A stretch of 64,000 bases of DNA from Podarcis gaigeae. Its lineage: Eukaryota. Positions 1 through 64,000 of the stretch are shown piece by piece. The notes beneath the pieces were generated by a model, which was given only the letters and a program-made list of their open reading frames with translations, had not been told where the DNA came from and ran no database searches. The DNA lies in the NCBI GenBank assembly GCA_964106915.2, contig OZ066919.1, one strand, 5' to 3'. Position numbers and translations under genes: made by a program. Numbering within the stretch: position 1 is the first letter of the stretch; each line of letters opens with the position of its first letter.

Positions 1-599
1 CTAATGGTGCCTATGCAGCAGTAAGTCCTAGGGAATCCAATGGGCCTTGCTCCCCAATTAAGTTGGTTTAGGATTGCAGCCATCCTTGCGTTGAAATCAG
101 GGTCTAGATTTAGCCGCGGCGGCTAACTGAAGCCCCACAGATTTCAGCGAAGGCTGCACTCCTAGGCACCCTTACCTGCTGAGAGCAAATCCTGGGTACG
201 TCCATTGCTGCAGTTAAGTCCCACTGAGTTCATCGAGGCTTTACTTCTAAGTCGTGCATACATAAGAAGATTGCGCTGTTAAGAGGGACTCTCGTCGTCT
301 GAATCCTACCATTATCCCTGTATTGCAACTTGCAGACGTAGGGCTGTGACAGCGGCATATCACACACACACCTCGCAGTCACAAACCTGAACTGACTTGA
401 GTCTGCAGCCAAACCAGCTCAAGTTAAATTCGCCAGCCCTTTCTTAAAGCCTCCCCTCGTGCAGCTTTCGTGCAATAGCACCGAGCTTTTTACCTCTCTA
501 ACTCTGCAATCCTATGCATATGTCTGCTTAGGTGTGAGCCCCCCCCCCCCCCGATCTCAGTGGCCTTGATGCCAGGTAAGGTAGGATTGCAGCCCGACC

Positions 600-1060
600 A
601 TACAAAATAATAGGAGACGAGACCCAAAATCACGCAGCAAATGAGAGGGTGTGACTCTCGTCTTCCTATATTTGTGGTCTTCGGGCGCGTTGCTTCCGAG
701 ACTTTTTCGGGCTCTGCCTGCATTCAAGGGAAGCCGCGCAGGTGTTGCCTCGTCGCCGAAAGCCCTCGAGGCTCCCAAGGTGCAATATTCCTCGCTAGCC
801 TGAAGGACTGAGGCTCCAGTGGCGCAGATTCCCCCCCACACACCTCGGTAGTTTGTCTTTATTATGTCTATGGTCGCGAAACGGTCTGCGCGTTATGCAG
901 CACGAGTTTGCGGAGTGGAGTTGTGGGCATTCTGCATTCAGACGTGCAGGACGAGGCGGGGAAGTCGCGGTGTCACGTATTTGAATGGCCCCCTCCCCCG
1001 CACCCCAAACAAAAACTCGTCGCGTTTAATAGAACTGGGAGAAAGGATTTAGCGCCCTCT
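600..1060. promoter_or_regulatory. CpG-island-like promoter region of LRRC42 (possibly bidirectional)
   Basis: Local CpG enrichment about 700 bp upstream of the first coding-exon acceptor, with TCGCGA (~874) and GTCACGT (~972) motifs. A divergent HSPB11/IFT25 neighbour is inferred only from human synteny and is not seen here. Confidence 0.6.
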
Positions 1061-1752
1061 CCCCAGTTAACTGAAGTGCAGGGAGGTTTTTAACTTGGAA
1101 GAATATATAAAAATATTGCATCACCCTTGCACACACATAGTACCGCGTGTGGGTGGGTGTACTTTTAGTTGTTCTTAGTTTTTAAATGTTTTGATTTTGT
1201 TTTTACATGTGCTGTTTTGTTACTTTGCCGTTTGTGGCCTTGGGCTCCTTTGATGGGGATGGTAGGATAAAAATACATTATCCAGAATGTTTGGAAGGCA
1301 TTCTTAGGGCATAATGTGGGTAGTAGAGATCCTGCTAGTGATTGTGGGTGTGACTCCCTCAAGCTCAAGATTTGTTGGATTGTCAGTCATAGATACAATC
1401 CTGTCCCTATTTTGGAGGATACAACTCAAAATTCTGGGCAACCAAGGAGTGAGGAAAGAATGCCCGGCCACTTTGAAACAACGGCCTTTTCTTCTCTTCC
1501 TGTATATTGTATATTTTTTTTTCAAAGGAAGGGAATTTTGTGTCAAGTACTGTATCCGCTTTGCCTATCTATATCAGCCACTGAGAACGTGTTTTTTGTT
1601 TGCTTGTTTGTTTTGTTTTAAAAAGTGTAAACTCTAGCACACTTGTGGCACTGTAGAAATCACACACATAGACATTTCCCAGATTAAATCCCTTTTTGCT
1701 TTGTTTTATGCTTTACCTTGTTTGTTTCCTCTCTCAGAAACTTTAAAGAGGA

Positions 1753-2216
1753 ATGTCATGCTATCTCTATGCAGAAAATTTTCCAGATAGAGGATCTGTC
1801 TACATTCGGGAAAATGGACAACTATATAAGGCAAATCAAGCATCAGGAGGAGTAAACAACAGTGATCCAAAGCCAAGACCTTCAAGACTCTTTTCCAAAG
1901 GATTTTCTGTTGAGCTCTGTGTGAATAGGGAAAATGACAATGGAAGGACAGATCACTTCATCTTCACTTACACAAAGAAGGGAAATCTTCGCTATTCTGC
2001 CAAATCTCTCTTCAGCCTAGTTCTGAGTTACATTGCTGACAACATTCATCATGTTGATTCACTGGTTGACTTTCCAGAACAGATAGCCGAAAAGCTTTTC
2101 TATGCAGCAGATGCTAGACAGAAATTTACAGAACCAAGAACAGGACTCTGTGCTTTGCAAAAATTTATTGATGCTTATGGAAGTTTAGTGCTTCAGACTC
2201 TATGCTTGAAAAATGG
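1753..2216 (+). CDS. LRRC42: LRRC42 coding exon 1
   Basis: Acceptor ctctcag at 1737, ATG at 1753, donor GG|gtaagc. Confidence 0.95.
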
Positions 2217-5200
2217 GTAAGCATGCATAACTTGTTCATAGTAGCACATCTGCACCCCCATTAAAGGAGTCCTCAATAAAGTAGCAAATCACACTGCCTA
2301 GAGCTAAATTAAAAGGATACAAAGTGAATAAGGTTGTGTGGTCTGTTCTGGCTGTTCCTAGTGCTTCATAGCATTTGAATCCAAATGCATCCAACTAAAA
2401 ACTGAATTTTATCTTTTTTATTGTTTTGGCAGCTTTACTTTTTTCTGTGTGGAGTAATGGAGCAATAACATTGCTTTACACCTTACAAATAAGATTCGGT
2501 ATTGGCCTTTAAATGTAAACCCTTTTATCTTTCCTAAGTGCAATTAGTTGAAAATAAGCTTTCTTGAACATTGCTTCCAAACAACTAAATTTAGGCTCAG
2601 TGTGGTTCTTCACAGCAAATCTGTGATGCAAATTCAGTGTGGTACTCTTCACAGCAAATCTAGGAATGAATACTGGCTTCTTCTTCTTCATCGTCGTATC
2701 TGCACCAAATATATTTTTCCTAGAAGAGATGCTCTTTTACAAGTTTCTGTTATATATATGGCTTACTAGGACTGTTACTGTTTCTCGTATCGGGCTTTCT
2801 CATAGCTGATTATTTAGCTCAGGGGCAGGGAACCTTAGGCTTGGGGGCCAAATGCACTCTTTCTGTCTGGCCTCTCCCCAGATCACCTCCCTCACCAGTT
2901 CTGCTTTGCAGTCCCCTCAGATATTTTTTTGCATGAGTGGAATGTGTCCCTGAATTCTGATGATGTTTCTTGCTTGCTTGGATGGGGGATAGAAAGGGAT
3001 GTGTGAGCATGTGTAGAAACTACCCTACTGGTACAAAGGCAAAATCCATACTGGGGGCTCTGCACAGTTTTCCCTCTGGCCCACCATTCTTAGGAGGCTG
3101 TCCATGAGGAATTGTGTCTGTTGGTGCTGATAAAGGTTCCTCACTCCAGGTTTACTGTAGAATAGAGCATAATCAGAAACAGAATATTGGATCAGGGCAT
3201 TGAGGAAATTCTTGGTTGCTTTGTAAAATACATATATATCTCAACTGGACTAAACTAATCTCATAGGCATTTCCCCCATTGACAGAGTTGGTTGGCGGTG
3301 CTAAATCTATGGGAATGAAAGAAACTGGACAAGGGTGCAGAATCTTACAGTTGTGTTTGCTCTTTTACAGTTACCTAGTTATTTCTGAAAAACTTGAAGA
3401 AATTAAATCTTTCCGGGATCTGACATGTTTGGATTTGTCCTTCTGTAAACTTGGAGATGAGCATGAGCTGCTAGACCATATCACCAACAGGACACTATCT
3501 AGGTACAGTACTGGTTTGCTGCAGAGGAAGTGAACCTTTGGTTTGTTGTTGAAAGAACTGTGGCAATATAAATCAGTCTTAAATGCAGAAAGTCTGAAAC
3601 TCAGCAAATTTTACTCATTGTATATCTCACAGCTGGCTTAGTTTTAGAACTTTCCATTTGGCTTTGGAAAACTCCCGTCTACTTACCAAGAGCTTCTGAG
3701 GGTTTTTGGTTTTTTTAAAGAAAGAAAATAAAACAGTATGTAAATTTTATTAAATAAATAAATAAATGTGTAATTGTAGCTTTTACATTTACCTTAGTTT
3801 AACTCGGCTTTTCCTGAAAGATAACTGCTTGTCAGATGCTGGTCTTCGCAAAATGACAGCGCCTGTCCGAGTGATGAAAAGGGGCCTTGAAAATCTCTCA
3901 GTATTGGATTTGTCTTGTAAGTATAGCTTCAGGTTGGAAACAGGGTATATGCATTGTAATCCAGCATTCATCCTTGCCAATATCAGAAGAATTTAATAAA
4001 TAAAAATTAATCAATATTGAGTACCCATTACAAGAGAGAGATAGAAACTGGAATAGCTGCTGTTCTATATTGTTGATTAAAACCGGCTGCTGTCCAGTTT
4101 ACACAAGAGATGGTCAAAATGTGCTGTGTATTCTGCAACAGAAATAGCCAATTTTCTATTGCACAGTTTAATATGGAAACCATGCATTTTAGTAGCTATT
4201 GTATGGGCTGACCCTGAGGCTGTAATTCTAGATTTACATCATAGCAAATATCTGATATAGTTCCATGTCAGCTACCAGAACCCAGCCCTGGACTGGATAT
4301 AGCTTTGAGCTACTTCTTTGATAAACCAATTGAAACAAAGGTAGTGAGGCTCTGTCAAGTAGAGCTTAGAAAGGCTGAGCTGTATATGGCTGTGGAAGGG
4401 TTAGTTTGTATAGATTGCTTTGCACATCAAAAGGAGGCCTAAAGTAATTTAGAATTACAGAATGCAAAATGCATAAATTCAACAAAACAATACAAAACAT
4501 AAAACATTGAGTGTTCATTCAAAGAAAATGTAATTAAAACCGCACAAAATAACCACTCCCTTCATACAGGATCACCACCAATTGCCACTAAAGGCTTGGG
4601 GGCATAAAACCATTTTCACTTGACACCAGAAAGATGACAGTCGTTTCTGCCAAGTTTCTGCCAAGACTTTAGACACAATGAGTCTGTGGTTTGGGAGAGT
4701 TTCTGGTGCAAGGTTACTATGTACTATTAGAACTTGGTTTTCATCCAAGTGTGCATAACCCTATTACAGGTGGTGACCATTTTAGGCACATCCAATTGAC
4801 GTGTGCCCACCGATGTGTTGGTCCTTATGGACCTGAAAGAAGGCAGAATGGAGGCTGGGTGGAAAGGAGCAAGTTTATATGCGCTCCACCGATGCGCATG
4901 GGGCGCTGGAAAGGAACCCCAGTGCGAAATGGTTGCTGCCTATATTACAAACTAAGGTATTGAATGTCATTAACATTGACTTCCCATATTGACTTAACCA
5001 TTAGTACCTATTTTATATTGTAGGCATTTATGTATTTTTTTATTTTCTTCCAGTCCCTGGGAACTAACAAACCATATCTAGATATTAAGGCAGAACCGTG
5101 TTTACCAGAAAAAAAACAATTACCTTTTTACCACCCATAATCATGTAAAGTATATGCAGATTTATTCTGAATTACTGGGCCGTATCTATACTACAAACAG

Positions 5201-7311
5201 TCCTTTTGCTTAATCCGCTTTATCATTTACGTGCAACTTGAAACTATTTTGTAATTTAGCTTAATTTTAGATTTAATACAATATTCTTGATTTTATATAG
5301 GTAATCCAGGAATCACCCGTTTGGGACTCAGGTATCTGCTTCCTTTCAAAAAGCTGAACTGTTTGGATCTTTCTGGAACTTGCCTCAAGGTGAACATATT
5401 TTTCTGCTCTGCTGAATATCTGGAGCATTTTTATCACAGAAATGAAATGCAACTCATGTTATATTGACTGCAATTTCAAAGAAAAGTCAAAATTTTGTCT
5501 TTCTATAAAGTCAGACTTTGGTTGAAAGTTATTTCTTTAAGGGGATTTGTTTTGGTTTTTCTTTTTACCTAGGACACAAATGCTGTTGTTTGCTGGATCC
5601 AGACACAAATAGGTCTTGTTCATTCAGAGGTGCCCTTGAAAGAATTTGATCACAATAGCTGCAAAACAGAGGGATGGGCAGAGCAGGTATATCTTAATGT
5701 ACCTTCTTGAACTATTTCTTGACTTCATATAGCAAGCATCTTCCTATGTGGGAAAAAATGATATTCCTGTGTGGTAAAAAGGGGGGATTTTCTAAATGAC
5801 TCAGAACCTCTGCCTTCCTCTCATTAATACTCCATTAGTAGATTAAGGCTTGTATACGCTTTTTAACAGAACTTTAGTTTTCCTTTTAAGACTGTGTGAG
5901 TTGTTATGCAAACTCCATATGGCTCAGTCAACTGTATATCACTCAGCACTGGGATGTTGAATCACAGGGGAACTGCCATGCATTAACAAACAACACTTGA
6001 AAAACTGTAAACTCATATTCACACTGAATGTCAAATTATAGTGGTGACCTATTAGCTTTGAATAAGTGTGCTGCCTACTGAAACTTTTTTGCAATTCTAC
6101 TTTTCTCAGACCATCTTGCAATGGGAGCATGCAGTGCAAGAAGCAATTAAACCACAAGAAACCCTGAAATCTCGAACAGCAGCTCAGCTTTTCTGTAAGC
6201 AACTTGCATGAAGATACAAATTTCTAAACTTGGAATTAGAGCTAGAGTGCATTTTTGTAAACTGAGCTAAAGATGATTTAAGCACCACTGGAAAACAGCA
6301 AATGCAAGTGGAGCTTTCCACAGAGTCACCACTCATGGTAGCTCCAAGAACTGAAGAGGCAAGCTAGTTTTGAAACATGAGCAGTGGCTTGTGTCTTTGA
6401 CCGTAGGAGCTTATAGCTGCAGACAAAGAAAGTAGCATTATCGCTACGCTTCTCTGTGGTCAGAGCAAAGCGCTTAGACCTTAGCAATTATTTAGAAATA
6501 GGTTAGGAGAAAATTAAAAAGACAGCTGAAAATATCATTCAATTTGTAACATGTAATACTCGATCATTTAAGTATAAAGGCCTAGATTTTGTCATGCTAG
6601 TAACATGCAACTACATTCAGAATTCCGTGTAACATTGCTTCTGCAAATGTGTTCTTTTGCATAGAAGCTGCAGGTAACCACCACCATCACCACATTTATG
6701 TTCTATTTTAAAATGATAGGAGAGGTCACAATACAATAGCAATTCTTGAGAAGCTTTGAACCCTTAAAATATTTTGACTACAGTCATACCTTGGTTTTCG
6801 AACAGCTTAGTTCTCAAACATTTTGGTTCCTGAAAACCGCAAACCCAGAAGGGACTGTTCCAGTTTACAAACTATTTTTGGAAGCAGTGCTTTGGTTTCT
6901 GAATGTTTTGGAAGTTGAATGGACTTCCAGAACGGATTCCGTTTGACTTCCAAGGTACGATTGTATTTGGAAACTGCCTCTTTAGGTTAACTCTTCTGTT
7001 AGTGCAACTGACCCAAACTGAACAGTGCAAAATTAAGCTATATTCAAAATTATGTGAAGTTACTTCATAAAATTTGTCTTGCAGATGGAAAAAGAGCCAG
7101 GACAGAAGAACCTCTTGAATTAGAGCCTTCTGAGAACCTGCAGTTCTACAGGCCAAGAGCAGAAATGTTAAATTTACCTGTACTAATAGGGAAGAGCGAA
7201 GAATTACAGAAGAAGAAAAAGAGAGCTTCAGCTGAGCACAAAGAACAGTGTTTTAAATCAAAGCAGCTGAGCTTTTCAGTGGCAGACTGGGACTTACTAA
7301 ATTCTTACTGA
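1753..7311 (+). CDS. LRRC42: Leucine-rich repeat-containing protein 42, join(1753..2216,3371..3502,3798..3916,5301..5389,5573..5686,6110..6194,7085..7311), 409 aa
   Basis: All introns are GT-AG and the exons sum to 1230 nt in one open frame. Recognisable peptides: RLFSKGFSVELC, YLVISEKLEEIKSFRDLTCLDLS, KDNCLSDAGLRKMTAPVRVMKRGLENL, VPLKEFDHNSCKTEGWAEQ and C-terminal DWDLLNSY*. Confidence 0.96.
2820..3149. mobile_element. Old hAT-type MITE (intronic)
   Basis: Starts CAGGGGCAGGGAACC and ends AGGTTCCTCACTCCAG (degenerate TIR). Internal sequence resembles 18092-18427. No clear TSD. Confidence 0.5.
3371..3502 (+). CDS. LRRC42: LRRC42 coding exon 2
   Basis: ttttacag|T TAC CTA GTT (YLVISEK...TLS), donor AG|gtacag. 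Confidence 0.95.
3798..3916 (+). CDS. LRRC42: LRRC42 coding exon 3
   Basis: ccttag|T TTA ACT CGG (LTRLFLKDNCL...LDLS), donor T|gtaagt. Confidence 0.95.
5301..5389 (+). CDS. LRRC42: LRRC42 coding exon 4
   Basis: tatatag|GT AAT CCA (CNPGITRLGLRYLLPFKKLNCLDLSGTCLK), donor AAG|gtgaac; absent from the ORF track. Confidence 0.93.
5573..5686 (+). CDS. LRRC42: LRRC42 coding exon 5
   Basis: acctag|GAC ACA (DTNAVVCWIQTQIGLVHSEVPLKEFDHNSCKTEGWAEQ), donor CAG|gtatat. Confidence 0.93.
6110..6194 (+). CDS. LRRC42: LRRC42 coding exon 6
   Basis: ttctcag|ACC ATC TTG CAA TGG (TILQWEHAVQEAIKPQETLKSRTAAQLF), donor T|gtaagc. Confidence 0.92.
7085..7311 (+). CDS. LRRC42: LRRC42 last coding exon
   Basis: ttgcag|AT GGA AAA AGA (YGKRARTEEP...DWDLLNSY*); AATAAA at 7328, 7741 and ~7768. 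Confidence 0.94.
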
Positions 7312-8127
7312 GTATGAGTTGCATGCAAATAAACACTTTTAAAAGAAAAAAAAATGGCACAGCTGAATTTTCTGCTTTCCATCAAAACAGACAGTGGCCT
7401 CAAAAAAAAGCAGTGACTTTTCCGTTTCTGAATCAGAGAAAACAACTGATGACCTTTCAACTAATGCCTAATGTGGGATAGATTAAATTTTGGTGAGCAC
7501 CCTCCAATGTTTCATTTTCAAAGGGCTCATTTACAAAAGGACAACACATGTTTAGCTATAAACCCTACGGTTTGAGAAACTGCTTGAGGTAGTGTTAGAT
7601 ATGAGCCTCTTAGTGGTAACTGATCTTGAGTGACTTTTTCTCTTACAAGCAAGTCATCGCTATGTGTTTGTCCTTGTATTTTGTGTGCCGTAGTCAAAGG
7701 AACAGTGTGAGACTTAACCACAGATAATAGGATTTAACAAAATAAACATAGGAGTCGAGGAATTGAACAATAAAAGCCGGTAGTATAAATACATCTACAA
7801 TATGTTTTAAATATTTTATCCTTTTTGAAGTGGAATATCTGTTTGAACTGATTTTGATTGTTCAGAGCACACCCAAACCACTGTTGACTCTTGTACATTA
7901 TAAACAAACTGGGTATTAGTTGTCATGCTTAAACATGTTTCGGTGGTTTCAACTAGTGAACACCAAAGGTATACAAAACGCTACACATTTTCCGGCATAA
8001 AGTATTTCAAAATAGAGTAATACCATGCGGCTTGACTAATCATAGGTTACATCTGATGTACAAAGTGGGTGCTTTTTTCCTCTCCAAGCTGTAGGCCTCA
8101 GTTGCCATAGCCTATGTTCATCTAGGT

Positions 8128-8629
8128 CAGGGGTCTGCAACCCACGGCTCCGGAGCCGCATGTAGCTCTTTTACACCTTTGCCGCGGCTCCAGGGCGGAT
8201 GCTAGCGAGGGGAGGAGGCGCATTGTGCGCCCTGACACGCCCCACTGTTGCGGGCACTGTACTGGCTGTGACGTCGCATGGGGGCAGTGGGGGCGTTAGT
8301 CACGCACCGTCCCGACGTCACCTTCCCGCTCGCCCACTACATTGTAAGGGGCATGTACGCTGGTCACTGCATTGAAAGGGGGCATGTACGCTGGTCACTG
8401 TTTTGAAAGGGGAGTGAAGAACACACACACACACACACACAAAAAGGTAACTTGTTAATTTAACGTTTATTTCTATGAGGAGGAGTAATTTTGAGGGGTC
8501 AAACAAAGAAATAATAAAAAAGTGACAAAAAAGTTATTTTTATAATGATGAGTTTTGCGGCTCCCTTTTTTTTTTCTTCGGAAACGGGCTCTTTTTGGCT
8601 CTTTTTGTCTTAAAGGTTGCAGACCCCTG
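8128..8629. mobile_element. Young non-autonomous hAT (Charlie-like) MITE, 502 bp
   Basis: Perfect 15-bp TIR CAGGGGTCTGCAACC/GGTTGCAGACCCCTG and perfect 8-bp TSD ATCTAGGT (8120-8127, 8630-8637). Confidence 0.92.
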
Positions 8630-9209
8630 ATCTAGGTGGTCCTTTTGGTTGGACCAGCAGGATCTCTGGATGTCCATTTCATAGGCACACATAGGTATAG
8701 GAGTCAGACAATGAGCCTACAGCATGCTAATTTGGAGTGGATGAAAGGGAAGAAATGAACAGAGTAGTCAGCAGTGTGTGAGGGAAAGTTGAGAAAATAC
8801 AGAAACAAGGCAAAAGGGACTGAACAAGAGAAGCAATTTCTAAGGAAGGGTCAGATTGCCCTACTTGCCAGCTGATTCTGCCAAACTCTGCCATCATTTT
8901 GTGGCTGGCTCTGCCGTTGTATTGTGAGTGGTGGGCCTCATCAATTTTCAGCCCTTAGGTGGGTCCTGCTAAAGAGGAAGTTTGAGAAGCCCTGACTTGG
9001 GGACCTAATCATGTTAAAGAAATTTTCACAGTTATATCCAGACTTTCCCCCTGCAATCCCAGGCTGATATTTTATCAACCCTGTGAAGTAGGTTAACCTG
9101 TAAGTAGTTAGCTCAAGATCAGTCACAGTGGGGATTTGAGCCTGACTTGTTTCTGTTGCCTTGTAGATCTGAAGGAAGTAAATTTGGAATACTGTACTAT
9201 ACTATATAG

Positions 9210-9556
9210 GGACACGGGTGGCGCTGTGGGTTAAACCACAGAGCCTAGGACTTGCCGATCAGAAGGCCGGCGGTTTGAATCCCTGCGATGGGGTGAGCTC
9301 CCGTTGCTCGGTCCCAGCCCCTGCCAACCTAGTAGTTTGAAAGCACGCCAAAGTGCAAGTAGATAAATAGTTACCGCTCCAAAGGGAAGGTAAAGGGTGT
9401 TACTCTGGTTTGCCAGAAGCGACTTAGTCATGCTGGCCACATGACCCGGAAGCTGTACACCGGCTCCCTTGGCCAATAAAGCGAGATGAGCGCTGCAACC
9501 CCCAGAGTTGGTCACGACTGGACCTAATGGTCAGGGGTCCATTTACCTTTACCTTT
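9210..9556 (+). mobile_element. Sauria SINE (POM-like), full length
   Basis: tRNA-like head GGACACGGGTGGCGCTGTGGGTTAAACC, (ACCTTT)n tail, ~15-bp TSD TACTATACTATATAG (9195-9209, 9556-9570). Confidence 0.9.
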
Positions 9557-11053
9557 ACTATACTATATAGATCCCTAGATGAATTAAATGAGAGCTAACA
9601 CGTGGTACTTTTGTATCCTACTGTGTTGTTACATGGTACTGTTCCACTTCATTACTGTGGATTTTTTTGTATGGGTGTGTTGTTTCCTTTCAAGCTGAGA
9701 CTGAATTTTCAAATTTTGCCGAGGAACACATGCTAGCACAGTATAATGAAACATACTAAAATCAAGTTTTATTTACTCAAGCAGTAACGTATTTAATACA
9801 ATATGTAAACTAAAGTGACTGTCAAACGAAAAACAGAATAAGCATGACTCCTAACCCCATTCATCTGCCATTAGTGTTTAAACACTCTTAGCATTTAATG
9901 ATGTGCTGTGAAGTGAATAAGATTTAGTTGGGCAACTAACAACTTGTAAATGTTTGTTTATTGCACCATCTATATTGCATGACTTGTCACAATAGGAAAT
10001 AAGAGTCATTCGTTTTAGTCTGATGGTATATGTTGGTAGAAATCTGATTATCAGATACGAATATTGACTTAAAGGTCTGTTTGTAGTACCCGTTTCATTA
10101 TATAAGACGATGTCTACTTCTACATAAGAGTATGAAAGTCACGCAAGCCTCTTCCAGAAGACTATTCTGAGGCCACTTTATCGTAGTTACAACTGACAGC
10201 TAATGCTCTCACTTTTAAGGGTTCATTCCACTCTAATAGCTGCAGGTCACACCAGGCATGTTAGAGGTATAAAAAGGTGAGGGCTTTGAGATACAATAAT
10301 ATTGTAGACAGAATTGCAATGTATCAAATACAGCAGCATGGTTTGAAATAAGTGATCTTTTACTCATCAAACACCCAAATGCCCATAGCTAAGGGAAAAT
10401 AACAGAGAAACGGAGAGGGGGGAAACAGAGAGTTCACATGGCAGGTAATCACTGCCCTCTTAAATGTCATCTAGGAATAAGATACCAATTAGTTTCCATC
10501 ACTGTAAGTGCTTGTGCAGTAGCTGCCATTGATCAGCAATTGTGAGAAGGATTCCGCCTGAAATGAGTTCTACACACATATCAAAATCATTCTGGAAACC
10601 CTTTTTTTAAAAAAAATAAAATATAAAAAATACATTTAATTTTCCATAAGGCTCACCATTGCCATCTAGTGTCACATTGTATATTTCACTTAAAACACAC
10701 TTAAAACATTTTATTTGTGGCTGTCCCTGGTCCTTTACCCTGTTACAAAGCAAGATTTCGCAGCTTCCAGTACTTGTGGAAGTCTGAGCCAGATTTTTTG
10801 GTAGCAGGCGTTCTTTTCCTCCTTTCGCTTTTTGTAGCAGTGGGTTTTGAGGAAGCCAAGGGTGTTATACACACATGCAGACACACTTTACTGAGCTCAA
10901 AAGGTGAAAGATCACTGGTCTAGGAGCAGCACATGTAACACTACACAATGCATCCATCGCAAGCCCCTCTCATAAATACGTATGGCAATTCCCCAACAGC
11001 CGTATTTGATGGATAGCTCCCATTATTTTCTGAAGGTTACAGTCCTGGAGTGC

Positions 11054-11202
11054 TCATCTTGTGCAGATGTATTCATCAGACCAGTCACTGCAGTGCTGTA
11101 TTCCATCTCGGCAAAGACGTCTGGGAATGCAGCTACAGTACATATGGAAGACAACCATGGTGCATCCCCACCATTGAGGCCCACAAGGAGGACAACTGGC
11201 CC
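11054..11202 (-). CDS. LDLRAD1: LDLRAD1 last coding exon (LDLa module 3)
   Basis: ttccag|GG GCC AGT TGT..AGA TGA; minus-strand AATAAA at ~10710-10715. Confidence 0.93.
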
Positions 11203-13109
11203 CTGGAATAAAAAAGAAGCATAACAGATGTACTCAGCAGAGATGGGGGCTCCAGCTCCCATCAGCCCCAGCCAGCATGGCCACAGTGGTCAGGGATGTT
11301 GGGAACTAGTGCAAAATCCCATGTCCCTAAACTAGAGGATGACACTATGCAAAAGAGGATATTCTGGTAGATGAAAAGGGACTGTACCAACCTGAAGGAT
11401 TTACAATCCAGCATATTTCACACAAGGTGGTGCAGCGTTGGGGAGCTGAGGCGGGTCATGGCCTTGGGCACAGAATTCTGAGGGGGTGCAACCTAGCACG
11501 CCCATGACAGGCTCCCGTGCCAAGGCCTCATGGCTACTTCCTTACGGAGTTGTGGGGAAGTGAGCTGTGCCCAGGCCCAGGCCTTCAGGGCTGTGGCACC
11601 TCCTCCTCCTCCTCCTCCTCCTCCTCCTCCTCCTCCTCCTCCTAATTTATTACTTAGACACCTCCCATCTGGCTGGGCCTCCCCAGCCACTCTGGGCGGT
11701 TTCCAACAGGGTATTAAAAACAATAAAACATGGCCAGTGAAGAGACATCTGCCTCAGGGCGGAAATCCCACCAGCCCTGGACTTTTCCCAGCCAGCACTG
11801 GTCCTCCCCTTAGGCCTTCCTCCCATGTGTCCTTGGGCAAGGGGCGCAGAGAGGAGTGCAGCCAACTCACCTCTGGCGCTGCAGGGATGCCACCAAGCCC
11901 ACCAAGGAGCACAAGCCACCACTCACGCAGGGAGTTTGACAAGCTGAGAGGGCAAATGCGGCAACCCACAGGTAACCTCCATGAGGAGCCGTTGCAGCAG
12001 AGGCACAGTGAAATGTGCCTGCTGTGTTGCCTCACGTGCAACACCCACAAGGAGGTTATGGGGTGAAATCCTTGCCTGGGCACTGCTCCCATTTATCCAT
12101 TAACTACAAGCAGAACTTTGTAAGAAAAGACTTACAAGCTCCTACTTCATCAGAACAGTCACCGCAGTCATTGATTCCATTACATTTTTTGTCTGCGTAG
12201 ACCCAAACCTTGCGGTTGCTGCAATAAAATATCAAGTATCCTGGAAGGTTGTTGGGCAAATCATCTACAAAAAAATAAAGAAAGAAGCAGAAGCGGTGAG
12301 GGGAGAAAATGCTGTATTGCGCAAAATATATACTGGGTAAAAACAGCAGTGGCTTACAATGTGGTAATTACCGGTAGTAATAAATAACAATACAATTAAG
12401 GCAATCTTGATACTCTCACTGAACTCAATGGGACTTTCTTCTGAACAGACAAGTACAAGTTTGCATCGTAAGCTGCATAGCTCTTCAAAGTAAAACAGCA
12501 TACATGGGAGGTGGGGGTGTGTGTTGAAGTTCATTCCAAAAACATTGTCTGTGAAGAGAACATCCCTCTCCTTACTTTGCAGGTGGAAAATGAAAGTCAT
12601 TCAGAAGTTCAATTACTAAGACAATATTCACACTATTTCTGTTGAAGCAACTACATTTATTTAGCTACCATCTCTTTCTTTAAAAGGACTTTTAAAAACA
12701 ATAATAAAGGATGTTGTTAAAGGCTTTGCTTAGATATACAGACTACCAAATAGCAGCTGGAGGCGGAGGAGAGGACAGAGGATGAAGAAGGAGAAGTGGG
12801 GGGGGGGCTTTTCGCATCCACTGGACCCTCTGGGAAACTCAACAAACTGCTGTACCTGCAACCAAGTTTGGAGAGTGCAGTTGAATGGGACACAGCTGTG
12901 GGCAGCCTGAGGAAGTACAATCCACCTTAGGTCTGCCCTTCCAAAACAAAACAAAAACAAGTCTAGAGTAAGAGACTAGGATGATGTCTGGTGTTTCTAG
13001 AACTCTTATTGTTTTGAGACTTTTCGGCTTGAGCTGAAAGTTTGTTTGGACCCTGGGTGATAACTCAGAGGCTGAGAGGAAGGGTGCGCCAGAAGGAAAA
13101 TTAATTGAG

Positions 13110-13153
<44 letters not shown>

Positions 13154-16100
13154 CTTTGTGTTAATGTAACTTTTTATATGTAACTTCTTTAAGTTATCCA
13201 TTGCTGCTTCAGGTATTTTTTACACTGCTGAGAGATATTTTGAGGCCACTTCAGTGCTGCTAACACAGTGGTTTGACTTAACCCCCAGAGGCGCACTCCA
13301 GTGTCTCTCAAGACAGACGGATGCCAGCAACAACAACATAGTAATTAAATAATCAAAATCAAATCACATTTTGAGGATTTATTAAAGTAGAAACTGAAAT
13401 AGTCTTCTTCCAAGTGATGACTGGGCTGCAGGTATATTGTTATTGATATGTGAGAACTCCTGGCAGAGTTCACAACTTGACTTCAACCTACAACTTCAGT
13501 TCAGGCTACATCAGTCCACTTGAAGAGGTCCTGAATCCTGATGCTGCTGTTCTGTTCTCTTGTCTATTCACACATGGAAATAATCACTAGATGCTGAATC
13601 GACTGATTGCAGAACATGTATGTGTGACCTCATCCTCAGTCTGCTTCTGTTTTCCTCACCATCTAACTTGCTATAGCTTGAAGCTTTATAAAATGGCTGA
13701 GTTATGGTGGGGAAAAGCTTGAGGCATTAACTGGGCATGGTAAGAGGGGGATTTAAGCAAATATTCTTACCGCATAGTGTCCCTTGCTCATCCTCCCCAT
13801 TTGCACAATTTTGTCTTGCATCACAGACCTGGCTGGCTGGAATGCAGCTAGCTCTGTTGTCACATAAAAAGCCTGTCTGATTACTGGAGGTCACACATAA
13901 ACGATTTACTGAAAAATAAAATTGAGATGAAACAATGGAGGATACTGAGAAAGAAATGATCAGACCGAATCAGACCCCAACCCCCAGTACTATAGTGATA
14001 CATTCAAATAATCCAGTTTTGACCCATAGCCATGTTGGGATGCATCACACATAAATAATGGCCATGAATGAGTTTGCAAATATATGGAATCTTTTGCGTT
14101 GCTCATGTTGATTGCAATAGAGTTTGCATGTGAGAATTGCCGGATGGATTGTGTCTTGTGCCTTACCAGATTCCCAACAAAGCTATGACTATTTAAGGTG
14201 GTATTGTGCACATGTGGCCTTAGTCTTGCCCATTATTTCCAATGGATCTACTCTGAGTAGAATAAACACTGGACACAGCCCCACTGAAAGTATTACTCCA
14301 GTTGGCAGTAGTTTGGTCACCATCATAATAACGAAAGCTAGAAATGACTGACCTGGTGTATGTGGAGGGATGCCAATTGTGACCACCAATGCAATGACAG
14401 TAGCGATGACACCAAGTATACCAAGACCAATGGCAGACACGCAGATACATTGTTGGGTGCAAGGGATGCATGCACAGCAATCTTTGCAGCAACCTTGCAG
14501 GCCCTGTATAGTACCTGTCACAGAGGGAAGACTTAAAGATCAATTCCAAATATACCCTCACACTAAATTTGTACGAAAATCCACACTGAGGACATTGGCT
14601 TCTGCTACTCCCTACTAATTAACCCATATTGAAATTATCCCATGGGTATTTAATTCTATGTTATATAGAACATAACTGTACAAGACTTTATACCCAAAGG
14701 TTTCAACTCGTACCACACCTAACACACACACCTGTCCCATTTATGCTAAAAAAAATAATGCTGGTAACATGTAGGTCATGCCCTAATATTTGCATTTCTT
14801 CATATATATTGCCTTAAGTGCAAGCGGCTGACCTTCTGCAAAGCTCATCTTCTTGCTTCTCAAGAGCCAATGTATGTTCTAGGCAGAGGTGGAGAAAGGT
14901 GGGTGCGGGCCGCCCTGGGTGCCATCCCTGAGGGGGGTTGACATCGCTGCCCTGCCCCCGAAGCTCGCTGCAGGCTGCACCCCCCCCCCAGGAGACTTGC
15001 GCCGCCCGGCACACCCTCCAGGAGGCTCGCAGCGGCCGGCGCACCCCCCTGGGACACATGCTCCCCACCCCTGGGATGCTCGCCCTGCCTCTGTGGGCGG
15101 CTAGCCCTGCTCCCAAGTGCACGCTGCTCCAGAAGCTGGAGCAGCTAGCTTCACCTCTGGTTCTAGTACCTTTTTTCCCCAGTCTGAGGGTTGCATTCCC
15201 TTCTGGGCGTGGGGGTCACATGCCACTGGTGGGCAGGGCCAGAGGAAAAGGTAGGTGGAGCAACAGATACAATGCTTACCTTTGTATAGGCAATTACTTT
15301 CTAGGTAAGCAAAGCCAGAAGTTTCACACACCCACACCTGTCCATCCGCCAGGAAAGAAAGAAAGGCAAGCAAAGACACCACAGGAGAGTGCAGAGGAGG
15401 GACAGTGTAGCCTAAGGAGAGTCTTGAGGGCCAGATCATAGCTGTCAACATTTCCCTTTTTTAAAGGAAAATTCCCTTATTCCGAAAAGGATTCCTCGCA
15501 AGTAAAGGGAAAAGTTGACAGCTATGGGCCAGAGTACTGGATGGTCACATTTGGTATCTGGGCCTAAGGTTTCCTATCCCTGTTCAAAGCTAAATTACGT
15601 GGTAGCACTTTATGAACATATGAAGCTGCTGTCAGACCATTTATTTATTTGGTCCAGTGTTCTCGACTCTGACTGGCAATGGCTCACTAAAGTGTCTTCT
15701 TAATTTGAGATGTCAAAAAGACTGAATCTGGGAACAAAGCATGTGCTCTACCAGACCCTCCAAGTGTCCCTATTTTCCAGGGACGTCCCTGATTTAGAGA
15801 AGCCATCCCGGTTTCTGATTTGATCCCTGAATGCCCCATTTTTCCTTAGGGTGTCCCTATTTTCATTGGAGAAATGTTGGAGGGTATGGAGTTATCCGAC
15901 CTCCGAGCCATCTGAAGGCAACTCTGTATAGAGAAGGGTTTTTTTCATGTTTCATGTTTTATTATGTTTTTATATATGTTGGAAGCTGCCCAGAGTGATT
16001 GGGGCAATCTAGCAAGATGTGTGGGGTATAAATAGTAAAAATTAGCTGACTAATGTATTGTGTAATCTCAGTCCCAGTGCTCATAACTTGCCTTTAGGTG

Positions 16101-17200
16101 ATTAACTGCCTTCCTTTTACAAGGTGCTCAAGAATTAGCTGCAACTGCCTTGAATCATTGCAATGTCTTCCCTCAGAGCTTTTGTACTAGAATCCACCTA
16201 TGGTACAAGACAGAAGTTGCATAGGCAGCAATGAAGCAAGCTAGAAAAGTTGAAATGGAATGTGTGGGGGATGATCTCCCTCTTCCTGTCCCCCACTGCA
16301 TATTTGTTTTTAGTTTCATCCATCACTCTAGTAAGAAGAAAAGAATGCAGGAAATGCTGCAACTGAAATATTTTAATGTATTTTTTAAAATGCTATTTGT
16401 TACCCACTGTTCATTATAATTTAAATCCAAACAGGGGTATAATGCCAATAAAATGTATTAAAACCATACCAACAATTAAGAAGACTCTTCATATTGTTAT
16501 GAAGACATACCTGATGAGTTATACTTATATGTTTTCTAACAACAGACCACTGCCTATAGGATACTGCTTTTGAATGAACTAAAAGCATTTTTCATTTTGT
16601 AGCCAAATAATACACTACTGAAAATGAAACAACTTTCAAATACTGTAAACTATAGAAACATCAATTGTCAAGAAGTATATGAGCCAAGTAGTATATAAGC
16701 AGAGATTTCCTCTTTTTGAAAGGACAACTTTAGTTCATAAACTAATCAGTTCCCAGCATTTTTCAACTGCTTTTTGTAAGAGTACCAATTACCTCTGTTA
16801 GCAGTAAAGAGAGATTTTGTTGAACCAAATGAAGCTCCTTCAATATTCTGTAATTAACAGAAATAAAATAAAATTATCTTGCCTTCATTGTGAGGGAGAA
16901 GATTGTTTTTAAGGAAACACAAGGCATTACATTGTCTGTAATTACGGTGCATTCAGTATTCGGATAGAATCCCTATCTGCATACATTCAAAAACATGTAA
17001 CTAACATACAGAGATTTAATTAAAACTATAATTTTTAGTTTTGATTCCAGTTTGCTACTGGTAAAATAGAGATACAGAGGTTTCCAGCGTGTCTACTTTC
17101 TAATAGCAATAAGAGCTAGCTGATCAATTGTATTAAAAGTAATAATTACATCCCCCCACAATAGAATGGATGCTATTACCTGAGGATGAATTCTGTTCAT
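11054..17200 (-). CDS. LDLRAD1: LDL receptor class A domain-containing protein 1, complement(join(11054..11202,12136..12264,13771..13908,14353..14514,16793..16847,17180..17200)), 217 aa
   Basis: GT-AG exons sum to 654 nt in an open frame: MNRIHPQ / NIEGASFGSTKSLFTANR / TM exon / GFLCDNRASCIPASQVCD..NCANGEDE / WVYADKKCNGINDCGDCSDE / [36 protein letters not shown]. Three LDLa-type modules, and the position is syntenic. Confidence 0.94.
11599..11643. repeat. (CCT)n microsatellite adjoining an L2-like 3' tail (11645-11730)
   Basis: About 15 CCT units; source of the poly-Pro/poly-Gly pseudo-ORFs in the track. Confidence 0.9.
12136..12264 (-). CDS. LDLRAD1: LDLRAD1 coding exon 5 (LDLa module 2)
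   Basis: ttgtag|AT GAT TTG..GCT T|gtaagt; DLPNNLPGYLIFYCSNRKVWVYADKKCNGINDCGDCSDEVGA. Confidence 0.93.
13112..13152. repeat. (CA)n microsatellite
   Basis: About 20 CA units. Confidence 0.95.
13771..13908 (-). CDS. LDLRAD1: LDLRAD1 coding exon 4 (LDLa module 1)
   Basis: tttcag|TA AAT CGT..TGC G|gtaaga; LCVTSSNQTGFLCDNRASCIPASQVCDARQNCANGEDEQGTLC. Confidence 0.93.
14353..14514 (-). CDS. LDLRAD1: LDLRAD1 coding exon 3 (Cys cluster + transmembrane helix)
   Basis: tgacag|GT ACT ATA..CCA G|gtcagt; VSAIGLGILGVIATVIALVVTIGIP. Confidence 0.9.
14884..15159. mobile_element. GC-rich hAT-type MITE, 276 bp
   Basis: Ends CAGAGGTGGAG / CTTCACCTCTG; 8-bp TSD GTTCTAGG / GTTCTAGT (7/8). Confidence 0.7.
15437..15526. 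mobile_element. 90-bp hairpin MITE (hAT-like)
   Basis: Perfect 13-bp TIR CATAGCTGTCAAC/GTTGACAGCTATG; 8-bp TSD GGCCAGAT / GGCCAGAG (7/8). Confidence 0.8.
16793..16847 (-). CDS. LDLRAD1: LDLRAD1 coding exon 2
   Basis: ttacag|AAT ATT GAA...AGA G|gtaatt, 55 nt, phase 0 to 1 bridging exons 1 and 3. Confidence 0.8.
17180..17200 (-). CDS. LDLRAD1: LDLRAD1 coding exon 1 (21 nt, MNRIHPQ)
   Basis: ATG AAC AGA ATT CAT CCT CAG|gtaata; resembles the human start MNKVFPQ. Confidence 0.85.
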
Positions 17201-18091
17201 TTCCCCCCTGACTGCTGCAGGATTATGTTAATTAATAGGCAGAGTTGTTCTGGCAATGTTTCCATCAATGTTCACTTCAAATTGTGTTGCTTAGGTATGA
17301 AAGGAGGAACTAGCCTCTTTCAAGCTGCCTTGCTTTATTAGCTCACCAAGCCACTAAATACATTCCTGGGGTAACGTTACCAGGCTACTAAGAGAAACAG
17401 AGGTAGGAAAAAGAAAGTCATTCCAACCCCATTCATACCTATGAAACAGAGTAAGCATAAACTCAAGAAGCCCCATTAGCTTCTCCTCTAGCTAGTGCCA
17501 CAAATAATAAAAAAATGTCTCAGCCCCTACTGGGCATATTACTAAACGTCACACACAGGTAGCACTGAGTAACACTGGAAATACACTACAGGCATGAATG
17601 CTGCCCTTTCAAAGCTTTAGGGAACAAATTGCTAGTTTCATGTTCTTAACTTTAAAGTATTTTGATACAGGTGCCAACCCTTTGGTTTCTTCTCTACTAA
17701 CCTGGTTTAGGAAGTGTTCCATTTTAGCTGATATCGCAAAGTAGATTATAACTGTAAATCTTCTGTTTACACAAGTTGTTTCATGGTTGTAGTGCTTATT
17801 TCCTTCTTTAAATACACTCTCACAATAATTAAATGTGTGTGGGGGGGTTAATTTATAAAGCAACTTTTATTTCAATCGACAAGTTACGATGTTTAGATGG
17901 AAGTGCGGAAAGGTTCAAACCCTTTAAGGACTTTTCCTACTGAACGAACAAAAATATGTCTGTACTAATGACTGAACTTTGTTTTTGTTTTGAAGATTTT
18001 GAGGCAGAACCTTCCAATATGCTAAAGCTCAGCTACTCGAAGGAAACAAACCACTGGCCCTTCAATAAGGCCCTTGCAGGAACGTGTAGAG

Positions 18092-18427
18092 CAGAGGTGG
18101 GGCCAAATGCAACCCCCTTCCAGCTTATGTCTGGCCCTCAGAACTTTGCCCAGGCCACAGCCCCTCTCCTCAGGCAACACCCATCATTAGCCCTAATACA
18201 CACCACAAATACAGTATTTTTGCCTGGTTGGAATGTGCCTGTAGACTCCGATGCCTCTTGCTTGCATGGAAAAGGGTGTAAATGTGTATAGAAACTGAAT
18301 ATATGTACTGTACATTTGTTGCTCTAGCCACTTTTGCTTCTGGTTCCACCCACTTTTGGCGGGCAGCCCTCTGACATTTGCCCAGAGGGGAATGTGTTCC
18401 TCAAGCCAAAAATATTGCCCTCCTCTG
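18092..18427. mobile_element. Old hAT-type MITE
   Basis: CAGAGG...CCTCTG ends; TSD GTGTAGAG / CTGTAGAG (7/8). Confidence 0.65.
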
Positions 18428-21314
18428 CTGTAGAGCTCATTCTGGAGCAAGAATTAAGACTCATTACCAGAACATTTGGGGTTCCAGAAAAATGCAGTTT
18501 AGAAATGACCTAAGTCAAGGGTGGGAGGAGCTAGAGATCAGCTTCCATTAGTCCCAGCCACCATGACCAGTGGTCAAAGCTGATGGGAAGCTGTAGCCCC
18601 AATAACTCCTGGAATGCCACATATTTCCATCTCTAATGTAAGGCATGTCAATCAATTCTGCCAAGGAACCTTGCCTTGGCCAACTCGCCTCTTTCAGTAA
18701 ATACACAAAGCTCCTAAGTTTCACCATCAAGTCTACCTAAGATAAGGGCACCTAGTGCTAGGAGCCAAGCTTGAAAATGGTCCAGAAAATAGATGGATAC
18801 GTGCATATTTTCTGAAAAAATTAGCAAGGCAAAACTAATTGGGTAGCCCAATATTCAGTTCAGCCAGTTAATTTTGAAGCGTGTTTATAATATAGGCTTT
18901 TGTAGACTTTGTGGACAAAACAATGTTTAAGCACTATTAAGACATCAATTATCTTTGTTACTGAACACAATGGATTTTATTGATCTCCAAAGCTGGAGCA
19001 GAACAGTTCAGTTCTGTGAAATGAAGTATGAAACAAGATCAATGTTTTATATTTAATGGACAGGTATTTTTCAACTGGCTGATCTGAATCACCGGAAGAG
19101 AGCTTTCAGTGTTGCTTTTCAGACCAACCACAACCACAAGTTTGGTAGACTGACATGGTTGCTAACAGGGGACCACTGACTTCTCCTCCTAAAAAAAGTA
19201 GTACATTAAGTAGCACTAGTTCTTTTAGCCATTGATTTATTGTAGACCTTTAAACAGATTTCAGCTCAAGTTGTCACAGTGAGAGAAGAATCCAGTAACA
19301 TCATAGCAATATGGAATTCTTAGTTCAACAATACTGAACCTTCAAAGTAAGGGTACTACATTTCAGTCCATTTAACCTTTACTGTGTATAGTCTGGATTA
19401 TTTTGCAAAGGCATCTCCTAAAACAAGAATCCAAATGAAAAACAAATGTATAAGTTAAAGCAAATGTAGTTGAAATAATTGGTGCATAATACAACAGTAT
19501 TTTAGCACAGCAAGTGAAAAATCAAGACAACTGATATTGCAGAAGTTATCGTACAACACAAACAGCAACTGAGCTGCAAAAGTTGCTTGAAAGTAACTAT
19601 TTCACAGATTGATAAAGGAGTGTCCATGGTTTCTCGCTTTAAGAAATAGCGCAAGTTTTAAACTTCAGAATTTGTATTGACTAAATGAAACCACAGCAAT
19701 ATAACTTGCTTAATGATTGCCCTTGCAAGTTATTCTATTAGTCTCCAATTGATCAACTTTTAGACAGAAAACCTCATTTTCTACCACCACTGTATTAGAG
19801 AATCATCAACTTTATAATTATGCAGAGATGCTGTCAATAGTGATATTTATAGAGAATGGCATACCAATTTTATTGGCTTGTTACTTCACTGTAGAGTTTA
19901 CAATAGTTGCCTCTTCTGTTGTTCGTCATTTACTTGAAGCATGGATGCTTCAGTAAACCGAATAAAGATGCTTATTATTTTTCAGAACATTTTTACCAAT
20001 TAGCAAGGGTAAAATAAAATTTAAAACATTAAAGATTTTTAGAGCACTTGTAAAAAAATACTGAAATAAAATTCCCAATTCAACACATTTAGAATTATAT
20101 TAACAATAAATTAGAACTTGCAAACTCCCCTGGAAAGTACTGATTTATAAAACTGCATTAGACAAGACATTTGTTTGGTCACAAGCCTGAATGTAACAAT
20201 TTATTCTTATTCATTAAGTAGGTTTTTAAAAGCTGGCCATGTCCCAGATAGGGTTAAGTGTAAACTGTGTCTGGGTTTATGCATAGTGGGAAACCATGAT
20301 TATCTATTCCAAGAATGAGTTCCAACATCCTTAGGCTTGTGAGTATCTTCCCTGCTTTGTGCCCCAGAGGAAGAAATTGAAAACTTTTTATTTCAGTTTT
20401 GAACTAACAGATCCTAACAACAGCTCTGTATAGCGAACACAAGCCAGGATCAAACCATGGTTTCAGATCTTGGCTGGCATCTGCATAAGAGGGAAGTGTG
20501 GCTAGTTTAAAATTGAAAGTAGCATTTATCAATTTCAACTGGTGTGTGAAAGAGTGTGAGAGTCAAGAGACTTCTTGTGAGCAAGTCAATGTCAAATATA
20601 CCAATGTCCGATATACACAGAAATTTTTGTCTGCCACCAATGTTGCTTGTTTTTTAGGGAAAGGTTGTTGTTGTTTAAATTAGTAATTTCTCTGAGCTGA
20701 CAAGTGTAGCAAATGAAAGCCAGGGAAGCTTATTTGTTTTAGGATACAGAAGTGACACCATAATAGATTCCTCTATACATTAAAGTTTTATTTCTGACCC
20801 ACAGTACTTCAGTGCCAGAAACTGGCACAAAGGTCAACAAAAATGTACTCTTATTGTGGAAAATGAGCCATTTGAAGCAATAAGGATTTCTAAGCAATTC
20901 TACATGTTAGTTTCATTTATCCACAGCTGAGAAGACAACTTAAAAGGCATCTTTGACCACAAAAAATTGCTTACACTATTAGAAACAAGATTCCAAATAT
21001 ACACTCTGATACCAACAGATGTTCATAATTTGAAAATACCACAACCTTAATGTATAGACAATACTTACGATTTTTGGTAAGGAAAAAAAAAAAGATGCAA
21101 ATAAATGTAAATTCTCTACAAACCCCATTTGCTCAACACAATTTCCTTTACTCGTGGAAAATGAGATTGAATTCCATGACAGTATAACAGTAATCAATTA
21201 TGTAACTTTATTTGAATCTGAACTTTGACTACCCCTGCAAAAGCCTCTTCATTGGAAAAAGTCACCAAAGTTAACAGAAGTCTTAGAATAAGATAATGAA
21301 TTCATTTTTTAAAT

Positions 21315-21467
21315 CTATATTGCTGACTGAGTCAAGTTAACTTTTGTAGGTAGAGGTCCAGCTTCTTCTTCATCAGCCTTGCATTTAACCACAATGAGAG
21401 CAGAAGTTGGGTATCGATTCAGTTTTTGTTCATTCATGTATTCCAAATCCCCATAGATACTCAGCTT
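21315..21467 (-). CDS. TMEM59: TMEM59 last coding exon
   Basis: ttttag|AAG CTG AGT ATC TAT (KLSIYGDLEYMNEQKLNRYP..TQSAI*). Confidence 0.95.
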   Translation of the reverse strand, partial: KLSIYGDLEYMNEQKLNRYPTSALIVVKCKADEEEAGPLPTKVNLTQSAI

Positions 21468-24400
21468 CTAAAATAACAACAACAACAACAAAATGATATT
21501 AGATGGAAATCATTTCACACAGTAAGTTTTATTCCAGTACATCTTGGTGCATGGATATCATGACTAAAATCTTATGCATACTTACTGGAGAATAACTCCT
21601 ACTGAAGTCAGTGGGACTTACATTCAAGTAAACATGCTTAGGATTATACTGTTAAACAGGACCACACACTTTTAGTTCACTCTCCAGAAACATAGGGTTG
21701 GGGGGTAGGGGTGAGGAGTAGAAGATATTAAACAAGTCTTTATGAGTGAAATTATCAAGGCTTTGAGACACTGGCACAGAAAAGGCACAATTAAATTGTG
21801 CATCAGTAGGAAGTAGCAATGGAAGACTTCAAATTTTAATAAAGATTTTGGACATTACATCTGAAACATAATTAGCCCTTTAGCTGAGCACCACTTTTTA
21901 AAATGGCTGCATATGGCTCCACAAACTACTCGATGATAGATCTTGATCTAATCCTGCATAGCATTTTGTATGTTACATAATATATGAATGGCTATCAATA
22001 TGACTTCTACAATGGTATTTTATTTACATTAACATATTCAGGCATATTTGCTACCAGAAATGCCTCTCCCTTTTTTTGCATTATGGCCTAACTGTACTAT
22101 AACTTTTATGAACTGAGATGGCTTCAGTACTGCAACCTCACAGAAATGCCCACCAAATCTAGAGAATGTCATCTTGCTAAGCAAAAATCACGTGCATGCT
22201 TTGCTTCTGCTGGGAGATGTCAAAACTCATCCCATGAAACCACCCTTGTAATCTTTTGTTTCCCTGAAAAAGCTAGCATGAACTGTCACTACCAGTTTAC
22301 ATATCCCATACTGTATTTGCCCCAATGATCACATCAGCTGATTAAGTTGGCAATTTCATTGGAGATTAGCTATAAGCAGGTGAGACCTCTTACAATATAT
22401 AATCAATATATATCTTCACAATCCTGTTTCATTAACAAGAGAATCATGAGATACTCTCTTCTGCACAAAAGGGCTCTTATCAAACCCAAAGCATTCTGAT
22501 ATCACAGAATATAATGTGGTAGGATGCTGGAAAATTGAGGACTTAAGTTACCTCAGATGGAACATATTGCTCCACAGCAGTAGTAACAGTTGCACAACAA
22601 ATCCAGAGCAACACCAGTACAGAAAGGACAAGTGTGGTTGTCAGTATCCAGCCAGAATTTCTGTAATATAAGAAAACAGATCAGCCATAAAGACAAGCTT
22701 GAGGTATATTGAAAATTGTATCCCCCCTAAATATTGTTTCTACACACACACACAATCCAAAATAGGCAGACTTAGATGCCATCACAGTCAACTACTGTAC
22801 CTTAATCTGGTCCCAGAAAATAAGCAAAAGCTACCATCTTTGAGCTTTCAAGATCTAATAAGAGGTTATTGCTTCCCATTACCATTTACCTTCAGTGAAA
22901 ATGATCACATGATCATGTCTCAGCTTAATAAGCCGAGATATGTACAGACACTATGCCTGTGAAATACAGTGATTTCCTTTCATGCTGTGCCTGAATGAAA
23001 TACAGAAATCTTTTTCAGTTAACCAGTTTTCAATTTCATCCAAACCAGGAACTATGGTTACTAGCTTCAGAATAACTTAACAATTACTGCCACAAGCCTA
23101 AAAGCACAACTACTTTAGCACCTTTCAGACTCAAACTGACCCTCAATATTATGTGAGCCAACAGCTTTGCTCAGAACTTTGTTTTACTTATAAATAGACC
23201 TAACATAGTAATATTAAAGAATGGTCTGAGTTTGGAAACAATGTTCAATGCAAGCAGCATGACAGCAATGTTTGTAGTAAAAGTTGTGCCACTATGGGCA
23301 TTTCCTCTTTTTAAAGAGCATTCAATTAGATACAGCATAAATGGTCAAAATGTTAATTTTAAGAAAATGTTTTGTGAAAACATTTCACATGATTGTTTTG
23401 GTAGTTGAACTACATGTGATATACAGCATTAGGGAATGAAACATGTTTCTCCCTTAAGCAATTACTTCATATGCTAAAATGTACATACATTGAAACACAT
23501 TTGAAGAAGTTATCACTTTCATCTTCGTCGAAGAATCCCTTGTGTGTCTGTGGACCTCCTGGCTGCAGATCTACTGAAAATCATAGTACATTTTTGTTTA
23601 ATTTTATCACAGAATCCAAGACACATGCTCAAGTGTCCAATCTTTCTGTACGCTATGAATGTCTACCCAACCCTTTTTCCTTCCGGTAAATCCTCCTACT
23701 AGACACAGCAAGCTCTTTAAATAAATGTTAAGATTGAGCAGTGCCATTTTTTTTAACTGGAAGGAAGTCCTAGGAAAAAGCGAACAGCTAAAAAATATCT
23801 TGTGAGTTTGTTTCTTACATTTGCAACACGCAGTGTCTTGCTGAACCAGAGCCAATGAAGCAACTGAAGTACAAAACTTGTAAAAACAAGTTTCAGTTGC
23901 CATGTTTAAACATCAGACAAAGATTGTGTCATCAAGCAAATTCCAAACAGTAAGCATCTTAAAAAATAAGCTACTGGTTTCCACAGTTATCTAATCATGA
24001 ATACAAATTGCCGGTCAGACACTGACAGTACATCCTTACTGTTTGGCAAACCATATTCTATTCCTTGAAGTTCCCTAAAACAACTTACAAGATGCTTTGC
24101 GAAATGATGGTTCTTTTAAATCCTGTGTTTCCTGACCAGGACTTTCAATGAACTGAACTTCTGGCTTTGACTGAAATAACAACAAAACCTTCAAATTAGT
24201 GAAACAAACCTAACATATTTACCTACATAATGACACAAACTGTAATTTAAATAGACACATTATATTTTTAAGCAGAGCAAAGCCATTAAAACAGAACACT
24301 CCCAGACATTCAACATGGAGTTATTTGATTTAAAACAGAATAACAAAAAACACCCTCCCTTAGTTCTCTTGAACTCTTATGTCAGAACAGCTAAGAGCAG

Positions 24401-27400
24401 GTTAGCAAGTACCTGGAATATTACTATTTTGCCATCATCAGCTTGAAGGTAGAAAGTCCATGAGGAGGTGATGAAGCTATGGGCTGTTTCCATCATATCA
24501 CTCCAGAATGATCTCACAAGCGTAAGGGGGAATAGAAGATGCATTCTTGGCATTAAGGACATGAGCTGCAAATAAATAGTGATTCACATATTAATATAAA
24601 AGCAACAATTTCAAACATGTCACAGAGCTTCTCTCCACAATTTACTTTTAAAATAGTTGAAGAATGGGAATACAAGCAGTGAAAATGTATTCACTCACTT
24701 TAATATAAATACTTACATGGTCTCGTCTCAGTTCAGCATATGGTAACTGATTCTGGCATCCAAGACGGCAGGCATATTGTTCATCAGACTGAGAGGTATA
24801 TGCCTCAGAACATGCTGTAAAAGACAGATTCTTTCAGTTTAAATGGTCACACCTTCCACATAAGCAGCTAAAGCACACTTGAATATTAGGGTGCAACACC
24901 ACAACATATTGCTACTAATGTTGGACTTCCCTTCCTGATGCTCATCTTTCCAATCAAATTATGTCAGTTGTGAGATAAGAGAGAGGCAAAATTGAACTAC
25001 ACTTCAGCATTCAGGATCTGTAAAAACAACCACACACCCTCCCCAAGTGACAGAAATACCAAAGAGGGGCAGGGTAAAACCAGAATACCCACTCACTTTC
25101 AGTATGACCCTGAGCTATATGCTTAGCTTTCAGTTTTGCCAACTCTCTCAGGATGCAACTTTTAAAAGGCTCCAGTTCCAGCATTTTAGATAGGAGACAG
25201 GCAAAACAATAGCACTGCAGAGTGAAAATAACAATTGTATACAGAGAAACTGCAGAGGGAAAATAAACTCTTCCCAGAACTGTGTACTCAGCAAGCCAAT
25301 TAGGGCTGCAATGCTATGTGTGCTTACTTGAAGTGAGCACTACTCAAAGTCAATGGATTTACTTCCAATCAAAGCTTACAAGATTATTATTCATGAATGT
25401 TTATATTTAATGTCCAATTCAGCATGGAAACAGAACTTTCTCTTCCATGACAGGCTCAATCTTGTGACGGGGTGCAGACCTATCTCATACGGTAGAAGCA
25501 AGACCCATACTGTCTCAACAAAGCTGCAAATAGCTTTGGGACTAAGAGATTCCTATCCCAGCTGCAAATAACTTTGTGACTGAAAACTTCTTAATTACAC
25601 TTTCTTTCATCTTAGATAACTCCTCTTTGTTTCAGAAAAATTCTCTTTCAAAGGAGAAGCTACAATTACAAAAATCTTAAGGCATCAACACTATTATATT
25701 TTATATCACAACATTCTATTACGTTGCAAACTTTTGTTTATTTTAATTTCTCATTTTATTTTTAAGCTTGCAATGACATTTTATGATAACTAACAAAATG
25801 TGACAAGGTGCATGTTTTAAGGCTTATTATTTTGTTATAGATTTCCCTGATGACAGGGTATCTGTGGCTTACACATGTTGACGTTAAGCCAAATTTACTT
25901 TTTTGACTTTGTAATAAATCAGATTTCATGCCCTTATGTGGACACTTATTTTGTTGCATGATTTTGGAAGCTTCCTCCTTGCTGAACTCTCTTGATGTTA
26001 ATCAATTAACATCATGCTGTTAATTCTTCTCTTAGGGAGATATCCAACTAAGTCACACTTCGGGTAGACTGACTGAAATAAAGTTCAATAAGCCTACTCT
26101 GAGTAGTGAAGAAAAGTGGTGACAACCCATATATTACAAGCTGAAAAAGAGGCTAGCTTATCTTACCGGAGTCACATTCCAACTTGGTCCGATTCAAATC
26201 AATCCCATCATCCACAAACTGACAAATGGAGAAGAGTCTGCAGCCCCTTTGACATGCATAGAGCTCTTCTTCCTGGTAATGAAAACCTAAGAGGTCAGTA
26301 TCACTCTTTTATAATCATCCTACTCTAACCCTACTCATACCACAAAGACATACACAATGTGCTGCACAATTTAACTTCAAAAAACTTTTTCTTTTATTAT
26401 TTCACAGAGCTACAAGAGTGAGCCAAGATTTTTCACTGAGACTTCAGCAGACTACTAAGGTTAGTAAAAGTAGGCTTTAATAGAAGTCTTGTATCTGATC
26501 CTTGAAACACCTTATACAAATATGAAACCAAGATGTTGATTGAAATATTATTATTTAGTTTACTTTGGAACAAGCTGCACAAATATAAACTATCTTGAGT
26601 GGGTGATTGTGGACCAGATCCAGGTGCCCTTGATGGAAATTTATTTTTTAGATCCATTTCAATCAGAGTTTAGGCTCTGTTTTGGCACAGAAACTGCTTT
26701 GATTGCCCTGTATGAGGACCTCTGTTGGGAGAGAGAGAGAGGAAATAGGTCCTGGTTAATTCTCCTCAACCTCTCAGCAGTTTTTGATACCACTGACCAT
26801 GATATCCTTCTGGAGTGGCTGTCCCGAGTTAGGGGTGGGTGGCACTGCTTTTGACCAACCTGTATTTGAGGTATCCTTTCTCCCCAGTCTAGAGACGTGG
26901 GTGGCGCTGTGGTCTAAACCACAGAGTCTAGGGCTTGCTGATCAGAAGGTTGGCAGTTCGAATCCCCACGACGGGGTGAGCTCCCATTGTTCGGTCCCAG
27001 CTCCTGCCCACCTAGCAGTTCAAAAGCACGTCAAGTGCAAGTAGATAAATAGGCGGGAAGGTAAACGGTGTTTCCGTGCGCTGCTCTGGTTCGCCAGAAG
27101 TGGTTTAGTCATGCTGGCCACATGACCCGGAAGCTGTCTGCAGCCAAATGCCAGCTCCCTCGGCCTATAGAGTGAGATAAGCGCGCAACCCGAGTCGTCC
27201 ACGACTGGACCTCATGGTCAGGGGTTCCTTTACCTTTCTCCCTAGTCAACATATGGACCCCTTCTCCTATAAGCTAGATATTTATCTATTATGAATATTT
27301 CAGTCTTAATCAGGAACCTGAAAGCAGGTGTAACACACATGCTCCAAAATGGTAATTCTTATGCGGTTCAACAATCAAATGACAATGTATAACTATGTAT

Positions 27401-29298
27401 TTCTTGTGTAGTAACAGTGCCATAGGTACCGTATCTATCAAGGAAAGTAACAGTGTCAATGTCTTAAAGCAGTATTGATTATACTGATGGGTGCAATGGC
27501 AAACAACGGCATGGAAGACATAAAGTAGCTAACAATAATATGGATGTGAAAGGAGGAATTTTGGCAGAGATATGAAGGAGCATGTTTGCCGAGAAGCCCT
27601 GGTCTGATGTGTCATTATGTTAACAGCTTGGCATAATCATCATGACAGGTAAAGAGAAACCTGTTATCTTGTACGGTAAGAAGCAGGTAGCTACAAGAAG
27701 CTACACAAATACTGGGCTGGGCAGGTGAAATTAAAGAATAATTTTCTCAGCTCCATGTATGCACTGGGAAGAAGAGAGTTAGGAAAGATATCAGGACAGA
27801 TACTGAACAAACACTCTTAGTGAATTTACAGTAGTATAAAAGTCAGCAAAGTGTCACTATTTTGGTTCTAGATGTGGAATTGGGGGAGTTATACAGGCTG
27901 GAAAGTGGGCTATAATGACAACTATATTTTTGTAATAAAAATGTAGAGATCAAATCCTGTAGATGATATAGACACAATACATTTTACTTTGCAGTTTGCT
28001 GAGAAATAAGAGTGCAATCCCATGCATGCCTACTGAAAAGCAGATTCCATTGAATTAGCTAGAGTTTAAGCTCAGGTAATGCACCTAAAATTGCAGCCTT
28101 AGTACCTCATGGGGAAACATAGAAAAGTTTCTGTTTCCATATGTCAATCAATCTGAAAATCATTAGCCCAACCATTATTTGGCCTTCAGACCAGCTGACA
28201 AAAGTGCTTGCATAGAAATCAGAATCTGAAGGCAGTCCCAGATACCTTACCTTAGCATTTTTCCTTTTCCTTAAAGTTGACAGCCTTTTTCAGGGGACAG
28301 CTGAGACCTATGCCAACATTTTGTAAGTCTCTTTGGGCCACTTCTATGAGGAATGCAGCTAACAGGTAACAACAATAAATCATGCCACTTTGCATTTTGG
28401 CACACGTGAAGGATTTATTTTTGCACACTTCCTTTGTGTACTAGCCAGCCCAACAAGCTGAGGAGAGGAAAGTGGAGGAGAGCAGATCGCACAGAACTTA
28501 GCGGACAGCAACTGTAGAGAGACTCCCACTTGCACCCAGCCAAGCTGCGAGGCCCCACCTCAGGCAGTCAAAGACTACCAGGTGAGAAATCCATCCACGG
28601 GTCCGCGTTCTCATAGCCACTTAGCGGTTGCAACCTCAGGAAGGGCATCGCAGCACTGGCAAAACCAGTCAGGCCCCATCCACCGGCCAAAGGGGGAGCA
28701 GCAGCTGCAGGGAGTGTGGCTTCCTTCCCATTCCCTCTCCTTGCTAGGAAGAATATGCAGCCCCGGCTGCCAGTTGCCCCGAGGGCTGCACAGCGAAAGG
28801 AGAACAAGCCACGGTCGCATCCCTACACTGAGGGTGGTGGTGGGGAGATCTTAAATATAAGCAGCGATGCCGCAGGGGCTGCCCCTCCTGCCCGCAACCA
28901 AGGGTCAGGTTCTTATTTTTTTATTTAAGAAACCAGGAGCGCCCGTGGCTTAAATACAGATGGCAGGATGAAAAGGGGGAAATGCAGAGAAGGTCCCACT
29001 AACCGGCTGCTATAGCGACGTGGTTCTTGGGGGGTGGCGGAATATTTCAGTAGGGAAGGTAGGGCGCCCCCCACCCCACCCGACCACCGCTTGTTACCTT
29101 GGGGTAAGTATGGAGCGGGTAGGTGCTCTGGCACGTCCGCTGGCAAGGGGCGGTGTTCCCCAGCGCCGGCTCGAAAGACTCGGAGAGGGACTCCGGAACG
29201 GGCTCTAATTCGGGCCGGGCCGCCTCGTCGCCCACAGCGAGCAGCAGCAGGAGAAGAAGAGACCCCAGCCCCAAACGGCTCGGCCGCAGCGCCGCCAT
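21315..29298 (-). CDS. TMEM59: Transmembrane protein 59, complement(join(21315..21467,22552..22660,23489..23573,24089..24170,24413..24565,24717..24814,26167..26272,29098..29298)), 328 aa (327 with the distal exon-6 acceptor)
   Basis: GT-AG exons sum to 987 nt in an open frame. Signal peptide, then TYPLHTYPK/EEELYACQRGCRLFSICQFVDDG, ITSSWTFYLQADDGKIVIFQ, TM WILTTTLVLSVLVLLWICCATV and tail QYVPSEKLSIYGDLEY..GPLPTKVNL. Confidence 0.97.
22552..22660 (-). CDS. TMEM59: TMEM59 exon 7 (TM helix)
   Basis: ttacag|A AAT TCT GGC TGG..TCT GAG|gtaact. Confidence 0.95.
23489..23573 (-). CDS. TMEM59: TMEM59 exon 6 (tandem acceptor; alternative boundary 23570)
   Basis: tttcag|TAG|AT CTG CAG..TCA AT|gtatgt. 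Confidence 0.9.
24089..24170 (-). CDS. TMEM59: TMEM59 exon 5
   Basis: tttcag|TCA AAG CCA GAA (SKPEVQFIESPGQETQDLKEPSFRKAS) T|gtaagt. Confidence 0.93.
24413..24565 (-). CDS. TMEM59: TMEM59 exon 4
   Basis: ttgcag|CTC ATG TCC (LMSLMPRMHLLFPLTLVRSFW..IVIFQ)|gtactt. Confidence 0.95.
24717..24814 (-). CDS. TMEM59: TMEM59 exon 3
   Basis: ttacag|CA TGT TCT GAG (ACSEAYTSQSDEQYACRLGCQNQLPYAELRRDH)|gtaagt. Confidence 0.95.
26167..26272 (-). CDS. TMEM59: TMEM59 exon 2
   Basis: taccag|GAA GAA GAG CTC..TCC G|gtaaga. Confidence 0.95.
26640..26852 (+). mobile_element. L2-clade LINE reverse-transcriptase fragment
   Basis: Translates to LDPFQSEFRLCFGTETALIALYEDL..LILLNLSAVFDTTDHDILLE, a degenerate QSGFR..TETAL..LDLSAAFDTIDH RT motif. 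Confidence 0.85.
26891..27237 (+). mobile_element. Sauria SINE (POM-like)
   Basis: Closely matches 9210-9556; (ACCTTT) tail; imperfect TSD TTTCTCCC(C/T)AGTC. Confidence 0.9.
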
Positions 29299-30450
29299 CT
29301 TGAGTCGCCAACCCCCAGCCAGACGGTTGTTTATTTTTGTTAACCGCCCCTTTCGCGCTTCCGGTTTCCGGCACCCGCCGAAGAGCTCTGCGGACTTAAA
29401 TGGGTTAGACTGGACGGAGGATGCGGACTTCCGGGTTTCTTTGTGCGGTTCACACCCTCTCCCTGGGCAGAAGGGAGAGCTGCCCATATAAAGGGAGCGG
29501 GTTGCGGGGATACGCTCGGATTTTAGTAGAACAGTATTTGTTCAGCGGTGTATTCCCTGGAGAAAGCAACCAGGAGAGGATGCCGTACTATTTGTAACTT
29601 AGTTTCATATGAAGAATTCGATAATTTGGGGTGTTAAAAATGATAAAAAGATTTTAAAACTTGGAAACCATAAGGTTTCTGCGTGAACGTTCAAGGGAGC
29701 GCGAGGCTTCTCAAGGCAGCTGAGCGCGCTGGATTTTGGCTCGGAGATCGGCTCTGAGGAGGCAACTGAACTGAGGCCGACACTGCTTCCTGCAACATGA
29801 GGGCTGATTGGTGGTGGTGGGGGGGAGCGTTAAGCACAAATCCACACCCGTCTTGGTCCTTCCTGCTTCTGGTTTGGAGGTAATAAAATCAAAGTACTCT
29901 CATTGTCTTGGAATTGATTATTTTAGAGCAATTTTAGGACACTTTCCACGCGACAGAAGCTTTATGTTAGAAACAGTATGAACATGATCGCTGTCCAATC
30001 ACAACCACGCTAAAAATCCTAGATTTCCCCAGTTTCCTGTGAACGGCGCTCTTTCTCTCTCGCGCTCTCCTTTTGGGGAAAAGTTCTAAGGAACCATGCA
30101 GCTTCCATCTCCAGGATGGGTGTTGTGCTACTTAAACTACAATCCCAACTCTACTGACATGAGAGTAAGCCCCACTAAATTCAACAGGACGTACTTCTGA
30201 GTAGCCATCACCCTTAAAAAAACAATAGGCTGCCTCCATGAATGACTTAGTGGCATGTGATTGGAAGAAGAGACATCGTGAGAGAGAGAGCCGCAAGACC
30301 TGCCGGGAAATGTAGTTCGGGGATGCTGGAGGCGGGATGGGAGCTGCCATAGCGGAAGCTAATAGGCGGCCGGGAAGCATCTTGAGCGACTGCTGCTCCT
30401 TCCCAGGTGAGTCCACCGCAAGTCCACCACCGTTCAGACCGTGGTCTCTC
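28900..30450. promoter_or_regulatory. Head-to-head CpG-island promoter of TMEM59 (-) and TCEANC2 (+)
   Basis: CpG-rich; YY1 motif GCCGCCATCTTG over the TMEM59 ATG (29291-29302); ETS/GABP TTCCGG sites (~29359-29370, ~29429); CCAAT boxes; ZNF143-type ACTACA motifs at 30136 and 30305-30317; donor CAG|gtgagt at 30406/7 for a probable non-coding first exon of TCEANC2. Confidence 0.8.
29098..29298 (-). CDS. TMEM59: TMEM59 exon 1
   Basis: AAGATGGCG Kozak; MAALRPSRLGLGSLLLLLLLAVG..TYPK|gtaaca. Confidence 0.93.
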
Positions 30451-31071
30451 TCCCCATCCTTCTCGGACATAATGTTTCTCTGGGTTTCACAGCATTCCCT
30501 GCCTTTTAACTCTCTTTGATCATCAAGCCTGCATTGTGAATGTTCTTCGTCCTTTCTCTATTGTCTGTTCGGCTTGCAATATAGGAAGGAATAGTAGCTA
30601 TCCGATCGCCCTCTTACCCTGGGTGCTAGTAGGAGTTCCTCTCAAATCTGTAGTTGAGGAAGAACATCCAAAACAGAGGGCATGACTCATCTTTGAGGGA
30701 TATTAACTCCTGGTCTCCATCAAACCATTGTTGCTTCTGAGAGGTTTGAGTACTTGTGGTCTGATACCCAATTTTCTTCTCTGTCTTCTGTTGTTACACA
30801 TTATTAACTCAGATGCCGTGATTTTATTCCAAACTGCCAGTTAGAGTATGAAAGTCTTTCTCCTCCCCCACTATTTCCCGCTATCATCATTTACTTCATA
30901 TTAATGGGCACTGTGCTGTGTTAGTCATAGCTGCAAGATCTGTATCAACCCCAGATATTCTACTGAAGAAGATAATTGTACAGTGCACACACACACCCAT
31001 ACACCCGGCCTTTGAAACAGAATTGTCTTTTTGCTCCATTCAGTGGCTTCTGTCTCTTTAAGGACTGTGTT

Positions 31072-31173
31072 ATGGATAAGTTTGTTATACGAAAACCAAG
31101 GACTGAAGGACAGCCTAAGGAGAAAGATCCTAGAGAAAAGATTTACAAGCAAGCTACTATAGAATCTCTGAAG
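31072..31173 (+). CDS. TCEANC2: TCEANC2 coding exon 1
   Basis: ATG GAT AAG TTT..CTG AAG|gtaaga. Confidence 0.94.
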
Positions 31174-34100
31174 GTAAGATATTGGATATGCTCAAATTAT
31201 TCTAATTTCATTAAATGTCTACTATAATATGTTATGGCTGTCCTTTTGTTTCAGATAGCTTGACAGTGTTTCTGAGCGTACAGATAGGGAAGGCAAAACT
31301 TAGCCAAGCAAAGGAGGAGAGTTATTGGGTTGTTTTCATTTTATGGTGTATTTTGTGTTCTCCTTTTGTTTCTTGATGTTGTGAACCACCTTGTGATCTT
31401 CAGATGAAGGGCAGTATACGAAATAAATAAATACTAGCAAAGCAGAAGTTATTTTGAGAGATAGGTAGGTACAAAATCCTATAGGGCAATAAGTACCTGG
31501 GTCTGGGTGGGTGTGGTTAGTCTCTTCACAGTCATTGGAACAAAATCATTAATGAACATGTTGCACAGTTAACTATTAAGGTTCCCTAAAGTAGTCAGAA
31601 ACACATCTTTTATAGTATGGGTTTGATCCAGAGAAATGTGGGCAGAAGTGGTTGGTTGCAAGATGACTTCCCTCCCCTTTCTTCTCCCTTTCCCTTTAGC
31701 CTTAACTCACCACATTCAGCAGGGTGTCTCCCCCCCCCCCCTTTCAGGAGAGGCTTGAGGGTTCTGTGGGGATGGATCTGATACTGTGCATGCAGTTTAC
31801 AAACCATTCCTGCTAGAGAGGTCCTAATGCGGTAGTTCAAAAGCTTCAGTGAAACTTTACTTGGTGTGCTGGACTACAGCATCTATCATCTCTTGATTAT
31901 TGGCCATGTTGTCTGGGGCTGATGGGAGTTAAGGGTCCAACAGGTGCTAGAGGGCCACAAGTTCCCCTCCCTTGGCAGAAGGAGTGGGTCCAAAGTGGTG
32001 AAGAAACTGCAAGAAGTCCATGTAAAGGCTGACAACAAAAAGTGCTGCATCAGTGAAGTAAAAAGTTAGCTTACAGTGGACCAAGTCAGGAGGGGGTGGT
32101 GGTTATATTTGCTTGAGGTGTTTGGCCTACTGAGATTTGGAATGAAGAATTTGGATGATGGGCTGTGGCTTGAAAAAAATATTTGGTAAGTGCAGGGATG
32201 ACCTTACATTGGGATGAGATGAAAAATAAGAGCTGGTAGTTGACAATACAATGAGGTGTTTTCATGTTTTGTTTTGTTTTAAAAAACCCTGCTTAAAACA
32301 CTCACTTCAGAATAGTAAGTGGATTGAAGATGGCAGTCTAATGAGTTTATTTTGCTTTCTAGATTTCTCTCATTTGCTTCACATCAGGGACTTACTGTGA
32401 AACAAGTATTCGTCTGTTTGGATTACCTAGGTTTCCTGCACTTAGTCTACCTGTCATATTTAATAATTCATAAGTCAATAGCAATCATATTAGCTGACAG
32501 AAAACAGTACATTTATCTGCAATAAGTTATGTGTGCCTCTTTCTGTCTCCTAATGATGATTGTTCTTTGCAGAGGGTTGTGGTTATAGAAGATATAAAAA
32601 GATGGAAATCTATGCTAGAGCTTTCAGTTCAGTCCAAGGAGAATCTAATTGAAGCCTTAATGGAATTAAAGAAGAAAATACCCTCCAAAGAAGTTTTACT
32701 TTCAACAAAAATAGGTAACATTTTTTTTTCTTTTCCCATTGGAAATATGTATGTGGTTCATTTGAATAAACTGAGACCTATCAGTTGTGCTCATTTTAAA
32801 AATGCTTGGCATGTTGAATATATATATATATATATATAATGTGAGCTTAAACCTGACTGGCATTTAAGTATCCATGTTAAAGACCTTTCCCCACTCTCTG
32901 CCCTCGCTGATCTTACGTTAGCTGTCTTAGTTGGTCATTATACCTCTAGCAGTAACCAAAGTTACCAAGGCAGCTTTAAATATATTTAAATACAATGAAT
33001 TAGTCAAGAACTCGTATGGAGAAGTGAAGATGTATACAGATGTTCCAGCTGTCATAACTGCTGTGCTAAATCTCTGGGCTTAATAGCAGGCTTTGGTGGA
33101 AATAACACTGGCCTGGAAACTGCTGGCAAAGCAGCCAAATGTCAGTCCATCTCATGGCAAGTCTTTTTCACCCATGTTACTGATTCCAGGTGCTTCCAAG
33201 CTTGCCCTCAGTTTTTAGAAGTTTCATTCATACTAATATGTCTTAATGTGTGCTAAGACTTTGTGTTGCTTTCATCTTCTGCAAGGTCATACAGTGAACA
33301 AGATGCGCAAACATTCAGATCAGGATGTGGCCGCTCTTGCCAAAGAAGTGTATACTGAGTGGAGAACATTCATCAAAGACCATTCAAATAGGCCCTCAAT
33401 AGAAGTGAGGAGTAATCCCAGGACAGAGAAGCTTAGGCAGAATGCACGGAAGCTACTTGCTGAAGCTCTAGAGCTGGAGGTGCTGTGTTTTTTATTACTC
33501 ATTTTCTGAAAATGGCTTTGAATGAGAAGCATTTTTCTTTACAAAGTTGGGGTGGTTCTGTTACGGATTTAGGGCATATGCCAGGAATTCAAAACGGAAA
33601 AGTGCTGATCTTAGTGACGAGAGGCATAAGGTTTAAATTCTAGTTGCACTTTATAGTGGATATGAGTCTGTATTTATAATTTGCTTGTTGTACACATAAC
33701 AACAACCTGAATGATTTGCAACTTACTTTTTAAAAAATAAGGGGAACAATGTATAACCTTGCCTATAGTGATTTAACTATTATTTATGTAACATTATGCT
33801 ATTTTATTTTATTTACACCTTGCCTCTTCCTCCCAAAGGAGCCCAAGTTGCAACAGCAAAACAAAACAAAAAATGTTCTGAAACAGTTAAAACATAATCT
33901 CATCCAGTGATTTCAGGGTTGCCAGAAACAGTGTCCTTCAGTCATCAAATGGCTGGGTATTAAAGACAGGCAGCCTGCTGAAATATGAGGAGACGTTATT
34001 ATCTCCATGAGTCTATGCAGCAGATTTCTTACTCTTCTCAGAGAATAATGGTAATGGAAATCACTCCAAAGGTCATCTAGTCCAACCCCTTGTGGATGCA

Positions 34101-37100
34101 GGAATTCTGTCATGTTCCAGCAAGACTATCTGATTTTTTAAAAAGGTTTTAAGCCCTATACATAAGCGTGTTCACTTATATGTTTCCCCCCTGAATTTTT
34201 TTAAGTTTCAAAGCTGCGTCAGGGATTATGTGTGCTGTTTAGCATCATATGCAATATCCAGTCAGCACTATCTATAGCTGGCTTTTTCTCAATGAAACTG
34301 AAACACCCTCAATTTACAGAGCAGGATCTTTCTTCCTAGGAATAAAACTAATGTAGATTTTATATTGAATGCAATGGGTGTGTTTCCAACCCATCCCCAG
34401 TGCTCTAAAAATGTTCCATTTGTCTTCACCTCTTCAATCAGCGGGGAAGGAAGAAAGCAATAGTTAAATAAATCAAAAAAATAATTTAAAAACGTTTTTG
34501 CAGCATTGTGAGAAATTACATGGAAATTCGTCTTTTGGTGTTGTAGAATGAGAAAACCTTTCTGTAGGTGGCTGCAAAAGTATCGTCTGATCCTAAGACT
34601 GAAATCTATTGTTAGGAACTTTCACTGTCTTTCCCCCCCAGATATATTCTTTGTAATGAGGGGGGTATAGAAAAAAGGTCGTGTACAGGATCTGCAACAA
34701 CAATAACTTATTTAAAATATTGACATCCTTCCCAAATTCGCAAAGCTTGAGAGTAGCTCTCAAAAGTCCTATGAACAATATCAAATAAAATAAGGCACAG
34801 TATAAAATCAGCGGAAATGAGGAGAGTGTGCAGAATGATAGAAGCAACAGAATCAGAAAACATTTTCAGTTAGAATTCGGTTCCATGGCATGCAGAAAAG
34901 CCTGGGCAAATGAAAAGCTCTTTACTTGGTGCTGGAAAAGACATCAGATTTGGCACCTGGGAGGAACATTCTGTGTATGGGCACTGAGAAAACTCCCTCC
35001 CTAGTTGTTACTTGCCTAACTGCAGAAGGTATGGGGTGGAACTAGGAAATCTTAATATGATTATATAATCATAATATACTACTATAATCTTACTATGATT
35101 ATAAAGTTGAGCACAGTCATGTGATAGAAGACCATGGACTCTACATGACCCTGGACTCTAACTGACGGGTAGGAGTAGTAGAAAAAAACATTTGCTTTTG
35201 CATAGCCAGCATGTACATATCATCCTAATAATTCAAAGAAAGGAAAGCATGGAAATGGATTGTTAGTGAACAATACCACATGGTATTAGCACAGCAGCAG
35301 AACTGGCTTTCCCTCCTCCTCCCCACCCTTCAGTTCCCATGGATTGGGACTCTGGAGCAAATTTTGGGGGTCCTCAAGGAGCTGCGTGGTGTGTGGGGGG
35401 GAGCAAAGTCCTATAGTGTGAGCAAAAGCCTGCTTGTGCAACATTGGAGATCACACAATATTTTAATGCACTAAATCTGTGCTAAAACCCTTTGGATGCT
35501 CTGTATTTCAGGCAAACTTTATATCCGTAATTAAGTGTTTGTAAATCAAAGTTTATTGTGAGAACCTACAGAGAGGGTCAATAGTGTACAAAGTGGTGGT
35601 AAATATCAGATCCCTGTGGTATTCTTAAGTAATGAACACAACAAGAATTCTCTCTAAGCCTTAATGATCAGTTTGCCTGCTATATTAAACTCCATAATAA
35701 TTATCCTTTTAATGTATTCATTAATTATCCTTTAAATGGCACGTCAAGGCCCTCAGGAATTGCTGTGCAAAATTTAGAAGCAGTGTTTACAGTCCTTGTC
35801 AACTCTGGTCAGAAAATCATGCACCGTTTCTGCTAAGGAGCTAATGTTGGGTCCTGAAGCTGGAGTGCTCAGCTTCAACTCTACCATGTATGTAACTCTT
35901 CAGATACATGCTTGATGTTGCTAATCTGGAGCAGTCAGTAGCCAGAAGCCAGTTTTAATTGGGATTGTGTCCTGGCTCATTACTATTCATATATGTGCTT
36001 CTCCACTTTTGCCAAAAGGCAGGGTCTGCATGTTCAGGGCTCTTTTATTTCCACCTCGTGCAAACATATATATTGGGTACCAAGAGCCTTTTGCCTGCCA
36101 GATGTTGCTGAACTAAATTTCACACCAGCTCTAGCAAGCATGGCCAAGGATGATGGGAGTTGTAGTTCAGCAACATCTGGAGAGCCAGAGCTTCCCCGCA
36201 CTTGACTGATACGCTGCCTCCACCTTTCTTTTTCCATCCGTTACTCTTGTTGCATCTGGCTGGTCACTGAGGTACTACTGTATAAGATTCATATATAATG
36301 CAAACTATTTGCAGACTTTTCCAGTTACGAATTGGGTGAATTCTAGTCTTTAATGTCATAAGCATCTAATTTTGACAGCACGGTGTTGGGGAATAATATA
36401 CTTGCTGAACTTGCTTCTGCCTACTAGCAAGTTGGCTGTTGGGCAAAGGAGCCTAATTTTTTTTGCAGGGGGGGGGGAATGTGACATCCCCACTCATGCT
36501 GAGAACTTCAAAGGCCAGGGTGGTAATAGTAAAACACAGAGTATCTTCTTCTGTTGAACCCCTTCTGGCAATCCCCCATCAGTGTTGGATTAAGCCATTA
36601 TGATCCCTGGCAAAACATAAAATCATTCTTTTAATTTATTAAATAAATAATAAAACAATGGAGATGGAGCCTGTCCAGTATTTAATTGCTGGGGTGTAGG
36701 GGCAGGGCAAGATTCCAATAAGTAGGAGCTGCCACATTAAAGGCCTGATTCCTACATAGTATAGTATGGCAACAGGCCTTCTCCTGAAGAACAAAATGAT
36801 CAGTAGAATATATAAAGGGTTGAGACTATTGTATCCTGATCCCAAGCTGCATAGGACTTTGTACACTAGAACCAGCACCTCACACTTAGCCCAGAAGCTA
36901 ATTGGCAGCCGATGCCATTATTTTCTAATTGGAGCCCAAGGGCTAGTAAATGTAGTTATTAGACTTTTAGACCGCTTTTCAGGCTAAAATGCTTCTCAAA
37001 GCAGTTTAGAACTGTATACAAGGCAAATCCAAAAATAAAATCATTAAGCACATATCCAGTATGATGCAATGTACTCTAGCCAACATTCCACATACAGTAA

Positions 37101-38421
37101 AACAAAAATGGCCTCCAGAGGCCATGTTTTTAAAAGTAAGTTTTTAAGGCCAATTTAAAGTTAACAAGCGATGGGACTTGCCTTATCTCTCTTGGAATCT
37201 AATTGCAAGAACAGGGAAGCCACAACTGAGAAGGTCCTGTTCTGTGTATTCACCAGTATAATCAAAACTCCCCGTCCTATTATTTGAATCTTCCCCACAA
37301 GAGCCATTCTTACTAACACAAAGAAGTGCCATATGCATTTTCATGAACCACCAGAGGTGAGCTGTGAGCAAAATATGAGAGGCAAGAATTAGAATTAGAA
37401 GCTATTCAAAATAATTGGAGCAGTGAGCTTTGGACGGTGTGTTTTAGATCCACAACCCTTCAAAGATTAGTGATCTTATGGAGGATGAGGAGGGTCAGTG
37501 ATTTCAGCAGAGTACTAAAATTTAGATATAAGATTCCACAAAGAGTGGGAAGTGGTTATACCACAGCAGAGGTGAAAATAAGCCTGAAGATAGTAACAAT
37601 TGAACATTCTGGATTCTCCCCAAATACAGAATTCCTCAGCACTAATGGCCAAAAGAGAAATAAACCCTTTCTTGGTAGGCAATAGTTGCTTTTCATTTAT
37701 TTCTATATAATTTATTTAGATGTCTCAGCTGTGCCAAATTACATAGCTTGGCACATGTTGAAGCAATAACTTCATAATTAACATTTAGCAAATCCCTTTC
37801 TGTTTTCTTAATTACACCTCCTTACACTTGCTCACAGAGTCTGCATTTCCCTTTACAGCCCTGCCAGTCGGCCCTGCCAAGTATTTAGAACATCCAGGTT
37901 TTGGTTTTGGAGTTGAGTTTGAAATGCTATCAAAAGTGTCTTGTATCACTGAATGTTATCGGAGGCAGTATTACCCTGTTCGTAATTGCACTTGAACCTG
38001 ATACCCCAGGTTGGCTGCAGATTAGTTTCCTGTTGGGCTGGCAAAAAAAGCGACTGACCACACTGCCTTGTTCTTTAATTGCTGGAGTGAAATTAAATTG
38101 CTCTTCCTGTTTTACTTGTGATGTGAAGTGGATTTCCTTGAATTTGAGCTGATTAAGAAACCAGCCTCCAATTTCAAACAGTTAGTCTCCTTATTAAATG
38201 TAAGGATCTCATTTCTTACTTTCTGTTTTCAGATTGGTCACCCGCTGGTGGAAAATATTGAGCGAGAAGCTTTTCATCTCTCATCCCGTCTCATTAGCGC
38301 GCCCTACCGCAGGACTGTGCGAGCCCTCGTATTCGCTTTAAAGCACAAGCCTGAAACGCGGACACAAGTGCAAAGTGGTGTGCTGTCACCTAGCGTGCTT
38401 GTGCAAAGCTACAAAAAGTGA
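31072..38421 (+). CDS. TCEANC2: Transcription elongation factor A N-terminal and central domain-containing protein 2, join(31072..31173,32573..32714,33286..33479,38233..38421), 208 aa
   Basis: GT-AG exons sum to 627 nt in an open frame: [55 protein letters not shown]/..[24 protein letters not shown]. Confidence 0.96.
32573..32714 (+). CDS. TCEANC2: TCEANC2 coding exon 2
   Basis: ttgcag|AGG GTT GTG..ATA G|gtaaca. Confidence 0.95.
33286..33479 (+). CDS. TCEANC2: TCEANC2 coding exon 3
   Basis: tgcaag|GT CAT ACA..CTG GAG|gtgctg. Confidence 0.93.
36630..36915 (-). mobile_element. L2 LINE 3' fragment
   Basis: Minus frame [16 protein letters not shown] resembles the L2 ORF2 C-terminal KVLVLTYKAL.GLGP.YL motif. 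Confidence 0.6.
38233..38421 (+). CDS. TCEANC2: TCEANC2 last coding exon
   Basis: tttcag|ATT GGT CAC..AAG TGA; candidate AATAAA at 39519 and 40823. Confidence 0.94.
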
Positions 38422-41400
38422 CTCAAAGGCCTTTTGCAGAAGGGGTGCAGCGGTGGGGATAGGCATAACTGTATTATGAAATAATGGAGGGAATCACTTC
38501 TGTTTCTTTGAATATTAGTGAATACATTAACCACATAATTGTTCAGTACTACCAGAGAGTGTTTCAGGATATCCCTTCAATGTCAAGTTCTCATTTGATA
38601 CAAAGGGCGGTTTGCAGTTCAGAGAGTTAAGAGGAACGGGAAAGGAAATTATTCTCCTTTAACTTTAAGCAGCCTGGAAGGTAATTTCAGCTGGTAAGAG
38701 ACCAGGTCTTTGTGATATTCTCTTCCCAAGAGTGTATGGCACAAACCTTTGTGGGCTTCATCACAGGGACTGGCTAGTATGCTTAAAAGAAACTCTGGTG
38801 ACCAAATGTAGTTAGTTTGTAAACTGAAGCTTGCTCCACCTGCCATCCTCCAGCATCAAATCACCTCTTTTGCACATTTGCTCTACCATTATCTGCTCAG
38901 CCTTCATATCTATGTATTTTGAAGCAGGGGTAAGGAACCTGTGGCCCTTCCATCAGCCCCAGCCAGCATTTTCAGTGATGGGGTTGTAGCCAGATAACAT
39001 CTGGGAGAGGGGACACAGGATCCCTACCCTGCTCTGAAGAATTGCATTCTGCAGTGGCTTTTAAGAACTGTGAGTTTACATTGAGGAGGAAATAATATTT
39101 GATGCACTTGGCCAACAAGACCAGCAAGAGCCCGTGGTGGCATAGGCTACGTTTTACATCAATAGCGCCATGGGATTATGCTACCTAATTGGTCTGAAAG
39201 GGCAAGTAGACCTTTTGCTGTGCACTGTTATGGGTGGGTATGAAAACAGTTCTGCTGTACAGTTCTGCTGTATAATGTACACTGAGGTTCTAGGGGTCCA
39301 TATGCAAAGGCAAAATAGCACGAAATGAGAACAATCCGAGGAGCAGCCTCTGCCATCCAAGACTTCTCTGCAGCCTACCAGAGGCTTTGTGCAACATTCC
39401 CAGAACCCTGTAAGCAAGGTGCAGAGCTTGAAAAACTGTTTCTGCAAAGGAAAAGCCTCTGGATGGCCCTGCAAAACCTTACAAGGGCTTCCAGAGCCCT
39501 TTCTATTCATATATGCATAATAAACTGCCTAAAGCTGTGATCACATAAGGAAAATAAGTGTAAATTTTCAGGTACTGCGTAAATACCAATGCTTACAAAC
39601 CATCTACCTAAATATGTCCTGAACCTTCCTACTTCCTTTTCCATTTCTTGCCCTAAAATGTTACTACCTCATCCTCACCGGTTGGTCTTTTTTTTTTAAA
39701 CCAATGGCAACTCCCCTGCCTCATCTTCAGACTAATACAAACAAGAATGTTGTGAGATATTGAACTATAATTTTCTAGGGGGAGAAATGGCCTTTTCAAA
39801 AGATGTTGGGTGAAATTCAGCATTGCACAAGGTGGCATAATCTTAGTCTCCGTCCACCTACACCTCCAAAAAAAATCTGTTCTGGATAATCTGTGGAGTT
39901 GGTGTTGTAGGAGATAAGAGCCCAGTTGCAGAAGTCCTTTACACTCATGCATGAGCGGTGTTGGACTACTTTCTCCCACAAAAATTAAAACAATAATCCA
40001 GATCAACTGCGTGTACTTGAAAAGTTTTAACACAGTTCAAAAGAGCTTCATCTTGGTATTAAGTCTCCTACTATAATGTAACGTACTGTGTGTGGTCAAG
40101 GCAGCACTGACTTTAAGAACAAATAGATAAACTCTGAACGTTATAGTGGAGAACAGAGGAGTCAATGACACAAGACACACTGAAAGAAAGTGGGAGGCTA
40201 GAAAACCAAAGTATATCATCAGACGGTAAGTGGGAATTAAGTCTTTTAAGTGTATATTTACATTCAGAGTGTGTTTATACAAGTTACTCTGTGAACGATT
40301 TTGCTTTAAAGCAGAGCAAGGTAGTATGAAAACAATTAGAACAAAGCTCAAAGGGAGTTCTGCTAGCACTTCTCATTTGATTCCTTCTGTCAAAAGCCGT
40401 CCCAGGAAGACTTGATGTCCGTAAATGCCTGGCTAAGGGGGGAGGTGGGAGTTAAATTCAGCACAAGTTGTTTTCCTGAGCACACATATGGACTAGTTGG
40501 AAGAAAGTGTGAGCATGTTGCAGTGAAACCAATATGTAAACAAACATGAAATAAGGCATTTTTAAAATAACAGGTGTGGGGAGCGTTTTGCTGATGTACA
40601 ACTCCCATTATCCCTGGCTATTGGCCATGCTAGGTAGAGATTATGGGAGTTGTGTAGTCCAGCAACATCAGGAGGGCCTAAGGCTCCTTACACTAGTTTT
40701 ATGCATACCATTTCTATGCCTGTTCCTCAGTTGGTGTTTTTCAGTCTACAAAACTGCAGTATATTTAAGATAAGACAAAACTGCCCCTGTTAAGATGAGA
40801 GTTGGAACAAATATTACAGTGAAATAAAAACCACCTGAAAATAGTTTTACAATATAACCCTAATTTGGAGTATGTTGGAAAGAACAGCTTGGTTATAATA
40901 AAAGTTAAGAAGAAGGATGTTTTCAGCATTCTTCCTGGCTAGAATATAACCAGACAATGACTCTTCAGGAAATATTGTTATATTTTGGAAGAGTAAAAAT
41001 AGATACAATGTCTAAATTCAGGCCATGATACAAGAAGCAATATAACCCAGAATGTAGGGCACCATATCTAAAAAAAACCCCCATAAATAGTTTGTGTCCT
41101 TAACAGATAGAAGAACACAGTTTTGAAATGTACATATTGGAACAAGGTCATTTGAAATCAATGTGAACAAAGTGTTAAGTGGCTTTTCTGGTGCTTCCTT
41201 GCTCTGTCGCAAAATAAAGGCATTTTCACCATGACACTAAAAAACTCTTTGCTTTTCCCACACCTGTAATGTGGGTGTAAAGTGTGCCTTGGCTGACATG
41301 CACATTTGATTTCAAAATAAGACTCTTCCGCTTTCTATTCAAAATAATGATACAAAGGCCCATGATGCAGTTCTACTGCTGAAGCCAAGCAAGGCAATTT

Positions 41401-41815
41401 CTGGCCCTGCATTCTGCAAAACTGATCTTATCCTGGGAACCGTATATAAGTTGCTCTTGAGTTATCTGGCAAGAAGGACAGTGCAAACATAAGCAGTAAG
41501 AGTAAATAAATAACATGCCCATGTACCTACGCATAACATACAAGAAGCTAAAAGATAGTGTTTGACATGGGCTGGTTGTTAAAATGACATTTTCGAAAAG
41601 CAAACATGAGAGAGAGAATTCCACTGCAACTGTGCTTTATAGCCATTCATGGATAAGCTGCTCTTGAAGGTGGCTACAATGGGCATTTTCCCATGCCCCC
41701 AAGACCAGCAGAAGGTTCACTGCTGTAACAGCCACTATTTCCACTTTGCACTGAGTATCCAAGCTCAGTTGGAGCCTGATAGAATTCTCAGTTTGCATAT
41801 CCCATATCTTTATTA

Positions 41816-41954
41816 GGGAGAGTAGCTCAGTTGGTAGAGCTTGAGACACTTGATCTCAAGGTCCTGAGTTAGAGTCACACATTGGACAAAAGATTCCTAC
41901 ATGGTAGGCGGTTGGACTAGATGATCCTCATAGTCCCTTCCAACCCTACAGATT
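41816..41954 (+). mobile_element. tRNA-Lys-derived SINE with CR1-like 3' tail
   Basis: Head TAGCTCAGTTGGTAGAGCTTGAGACACTTGATCTCAAGGTC (decayed tRNA-Lys) followed by GGTTGGACTAGATGATCCTC..GTCCCTTCCAACCC (CR1 3' end). Confidence 0.8.
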
Positions 41955-42295
41955 GAGGGTGCCGTGCCCAATGGTCTCAAAAGTCTAGGGTCAGCATTGT
42001 TAATGAACTGTTCCCTACAGTTATCTTCCCACCCCTCTGCAAAAAATGAAGAAGCCATGCGGGCTAAATTGTAATGTTCGGTCAATATAGCAGACAACGA
42101 AGATTCAGTCATCTTTCCTCAACTAATATCATGTGCCTGTTTAGTGCTGTAGATTCTCTTAGCCTTTGGGCTTCTTGAGGGCCTAACATGAAACCCCCTT
42201 CTAATTTATTTATATTTCAAGTATTTCTTTATAATTTTTTTGATCGAAAAAGACAGTAAATTAGTTTACAAGGAAATCAGAATTAATACAGTATA

Positions 42296-42524
42296 CAGTG
42301 GTACCTCGGGTTAAGAACCTAATTCGTTCTGGAGGTCTGTTCTTAACCTGAAACTGTTCTTAACCTGAGGTACCACTTTAGCTAATGGGGCCTCCCGCTG
42401 CCAACCACATTTCTGTTCTCATCCTGAAGCAAAGTTCTTAACCTGAGGTACTATTTCTGGGTTAGTAGAGTCTGTAACCTGAAGCGTATGTAACCTGAAG
42501 TGTCTGTAACCCGAGGTACCACTA
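42296..42524. mobile_element. Tc1/mariner (pogo/Tigger-like) MITE
   Basis: TA|CAGTGGTACCTCGGGTTA ... TAACCCGAGGTACCACTA|TA. Confidence 0.85.
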
Positions 42525-43759
42525 TAGCCATACCTTGGGCCAACTTACACCTACATATGCAGTCCCTCTCAGCAGTTAGTGTTGTTGGCACCTGTTTGTC
42601 TCAAGAGACAGTGGCAAATTATAATGATAGCATTGTAAAATCCTTCTCAAGGAATTATAATTCTGCCTATTAGGACAATGTGCAACTAGATGGAAAGAAA
42701 CTCCTGATGCTTTCAAAGGTATGTAAGCTAAAAAATATTGTGTCCTCATCCGTCTTTTAGTGCAGATATTCCCACGCAGCTATCAGTGCATGAGTAGAGC
42801 TGGATCAGGCATTTGCCTTCCATGAGTCCATTCTCCCTTTGTGCTCTCAGTATTATATTACATTTTTCTCCATATCTAAACTTTGTGCCATGCCAGCGGC
42901 TACCACAGGAGGGTGCCCTGTACAACCAAACATACCAACTCTGTTGTAGCATGAAATAAAGCTGGGTGGATGGAAATTTAGCAGAGCTAAGGTACATAAT
43001 CTTCTGGAGCATGTAGCACACAGGCCTATAGCAGAATATAGTGGCAATATTTTTGAATACTATGGCAATGTTTCCTGAAACATTCACGTCTTATAGCTAG
43101 GCTATTCATTCCATTTTAGGAAATACTTTTTCCTACTATGTTACTGAAATGTACCTCACCAAAGTCTTAACTCTTTGTCTTTGTACTGTTTCCTCTCTTA
43201 GGAAAAGAATGCCAGTCAGTGGCTATTAGACAGGATTAGTGTGGGAAATGCATGTTCAGGGTAGTGCTTTGAGAAATTGCTAGAGATATCTGAAGGGGGA
43301 GATTGTTGCTCCTGTGTAAAACCATTCTCATGCATTGGGTGGGTGCACAATCCACATTAAACACTTTAAAAGAAAGTTAAGCATATGCTTAAATAACTCC
43401 CAGTGAAATCAATGGGACTTTTACAAGTGCCTAACTTTGGTTGTGTCATGTCCAACCAAATTAATCTTTTTTTTAAAAAAAGTGTTAAATTCTCTTCTTA
43501 AACTTCCTCAGTACCAATTCCTTCATATATCAAGCTGTCTAAAACCATACCTCTTACTGGTAAGTAACATGAAACTACCCAACATAGATTAAGAGTGTGT
43601 AGAGGGGCCAATTCATATAGGAAAGTGCCTTAGGTTAATTCAGCCCAAAGCAAATTTTACAAGTTCCCAAGGAGTATTTGTATACACACATATATACTGT
43701 ACATTGAATCTCAGACTTAAGTTTTGTATATGAGATGCAAATGATGGGATCCAAAGCAA

Positions 43760-43815
43760 GTTTGTTTAGTTGTTTAGTCATGTCCGACTCTTTGTGACCC
43801 CATGGACCAAAGCAA
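43760..43815 (-). mobile_element. BovB/RTE 3' tail remnant
   Basis: Reverse complement TGGTCCATGGGGTCACAAAGAGTCGGACATGACTAAACAACTAAAC. Confidence 0.7.
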
Positions 43816-44594
43816 GTTACTCACATCTAAATATCTTTGAAATTAGCAAACAATTCAGTTTAGTTTTTTAGCTATTACAAAAGACTAAGAAAATGATAAA
43901 AAGAAAACTAGGGGATAGGTAAAATTGAATACATTAAGACAGTTATAACACAAAAAATAGCCTTTCCTTAATAAAAGTCAGTTGTAACACCAATAAAAAT
44001 GTAGCAACTTTGAAATGAATGTGCTTTAATTCACTGCCAACTCGGTTATCTCTGATTTTAAGCAGACTTGTGTGAAAGTACCTTTCAAGCAGAATTAGTA
44101 ACAATGTATTTGATATGTACACCTCCAGGGTGGTTTCTTACTAGGTCCTCATTACAGCATGGGCCACTAAAGAACAAGGAGGGAGAGACAGAAGTCATAA
44201 AAATAAAATGCACTTATTGATGGGCAGTGGGTAAGGGATTTGAGGCCGGGGTATAAGAGGAGGATCAGGGAACAGTAAAAAAAAGTTTCTCTCATCCTCC
44301 CCTTGACCAGGCCTCACAGAATCCCCTGTAGCCTCAGAGCCTTAACAGATGCTGCCTTCACATTTTAATGCGTTGCTCAAAAGTTGATCCATTGCCATGG
44401 CAAAGAAAATACTTCAGATTTTTTTTTTTTGCTGTGTACAAATGGAAGTGATGCAGCAAAGACTACCTAATGTACTAATAGATAATCAGATGCCCACTTA
44501 CAGCTGTGATAATGGGAAGCAGATTTATAGTGAGAGAACAAGCTGCCCTCACACCTACAAAATCTTCAGAAATTCATGATGAGTGGTCTTTACC

Positions 44595-44815
44595 ACTCAG
44601 TGGATGACAAACCAATCGTGAGTCAACAATGTGACGGTGAGGCCCAAAAGGTCAATTCTATTTCAGGCTGCATTATTAATACAATGTACCATCCACTGCC
44701 CAGTCTTGGGAAGCGACAGTCCTGCTGCTGTGGTTCTCCTTACTACTTGGCTCTGGTCTGATTTGGAGTGCTGTGTTCAGTCCTGGCCACCCACAAGTCA
44801 AGGAGGATGTTGACA
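44595..44815 (+). mobile_element. Degraded CR1 LINE fragment
   Basis: GTGAGTCAACAATGTGAC..AAGGTCAATTCTATTTCAGGCTGCATT..TTGGAGTGCTGTGTTCAGTCCTGG (SQQC..KANSILGCI..LEYCVQFW-like). Confidence 0.65.
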
Positions 44816-45387
44816 GGTGCAAAAGGCTCTTAAGCAGGGCTCTGAGCCACACACGTGACAGCTAAAAATGCGGGAGTGTGCCGTGCTCAGTCTCTGGAAG
44901 AGCGGATGACCCAGGTTGTGTGCAGGCTTTCTAAAATGTGCAGACACTGGCGGATGCACTGGCCATGTCCTGGCTGATACATGGTCACTGTTAGTCTGAA
45001 AGAGGCCTTTGCACACAGGGATACCCAGATGTAGGGCTCCATCCACACCGATGGAGATTAAAGAGCACCAATATGTATTCTGTACCCATGGACTGACACT
45101 GATTCATGGGTACTAGATGACTGAAGAATGTTTATAGCCATCTTTTGTAAGGTGAGGGCTGTGCTTAAATTATGGCAGGAGGAAAGGTGGGTGATTGAGG
45201 CCGCAGCAGGGGTGCTGCTGCTGCTGAATGAAATCCACAAGCCCCAAACATAAGTGTTACCATTTTAGGGCTACCTAAAGGCTTCTTAAATACTGTAGCT
45301 AAAAAGTCTGCCCACCTTAATGTACTTTCTGGGGCAGCACTAGCAGAGTGATATATACCATTTTTCATTGTCCCTGTGCTATTATTA

Positions 45388-45633
45388 CAGTGGTACCTCG
45401 GGTTACAGAGGCTTCAGGTTACATACGCTTCAGGTTACAGACTCCGCTAACCCAGAAATAGTACCTCGGGTTCAGAACTTTGCTTCAGGATGAGAACAGA
45501 AATCGCATGGTGGCGGTGCGGCGGCAGTGGGAGGCCCCATTAGCTAAAGTGGTACCTCAGGTTAAGAACAGTTTCAGGTTAAGAACGGACCTCTAGAACA
45601 AATTACGTAAGTTCTTAACCCGAGGTACCACTG
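45388..45633. mobile_element. Tc1/mariner MITE, same family as 42296-42524, opposite orientation
   Basis: TA TSD; perfect TIR CAGTGGTACCTCGGGTTA. Confidence 0.88.
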
Positions 45634-47316
45634 TATTCACTAATCAGCGAATGAAGGGCTAACTGCACTTTCCATGCTAGCATGCACAACAGTGGTCTAA
45701 TACGTTTTGCAGAGGAACTCTTGGGAAGAGGTACTTGGTACTTTCCCCACCTGCCCTATCCCATCTCCAAATTGCCCCCACCCCAAGAAGTTTTTTCCCT
45801 TGTGGAGTTTTGACCACACATTCCCAAGGACAACTGTGTGTTTCCTGTCACTAACATGGAGTTAGCTGGTGTGTGTGTGTGTTTTTATAGTGAGGCAGTG
45901 GTGGGCAGGGAACCAGTTAAATGCATCTCCACTCCCAAAAACTCCCAAGGGAAGTGACTTCCTCCTTTAAACATCTTGCCTGGGCCTTAAATGAACAAAC
46001 GTGCTCCATCAGTGATATGCCAACTTGAACAGGAGGGGGGATATAAATTTGCTTATAACCCTTAAGAAGTATCAATTTTAAAGAATAATCATATTGGAAA
46101 TATGTCATAAAGAAATGTAGGACTGTATTTTTCAACAATAAAAGCCACCTCCCTTTAGTAGTTCATTTGCTTTGCATATAGGCGGAGGAAATCCTCAAGA
46201 AAGCAAAGATTAAGCCATCGCATGTGGAGTAGGCTGTCTCTTTGGGCTGCCAGCCCCCTGAAGACCACCACAAGGCAAGAGAACCACACCACACCTTATT
46301 TCTCCTGGTAATTACACTGATCTGTTTTCTTATATGCGTGACAATGTCAAAAGGACACAATGTGTGTGTTGTGAAACAACTATTCCTCCACCCTAGCCAA
46401 TAGTAAATTCTCTACATTGAAACAAATGTGCTGGGATGAGATCCTAATGTAGACTTTACATCTAAGTAAGCGGGTCCTGTGCACAGCCAAAACCACAATG
46501 GCAGGTCCTTTCATAAATACAGGCTCATGGTTCAGTCCCCAGTGTCTCTCATTACAAGGTTCTCAAAAGGCAGAAGTAGCAATGTGAGTGCAGGGCCAGG
46601 GCCTGTGGCACACATAGATCTGGCCTCTAACACCTCGTCAGAATTCCCTGCAGCTCAGTACCTGCTGCCTGAGGCCATCTCACACCGCCTAATGCTTGGA
46701 CCGGCCCTGATTCACTGCTAAATGTGCACGAAAGAGTTCACTGGAAGTCCAGAACATTTTGCTGATCCTATTATCGCTTTCAACACTGACACTGACTCAG
46801 AAATTCCAGCAGTGGGAAGCAGCCACTAGGCACAGGAGATGGACCTGTCAGCATCTAGCTGGGATTTCAGGGTCCACAGGGACAGGAGAAGGAAAAGGCC
46901 TCTGCTGTAGGTATGTGGCACAGGCAAGGCCTTTAAAATCTACCTTATTCAACCTGGTGCCCTCCAGATGTTGTTGGACTCCCGCTCCCATCAGCCCTAG
47001 CCAGCATGGTGTGGGATGATGAGAGAGTTGTGGCCCAAGATTTCTGGAAGGAGCACCCAGTTGAATAAGGCTGATTTAGATGAAGATGTTTCTGCAGGTG
47101 CCACAGCTCTTAAGACAGGCCAAAGCACCTGTGGTTAAGCTTTCCTTTCCTTTTCAAAAATCCTATTATTTCTCCTCCTCCTCACAGCACGTTACCTGGC
47201 TGCTATGGGGGCCCATGAGTGGCAGCCCTTTGAATATAATGGTCTTGTTTTGAAGGCAGTGGCAGTTAAATGTCCTGGCATGGGCCCTGGCTTCCTTCCT
47301 TCCCCGCTCACACATC

Positions 47317-47323
47317 CCTCCTC

Positions 47324-47347
<24 letters not shown>
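47317..47347. repeat. (CCT)n microsatellite
   Basis: About 10 units. Confidence 0.9.
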
Positions 47348-47354
<7 letters not shown>

Positions 47355-48049
47355 GCCTGTTTTGTCCTCATTTTTTGTTGTTGTTCAGCCCACAGCAATG
47401 TGATCTGGTGCCACCCCTCCCCCCCTGCCGCCTCAGAGGGAAGCAGCTCAGACGTTTCCGAGGCTGGTGGTGTCACTGACTTGATTCAATGCCAGAGCAA
47501 AGGAGGGGGGCACAGGCGGCGTTCCCATAGAACCAGAGAGGCAGAGAAAGCAGTAGCGGCAGCAGCGCGCCACTCCTTGGGGACCGATGATGGTTACTTC
47601 TGCCTTGAGACCAGCTTCTTTGTGCATCCCAGGAGGAAGGAGTCTACATCCTTAGCAGACAATAAACTCCTCGCTGAGTTCTAGCCCATCAACAGCATGC
47701 AGCCGCTCCTTCCTCTCCTCTCCTCGCCTTCCCTCCCCAACCCCAACCCCCAACTCCACTCGACAAGGCAGGCTGTGAAACAAGCTCACAAGCAGAGTGG
47801 ATGGGCAGATATACCTGGAATTGAAACGAGACACATCCCACCAGTCTTTAAAATCAGAATCATGCAAAAATCAGCTGAAGACATAACAGTCTGTTTTTGT
47901 TTTGCTAAGCTTACATTTCTAAACCTTCCCTTTTAAACTGGATTCTGGAATCATTGCAAGGATTTGTCCATTTAACCATTTCATTGGTCTCTCTGATTTT
48001 CTAAGGGGGTCCTTAGCAGAGAAACAGCTGCATGCCGGAGGCCAATAGC

Positions 48050-48385
48050 TTAGCATAAGCTATTTTCCTTGCTTGCATGTAACACTAAGACAAACCATGG
48101 TTTAATGTGAAGGAGCAAGCATGCAGGCTCCTGAATTGGAGATCAGGGCTGCTTTGCTGGGCATCTGCTACCTCCCGTGCTGCACTGCGCTAAACCATGG
48201 TTTGGCTCATGGTTTAGCTCTCCCACATAAAGCTTGGCTGCAGCTTGTGGTTTGCCTGGGAGAACTAAGCCATGAGCTTGGGTTTGGACAACACATCATG
48301 GTTTAGCTCGGGAGCAAAACAACCAGGGAGAACGAAAGCTGCCATGATCTCATTCACACTAAGCCATGGTTTGTGATGAACCAGG
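48050..48385. repeat. Interspersed element rich in palindromic AAACCATGGTTT/AAGCCATG motifs (probable DNA-transposon MITE)
   Basis: Motif recurs about 6 times; similar motifs at ~20290-20465. Confidence 0.5.
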
Positions 48386-48940
48386 CTACTGCATGTGGGC
48401 CTGACTGGACAGAACCATTTAGTGAAAACAATTATGACCTCTTCTGATTTGTAGCGGTGTTTGGATGTGTGATGTTGGTTGCTATGGACTGTCTGTAGCA
48501 ATTGTCCAGTCTCACGGGGCATGCAACAGAAAACAAGGTAAAACAATACATAAATCTTGAGTTCAGACTTCAGGCAAGGTCAAAAGGACAAGCAATTTCA
48601 GAATGTAAGATCCAAGACCATATATAATGCTGGTATGCAGAGCTGGAACGAGAACCAATCAGAATTCAGATTGTGATTCTCAACAAAGAACAGCAAAGAG
48701 CTAGGGCTTTATGCTCAGAGCAGAGGACTCTAATGCTGTGAACTTCATAGAACAGGATCTGCAGAAAAGTTCCACAAAATACTATTTCAAGGAATGATGT
48801 TTCAGCGCCATGATGAAAGCCACACATGCTCCCCTCTAGGTGGCAGGGATGATACATTTTTTCAGGATTTGGCCTGTAATAATTTGCACATGGGAAATGA
48901 AATGCTGCTTGGAGCAAGGGCATGAAATGTTCCTGGTTGA

Positions 48941-49068
48941 GGGGCTGTGACTAAGAGGTGGAGCCCATGCTCTAGCATACAGAAGACACCTGGTTCAATC
49001 TCCGCTGCCTCCTGGTAGGGCAGGGAACGCCTGGATCCCTGGAGAGCTGCTACCAGTCAGTGTAGACC
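48941..49068 (+). mobile_element. Old tRNA-derived SINE (tRNA-Ala-like head)
   Basis: GGGGCTGTGACTAAGAGGTGGAGC..GGTTCAATCTCC..GAGAGCTGCTACCAGTCAGTGTAGAC; related minus-strand copies at ~15610-15750, 56530-56606/58305-58400, 60200-60333 and 61262-61327. Confidence 0.6.
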
Positions 49069-49232
49069 AAGGTTTCCAAAACTTGGGTCTCCGGGGGGGG
49101 GGGGTGGTCTGTGAGAGATGAAGAGAGGTATGGTGGGAGAAAATGAATGAATAAATGTGTGGTCTATGTGTATGTGTGATTTTTGTGAGAGGAGGAGAGG
49201 TACACACCAGTAGCCAGAAAAGGAGAGACGTA

Positions 49233-49476
49233 CAGTGGTACCTCGGTTTACAAACTTAATCTATTCCAGAAATCCGTTCTTAAACCGAAACCGTTCTTAA
49301 ACCAAGGTGCGCTTTCCCTAATGAGGCCTCCTGCTGCTGGTGCCCTTCCACCATTTGGATTCCGTTCTCAGACTGAGGTAAAGTTTGCAAACCGGGACAG
49401 TTTGCAAACCAGTTTTGCGGAATTCATAAACTGAATCGTTCTTAAACTGGACTGTTCTTAAACCGAGGTACCACTG
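49233..49476. mobile_element. Tc1/mariner MITE (related subfamily)
   Basis: TA|CAGTGGTACCTCGGTTTA ... TAAACCGAGGTACCACTG|TA. Confidence 0.88.
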
Positions 49477-49859
49477 TATATGTGAAATAGGTGTATGAGT
49501 GAGCGAGAGAGATTCATGTGTATCTGTGGTGAGTGTGCATGAGAGTGAGAATGGTGTGGCCACCTTGCATATTTTCTGGCGACTGGGCAATGCTCTCTGT
49601 TGTTGTAGGACAGCAATAGCATCATTGTAGGCATGTATCAATATTGTGCTATCACCACAATTAGGACCAGCTGACTTCCCATGGTAAGCATGAGGTTGTC
49701 CAGGTGAGGGGAGGGAGCAGCAACAACCTCATGGCAGCCATGTTATGTTATACCACACCCTCCAAGGCAGCCATTTTATGACTGGCACCCACAAGACTTT
49801 CTCAAAGTGTGCCTCCTGGTCCAGAAAGGTTGGCAACCCCGTTACAGTATATTAAAACG

Positions 49860-50475
49860 AAGCACTATAGCAAAACAGTATAACTAAGCAATAAACAAAT
49901 TAAAAAGAACCAGAGGAGAACAACAGTCAGAGGGACATTTTTAAAATGTATTTTGAAATAATAGTTTTCAATTCCCACTGAAAAGCAGGCAATTTTCTGT
50001 GTGCAGATAATATTCCATAATCTGGGAACCATGATAGAAACGATCCTTTCTCTTGTCCTCAGCAACATAACTCTTGCCAGAAGGGCCTCAGTTGAACATA
50101 GTTCTCAAGCAGGCTCATATGAGAGGTGGTGGACAATTCATGAGATAGCCTGTCCCCAAACAGTTTAGGCAGTGGTGGCTGGAGCCCATTGAGACTGGTG
50201 GGAGCCCAAACAATAGGCAGCATCAGTGCCAAGGACAAGCAGAACAGTCTGGTTTTGTCCTTGTCCATCTCCCTTCTGAGTTCTACAAGGGCAATACTGA
50301 GACTAAGGAGGAGAAGGAAGCTGGCAGGCTGGACTGGCAAGGAAGGAAAGCAGGAAGGGCTGACAGAGAGACTGGGGTTGGTGAGGCCCTTAATGGACCT
50401 GCCTCCACTGAGTTTAGGGCTTTAAAGACTAATGCCAGCACCTTGAATTGATCCTGGAAGCAAACTGGCAGCCAG
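49860..50475 (-). mobile_element. L2 LINE 3' fragment with a nested insertion (~50165-50410)
   Basis: Minus frame WLPVCFQDQFKVLALVFKAL at 50418-50475. Confidence 0.65.
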
Positions 50476-51360
50476 CTGAAGTTAACGTAAACCTGTCATC
50501 CCATGGGCCATTCACACAGTCACCAGTACTAAATGTGTACATGATGTGCACATGATGTGGAGCAGCCTATGACAAAAGCGCTAGGAGTTTGGGATTTGTG
50601 CCCACTCCTTAAGTCCTTCCCATCTCCAGCTTCTCTTTGTTGCAAGATCACCTTCTGTTCAGGAGTCAGAGACGTGGCGGGAGGAGAAAGTTCAATCGAA
50701 GAGACTCCCAGGTAAGGAAGGCCTTGCAGAGAAACGTGTTCTGTTTGGCTTTGTATGTGCTTGACAGGCATTGACGGGAGGAGGGTGAGCCATGAGGCAG
50801 GCAGATGTTTTTGCAACATCTTGTGTTAAGAATCCTGTTTCCCAAAGCAGGATGTCATTAGGCATGTTTTCCCATTTTCCCCAACAGCTTTCTGACAGGA
50901 GGAACAATCTGACAGATAATTCATGGTGGCAACAACAATTTCAAAAAAAGCAGGCCAATTAAAGAAGCAGCAACAATACGGAAAGCCTCCCTTGGCTTTC
51001 TTTGGTGTGGAGAGGAGCAGAGCCCCTCTTTGGGGCAGGCTGTAGTCAGGCTGCCAAGATGGGGAATTTCCTGTTCCCATTGTTTCATGAATCTTTACCA
51101 TTTACCCTCTTTTGCGGTTAAGCTGCAGACACTGGAAAAAGCAGGAGCCCTGCTGATCATAGCTGAGTGAGAGACACATAAACAGTCCTGCAAGGCAAGG
51201 CCACCTCCTCTGATGTTCACAACCACCCACATTTATATACCTTTCAGGCAGAGCTGGCAGCAGGTTTTGTTGGCATGGTTGGGCTCTTGCCAAAGTCCAC
51301 AACCCTCCTGGGGCTCCAGAGCTGACTCTCAAAGCCTCCTGCCCCTTCTGCTGCTCCCAG

Positions 51361-51600
51361 AGCCAGTGTGGTGTAGTGGTTAAGAGCTGTAGACTCGTAA
51401 TCTGGTGAACCGGGTTCGCTTCCCCACTCCTCCACATGCAGCTGCTGGGTGACCTTGGGCCAGTCACACTTCTCTGAAGTCTCTCAGCCCCACTCACCTC
51501 ACAGAGTGTTTGTTGTGGGGGAGGAAGGGAAAGGAGAATGTTAGCCGCTTTGAGACTCCTTAAAGGGAGTGAAAGGCGGGATATCAAACTCTTCTTCTTC
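51361..51600 (+). mobile_element. tRNA-derived CORE/MIR-type SINE with L2-like tail
   Basis: A-box GTGGTGTAGTGG, B-box GGTTCGCTTCC, core GCTGGGTGACCTTGGGCCAGTCAC, tail AAAGGCGGGATATCAAA. Confidence 0.8.
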
Positions 51601-52860
51601 CTTCTCCAGACATGCAAACAATGATCAGGATGAGGAGATGGAAGCTCCTCCTTTTGCATTTTTCTTCGGAGTGGTTGTAGGCTCAGAGGCAGAGGGCAGG
51701 GGAGTGGCCAGTGGCAAGAAGGAAATGGGAGGACAGACTGGGCCCTCATACTGGGAGGACAGGGATGGGACCACTCAGGTATTCTTGCCCAAGTGCCCCT
51801 CAAAACTTGGAGCTGGCATTGCATCCCCCAAAAGCAGCCTGTGATCCCACACCTTGCCTGTGATGTTGCCAGTGAAATGGTACTCTGGAAATCCTGATTT
51901 TCTTTATATGGCAGTTACTTTGAGATGAAAATTAACACTTACAACCTCTTTGACTGAGCACATTGTGTCTATTTGGATGCTTACAAATGTTGACGGTACA
52001 AGTGGTGGAAATCTCTCGTGTTTTCGCATTTTTTTGCAAAGAGGACCCCACTGCTTCCATGCAAGAGAAAACTGTAGCTGCAGTGAAATACTCAGCATTA
52101 AAGCTACAATATTTAACTCCGTCCTTGAGAAAATGAAATTCCCTGTCACTCTGAAGCTCAGGCAAGTAGTAAGTAGTGAATGAAACACAGTTTGCACTAA
52201 TGTGATCTGTATCTATAGGTAGGGCTTATAGCATCAAAAGGCACCATTTCCCCACTTGATTTCTTGCACTCATTATTTTATTTTATTATAAAAGGGGAAT
52301 GCAAATTAAATACACTTGTCTGGCGTACCCTTTGACTGGATTTCTCACTTTTCCTCCCTGCAATAAATTAGACGGCCACTAGATGTCTCTGCATGCTACA
52401 CTCACAGAGTGAGTGGCCGTGGTGTCTCTTCTGTGTCATGGAGAAGAGAAGACAAAGCTGGACCCTGGGCTGCGTGGAAGCCTGTTTGCTTGCGCCTGAA
52501 GCTTGCAGAGTGATTCCATATGCCACAGCTTATAAAACGGGGCTGCCAACTCTTGAGGGTGTGAAGCGAAAAGAACAGCAAACCACGGGGCATGCACAGA
52601 TCATGTAGCGTTGTTGAAGATGGCCAAGACTCTCCATCTACAGATGCCACAGGGGGATTCATGAGCTGCTGTGAAGCCAGACTGTCCCCTGGCCAAGCAC
52701 AAGCACCTGGCATAATGGGGTATTTACTGGGTCACAGGTGCCCTAGCAGGACCCACCTGCCACGAACCCCGTGGAGATGTCATGGAGAAGGTGGTCAGAT
52801 GACGAGGAGCAAGAGGAGAGTAGGGAGTTAGAGTGTTTGACCTAGGGGAAGGTCCTGGCG

Positions 52861-52990
52861 CAGGCTTCCTCAACCCTCCAGATGTTTTGATACTACAGTT
52901 CCCATCATCCCTGACCACTGGTCCTGCTAGCTAGGGATCATGGGAGTTGTAGGCCAAAAACATCTGGAGGGCCGAGGTTGAGGAAGCATG
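52861..52990. mobile_element. 130-bp palindromic hAT MITE
   Basis: TIR CAGGCTTCCTCAACC / GGTTGAGGAAGCATG (14/15); TSD TCCTGGCG / TCCTAGTG; internal inverted ACTACAGTTCCCATCATCCCT / AGGGATCATGGGAGTTGTAG. Confidence 0.8.
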
Positions 52991-53799
52991 TCCTAGTGGG
53001 TCGGGGCACGGACCTTTTGTTAGGAGGGGGGCAGGCCTTTTGTTGGGGGGGCAGAACCTCAGTTAGCTATGTATTTTTTATTGATTTGGGGGAGCATGGC
53101 TACACCCATGGGTTGAGGCATGGGGATCTAGGATCCTGAGAGGCGCCTGATCCCAGGGAGAGCCCAATGACCTGGAAGGTGGAGGCCTGAACCCAGGAGA
53201 AGTGTGGGTTATGCTATGATATACATCAAGTGCAATATCAGGGGGAACTGGTGCCTCCCCTGTCATTGAGGAGGGAGGCACTTACGGACAAATCTGACAG
53301 CACGTTGACTCTCCCTCTGCTTCCATGGATGTGGCTGCAGGAACAGACTTTGCACTTGCTTGTTTGCCCAGTCCCAAAATTCCAGATGCCAACTGCATGA
53401 GCAACCGCCCTGCTCTTCAAAAGAGGAGCACAGGGTGTGTGCCAATTGTTGGAACAAAGTCTTAGCTTATGCCTAGCCATGTATCATAGAGCTGTGCGCC
53501 TGTGTAACCAGTAGACCCATGTTGGGCCGTTGTACTGAATTCCTGAATACAACCATTAAAGCTCCAAACCTGGGTAATGGTTTGAGTTCCGAGTCTGATG
53601 GGGGTAGCCAGGACAACACCAGAACGGTTGCTTTTCCTGTCCTCACCACCACCGTGCCTGCAGCCACCTTCTCCCCTCCCAGGGGTGGTGCTGATGCATC
53701 TACCAGCTGCCACCTCATTTCGTGGTTCATGGGCTTACCTGGCATTGGTGCTGCAATGGCGCTTGCTCAGCTCCTGGCAATGACAGCCACCACCTTTGC

Positions 53800-54177
53800 A
53801 TGGAGGAGAAACTTGACACAGTTTGCACTGAAAGGCAAATCTACCTCATCCACAATTTCCGAACCAAAACACAGCCTTCCATTGAAATTTGAACTTCTCC
53901 GAGTTTTGCAGTGCAGTTCGCCAACCAAAAGTGTGCAGAAATGCATGTACACAAAGTGTAAAGGGTGCATTAAAAATGTGCATCTCAGTGAAAATAGCAT
54001 ACAAAAATGCATCGTCATTTGGAAAATTTCTTAACAAAAAATGAGTATATTAGGAGGGATTGGCATCAAAGTGCCGATGAATCTCCTTGAGGAGTTTGCA
54101 AATTGGTGCGGAAATATGGAGAACTAAAATGGGGGGGAAAGAGAGAATTCAAAATGGAGAGATTTGCCCATTCCTAC
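53800..54177. mobile_element. Degraded DNA-transposon MITE (hAT/Ac-like end CCCATTCCTA)
   Basis: AT-rich body with TGCA repeats; a related left end TAGGGATGGG starts at 63981. Confidence 0.4.
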
Positions 54178-54812
54178 CACGACAGGTTATGCCCATGAGG
54201 GAAATGGTGGCTGCCCAGGGCCCCACCTCCTCCCTGTCCTCTTCACAAGTGAGCAATCTTACCTGGCAGCGCCCCTGCATGGTGTGGGAGACCAGGAAAA
54301 GTGACAGTTGCTGCCAGGGAGGGCACCAAGGCAAGGCCACACGGGAACACCAACTGCGCACTTCGTTGCTGGTGAAGCTGCCGCTGTTTGCGAGGGCATC
54401 CTTTCACAAGTGACCGGAAGAGCACATCAAGCATGAAATGCAAATGTCAGTCCATCTTCTAGTATGAACCTCAACTGAACGGAGAATGAATCGGTAGCAC
54501 ACATTACACCAGCGCGCTAAAGTGCCACCCTGCCAGCCAGGAAGCTAAGCAGTGTTTCATAATGACACTTGTGGAAATGACCTAAAACCTGCCAGCTTTG
54601 GATTTGTGAACAGCAAGGAAATAAGCATATATTTTGTGCATCACTGTATCAAGGCTGCTTAGCCCAAATGCAATACCGTAATATACAATACTTGCAGCAT
54701 GGAGGCTGGTTTTTCTGAGAGGAGCCCTACTGAAATCAATGGACGTTTGGTTGTCATGTCCATTAATTTCAATGGGTCTACCTGAGTAGGATGAGCATAG
54801 GATGCAACCCAC

Positions 54813-55400
54813 TATCATAGAACCACTGAATTATGGAGTTGAAAGGGACCCTCTTGGGTCATCTAGTCCAACCCTCTGCATTGCAGGAACCACAGCTAAA
54901 GAATCCCTGACAGATGGCCATCTGACCTCTATTAAAAAACCTCCAGTGAAGGAGAGTCCACCACCTTCTGAGGTGGTCCACTCCACTGTCAAACAGCTCT
55001 TACCACCAGAAAGTTCTTCCTAACTTTTAGTGGGAATCTCTTTTCTTGTAATTTGAATCCATTGATTTGAGTCCTTTCCTCTAGGGCAGCAGAAATTAAG
55101 TTTGCTCCATCTTCACTGTGACAGCTCTTTAGATATTGAAGATGGCTATCATATCTCCTCTCAGCTTCCACTCTTCTAGGCTAAACATACCCAGCTCTGT
55201 CATAAGGCTTGGTTCCCAGACCCTTAAACATTTTGGTAGCCCTCCAGTGAACACGTTCCAGCTTGTCAACATCCTTCTTAAACTGTGGCGCACAGAACTG
55301 GACACAGTACTCCAGGTGTGGCGTGCCCAAGGCAGAATAGAGTGGTACTATTGCTTCCCTTGATCTGGACACCATACTTTTCTTGATGCAGCCTAGAATT
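54813..55400 (-). mobile_element. CR1 LINE 3' fragment
   Basis: Minus frames RSREAIVPLYSALGTPHLEYCVQFCAPQFKKDVDKLERVHWRATKM and NGFKLQEKRFPLKVRKNFL; terminal TTCTATGAT tail. Confidence 0.92.
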
Positions 55401-56643
55401 GTCAGTCAACTCAAATTCTGTTAAGTAGCATGATGCGATAAAAATACCGTAATTGATTTAAAGTGGGAGATCAGTGGGGAGAGTGGACCTTGGGGGCGCC
55501 AGAGGAGGCCTTTGTGAGTGCACCTGTGCCCACAGGCACCACGTTGGTGACCTCTGAATCAGTGAACATTCGTTGTCAGGTGGGGGTTGCCACGCTGTTC
55601 CCCACTAACATGCCGCAATGTTCTTTGGTTTATCATGGGCACCTCCACACACCTGCTTATTGCCAAGCCAATCCTGTCTGCAACTTTTCCACAGCATACC
55701 TATGACATTGTTGTTGTCATCAAAATACCACTCCATTCAGCTCCCCTCATTTAATCCAGGCAGGCTATTTTAGACTACCTGGGGCTACGCTGTATAAGGA
55801 AGAGCCTAATAAATAATATAAAAAAAACTCTGCATGCAAAGTGTGCCTATCCACAGTTCAAAGTGAAATTAAATGTACATCACTAGTTTTCTGTTAGAAT
55901 TGCTGCCAGTAATCCATAACATAATCTGCCTTTGAACTTTGGGGGGGAAAGGATCAAAATGATCTAAATTTGGCTTAATCTCTCCTTGATTAGTAAGAGC
56001 TGTTTTGGCTAAGAAGCCAGTTATGTTGGGATAGGTGCCCTGAAGCCCACAGGCTATATCCAGTCAAAGTCATACTTCTAATGGAAGATGAGATCTTGGG
56101 GGAACACAGCTGATCTTATTGCTAAGGTGATGCTGCAAAGGAGTTTGGGCTTCTGTGTACAACTGAGTACTCCCCCTTCAATTTTAACAGGCAACAGCCA
56201 TCTTTTTCTGCACTTACTCTAAATGGGCTTTACTTCTGACATCTAAACCTGCTGCAAACCCCCACCCCCTGCCTAACCTGGCCTCTCTCTTGTGCATTCA
56301 GCAGCAGGTTGGTGGTACAGCAATCAGCAGGTGAAGTTTACATAACATGAAGATAAACATTACTACCTGCTAATGTTTGCACATCAAGCTTCTCTTGAAT
56401 TTAAAGAGACAGTGACAGTCGACAGCTGCAAAGCAGGCAATCTCCCTCCTGCCTGAAGGAAGTATGTACACATATGTGTACATGCCAACGTGTGTGTGTC
56501 TTCGGAAGGATTTAGTATTCACACATAGGAACAGAGGAAGCTGCTTTATACTGAGTCAGAAGAACATTGGTCAATCTAGTTCAGTATTGTTTGCAGTGAC
56601 TTGCAGTGTCTAGCAGAGGAGTGGTGGGAGGCACCAGCTAGAC

Positions 56644-57786
56644 CAGTGTTTCCCAACCGGTGTTCCGCGGCACACTAGTGTGCCGCGAGACGTTGCCTGG
56701 TGTGCCGTGGGAGGGAAGCGGGCGAGTCGGGTGGCGAGGAGAAAAGGCGACGAGCGGCGTCCCCTCAGAGCGCGGCGGGGCCACGAGCGAGCTGCCTCCT
56801 AGGCGCGCCTTCCCCGCCTCTCCTTCGGGGTGTCCCTGCGCTGCTTCTCCGACGCTGGAAGCAGCGGCAGCGGCAGCAGCAGGCAAGCAGCCCCTCCCTC
56901 ATGCTGCCCTGGGTGGCGGAAGGGACAGGCGGGCCAAAGGGTCGCCGCCGCTCGCCTTTCCCGCGCGTTTCTCCACTTCGGTTCGACTTTGGGACTCGAA
57001 GCGCGCCGGCGGCGGCAGCTCCCTGAGAGAGAGAGAGAGAAAGAGCGAGCGGCTTCGCTTCTTTTCGACTGGCTGAGGGAGCTCTTTGCCGGATTTCCTC
57101 TCGGCGCTACCGCGGCTGAGGGAGCCGCAGCTTGCTTGCTCGCTCGCTCTCTTGCTCGCTGAGGGAAGGTGGCGAGGTGCCAGTCAGCGCTCCAGCCCAC
57201 CCCCTCCGCGCAGACGGACGCACACGCGCACCTTATCAGCATGCAAGATCCTCCCACCCCCGTCCCCAGACTCGCCACGCGCCCTGCACGCGCGTGGCTG
57301 CTGCTGCTGCTGCTGCTGCGGGGGAGTTTTCGCCAGCGACGCGCGAGAGCGGTGCTTCGCCTGAACGTGTGAATGAAGATACCTGTGGCGCTCGTTGGGT
57401 GGTTTTTGCAGGAAGGTGGATGTGAGCGAGCGCTTCTTCCTTCCTAACCTGGCGTGTCACCTGTGCACAGAGATGTTCTACCTGCAGAGTCAGTTCTCTG
57501 CTCCCCGCTTCATCCTCGCACAACTGCCATGCGAGGTTAGTTAAGCTGAGAGTCAATGGCCAGTATTTTATAATTTTTCATATTTCTGTTTACTTACTAT
57601 TTCATAATAAAGTAATTATAAAATACTTTCTTTGTGTTTATTTGATTCCTATTAAAGAGAGTTACTTTATATATAGTCAATATAGGCACAGAGTTAATTT
57701 TTTAAACATTTTCTAATGGTGGTGTGCCTCGAGATTTTTTTCATGAAACAAGTGTGCCTTTGCCCAAAAAAGGTTGGGAAACACTG
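56644..57786. mobile_element. Young non-autonomous hAT (Charlie-like) element, 1143 bp, with GC-rich cargo
   Basis: Perfect 15-bp TIR CAGTGTTTCCCAACC/GGTTGGGAAACACTG; perfect 8-bp TSD AGCTAGAC (56636-56643, 57787-57794); subterminal 22-bp palindrome at 56666-56687; no transposase. Confidence 0.93.
57412..57535 (+). pseudogene. Candidate captured coding exon inside the hAT element (KVDVSERFFLPNLACHLCTEMFYLQSQFSAPRFILAQLPCE), source gene unknown
   Basis: gtttttgcag|G...GAG|gttagt boundaries; 124 nt, 41 stop-free codons, 30 of them ending in G/C. Confidence 0.55.
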
Positions 57787-58485
57787 AGCTAGACAATCCC
57801 CAAGGGAAGAAGGCTCAAAGACCCGGGACTGGTGGTGGGACACAATGAATGGTCAGAGGGTGAGAGGGAGAAGACTGGGAGGGGAAGTATTGGAAGCTGA
57901 AGAGGGAGCAGGGTTTAGTGAGCGGGGAGAGTCTGTGGCAGAGAGCAGTCCAGAAGCAGGAGAGGAGGGAGGCCAAGAGGCAGAGTGGAGACAGGCTGGT
58001 GAAGAAGCGCAGGGGTCTCCCGCTCCTACTGCAACAAGCTCCCCTCCCTGCTGTTTTTCCAGAATCAGGAGAGTCATGAAGCAGCATTCCGGCATAGTCT
58101 CAGATTGCTTGTGAAAGATCCAGGAGAGGACAACACTTAGGCAGCTGTGGGAAAGCAGGGACCTTCGATCTCCACAACTGCCTCATAGGGGCAAGACCTC
58201 CCGAGAAGAGTTGCTGTGCTCATTTGGCGTGGCACTCCAGAGCTGACCTTGCTTCTTCTAATAAAGCTAACTTCACTTTCTCCGTGTGATTTATTGCTGG
58301 CCCATTGCTCTCACCAGGGTTCCAGACAGGGTCCTATGTGGAGATGCCAGAGACTTAACTTCTGCATGCAAAGCAGATGTCCTATCACTAAGCCCTAGCC
58401 CTCCCCTGCATCTGTACAAATAAAGCCTGTAATGATATTTCAAGCCTTCCGAAGCTGCTCTTTATATTTTCTGCAGACCTTTTCC

Positions 58486-58526
58486 TTACCTAACCCTTAC
58501 CTTTTCCTAACCCTAACCCTAACCCT
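58486..58526. repeat. Short (CCCTAA)n telomere-like tract
   Basis: CCTAACCCTAACCCTAACCC at 58506-58525 plus a degenerate unit upstream. Confidence 0.6.
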
Positions 58527-61500
58527 TTCTATTGCATATAAATGTCCTAGGTGTCACATTTTCATCTTAATGACTTAGGTTATTAGTACAGCCCTGAAAG
58601 AAGCAAAGAAAAATTAACACAGACTTCATAGACATTCTTGACATCATGAGGGCTAGAGTTCTTGGGGTTTTTTTTTAAAAAAGACTATAAAGCAGACAAT
58701 TGGTAGAAGATGACTAAGCCTTATGGGCCAAATAAACATCAGTAAGGCTGGAAGATCTACACCTCTGGTTATAAGTGAGCGGGGACCTTGTTTTTATGGC
58801 TAGGTTAGTGAGGAAACCTGTAACTCATAAAACATTCCAGGAATAGAAGACTGTGTGTGACTCACAGCTATCAGGGCTCCCAAAGATGCCTGGCCATTGA
58901 GAAGTGAAAGGCACTCCAAATGGAAATTATAGAATAACCACTAGAGAGAGTTTCTTGCACCCACACTTCTCTCTCACAAATCTCATGCTAGCAATGACCT
59001 ACCCAGTGGTGCTTACATTCACCCACACAGTATGTACACTGAAAAAGACAACGGCTGCATTGAGCTGTAACTCTTTATTCTATAAGGACCAAACCACCTG
59101 CAATGCAGGGTGTCCACCTGCAAAACATTACTTAGGCTATGATTGGTCCAAAGGAGCCAGGAGTCACACAAACCAAGAGCCCTTGAAAAGTGAGCAGTCC
59201 TGTGCAGTATTTGTCCCCTTCTTCCACTGGAGTCCATAACCGACCTTCGGGGAAACCTGCAACTGGTTATCCTTGCTGTTTTGAGACCAGAGCACTGAAT
59301 TGTACATAAATAGCTTCAGATCAGTCACGTTTGAACCACAGAGCTCCTTTTGCTTCTATGCTTTTTTGTCCATTTGCCTTCTTCCCTTCTATCCTTAATA
59401 AGGCTTTGTATAAATTTGACTGCTGGAGTGTGTGTTTGCCAAGCTCAAGGATTCTAGGAATCTCCCACAAGTCTAGATTGCTTGGAGGATAGGATTGGAT
59501 TGTTAAAACCCAGCAAGTTGCAACAGGAGAGATAGAAAGCTGAGGGGCTGGATTTATGCTCTAGATAAACTGTGAGGGACCCGGCTGGGAAATGGAGAAC
59601 GTGTTGTCCCTAGGATCTTGGGGCTCTTATATTTCCTTGAGCACCCCAGATTTCTTCTTACGGAGCGGGGAACAGCTGTGAGTTCATAGGCAAGTGGTGG
59701 CAGCTGTTACTGGGTAGTTAAGATGCAATGGGCCTACTTCGCCAGGCCATTGTGCAAGAAGGAGTATACAAAGCTTTCCTGAGCTTCTGTCACAGGGGGC
59801 GCCAGTATTACACTACCCAGGATGCTTGGGGGAAAGACATGTGTCTTAAATTCACTTTAATTGTGACCATCTCAGTTTGTTGGATAACACAAATGTGAGA
59901 ACATGGGAGGATTAGACAGGAGGAGTAGGCTGCCTAAACACCTTCTCCACCTGCCTTTTTCCTCCTATAGCCCTTCCACCTCCTGGGCATTTTATCCCCA
60001 TCTTCTTAAAGTCCAAACTGCTAGAGAAGTGGCGTGCGGTTAGGATTAAGCCACCCCGCTTTTTCCTGCTGATTCTCCCCTGCAAATAACCCCATATTAC
60101 CCAGAAAACACAGGATTTGGGAAGCCTCTGTTTATTGTGTAATGTATTCCCAGCTTTAGTTACTCCAAATCTCCGTCTAGACTTCAGATCGGAATTGTCT
60201 ACCCTGGCTAGCAATGGGTATCCAAGCAGAGGTCTTTCCCAGCTCTGCTGTCTGAGATTCTTTAATCAGAATTGCTAGGGATAGAATCTGGGGTTTTTGC
60301 ATGCAAAACACGTACTGCACTGCTGAGTTATGGCGTCTCCCTTGGAATGCGTAATGCAATAATAGATAAAAGGGTACCTCTAAGCACCTGCAGAAAGCAT
60401 TTCCTTCACCACCAAGTAGCCATATGCACACCCTTCTATTGTTTAATAAATAACCCTTTTAAAAATATGCTGCCAGGATTGCCCCCCTTTTCGGCAGTAC
60501 TTTTCTGTGCCTTTAACACTGCATGACAGGCAAACATTAAGCAGGCACTGGATCCATCAGCATGTTGATACGGTGACAGCAGCCATGATGCTATGGGCAG
60601 CTTAGAGGCCTTGCCATAAAAAAGCAAGCATTCCCCCCCCCCCATACAACCCCTATAAAATCTGGGCTCCAAAGAGAGATTCCCCCCCCCCCGCCACCCA
60701 AACCACCCCCAAACACTGGGAAGGAATATTTTGACACTCTCATTTATCATATAGCACTTGTATAGCCTGAGGCGAAGCTCATTTAGTCAGAAGTAAATAC
60801 GCGAAGCACCAAAACCTTAGTGTGTGGAAAGAGCGTTATGATCCTCACTGCCTTCGTCATGTGAGAGTTGTTGTTAAGTTGTCCTCTTTTGTAAATAGGG
60901 AATGCAGCCTACCATAGCCTTCCAATGAGCTTCTTGTTTGAGTTAAGATTTGAACACAGGCCCCAGCTTTCCCCACTGATCTCATTAGTTCTGCGCAGCC
61001 TAATTGAAAGTCTTGTTCATATACTTGCATTCCTCACTCTTTAATTTTCTTGAAGACACAGAAAGCAAAGGGAGTACACAGCTAAAAGAATTTGAAACCA
61101 TCACACATATATTCTGTTCTAGGTATAATTTTCCTAGACTGCCAACAACCTCAACCGGTCTAGTAAATCTTATTTCTCAAATACAACACTCTGTTGTAGA
61201 GTTTATTGTTGCTATTATTGCTCTGAATTACTGTAGTTGCTTTCATATGAGTTTCTTGGATCATAGGAACCTACCTTATCCTGACTCAGACCATTGGCCC
61301 AATTAGTTCAATATTGTCTACACTGACAAGATGTTGTTGGCCTACAACTCCCATCAGCCCTGACCATTGGTCATGCTGGCTAGGGCTGATGGAAGTTGGA
61401 GTCCAGCAATACCTTGCTTTAGTCTACCAGCCACTACTAAGGAAGAAAGGCATGCTACAAAATCAGCTCATGTGGATAGTTTTGCAGGGCATGGGTTCAA

Positions 61501-64000
61501 TAAACAGGAAGCAAAATAGTAATCAGACAACACAAAAGCAGCTGAATTTATTCCAGTGTTTTTAAGAATCCAGCCATCCGGTTGCCATCATCCTGCCTCA
61601 TGCTAACTTGTTCTGAATGCCACAAAGCCTCAATATATGGTGCCATTCCAGCAGTGGTTTTCTAGTGCGTGTGGACACTCTGACTTGTGACTAGCTTGTA
61701 CTTACATATTCATCACCACAAGGCTCTTCTAAGGTCTTCTAGGGGGGAGGCCCCTTATAAATGCGGAAGGAAACTTCAGCTATTAGCCTCCTAAGTAAGG
61801 GTGGCGAGGTGAATTACTGTCAATTATCCTGACAATATTACGGTGGCATTTTGGCAGAGAAACTCCCTTGGGGGTCAAGAATATGAGGCCTACATTCATT
61901 AAGAGAGAAGGGGTGTGTGCGTGTGTTTTAAAAAGGGGACCTGGGCAGGAATGCCTGTGGAATGTTGAAAGACAGGGAGAAAATGGATTCCAAACCTTCC
62001 TGGTGGAAATGAGAGGCTCGAACAATTCAGAGCAGGAACCAGCAAACGACCAGTCACGGAGGAAGTGCAAAGAGACCCCTCTTTACTCAGGAGGCACTGA
62101 ACGGATGAGCCGGATAGATTGTTAATAGCTAGTAATCGCAGACACAGCTGAGAACATAGGCCAGAGCAAGCCCGACAAGCACTTACAAGAAGGAAACATG
62201 ACAGGATGCAAACATTGAGTAGGAAAGGGGAGCAGCGTTGCACAGCCTCCGCCTGTCCTGAAATGTAACTCGTGTTTAAAATTACATTAATCATGCTGTC
62301 TGCGGTTAGAGCACCTGGCTAGAAGGTCAGAGATGGACAGTAGCAGGTCCTCATGCAGGGTAAATTGCTCTGTTGACACTGGAGGAGCCGCAAGGTGGGA
62401 AAATGCGGCTCATCCTCATGTTCCGATGAGAAGAGGTCTTGCTAGATTAAACTGACAATGGCCATGTCAGGGAGTTGATATTGGTACCTCCCTGGATGTG
62501 TGGCGGTTCAGATAACTGGCAATTTTAGTTCTTGTACCATAACCTTAATAGTTACACATTTGAAATACTCTGCACAGGGTCAGAGGCACTCTGTAGCCAG
62601 CCTGCTGCTGGTGTAATGGAAAACAGTTTCGGCAGATGATAAGGGGGTGTTCAGGTTGGTGTTCCTGGCATGAGGTTTTAGGCTGAAAACAGTACTAGTG
62701 TAAGTGCATCTGAAATTAAGCACTTAAGAGGACAGGAACCTGGGATATAGGGCAGTGTACACAACCCAATTTCCACCTCTGGTGGCATACAGAAAAACTG
62801 GATCTGAATCATCTGTTGGTGCCACGAAGTCTCTGTCTGGAAGCACCCATAGTTGCCTGTCTGTTGAACTCCCGTGGTATTCTATTGTGTCTTCTCATTC
62901 CTGCCCACCCCAAATGTAATTAGTGGGGATCCCCTCTTGCCCCACTTATTGTGGAATAAGTCTGTCCAGTGTAGACTGCCAAAGTGCTGCTGAAGCTTTT
63001 CAGAGTTAATGGCATTTCAGCTAGTACGTTCAGCTAGTCCTTGTCCGTTTATTTAACTGGCAATCAATTAGTCAGTTCCTGTGCTTTTTAGAGTACAGTT
63101 GCTCTTGTTTGCAATGCCAGATGCCAAATCATTGACATATATGATATATTAGAGGAGGGGGGAGAGTCAGCCCCCCCCATTGTCCCACAATTCTTCAGTA
63201 GGCTGTAACTAACAACCAAAGGAGGAGTCTGTTGAAGGTGAGCAGAAGGCATGAGGGAGGTGTGATTAGGACACTCATCATTACAAACTCCATAGTACTG
63301 GGCAATTAGCTGCTGTGCACATTTGATTTTCAACATGTTGCATCTTCTTACGCAACCAGATGAAGTGTGGGACAGGATTGCGTGATCCTGACTAATGCAC
63401 TTTTTGTCAAATTAAACAGCACGTGTGAACATGGACACTATGCACGCGTCGGTGCAATTATACAACCAGCAAGGACTGGCAGACATATTCTGATGTCGCT
63501 GTGTAGTTGCCCCTGCAGAAGAAGGTTAATTATATCTTTTAAGTTGCCTCAGTTGTCAGCCCTTGATACTAGTCCCAAGCTGACAGTTATATACATAGCA
63601 ATTAACCAACATAAAGGATTTGTGGCGATGGGGAGAGGCTTGGCCTTCTTTTCTAAAGCGTGGGCGCGCACACACAAAATGTTTCTTTAATGGAGCTTAA
63701 CATAGGTGGCAAATATTTCGCTCATAAATATTTCATTTACCAACATGTCAGTTCAACAAACATTGACTCAAATCAAGACCCTGATAACAAAGTTTCTTTT
63801 TATGAGAGGAAAAAGTGAGGGTTGCTTATTTTTCAAAAATAACCCAACAGTTCCTTTTATCTCTACAGCTTCAGATATCAATATATCAACCTGCACAAAG
63901 TCCATGCTACACAGGTTTTGCGAGGACCAACAGCCTTGTTTAAATTAGTTTGCATTGTGAATCTGGATCTTTTTTCGGGTTAGGGATGGGGAAGAAGTTT

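Follow-up and report, generated by a model that had tools for sequence, protein, structure and literature searches.

The described systems closest to the element reported here are the Pack-TIRs of animals, the Pack-MULEs of rice and the Helitrons of bats. Pack-TIRs were defined by Tan et al. (2021), whose survey of 100 animal genomes gives four multicopy cases among 370, records no Pack-TIR for Anolis, where its table counts no hAT, and notes the capture of GC-rich DNA; for Pack-MULEs, the same article quotes a multicopy share of 36% and, again, GC-rich capture (PMC8277862). In bats, Helitrons have captured promoters and first exons, and the promoters of 15 genes are reported at 4,690 copies (Thomas et al. 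2014, PMC4224331); Helitrons of Xenopus and plant Pack elements are covered in PMC12001565 and PMC8903248, respectively. Among lizards, the hAT family hobo_AC of Anolis was described by Novick et al., in whose main text the terms "exon" and "host gene" are absent (PMC3014272).

Here, we describe a non-autonomous hAT element of the Buster type, 1143 bp in length, that has 15-bp TIRs and an 8-bp target duplication and is located at positions 56644–57786 of a 64,000-nucleotide stretch of Podarcis gaigeae DNA (hereafter, the window), together with the family to which it belongs. A preliminary description had reported an orphan coding exon of 124 nt in this DNA. According to our main reading, to which we assign a probability of about 0.85, these 124 nt are a chance exon-like stretch in an 830-bp copy of the start of SLC8A1, which a young Buster-type hAT element gained by microhomology-guided template switching and which the transposase of a master element later moved.

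The family is similar to Pack-hAT-N8_XT of Xenopus tropicalis in its hAT arms around a host piece, distinct target-site duplications (TSDs), junction microhomology, an interchromosomal source without a transposable element (TE) and GC-rich cargo from a 5' UTR, although the Xenopus example is given with 3 copies, whereas the lizard family comprises eight multicopy types with 2 to 23 copies each and at least 86 in total (PMC8277862). Its mosaics of up to four loci and its intact masters also distinguish it from the multicopy animal Pack-TIRs presented in that article. As with rice Pack-MULEs and plant Pack-TYPE elements, non-autonomous TIR elements capture, join and amplify GC-rich gene pieces (PMC5861414, PMC8903248); unlike Pack-MULEs, the lizard elements belong to another superfamily, occupy a vertebrate host and draw on vertebrate CpG islands as donors. 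Bat Helitrons are likewise DNA transposons of a vertebrate with a capture bias toward 5' ends, sequential captures and cargo in either orientation, but they are rolling-circle elements without TIRs or TSDs that reach far more copies, whereas the lizard element is of the cut-and-paste type (PMC4224331). Finally, hobo_AC also comes from a lizard, and this hAT has common ends around interiors that vary strongly and consist of captured genomic DNA; it differs in belonging to the hobo clade and in its filler, which is described as fragments of other transposons (PMC3014272). The kind of element is known from Pack-TIRs, Pack-MULEs and bat Helitrons, while its scale stands out among animal TIR elements. 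In a literature search without Repbase and most subscription journals, no paper was found that describes this lizard family or shows a lizard hAT capturing promoters.

The features of the element and its borders are as follows (window coordinates, strand, feature).

56636–56643, plus: left 8-bp TSD, AGCTAGAC, which fits nnnTAnnn (from the sequence and the family consensus)
56644–56658, plus: left 15-bp TIR of the hAT element (from the sequence)
56644–56738, plus: left arm, about positions 1–95 of the 2792-bp master, with its final 5 nt common to the captured piece (from the alignment)
56734–57563, minus: 830-bp copy of part of the CpG island of SLC8A1 (C3:105616118-105616937), the gene sense being the minus strand of the window
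56734–57331, minus: captured part corresponding to the 5' portion of SLC8A1's non-coding first exon (from the depth-779 spliced contig at the source)
57332–57563, minus: captured part upstream of the 5' end of the contig, which we infer to be the likely proximal promoter of SLC8A1
57412–57535, plus: the reported 124-nt "exon", likely a pseudo-exon antisense to promoter DNA (from the sequence, RNA contigs, homology searches and splice scores)
57562–57786, plus: right arm, 225/225 identical to master positions 2568–2792, with its first 2 nt common to the captured piece (from the alignment)
57772–57786, minus: right 15-bp TIR (from the sequence)
57787–57794, plus: right 8-bp TSD (from the sequence)

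The element consists of an arm (master 1–95), 830 bp of C3 and a second arm (master 2568–2792), with microhomology of 5 nt and 2 nt at the two cargo junctions. The cargo is 95.5% identical to its C3 source when gaps are included, with 14 substitutions. A 181-bp query had three genomic matches: the copy in the window, another full element, on C8, and the TIR-less source on C3. The stretch is not an orphan as had been supposed. The complete C8 element has its own, different duplication and is 98.8% identical to the window element; their cargoes are 4 substitutions apart over 830 bp, and each is 14 away from the C3 source. At C3:105,616,118-105,616,937, only the interior of the element is matched, and no TIR is present. 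The C3 source, the two arms and the junctions confirm the original proposal of DNA-level capture: a transposon took the piece up from a parental locus. The "flanking intron-like sequence" of the preliminary description proved to be something else: promoter and 5' UTR DNA on the left and, from 28 bp past the donor on the right, an AT-rich transposon arm. Retroposition was rejected because the piece has no poly(A) tail and the cargo runs across the likely start site into upstream DNA. Segmental duplication was also rejected, as the matches end at the transposon arms and the TSDs differ.

Non-TE cargo lies between both TE arms, the parental locus is without a TE, and the family shows several insertions with distinct TSDs (two for the SLC8A1 cargo); the window element is a multicopy Pack-hAT, an already known kind. 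Pack-MULEs have long Mutator TIRs and a TSD of 9–11 bp. With its 15-bp TIR and 8-bp TSD, the window element works like a Pack-MULE but is not one.

The source piece on C3 is a CpG island with a GC content of 0.66 and a CpG observed/expected ratio (o/e) of 0.99. A spliced contig of 2843 nt from run X1, with a depth of 779, covers L043:4350-5357 and continues to an exon 31 kb away, whose 600-aa frame matches sodium/calcium exchanger 1 (NCX1) at E = 0, in agreement with the Pfam search. The direction of splicing and the ORF place SLC8A1 and the supposed exon on opposite strands. These data demonstrate that the source of the 830-bp cargo is the start region of SLC8A1 (NCX1). The gene was identified from a loose end in the RNA, and a six-frame ORF listing over 196 kb did not name it. 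The 5' end of the depth-779 contig maps to window position 57331, and therefore the 124 nt sit 81–204 bp upstream of that end, which, like the contigs in general, fixes neither the start site nor the expression level. A second GC-rich stretch, within intron 1 of SLC8A1 (L043:6240-6350), may be an alternative first exon. The RNA evidence consists of one contig set (X1) from a related organism, with a guessed RNA label, and is one informative run of four; the raw reads of runs X18–X20 gave essentially no reads on the SLC8A1 locus.

The preliminary description had taken the 124 nt for an internal coding exon of a conserved but unnamed vertebrate gene, captured together with its introns and with the potential for exonisation or gene trapping. 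The sequence features behind this reading were reproduced, as AG closes at 57411, the 124 nt span 57412–57535, GT opens at 57536, and the 41-codon frame is open with G or C at the third position in 30 of 41 codons (GC3 of 0.73); the capture at the DNA level is also genuine. However, the piece comes from the start region of SLC8A1, read on the opposite strand, and none of the frames searched gave a homologue. The 41-aa peptide had no match in Pfam or the PDB, and in a word search of a collection containing lacertid and other vertebrate proteins, no protein of 73–2000 aa had three 5-residue words in common with it. Using phmmer against 1.84 billion proteins, we obtained a single tandem-repeat protein, with no stretches and no BLASTP alignment, which is spurious. 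A protein search of the lizard's own genome with the peptide returned the three DNA copies and one match at E = 0.43 containing a stop. The in-register frame of the opposite strand is likewise open, and it gave no hit at E ≤ 1 among 89 candidates of 248–2000 aa and none in the PDB. Five overlapping frames of the stretch yielded nothing under E = 0.16 in Pfam, and Rfam gave no match.

The genomic position of the window copy also argues against this reading. The copy is intergenic, between two convergent gene ends. These ends, located by motif, are the last coding exons of two genes that we take to be TCEANC2-like (plus strand, at about 38.4 kb) and CDCP2-like (minus strand, just beyond the end of the window, at about 69 kb in its coordinates). 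Exons of genes that are presumably LDLRAD1-like, TMEM59-like and TCEANC2-like lie in the window at 13771–13944, 22552–26272 (minus) and 31044–38400 (plus). The suggested gene trapping or exonisation thus does not apply to the window copy. The reading as a conserved coding exon has already been largely refuted, and we consider it very improbable.

The splice sites were scored with an approximate consensus matrix, using the real SLC8A1 sites as a yardstick. By this approximate measure, the acceptor of the 124-nt stretch is weak (2.4 versus 4.7 for the true SLC8A1 exon-2 acceptor) and the donor is moderate (3.5 versus 6.3 for the true exon-1 donor), both sites scoring under their genuine counterparts. 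On the two strands of the window, 20 open AG..GT segments of 100–250 nt had sites at least as strong, a number that includes the stretch itself and some real exons. Dinucleotide shuffling of the 830-bp cargo produced a comparable open AG..GT segment in 37 of 300 shuffles and a segment that also had a GC3 of at least 0.73 in 7 of 300. The GC pattern over the codon positions, in which 24 first, 15 second and 30 third positions of the 41 codons are G or C, is uncommon: it was matched by 2 of 1000 shuffled versions of the 123-nt sequence and by 7/1523 and 11/1532 background windows (about 0.5–0.7%), a rarity that has to be read with the fact that the stretch was singled out from 64 kb. This pattern counts against pure chance and is the best argument for the coding-exon reading. 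Two single-base differences in the frame were found among the three genomic copies, and both alter an amino acid, although so small a number carries little weight.

Transcription from CpG-island promoters often runs in both directions. The 124 nt could be a genuine exon, captured along with the promoter, of an antisense transcript that diverges from the SLC8A1 island and is either non-coding or equipped with a short ORF specific to the lineage. A plausible acceptor and donor, arranged as a transcript running backwards out of the island would require, and the uncommon codon-position pattern are consistent with this possibility, and the RNA view rests on a single informative run. In that run (X1), however, the 124-nt source region was covered only by an unspliced contig of 295 nt with a depth of 3.2, which is at the level of background, and no gaps over both sites, and neither a splice joint nor a loose end at either site was present among those listed. 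Moreover, the acceptor is not only weak on the approximate matrix but G-rich, the 81 bp to the likely start leave little room for an upstream exon and an intron, the 41-aa frame has no homologue, and the few differences among the copies all change the protein. An antisense exon is therefore improbable in our view. Taken together, these results suggest that the exon claim very probably fails and that the 124 nt are a chance exon-like stretch (pseudo-exon); the analysis would thereby remove a false exon and name its source.

With respect to the origin of the cargo, template switching as the main reading holds it would proceed in the following manner. After a break in the element, synthesis would leave it at position 95, copy the CpG island and return at position 2568, switching templates at microhomology in gap repair or at a stalled fork. 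Accessible DNA, sometimes from several loci, would be copied before the return to the element. The product would retain both arms and could be moved in trans by the transposase of intact masters. CpG-island gene starts might be favored as donors either as open, unmethylated DNA or since such cargo keeps the element mobile, and the 124 nt would be promoter DNA that is not spliced. Seven further traced cargo types share the anatomy of the SLC8A1-cargo element, and junction overlaps of 2–13 nt were observed at many junctions of other cargo types.

A different origin would be end bypass from an element once located beside the SLC8A1 island, or the C3 locus might itself be a transposon remnant. Uptake of flanking DNA is known for TIR elements (Tan et al. 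2021, PMC8277862), and a TFDP1 piece in the master, described below, gives no direction of copying without the DNA of relatives. On the other hand, TIR and arm were absent within 1.5 kb of all 11 donors tested, and the CENPW donor was without a TIR. The breakpoints are internal and the cargo is enclosed by the two native arms, mosaics combine pieces of four loci from three chromosomes, and the C3 piece is continuous with a transcribed and spliced SLC8A1 exon, which argues against a remnant. Both variants are extremely improbable.

A 32-nt pattern of the left end had 358 exact matches in the genome, a count that omits variant ends and includes a few inner duplicates, and a control had none. Two 2792-bp masters (L138 and L139) each contain an intact ORF of 626 aa. 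TSDs were identical in 109 of 118 elements, with T at position 4 in 108 and A at position 5 in 107 of these 109, which is the nnnTAnnn pattern known as the Buster TSD consensus (PMC3517528). The best named relatives of the 626-aa ORF are ZBED5-like and SCAND3-like proteins, with a precomputed DUF4371 assignment, while the local Pfam search gave only a weak Spin-doc finger and the PDB search nothing. The 15-bp TIR, the 8-bp nnnTAnnn TSD and the ZBED5/SCAND3-like ORF assign the family, as judged from sequence, to the Buster/Charlie group of the hAT superfamily. The ORF is 96% identical to a protein of Podarcis muralis, 93% to one of Rana over 73% of its length, 90% to Thamnophis, 85% to Xenopus and about 80–87% to fish proteins, and newt is also among the close relatives. 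This high identity (85–93%) to frog, snake, newt and fish proteins suggests horizontal transfer, and the family has likely been both horizontally transferred and recently active.

Positions 116–305 (190 bp) of the master L139 match, in antisense, the single-copy, TIR-less TFDP1 island L207:1031-1237 (C8:29,368,178-29,368,384). The two agree in 182/207 columns and differ by 8 substitutions and two gaps, of 16 bp and 1 bp. TFDP1 was named by an exon 22 kb downstream of this island (E = 2.1e-29), and the island is, from its position, likely the TFDP1 promoter. The piece sits about 380 bp upstream of the transposase ATG and holds what we take to be NRF1-like and ETS-like motifs. No further match was found between the rest of the master and 90 kb around the island, and adjoining parts of the same island serve as cargo in two other types. 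The simplest reading is that this piece was captured from the host, and a host promoter piece in a master would offer a concrete way for an element acquired by horizontal transfer to become expressed in its new host. A bolder scenario, which we regard as unlikely and put forward tentatively, is that a horizontally arrived element pirated the TFDP1 promoter piece, expresses its transposase from it and now shuttles and recombines host CpG islands, planting a hundred or more ectopic and possibly unmethylated ones; the family would then be a vertebrate counterpart of rice Pack-MULEs and likely still polymorphic.

The cargo of the family was surveyed in the first 100 listed left ends (C1–C3 and two on C8), of which 98 were scored; an entry whose fetched DNA showed no right end and an inner-end duplicate were dropped. 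Cargo was traced to a host locus in 27 of the 98 elements and was CpG-rich but not traced in 11; 10 had no cargo, 49 carried GC-rich tandem or transposon-like filler (not traced), and one a LINE-like insertion. Twelve TIR-less donor loci were found. When CpG islands were defined by GC ≥ 0.55 and CpG o/e ≥ 0.6 over 500 bp, 11 of the 12 donors passed, compared with 15/465 flank windows (about 3%), 4/128 windows in the window and 8/392 on C3. The remaining donor failed narrowly (0.53/0.62), and two secondary pieces beside island donors failed too. The enrichment is strong but does not come from a blind sample, because the cargo types were picked for tracing after inspection, two types not being searched for donors.

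Besides SLC8A1 and TFDP1, the named donors are RANBP9 (E = 7.6e-40), UBE2G1 (15/15 residues, E = 0.011), a CDK5 activator gene and CENPW; the others are five islands without a gene name and the locus that narrowly failed the island test. The donors are likely mostly gene starts. Copy numbers were 10 for the UBE2G1 type, 21 for a RANBP9 mosaic, 9 for a CDK5 activator mosaic and 23, 6 and 3 for three unnamed types, and these 72 copies had both TIRs in 72/72 and a TSD in 71/72. With the 2 copies of the SLC8A1 cargo and 12 of CENPW in the sample, at least 86 copies of eight multicopy types were counted. The RANBP9 mosaic joins four loci on three chromosomes, and its 21 copies have 20 distinct flanks. 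Cargo was present in both orientations across the family. Multicopy Pack-TIRs have been counted as rare in animals (4/370), yet a single young lizard hAT holds eight or more multicopy cargoes that could be traced, and CpG islands are the source of almost all of them. Its dozens of near-identical island copies at unrelated sites raise the question of whether a moved CpG island can stay unmethylated and promoter-like by sequence alone. Why three unrelated kinds of element, MULE, Helitron and hAT, favor GC-rich 5' ends is likewise a testable question.

Several further observations concern individual cargoes. In the UBE2G1 cargo (L014), two pieces of the donor locus (L162 and L163) lie 1.2 kb apart there and on opposite strands, which is a local template switch. 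The same UBE2G1 5' UTR and first exon have at least 29 older matches (74–86%; L164:1270-1930 and L165–L181). L164 has different inverted ends, presumably Tip100-like, and no match to the 2792-bp master, and is likely an older, independent hAT capture of the UBE2G1 island. Eight loci (L253–L268) carry a related cargo, 83% identical to the C28 donor piece, in family elements nested in master sequence; this cargo is an earlier or sister form of the CDK5 activator mosaic. For a CpG-rich cargo of 25 copies (L064:131-928 and 24 others), no donor was found among 31 candidates in the assembly, L238 being rejected as it carries a transposon arm. The missing donor may reflect an assembly gap or capture in another lineage. 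This cargo ends in what we take to be a DCLK2-like start codon region, and one fragment of it, with the start of an arm, sits in other, LINE-like DNA.

Half of the sample (L090, L073, L087 and 23 others; L066, L109 and 21 others) consisted of elements with GC-rich tandem arrays or palindromic filler. The arrays have a unit of about 116–118 bp, with lengths stepped from 353 to 1759 bp, and the palindromic filler terminates in the terminus of another DNA transposon. Finally, one near-full-length element contains an insertion of LINE-like DNA that begins with poly(T) and spans 1.7 kb (L069:284-1959), with a short master-sequence duplication at its flanks.
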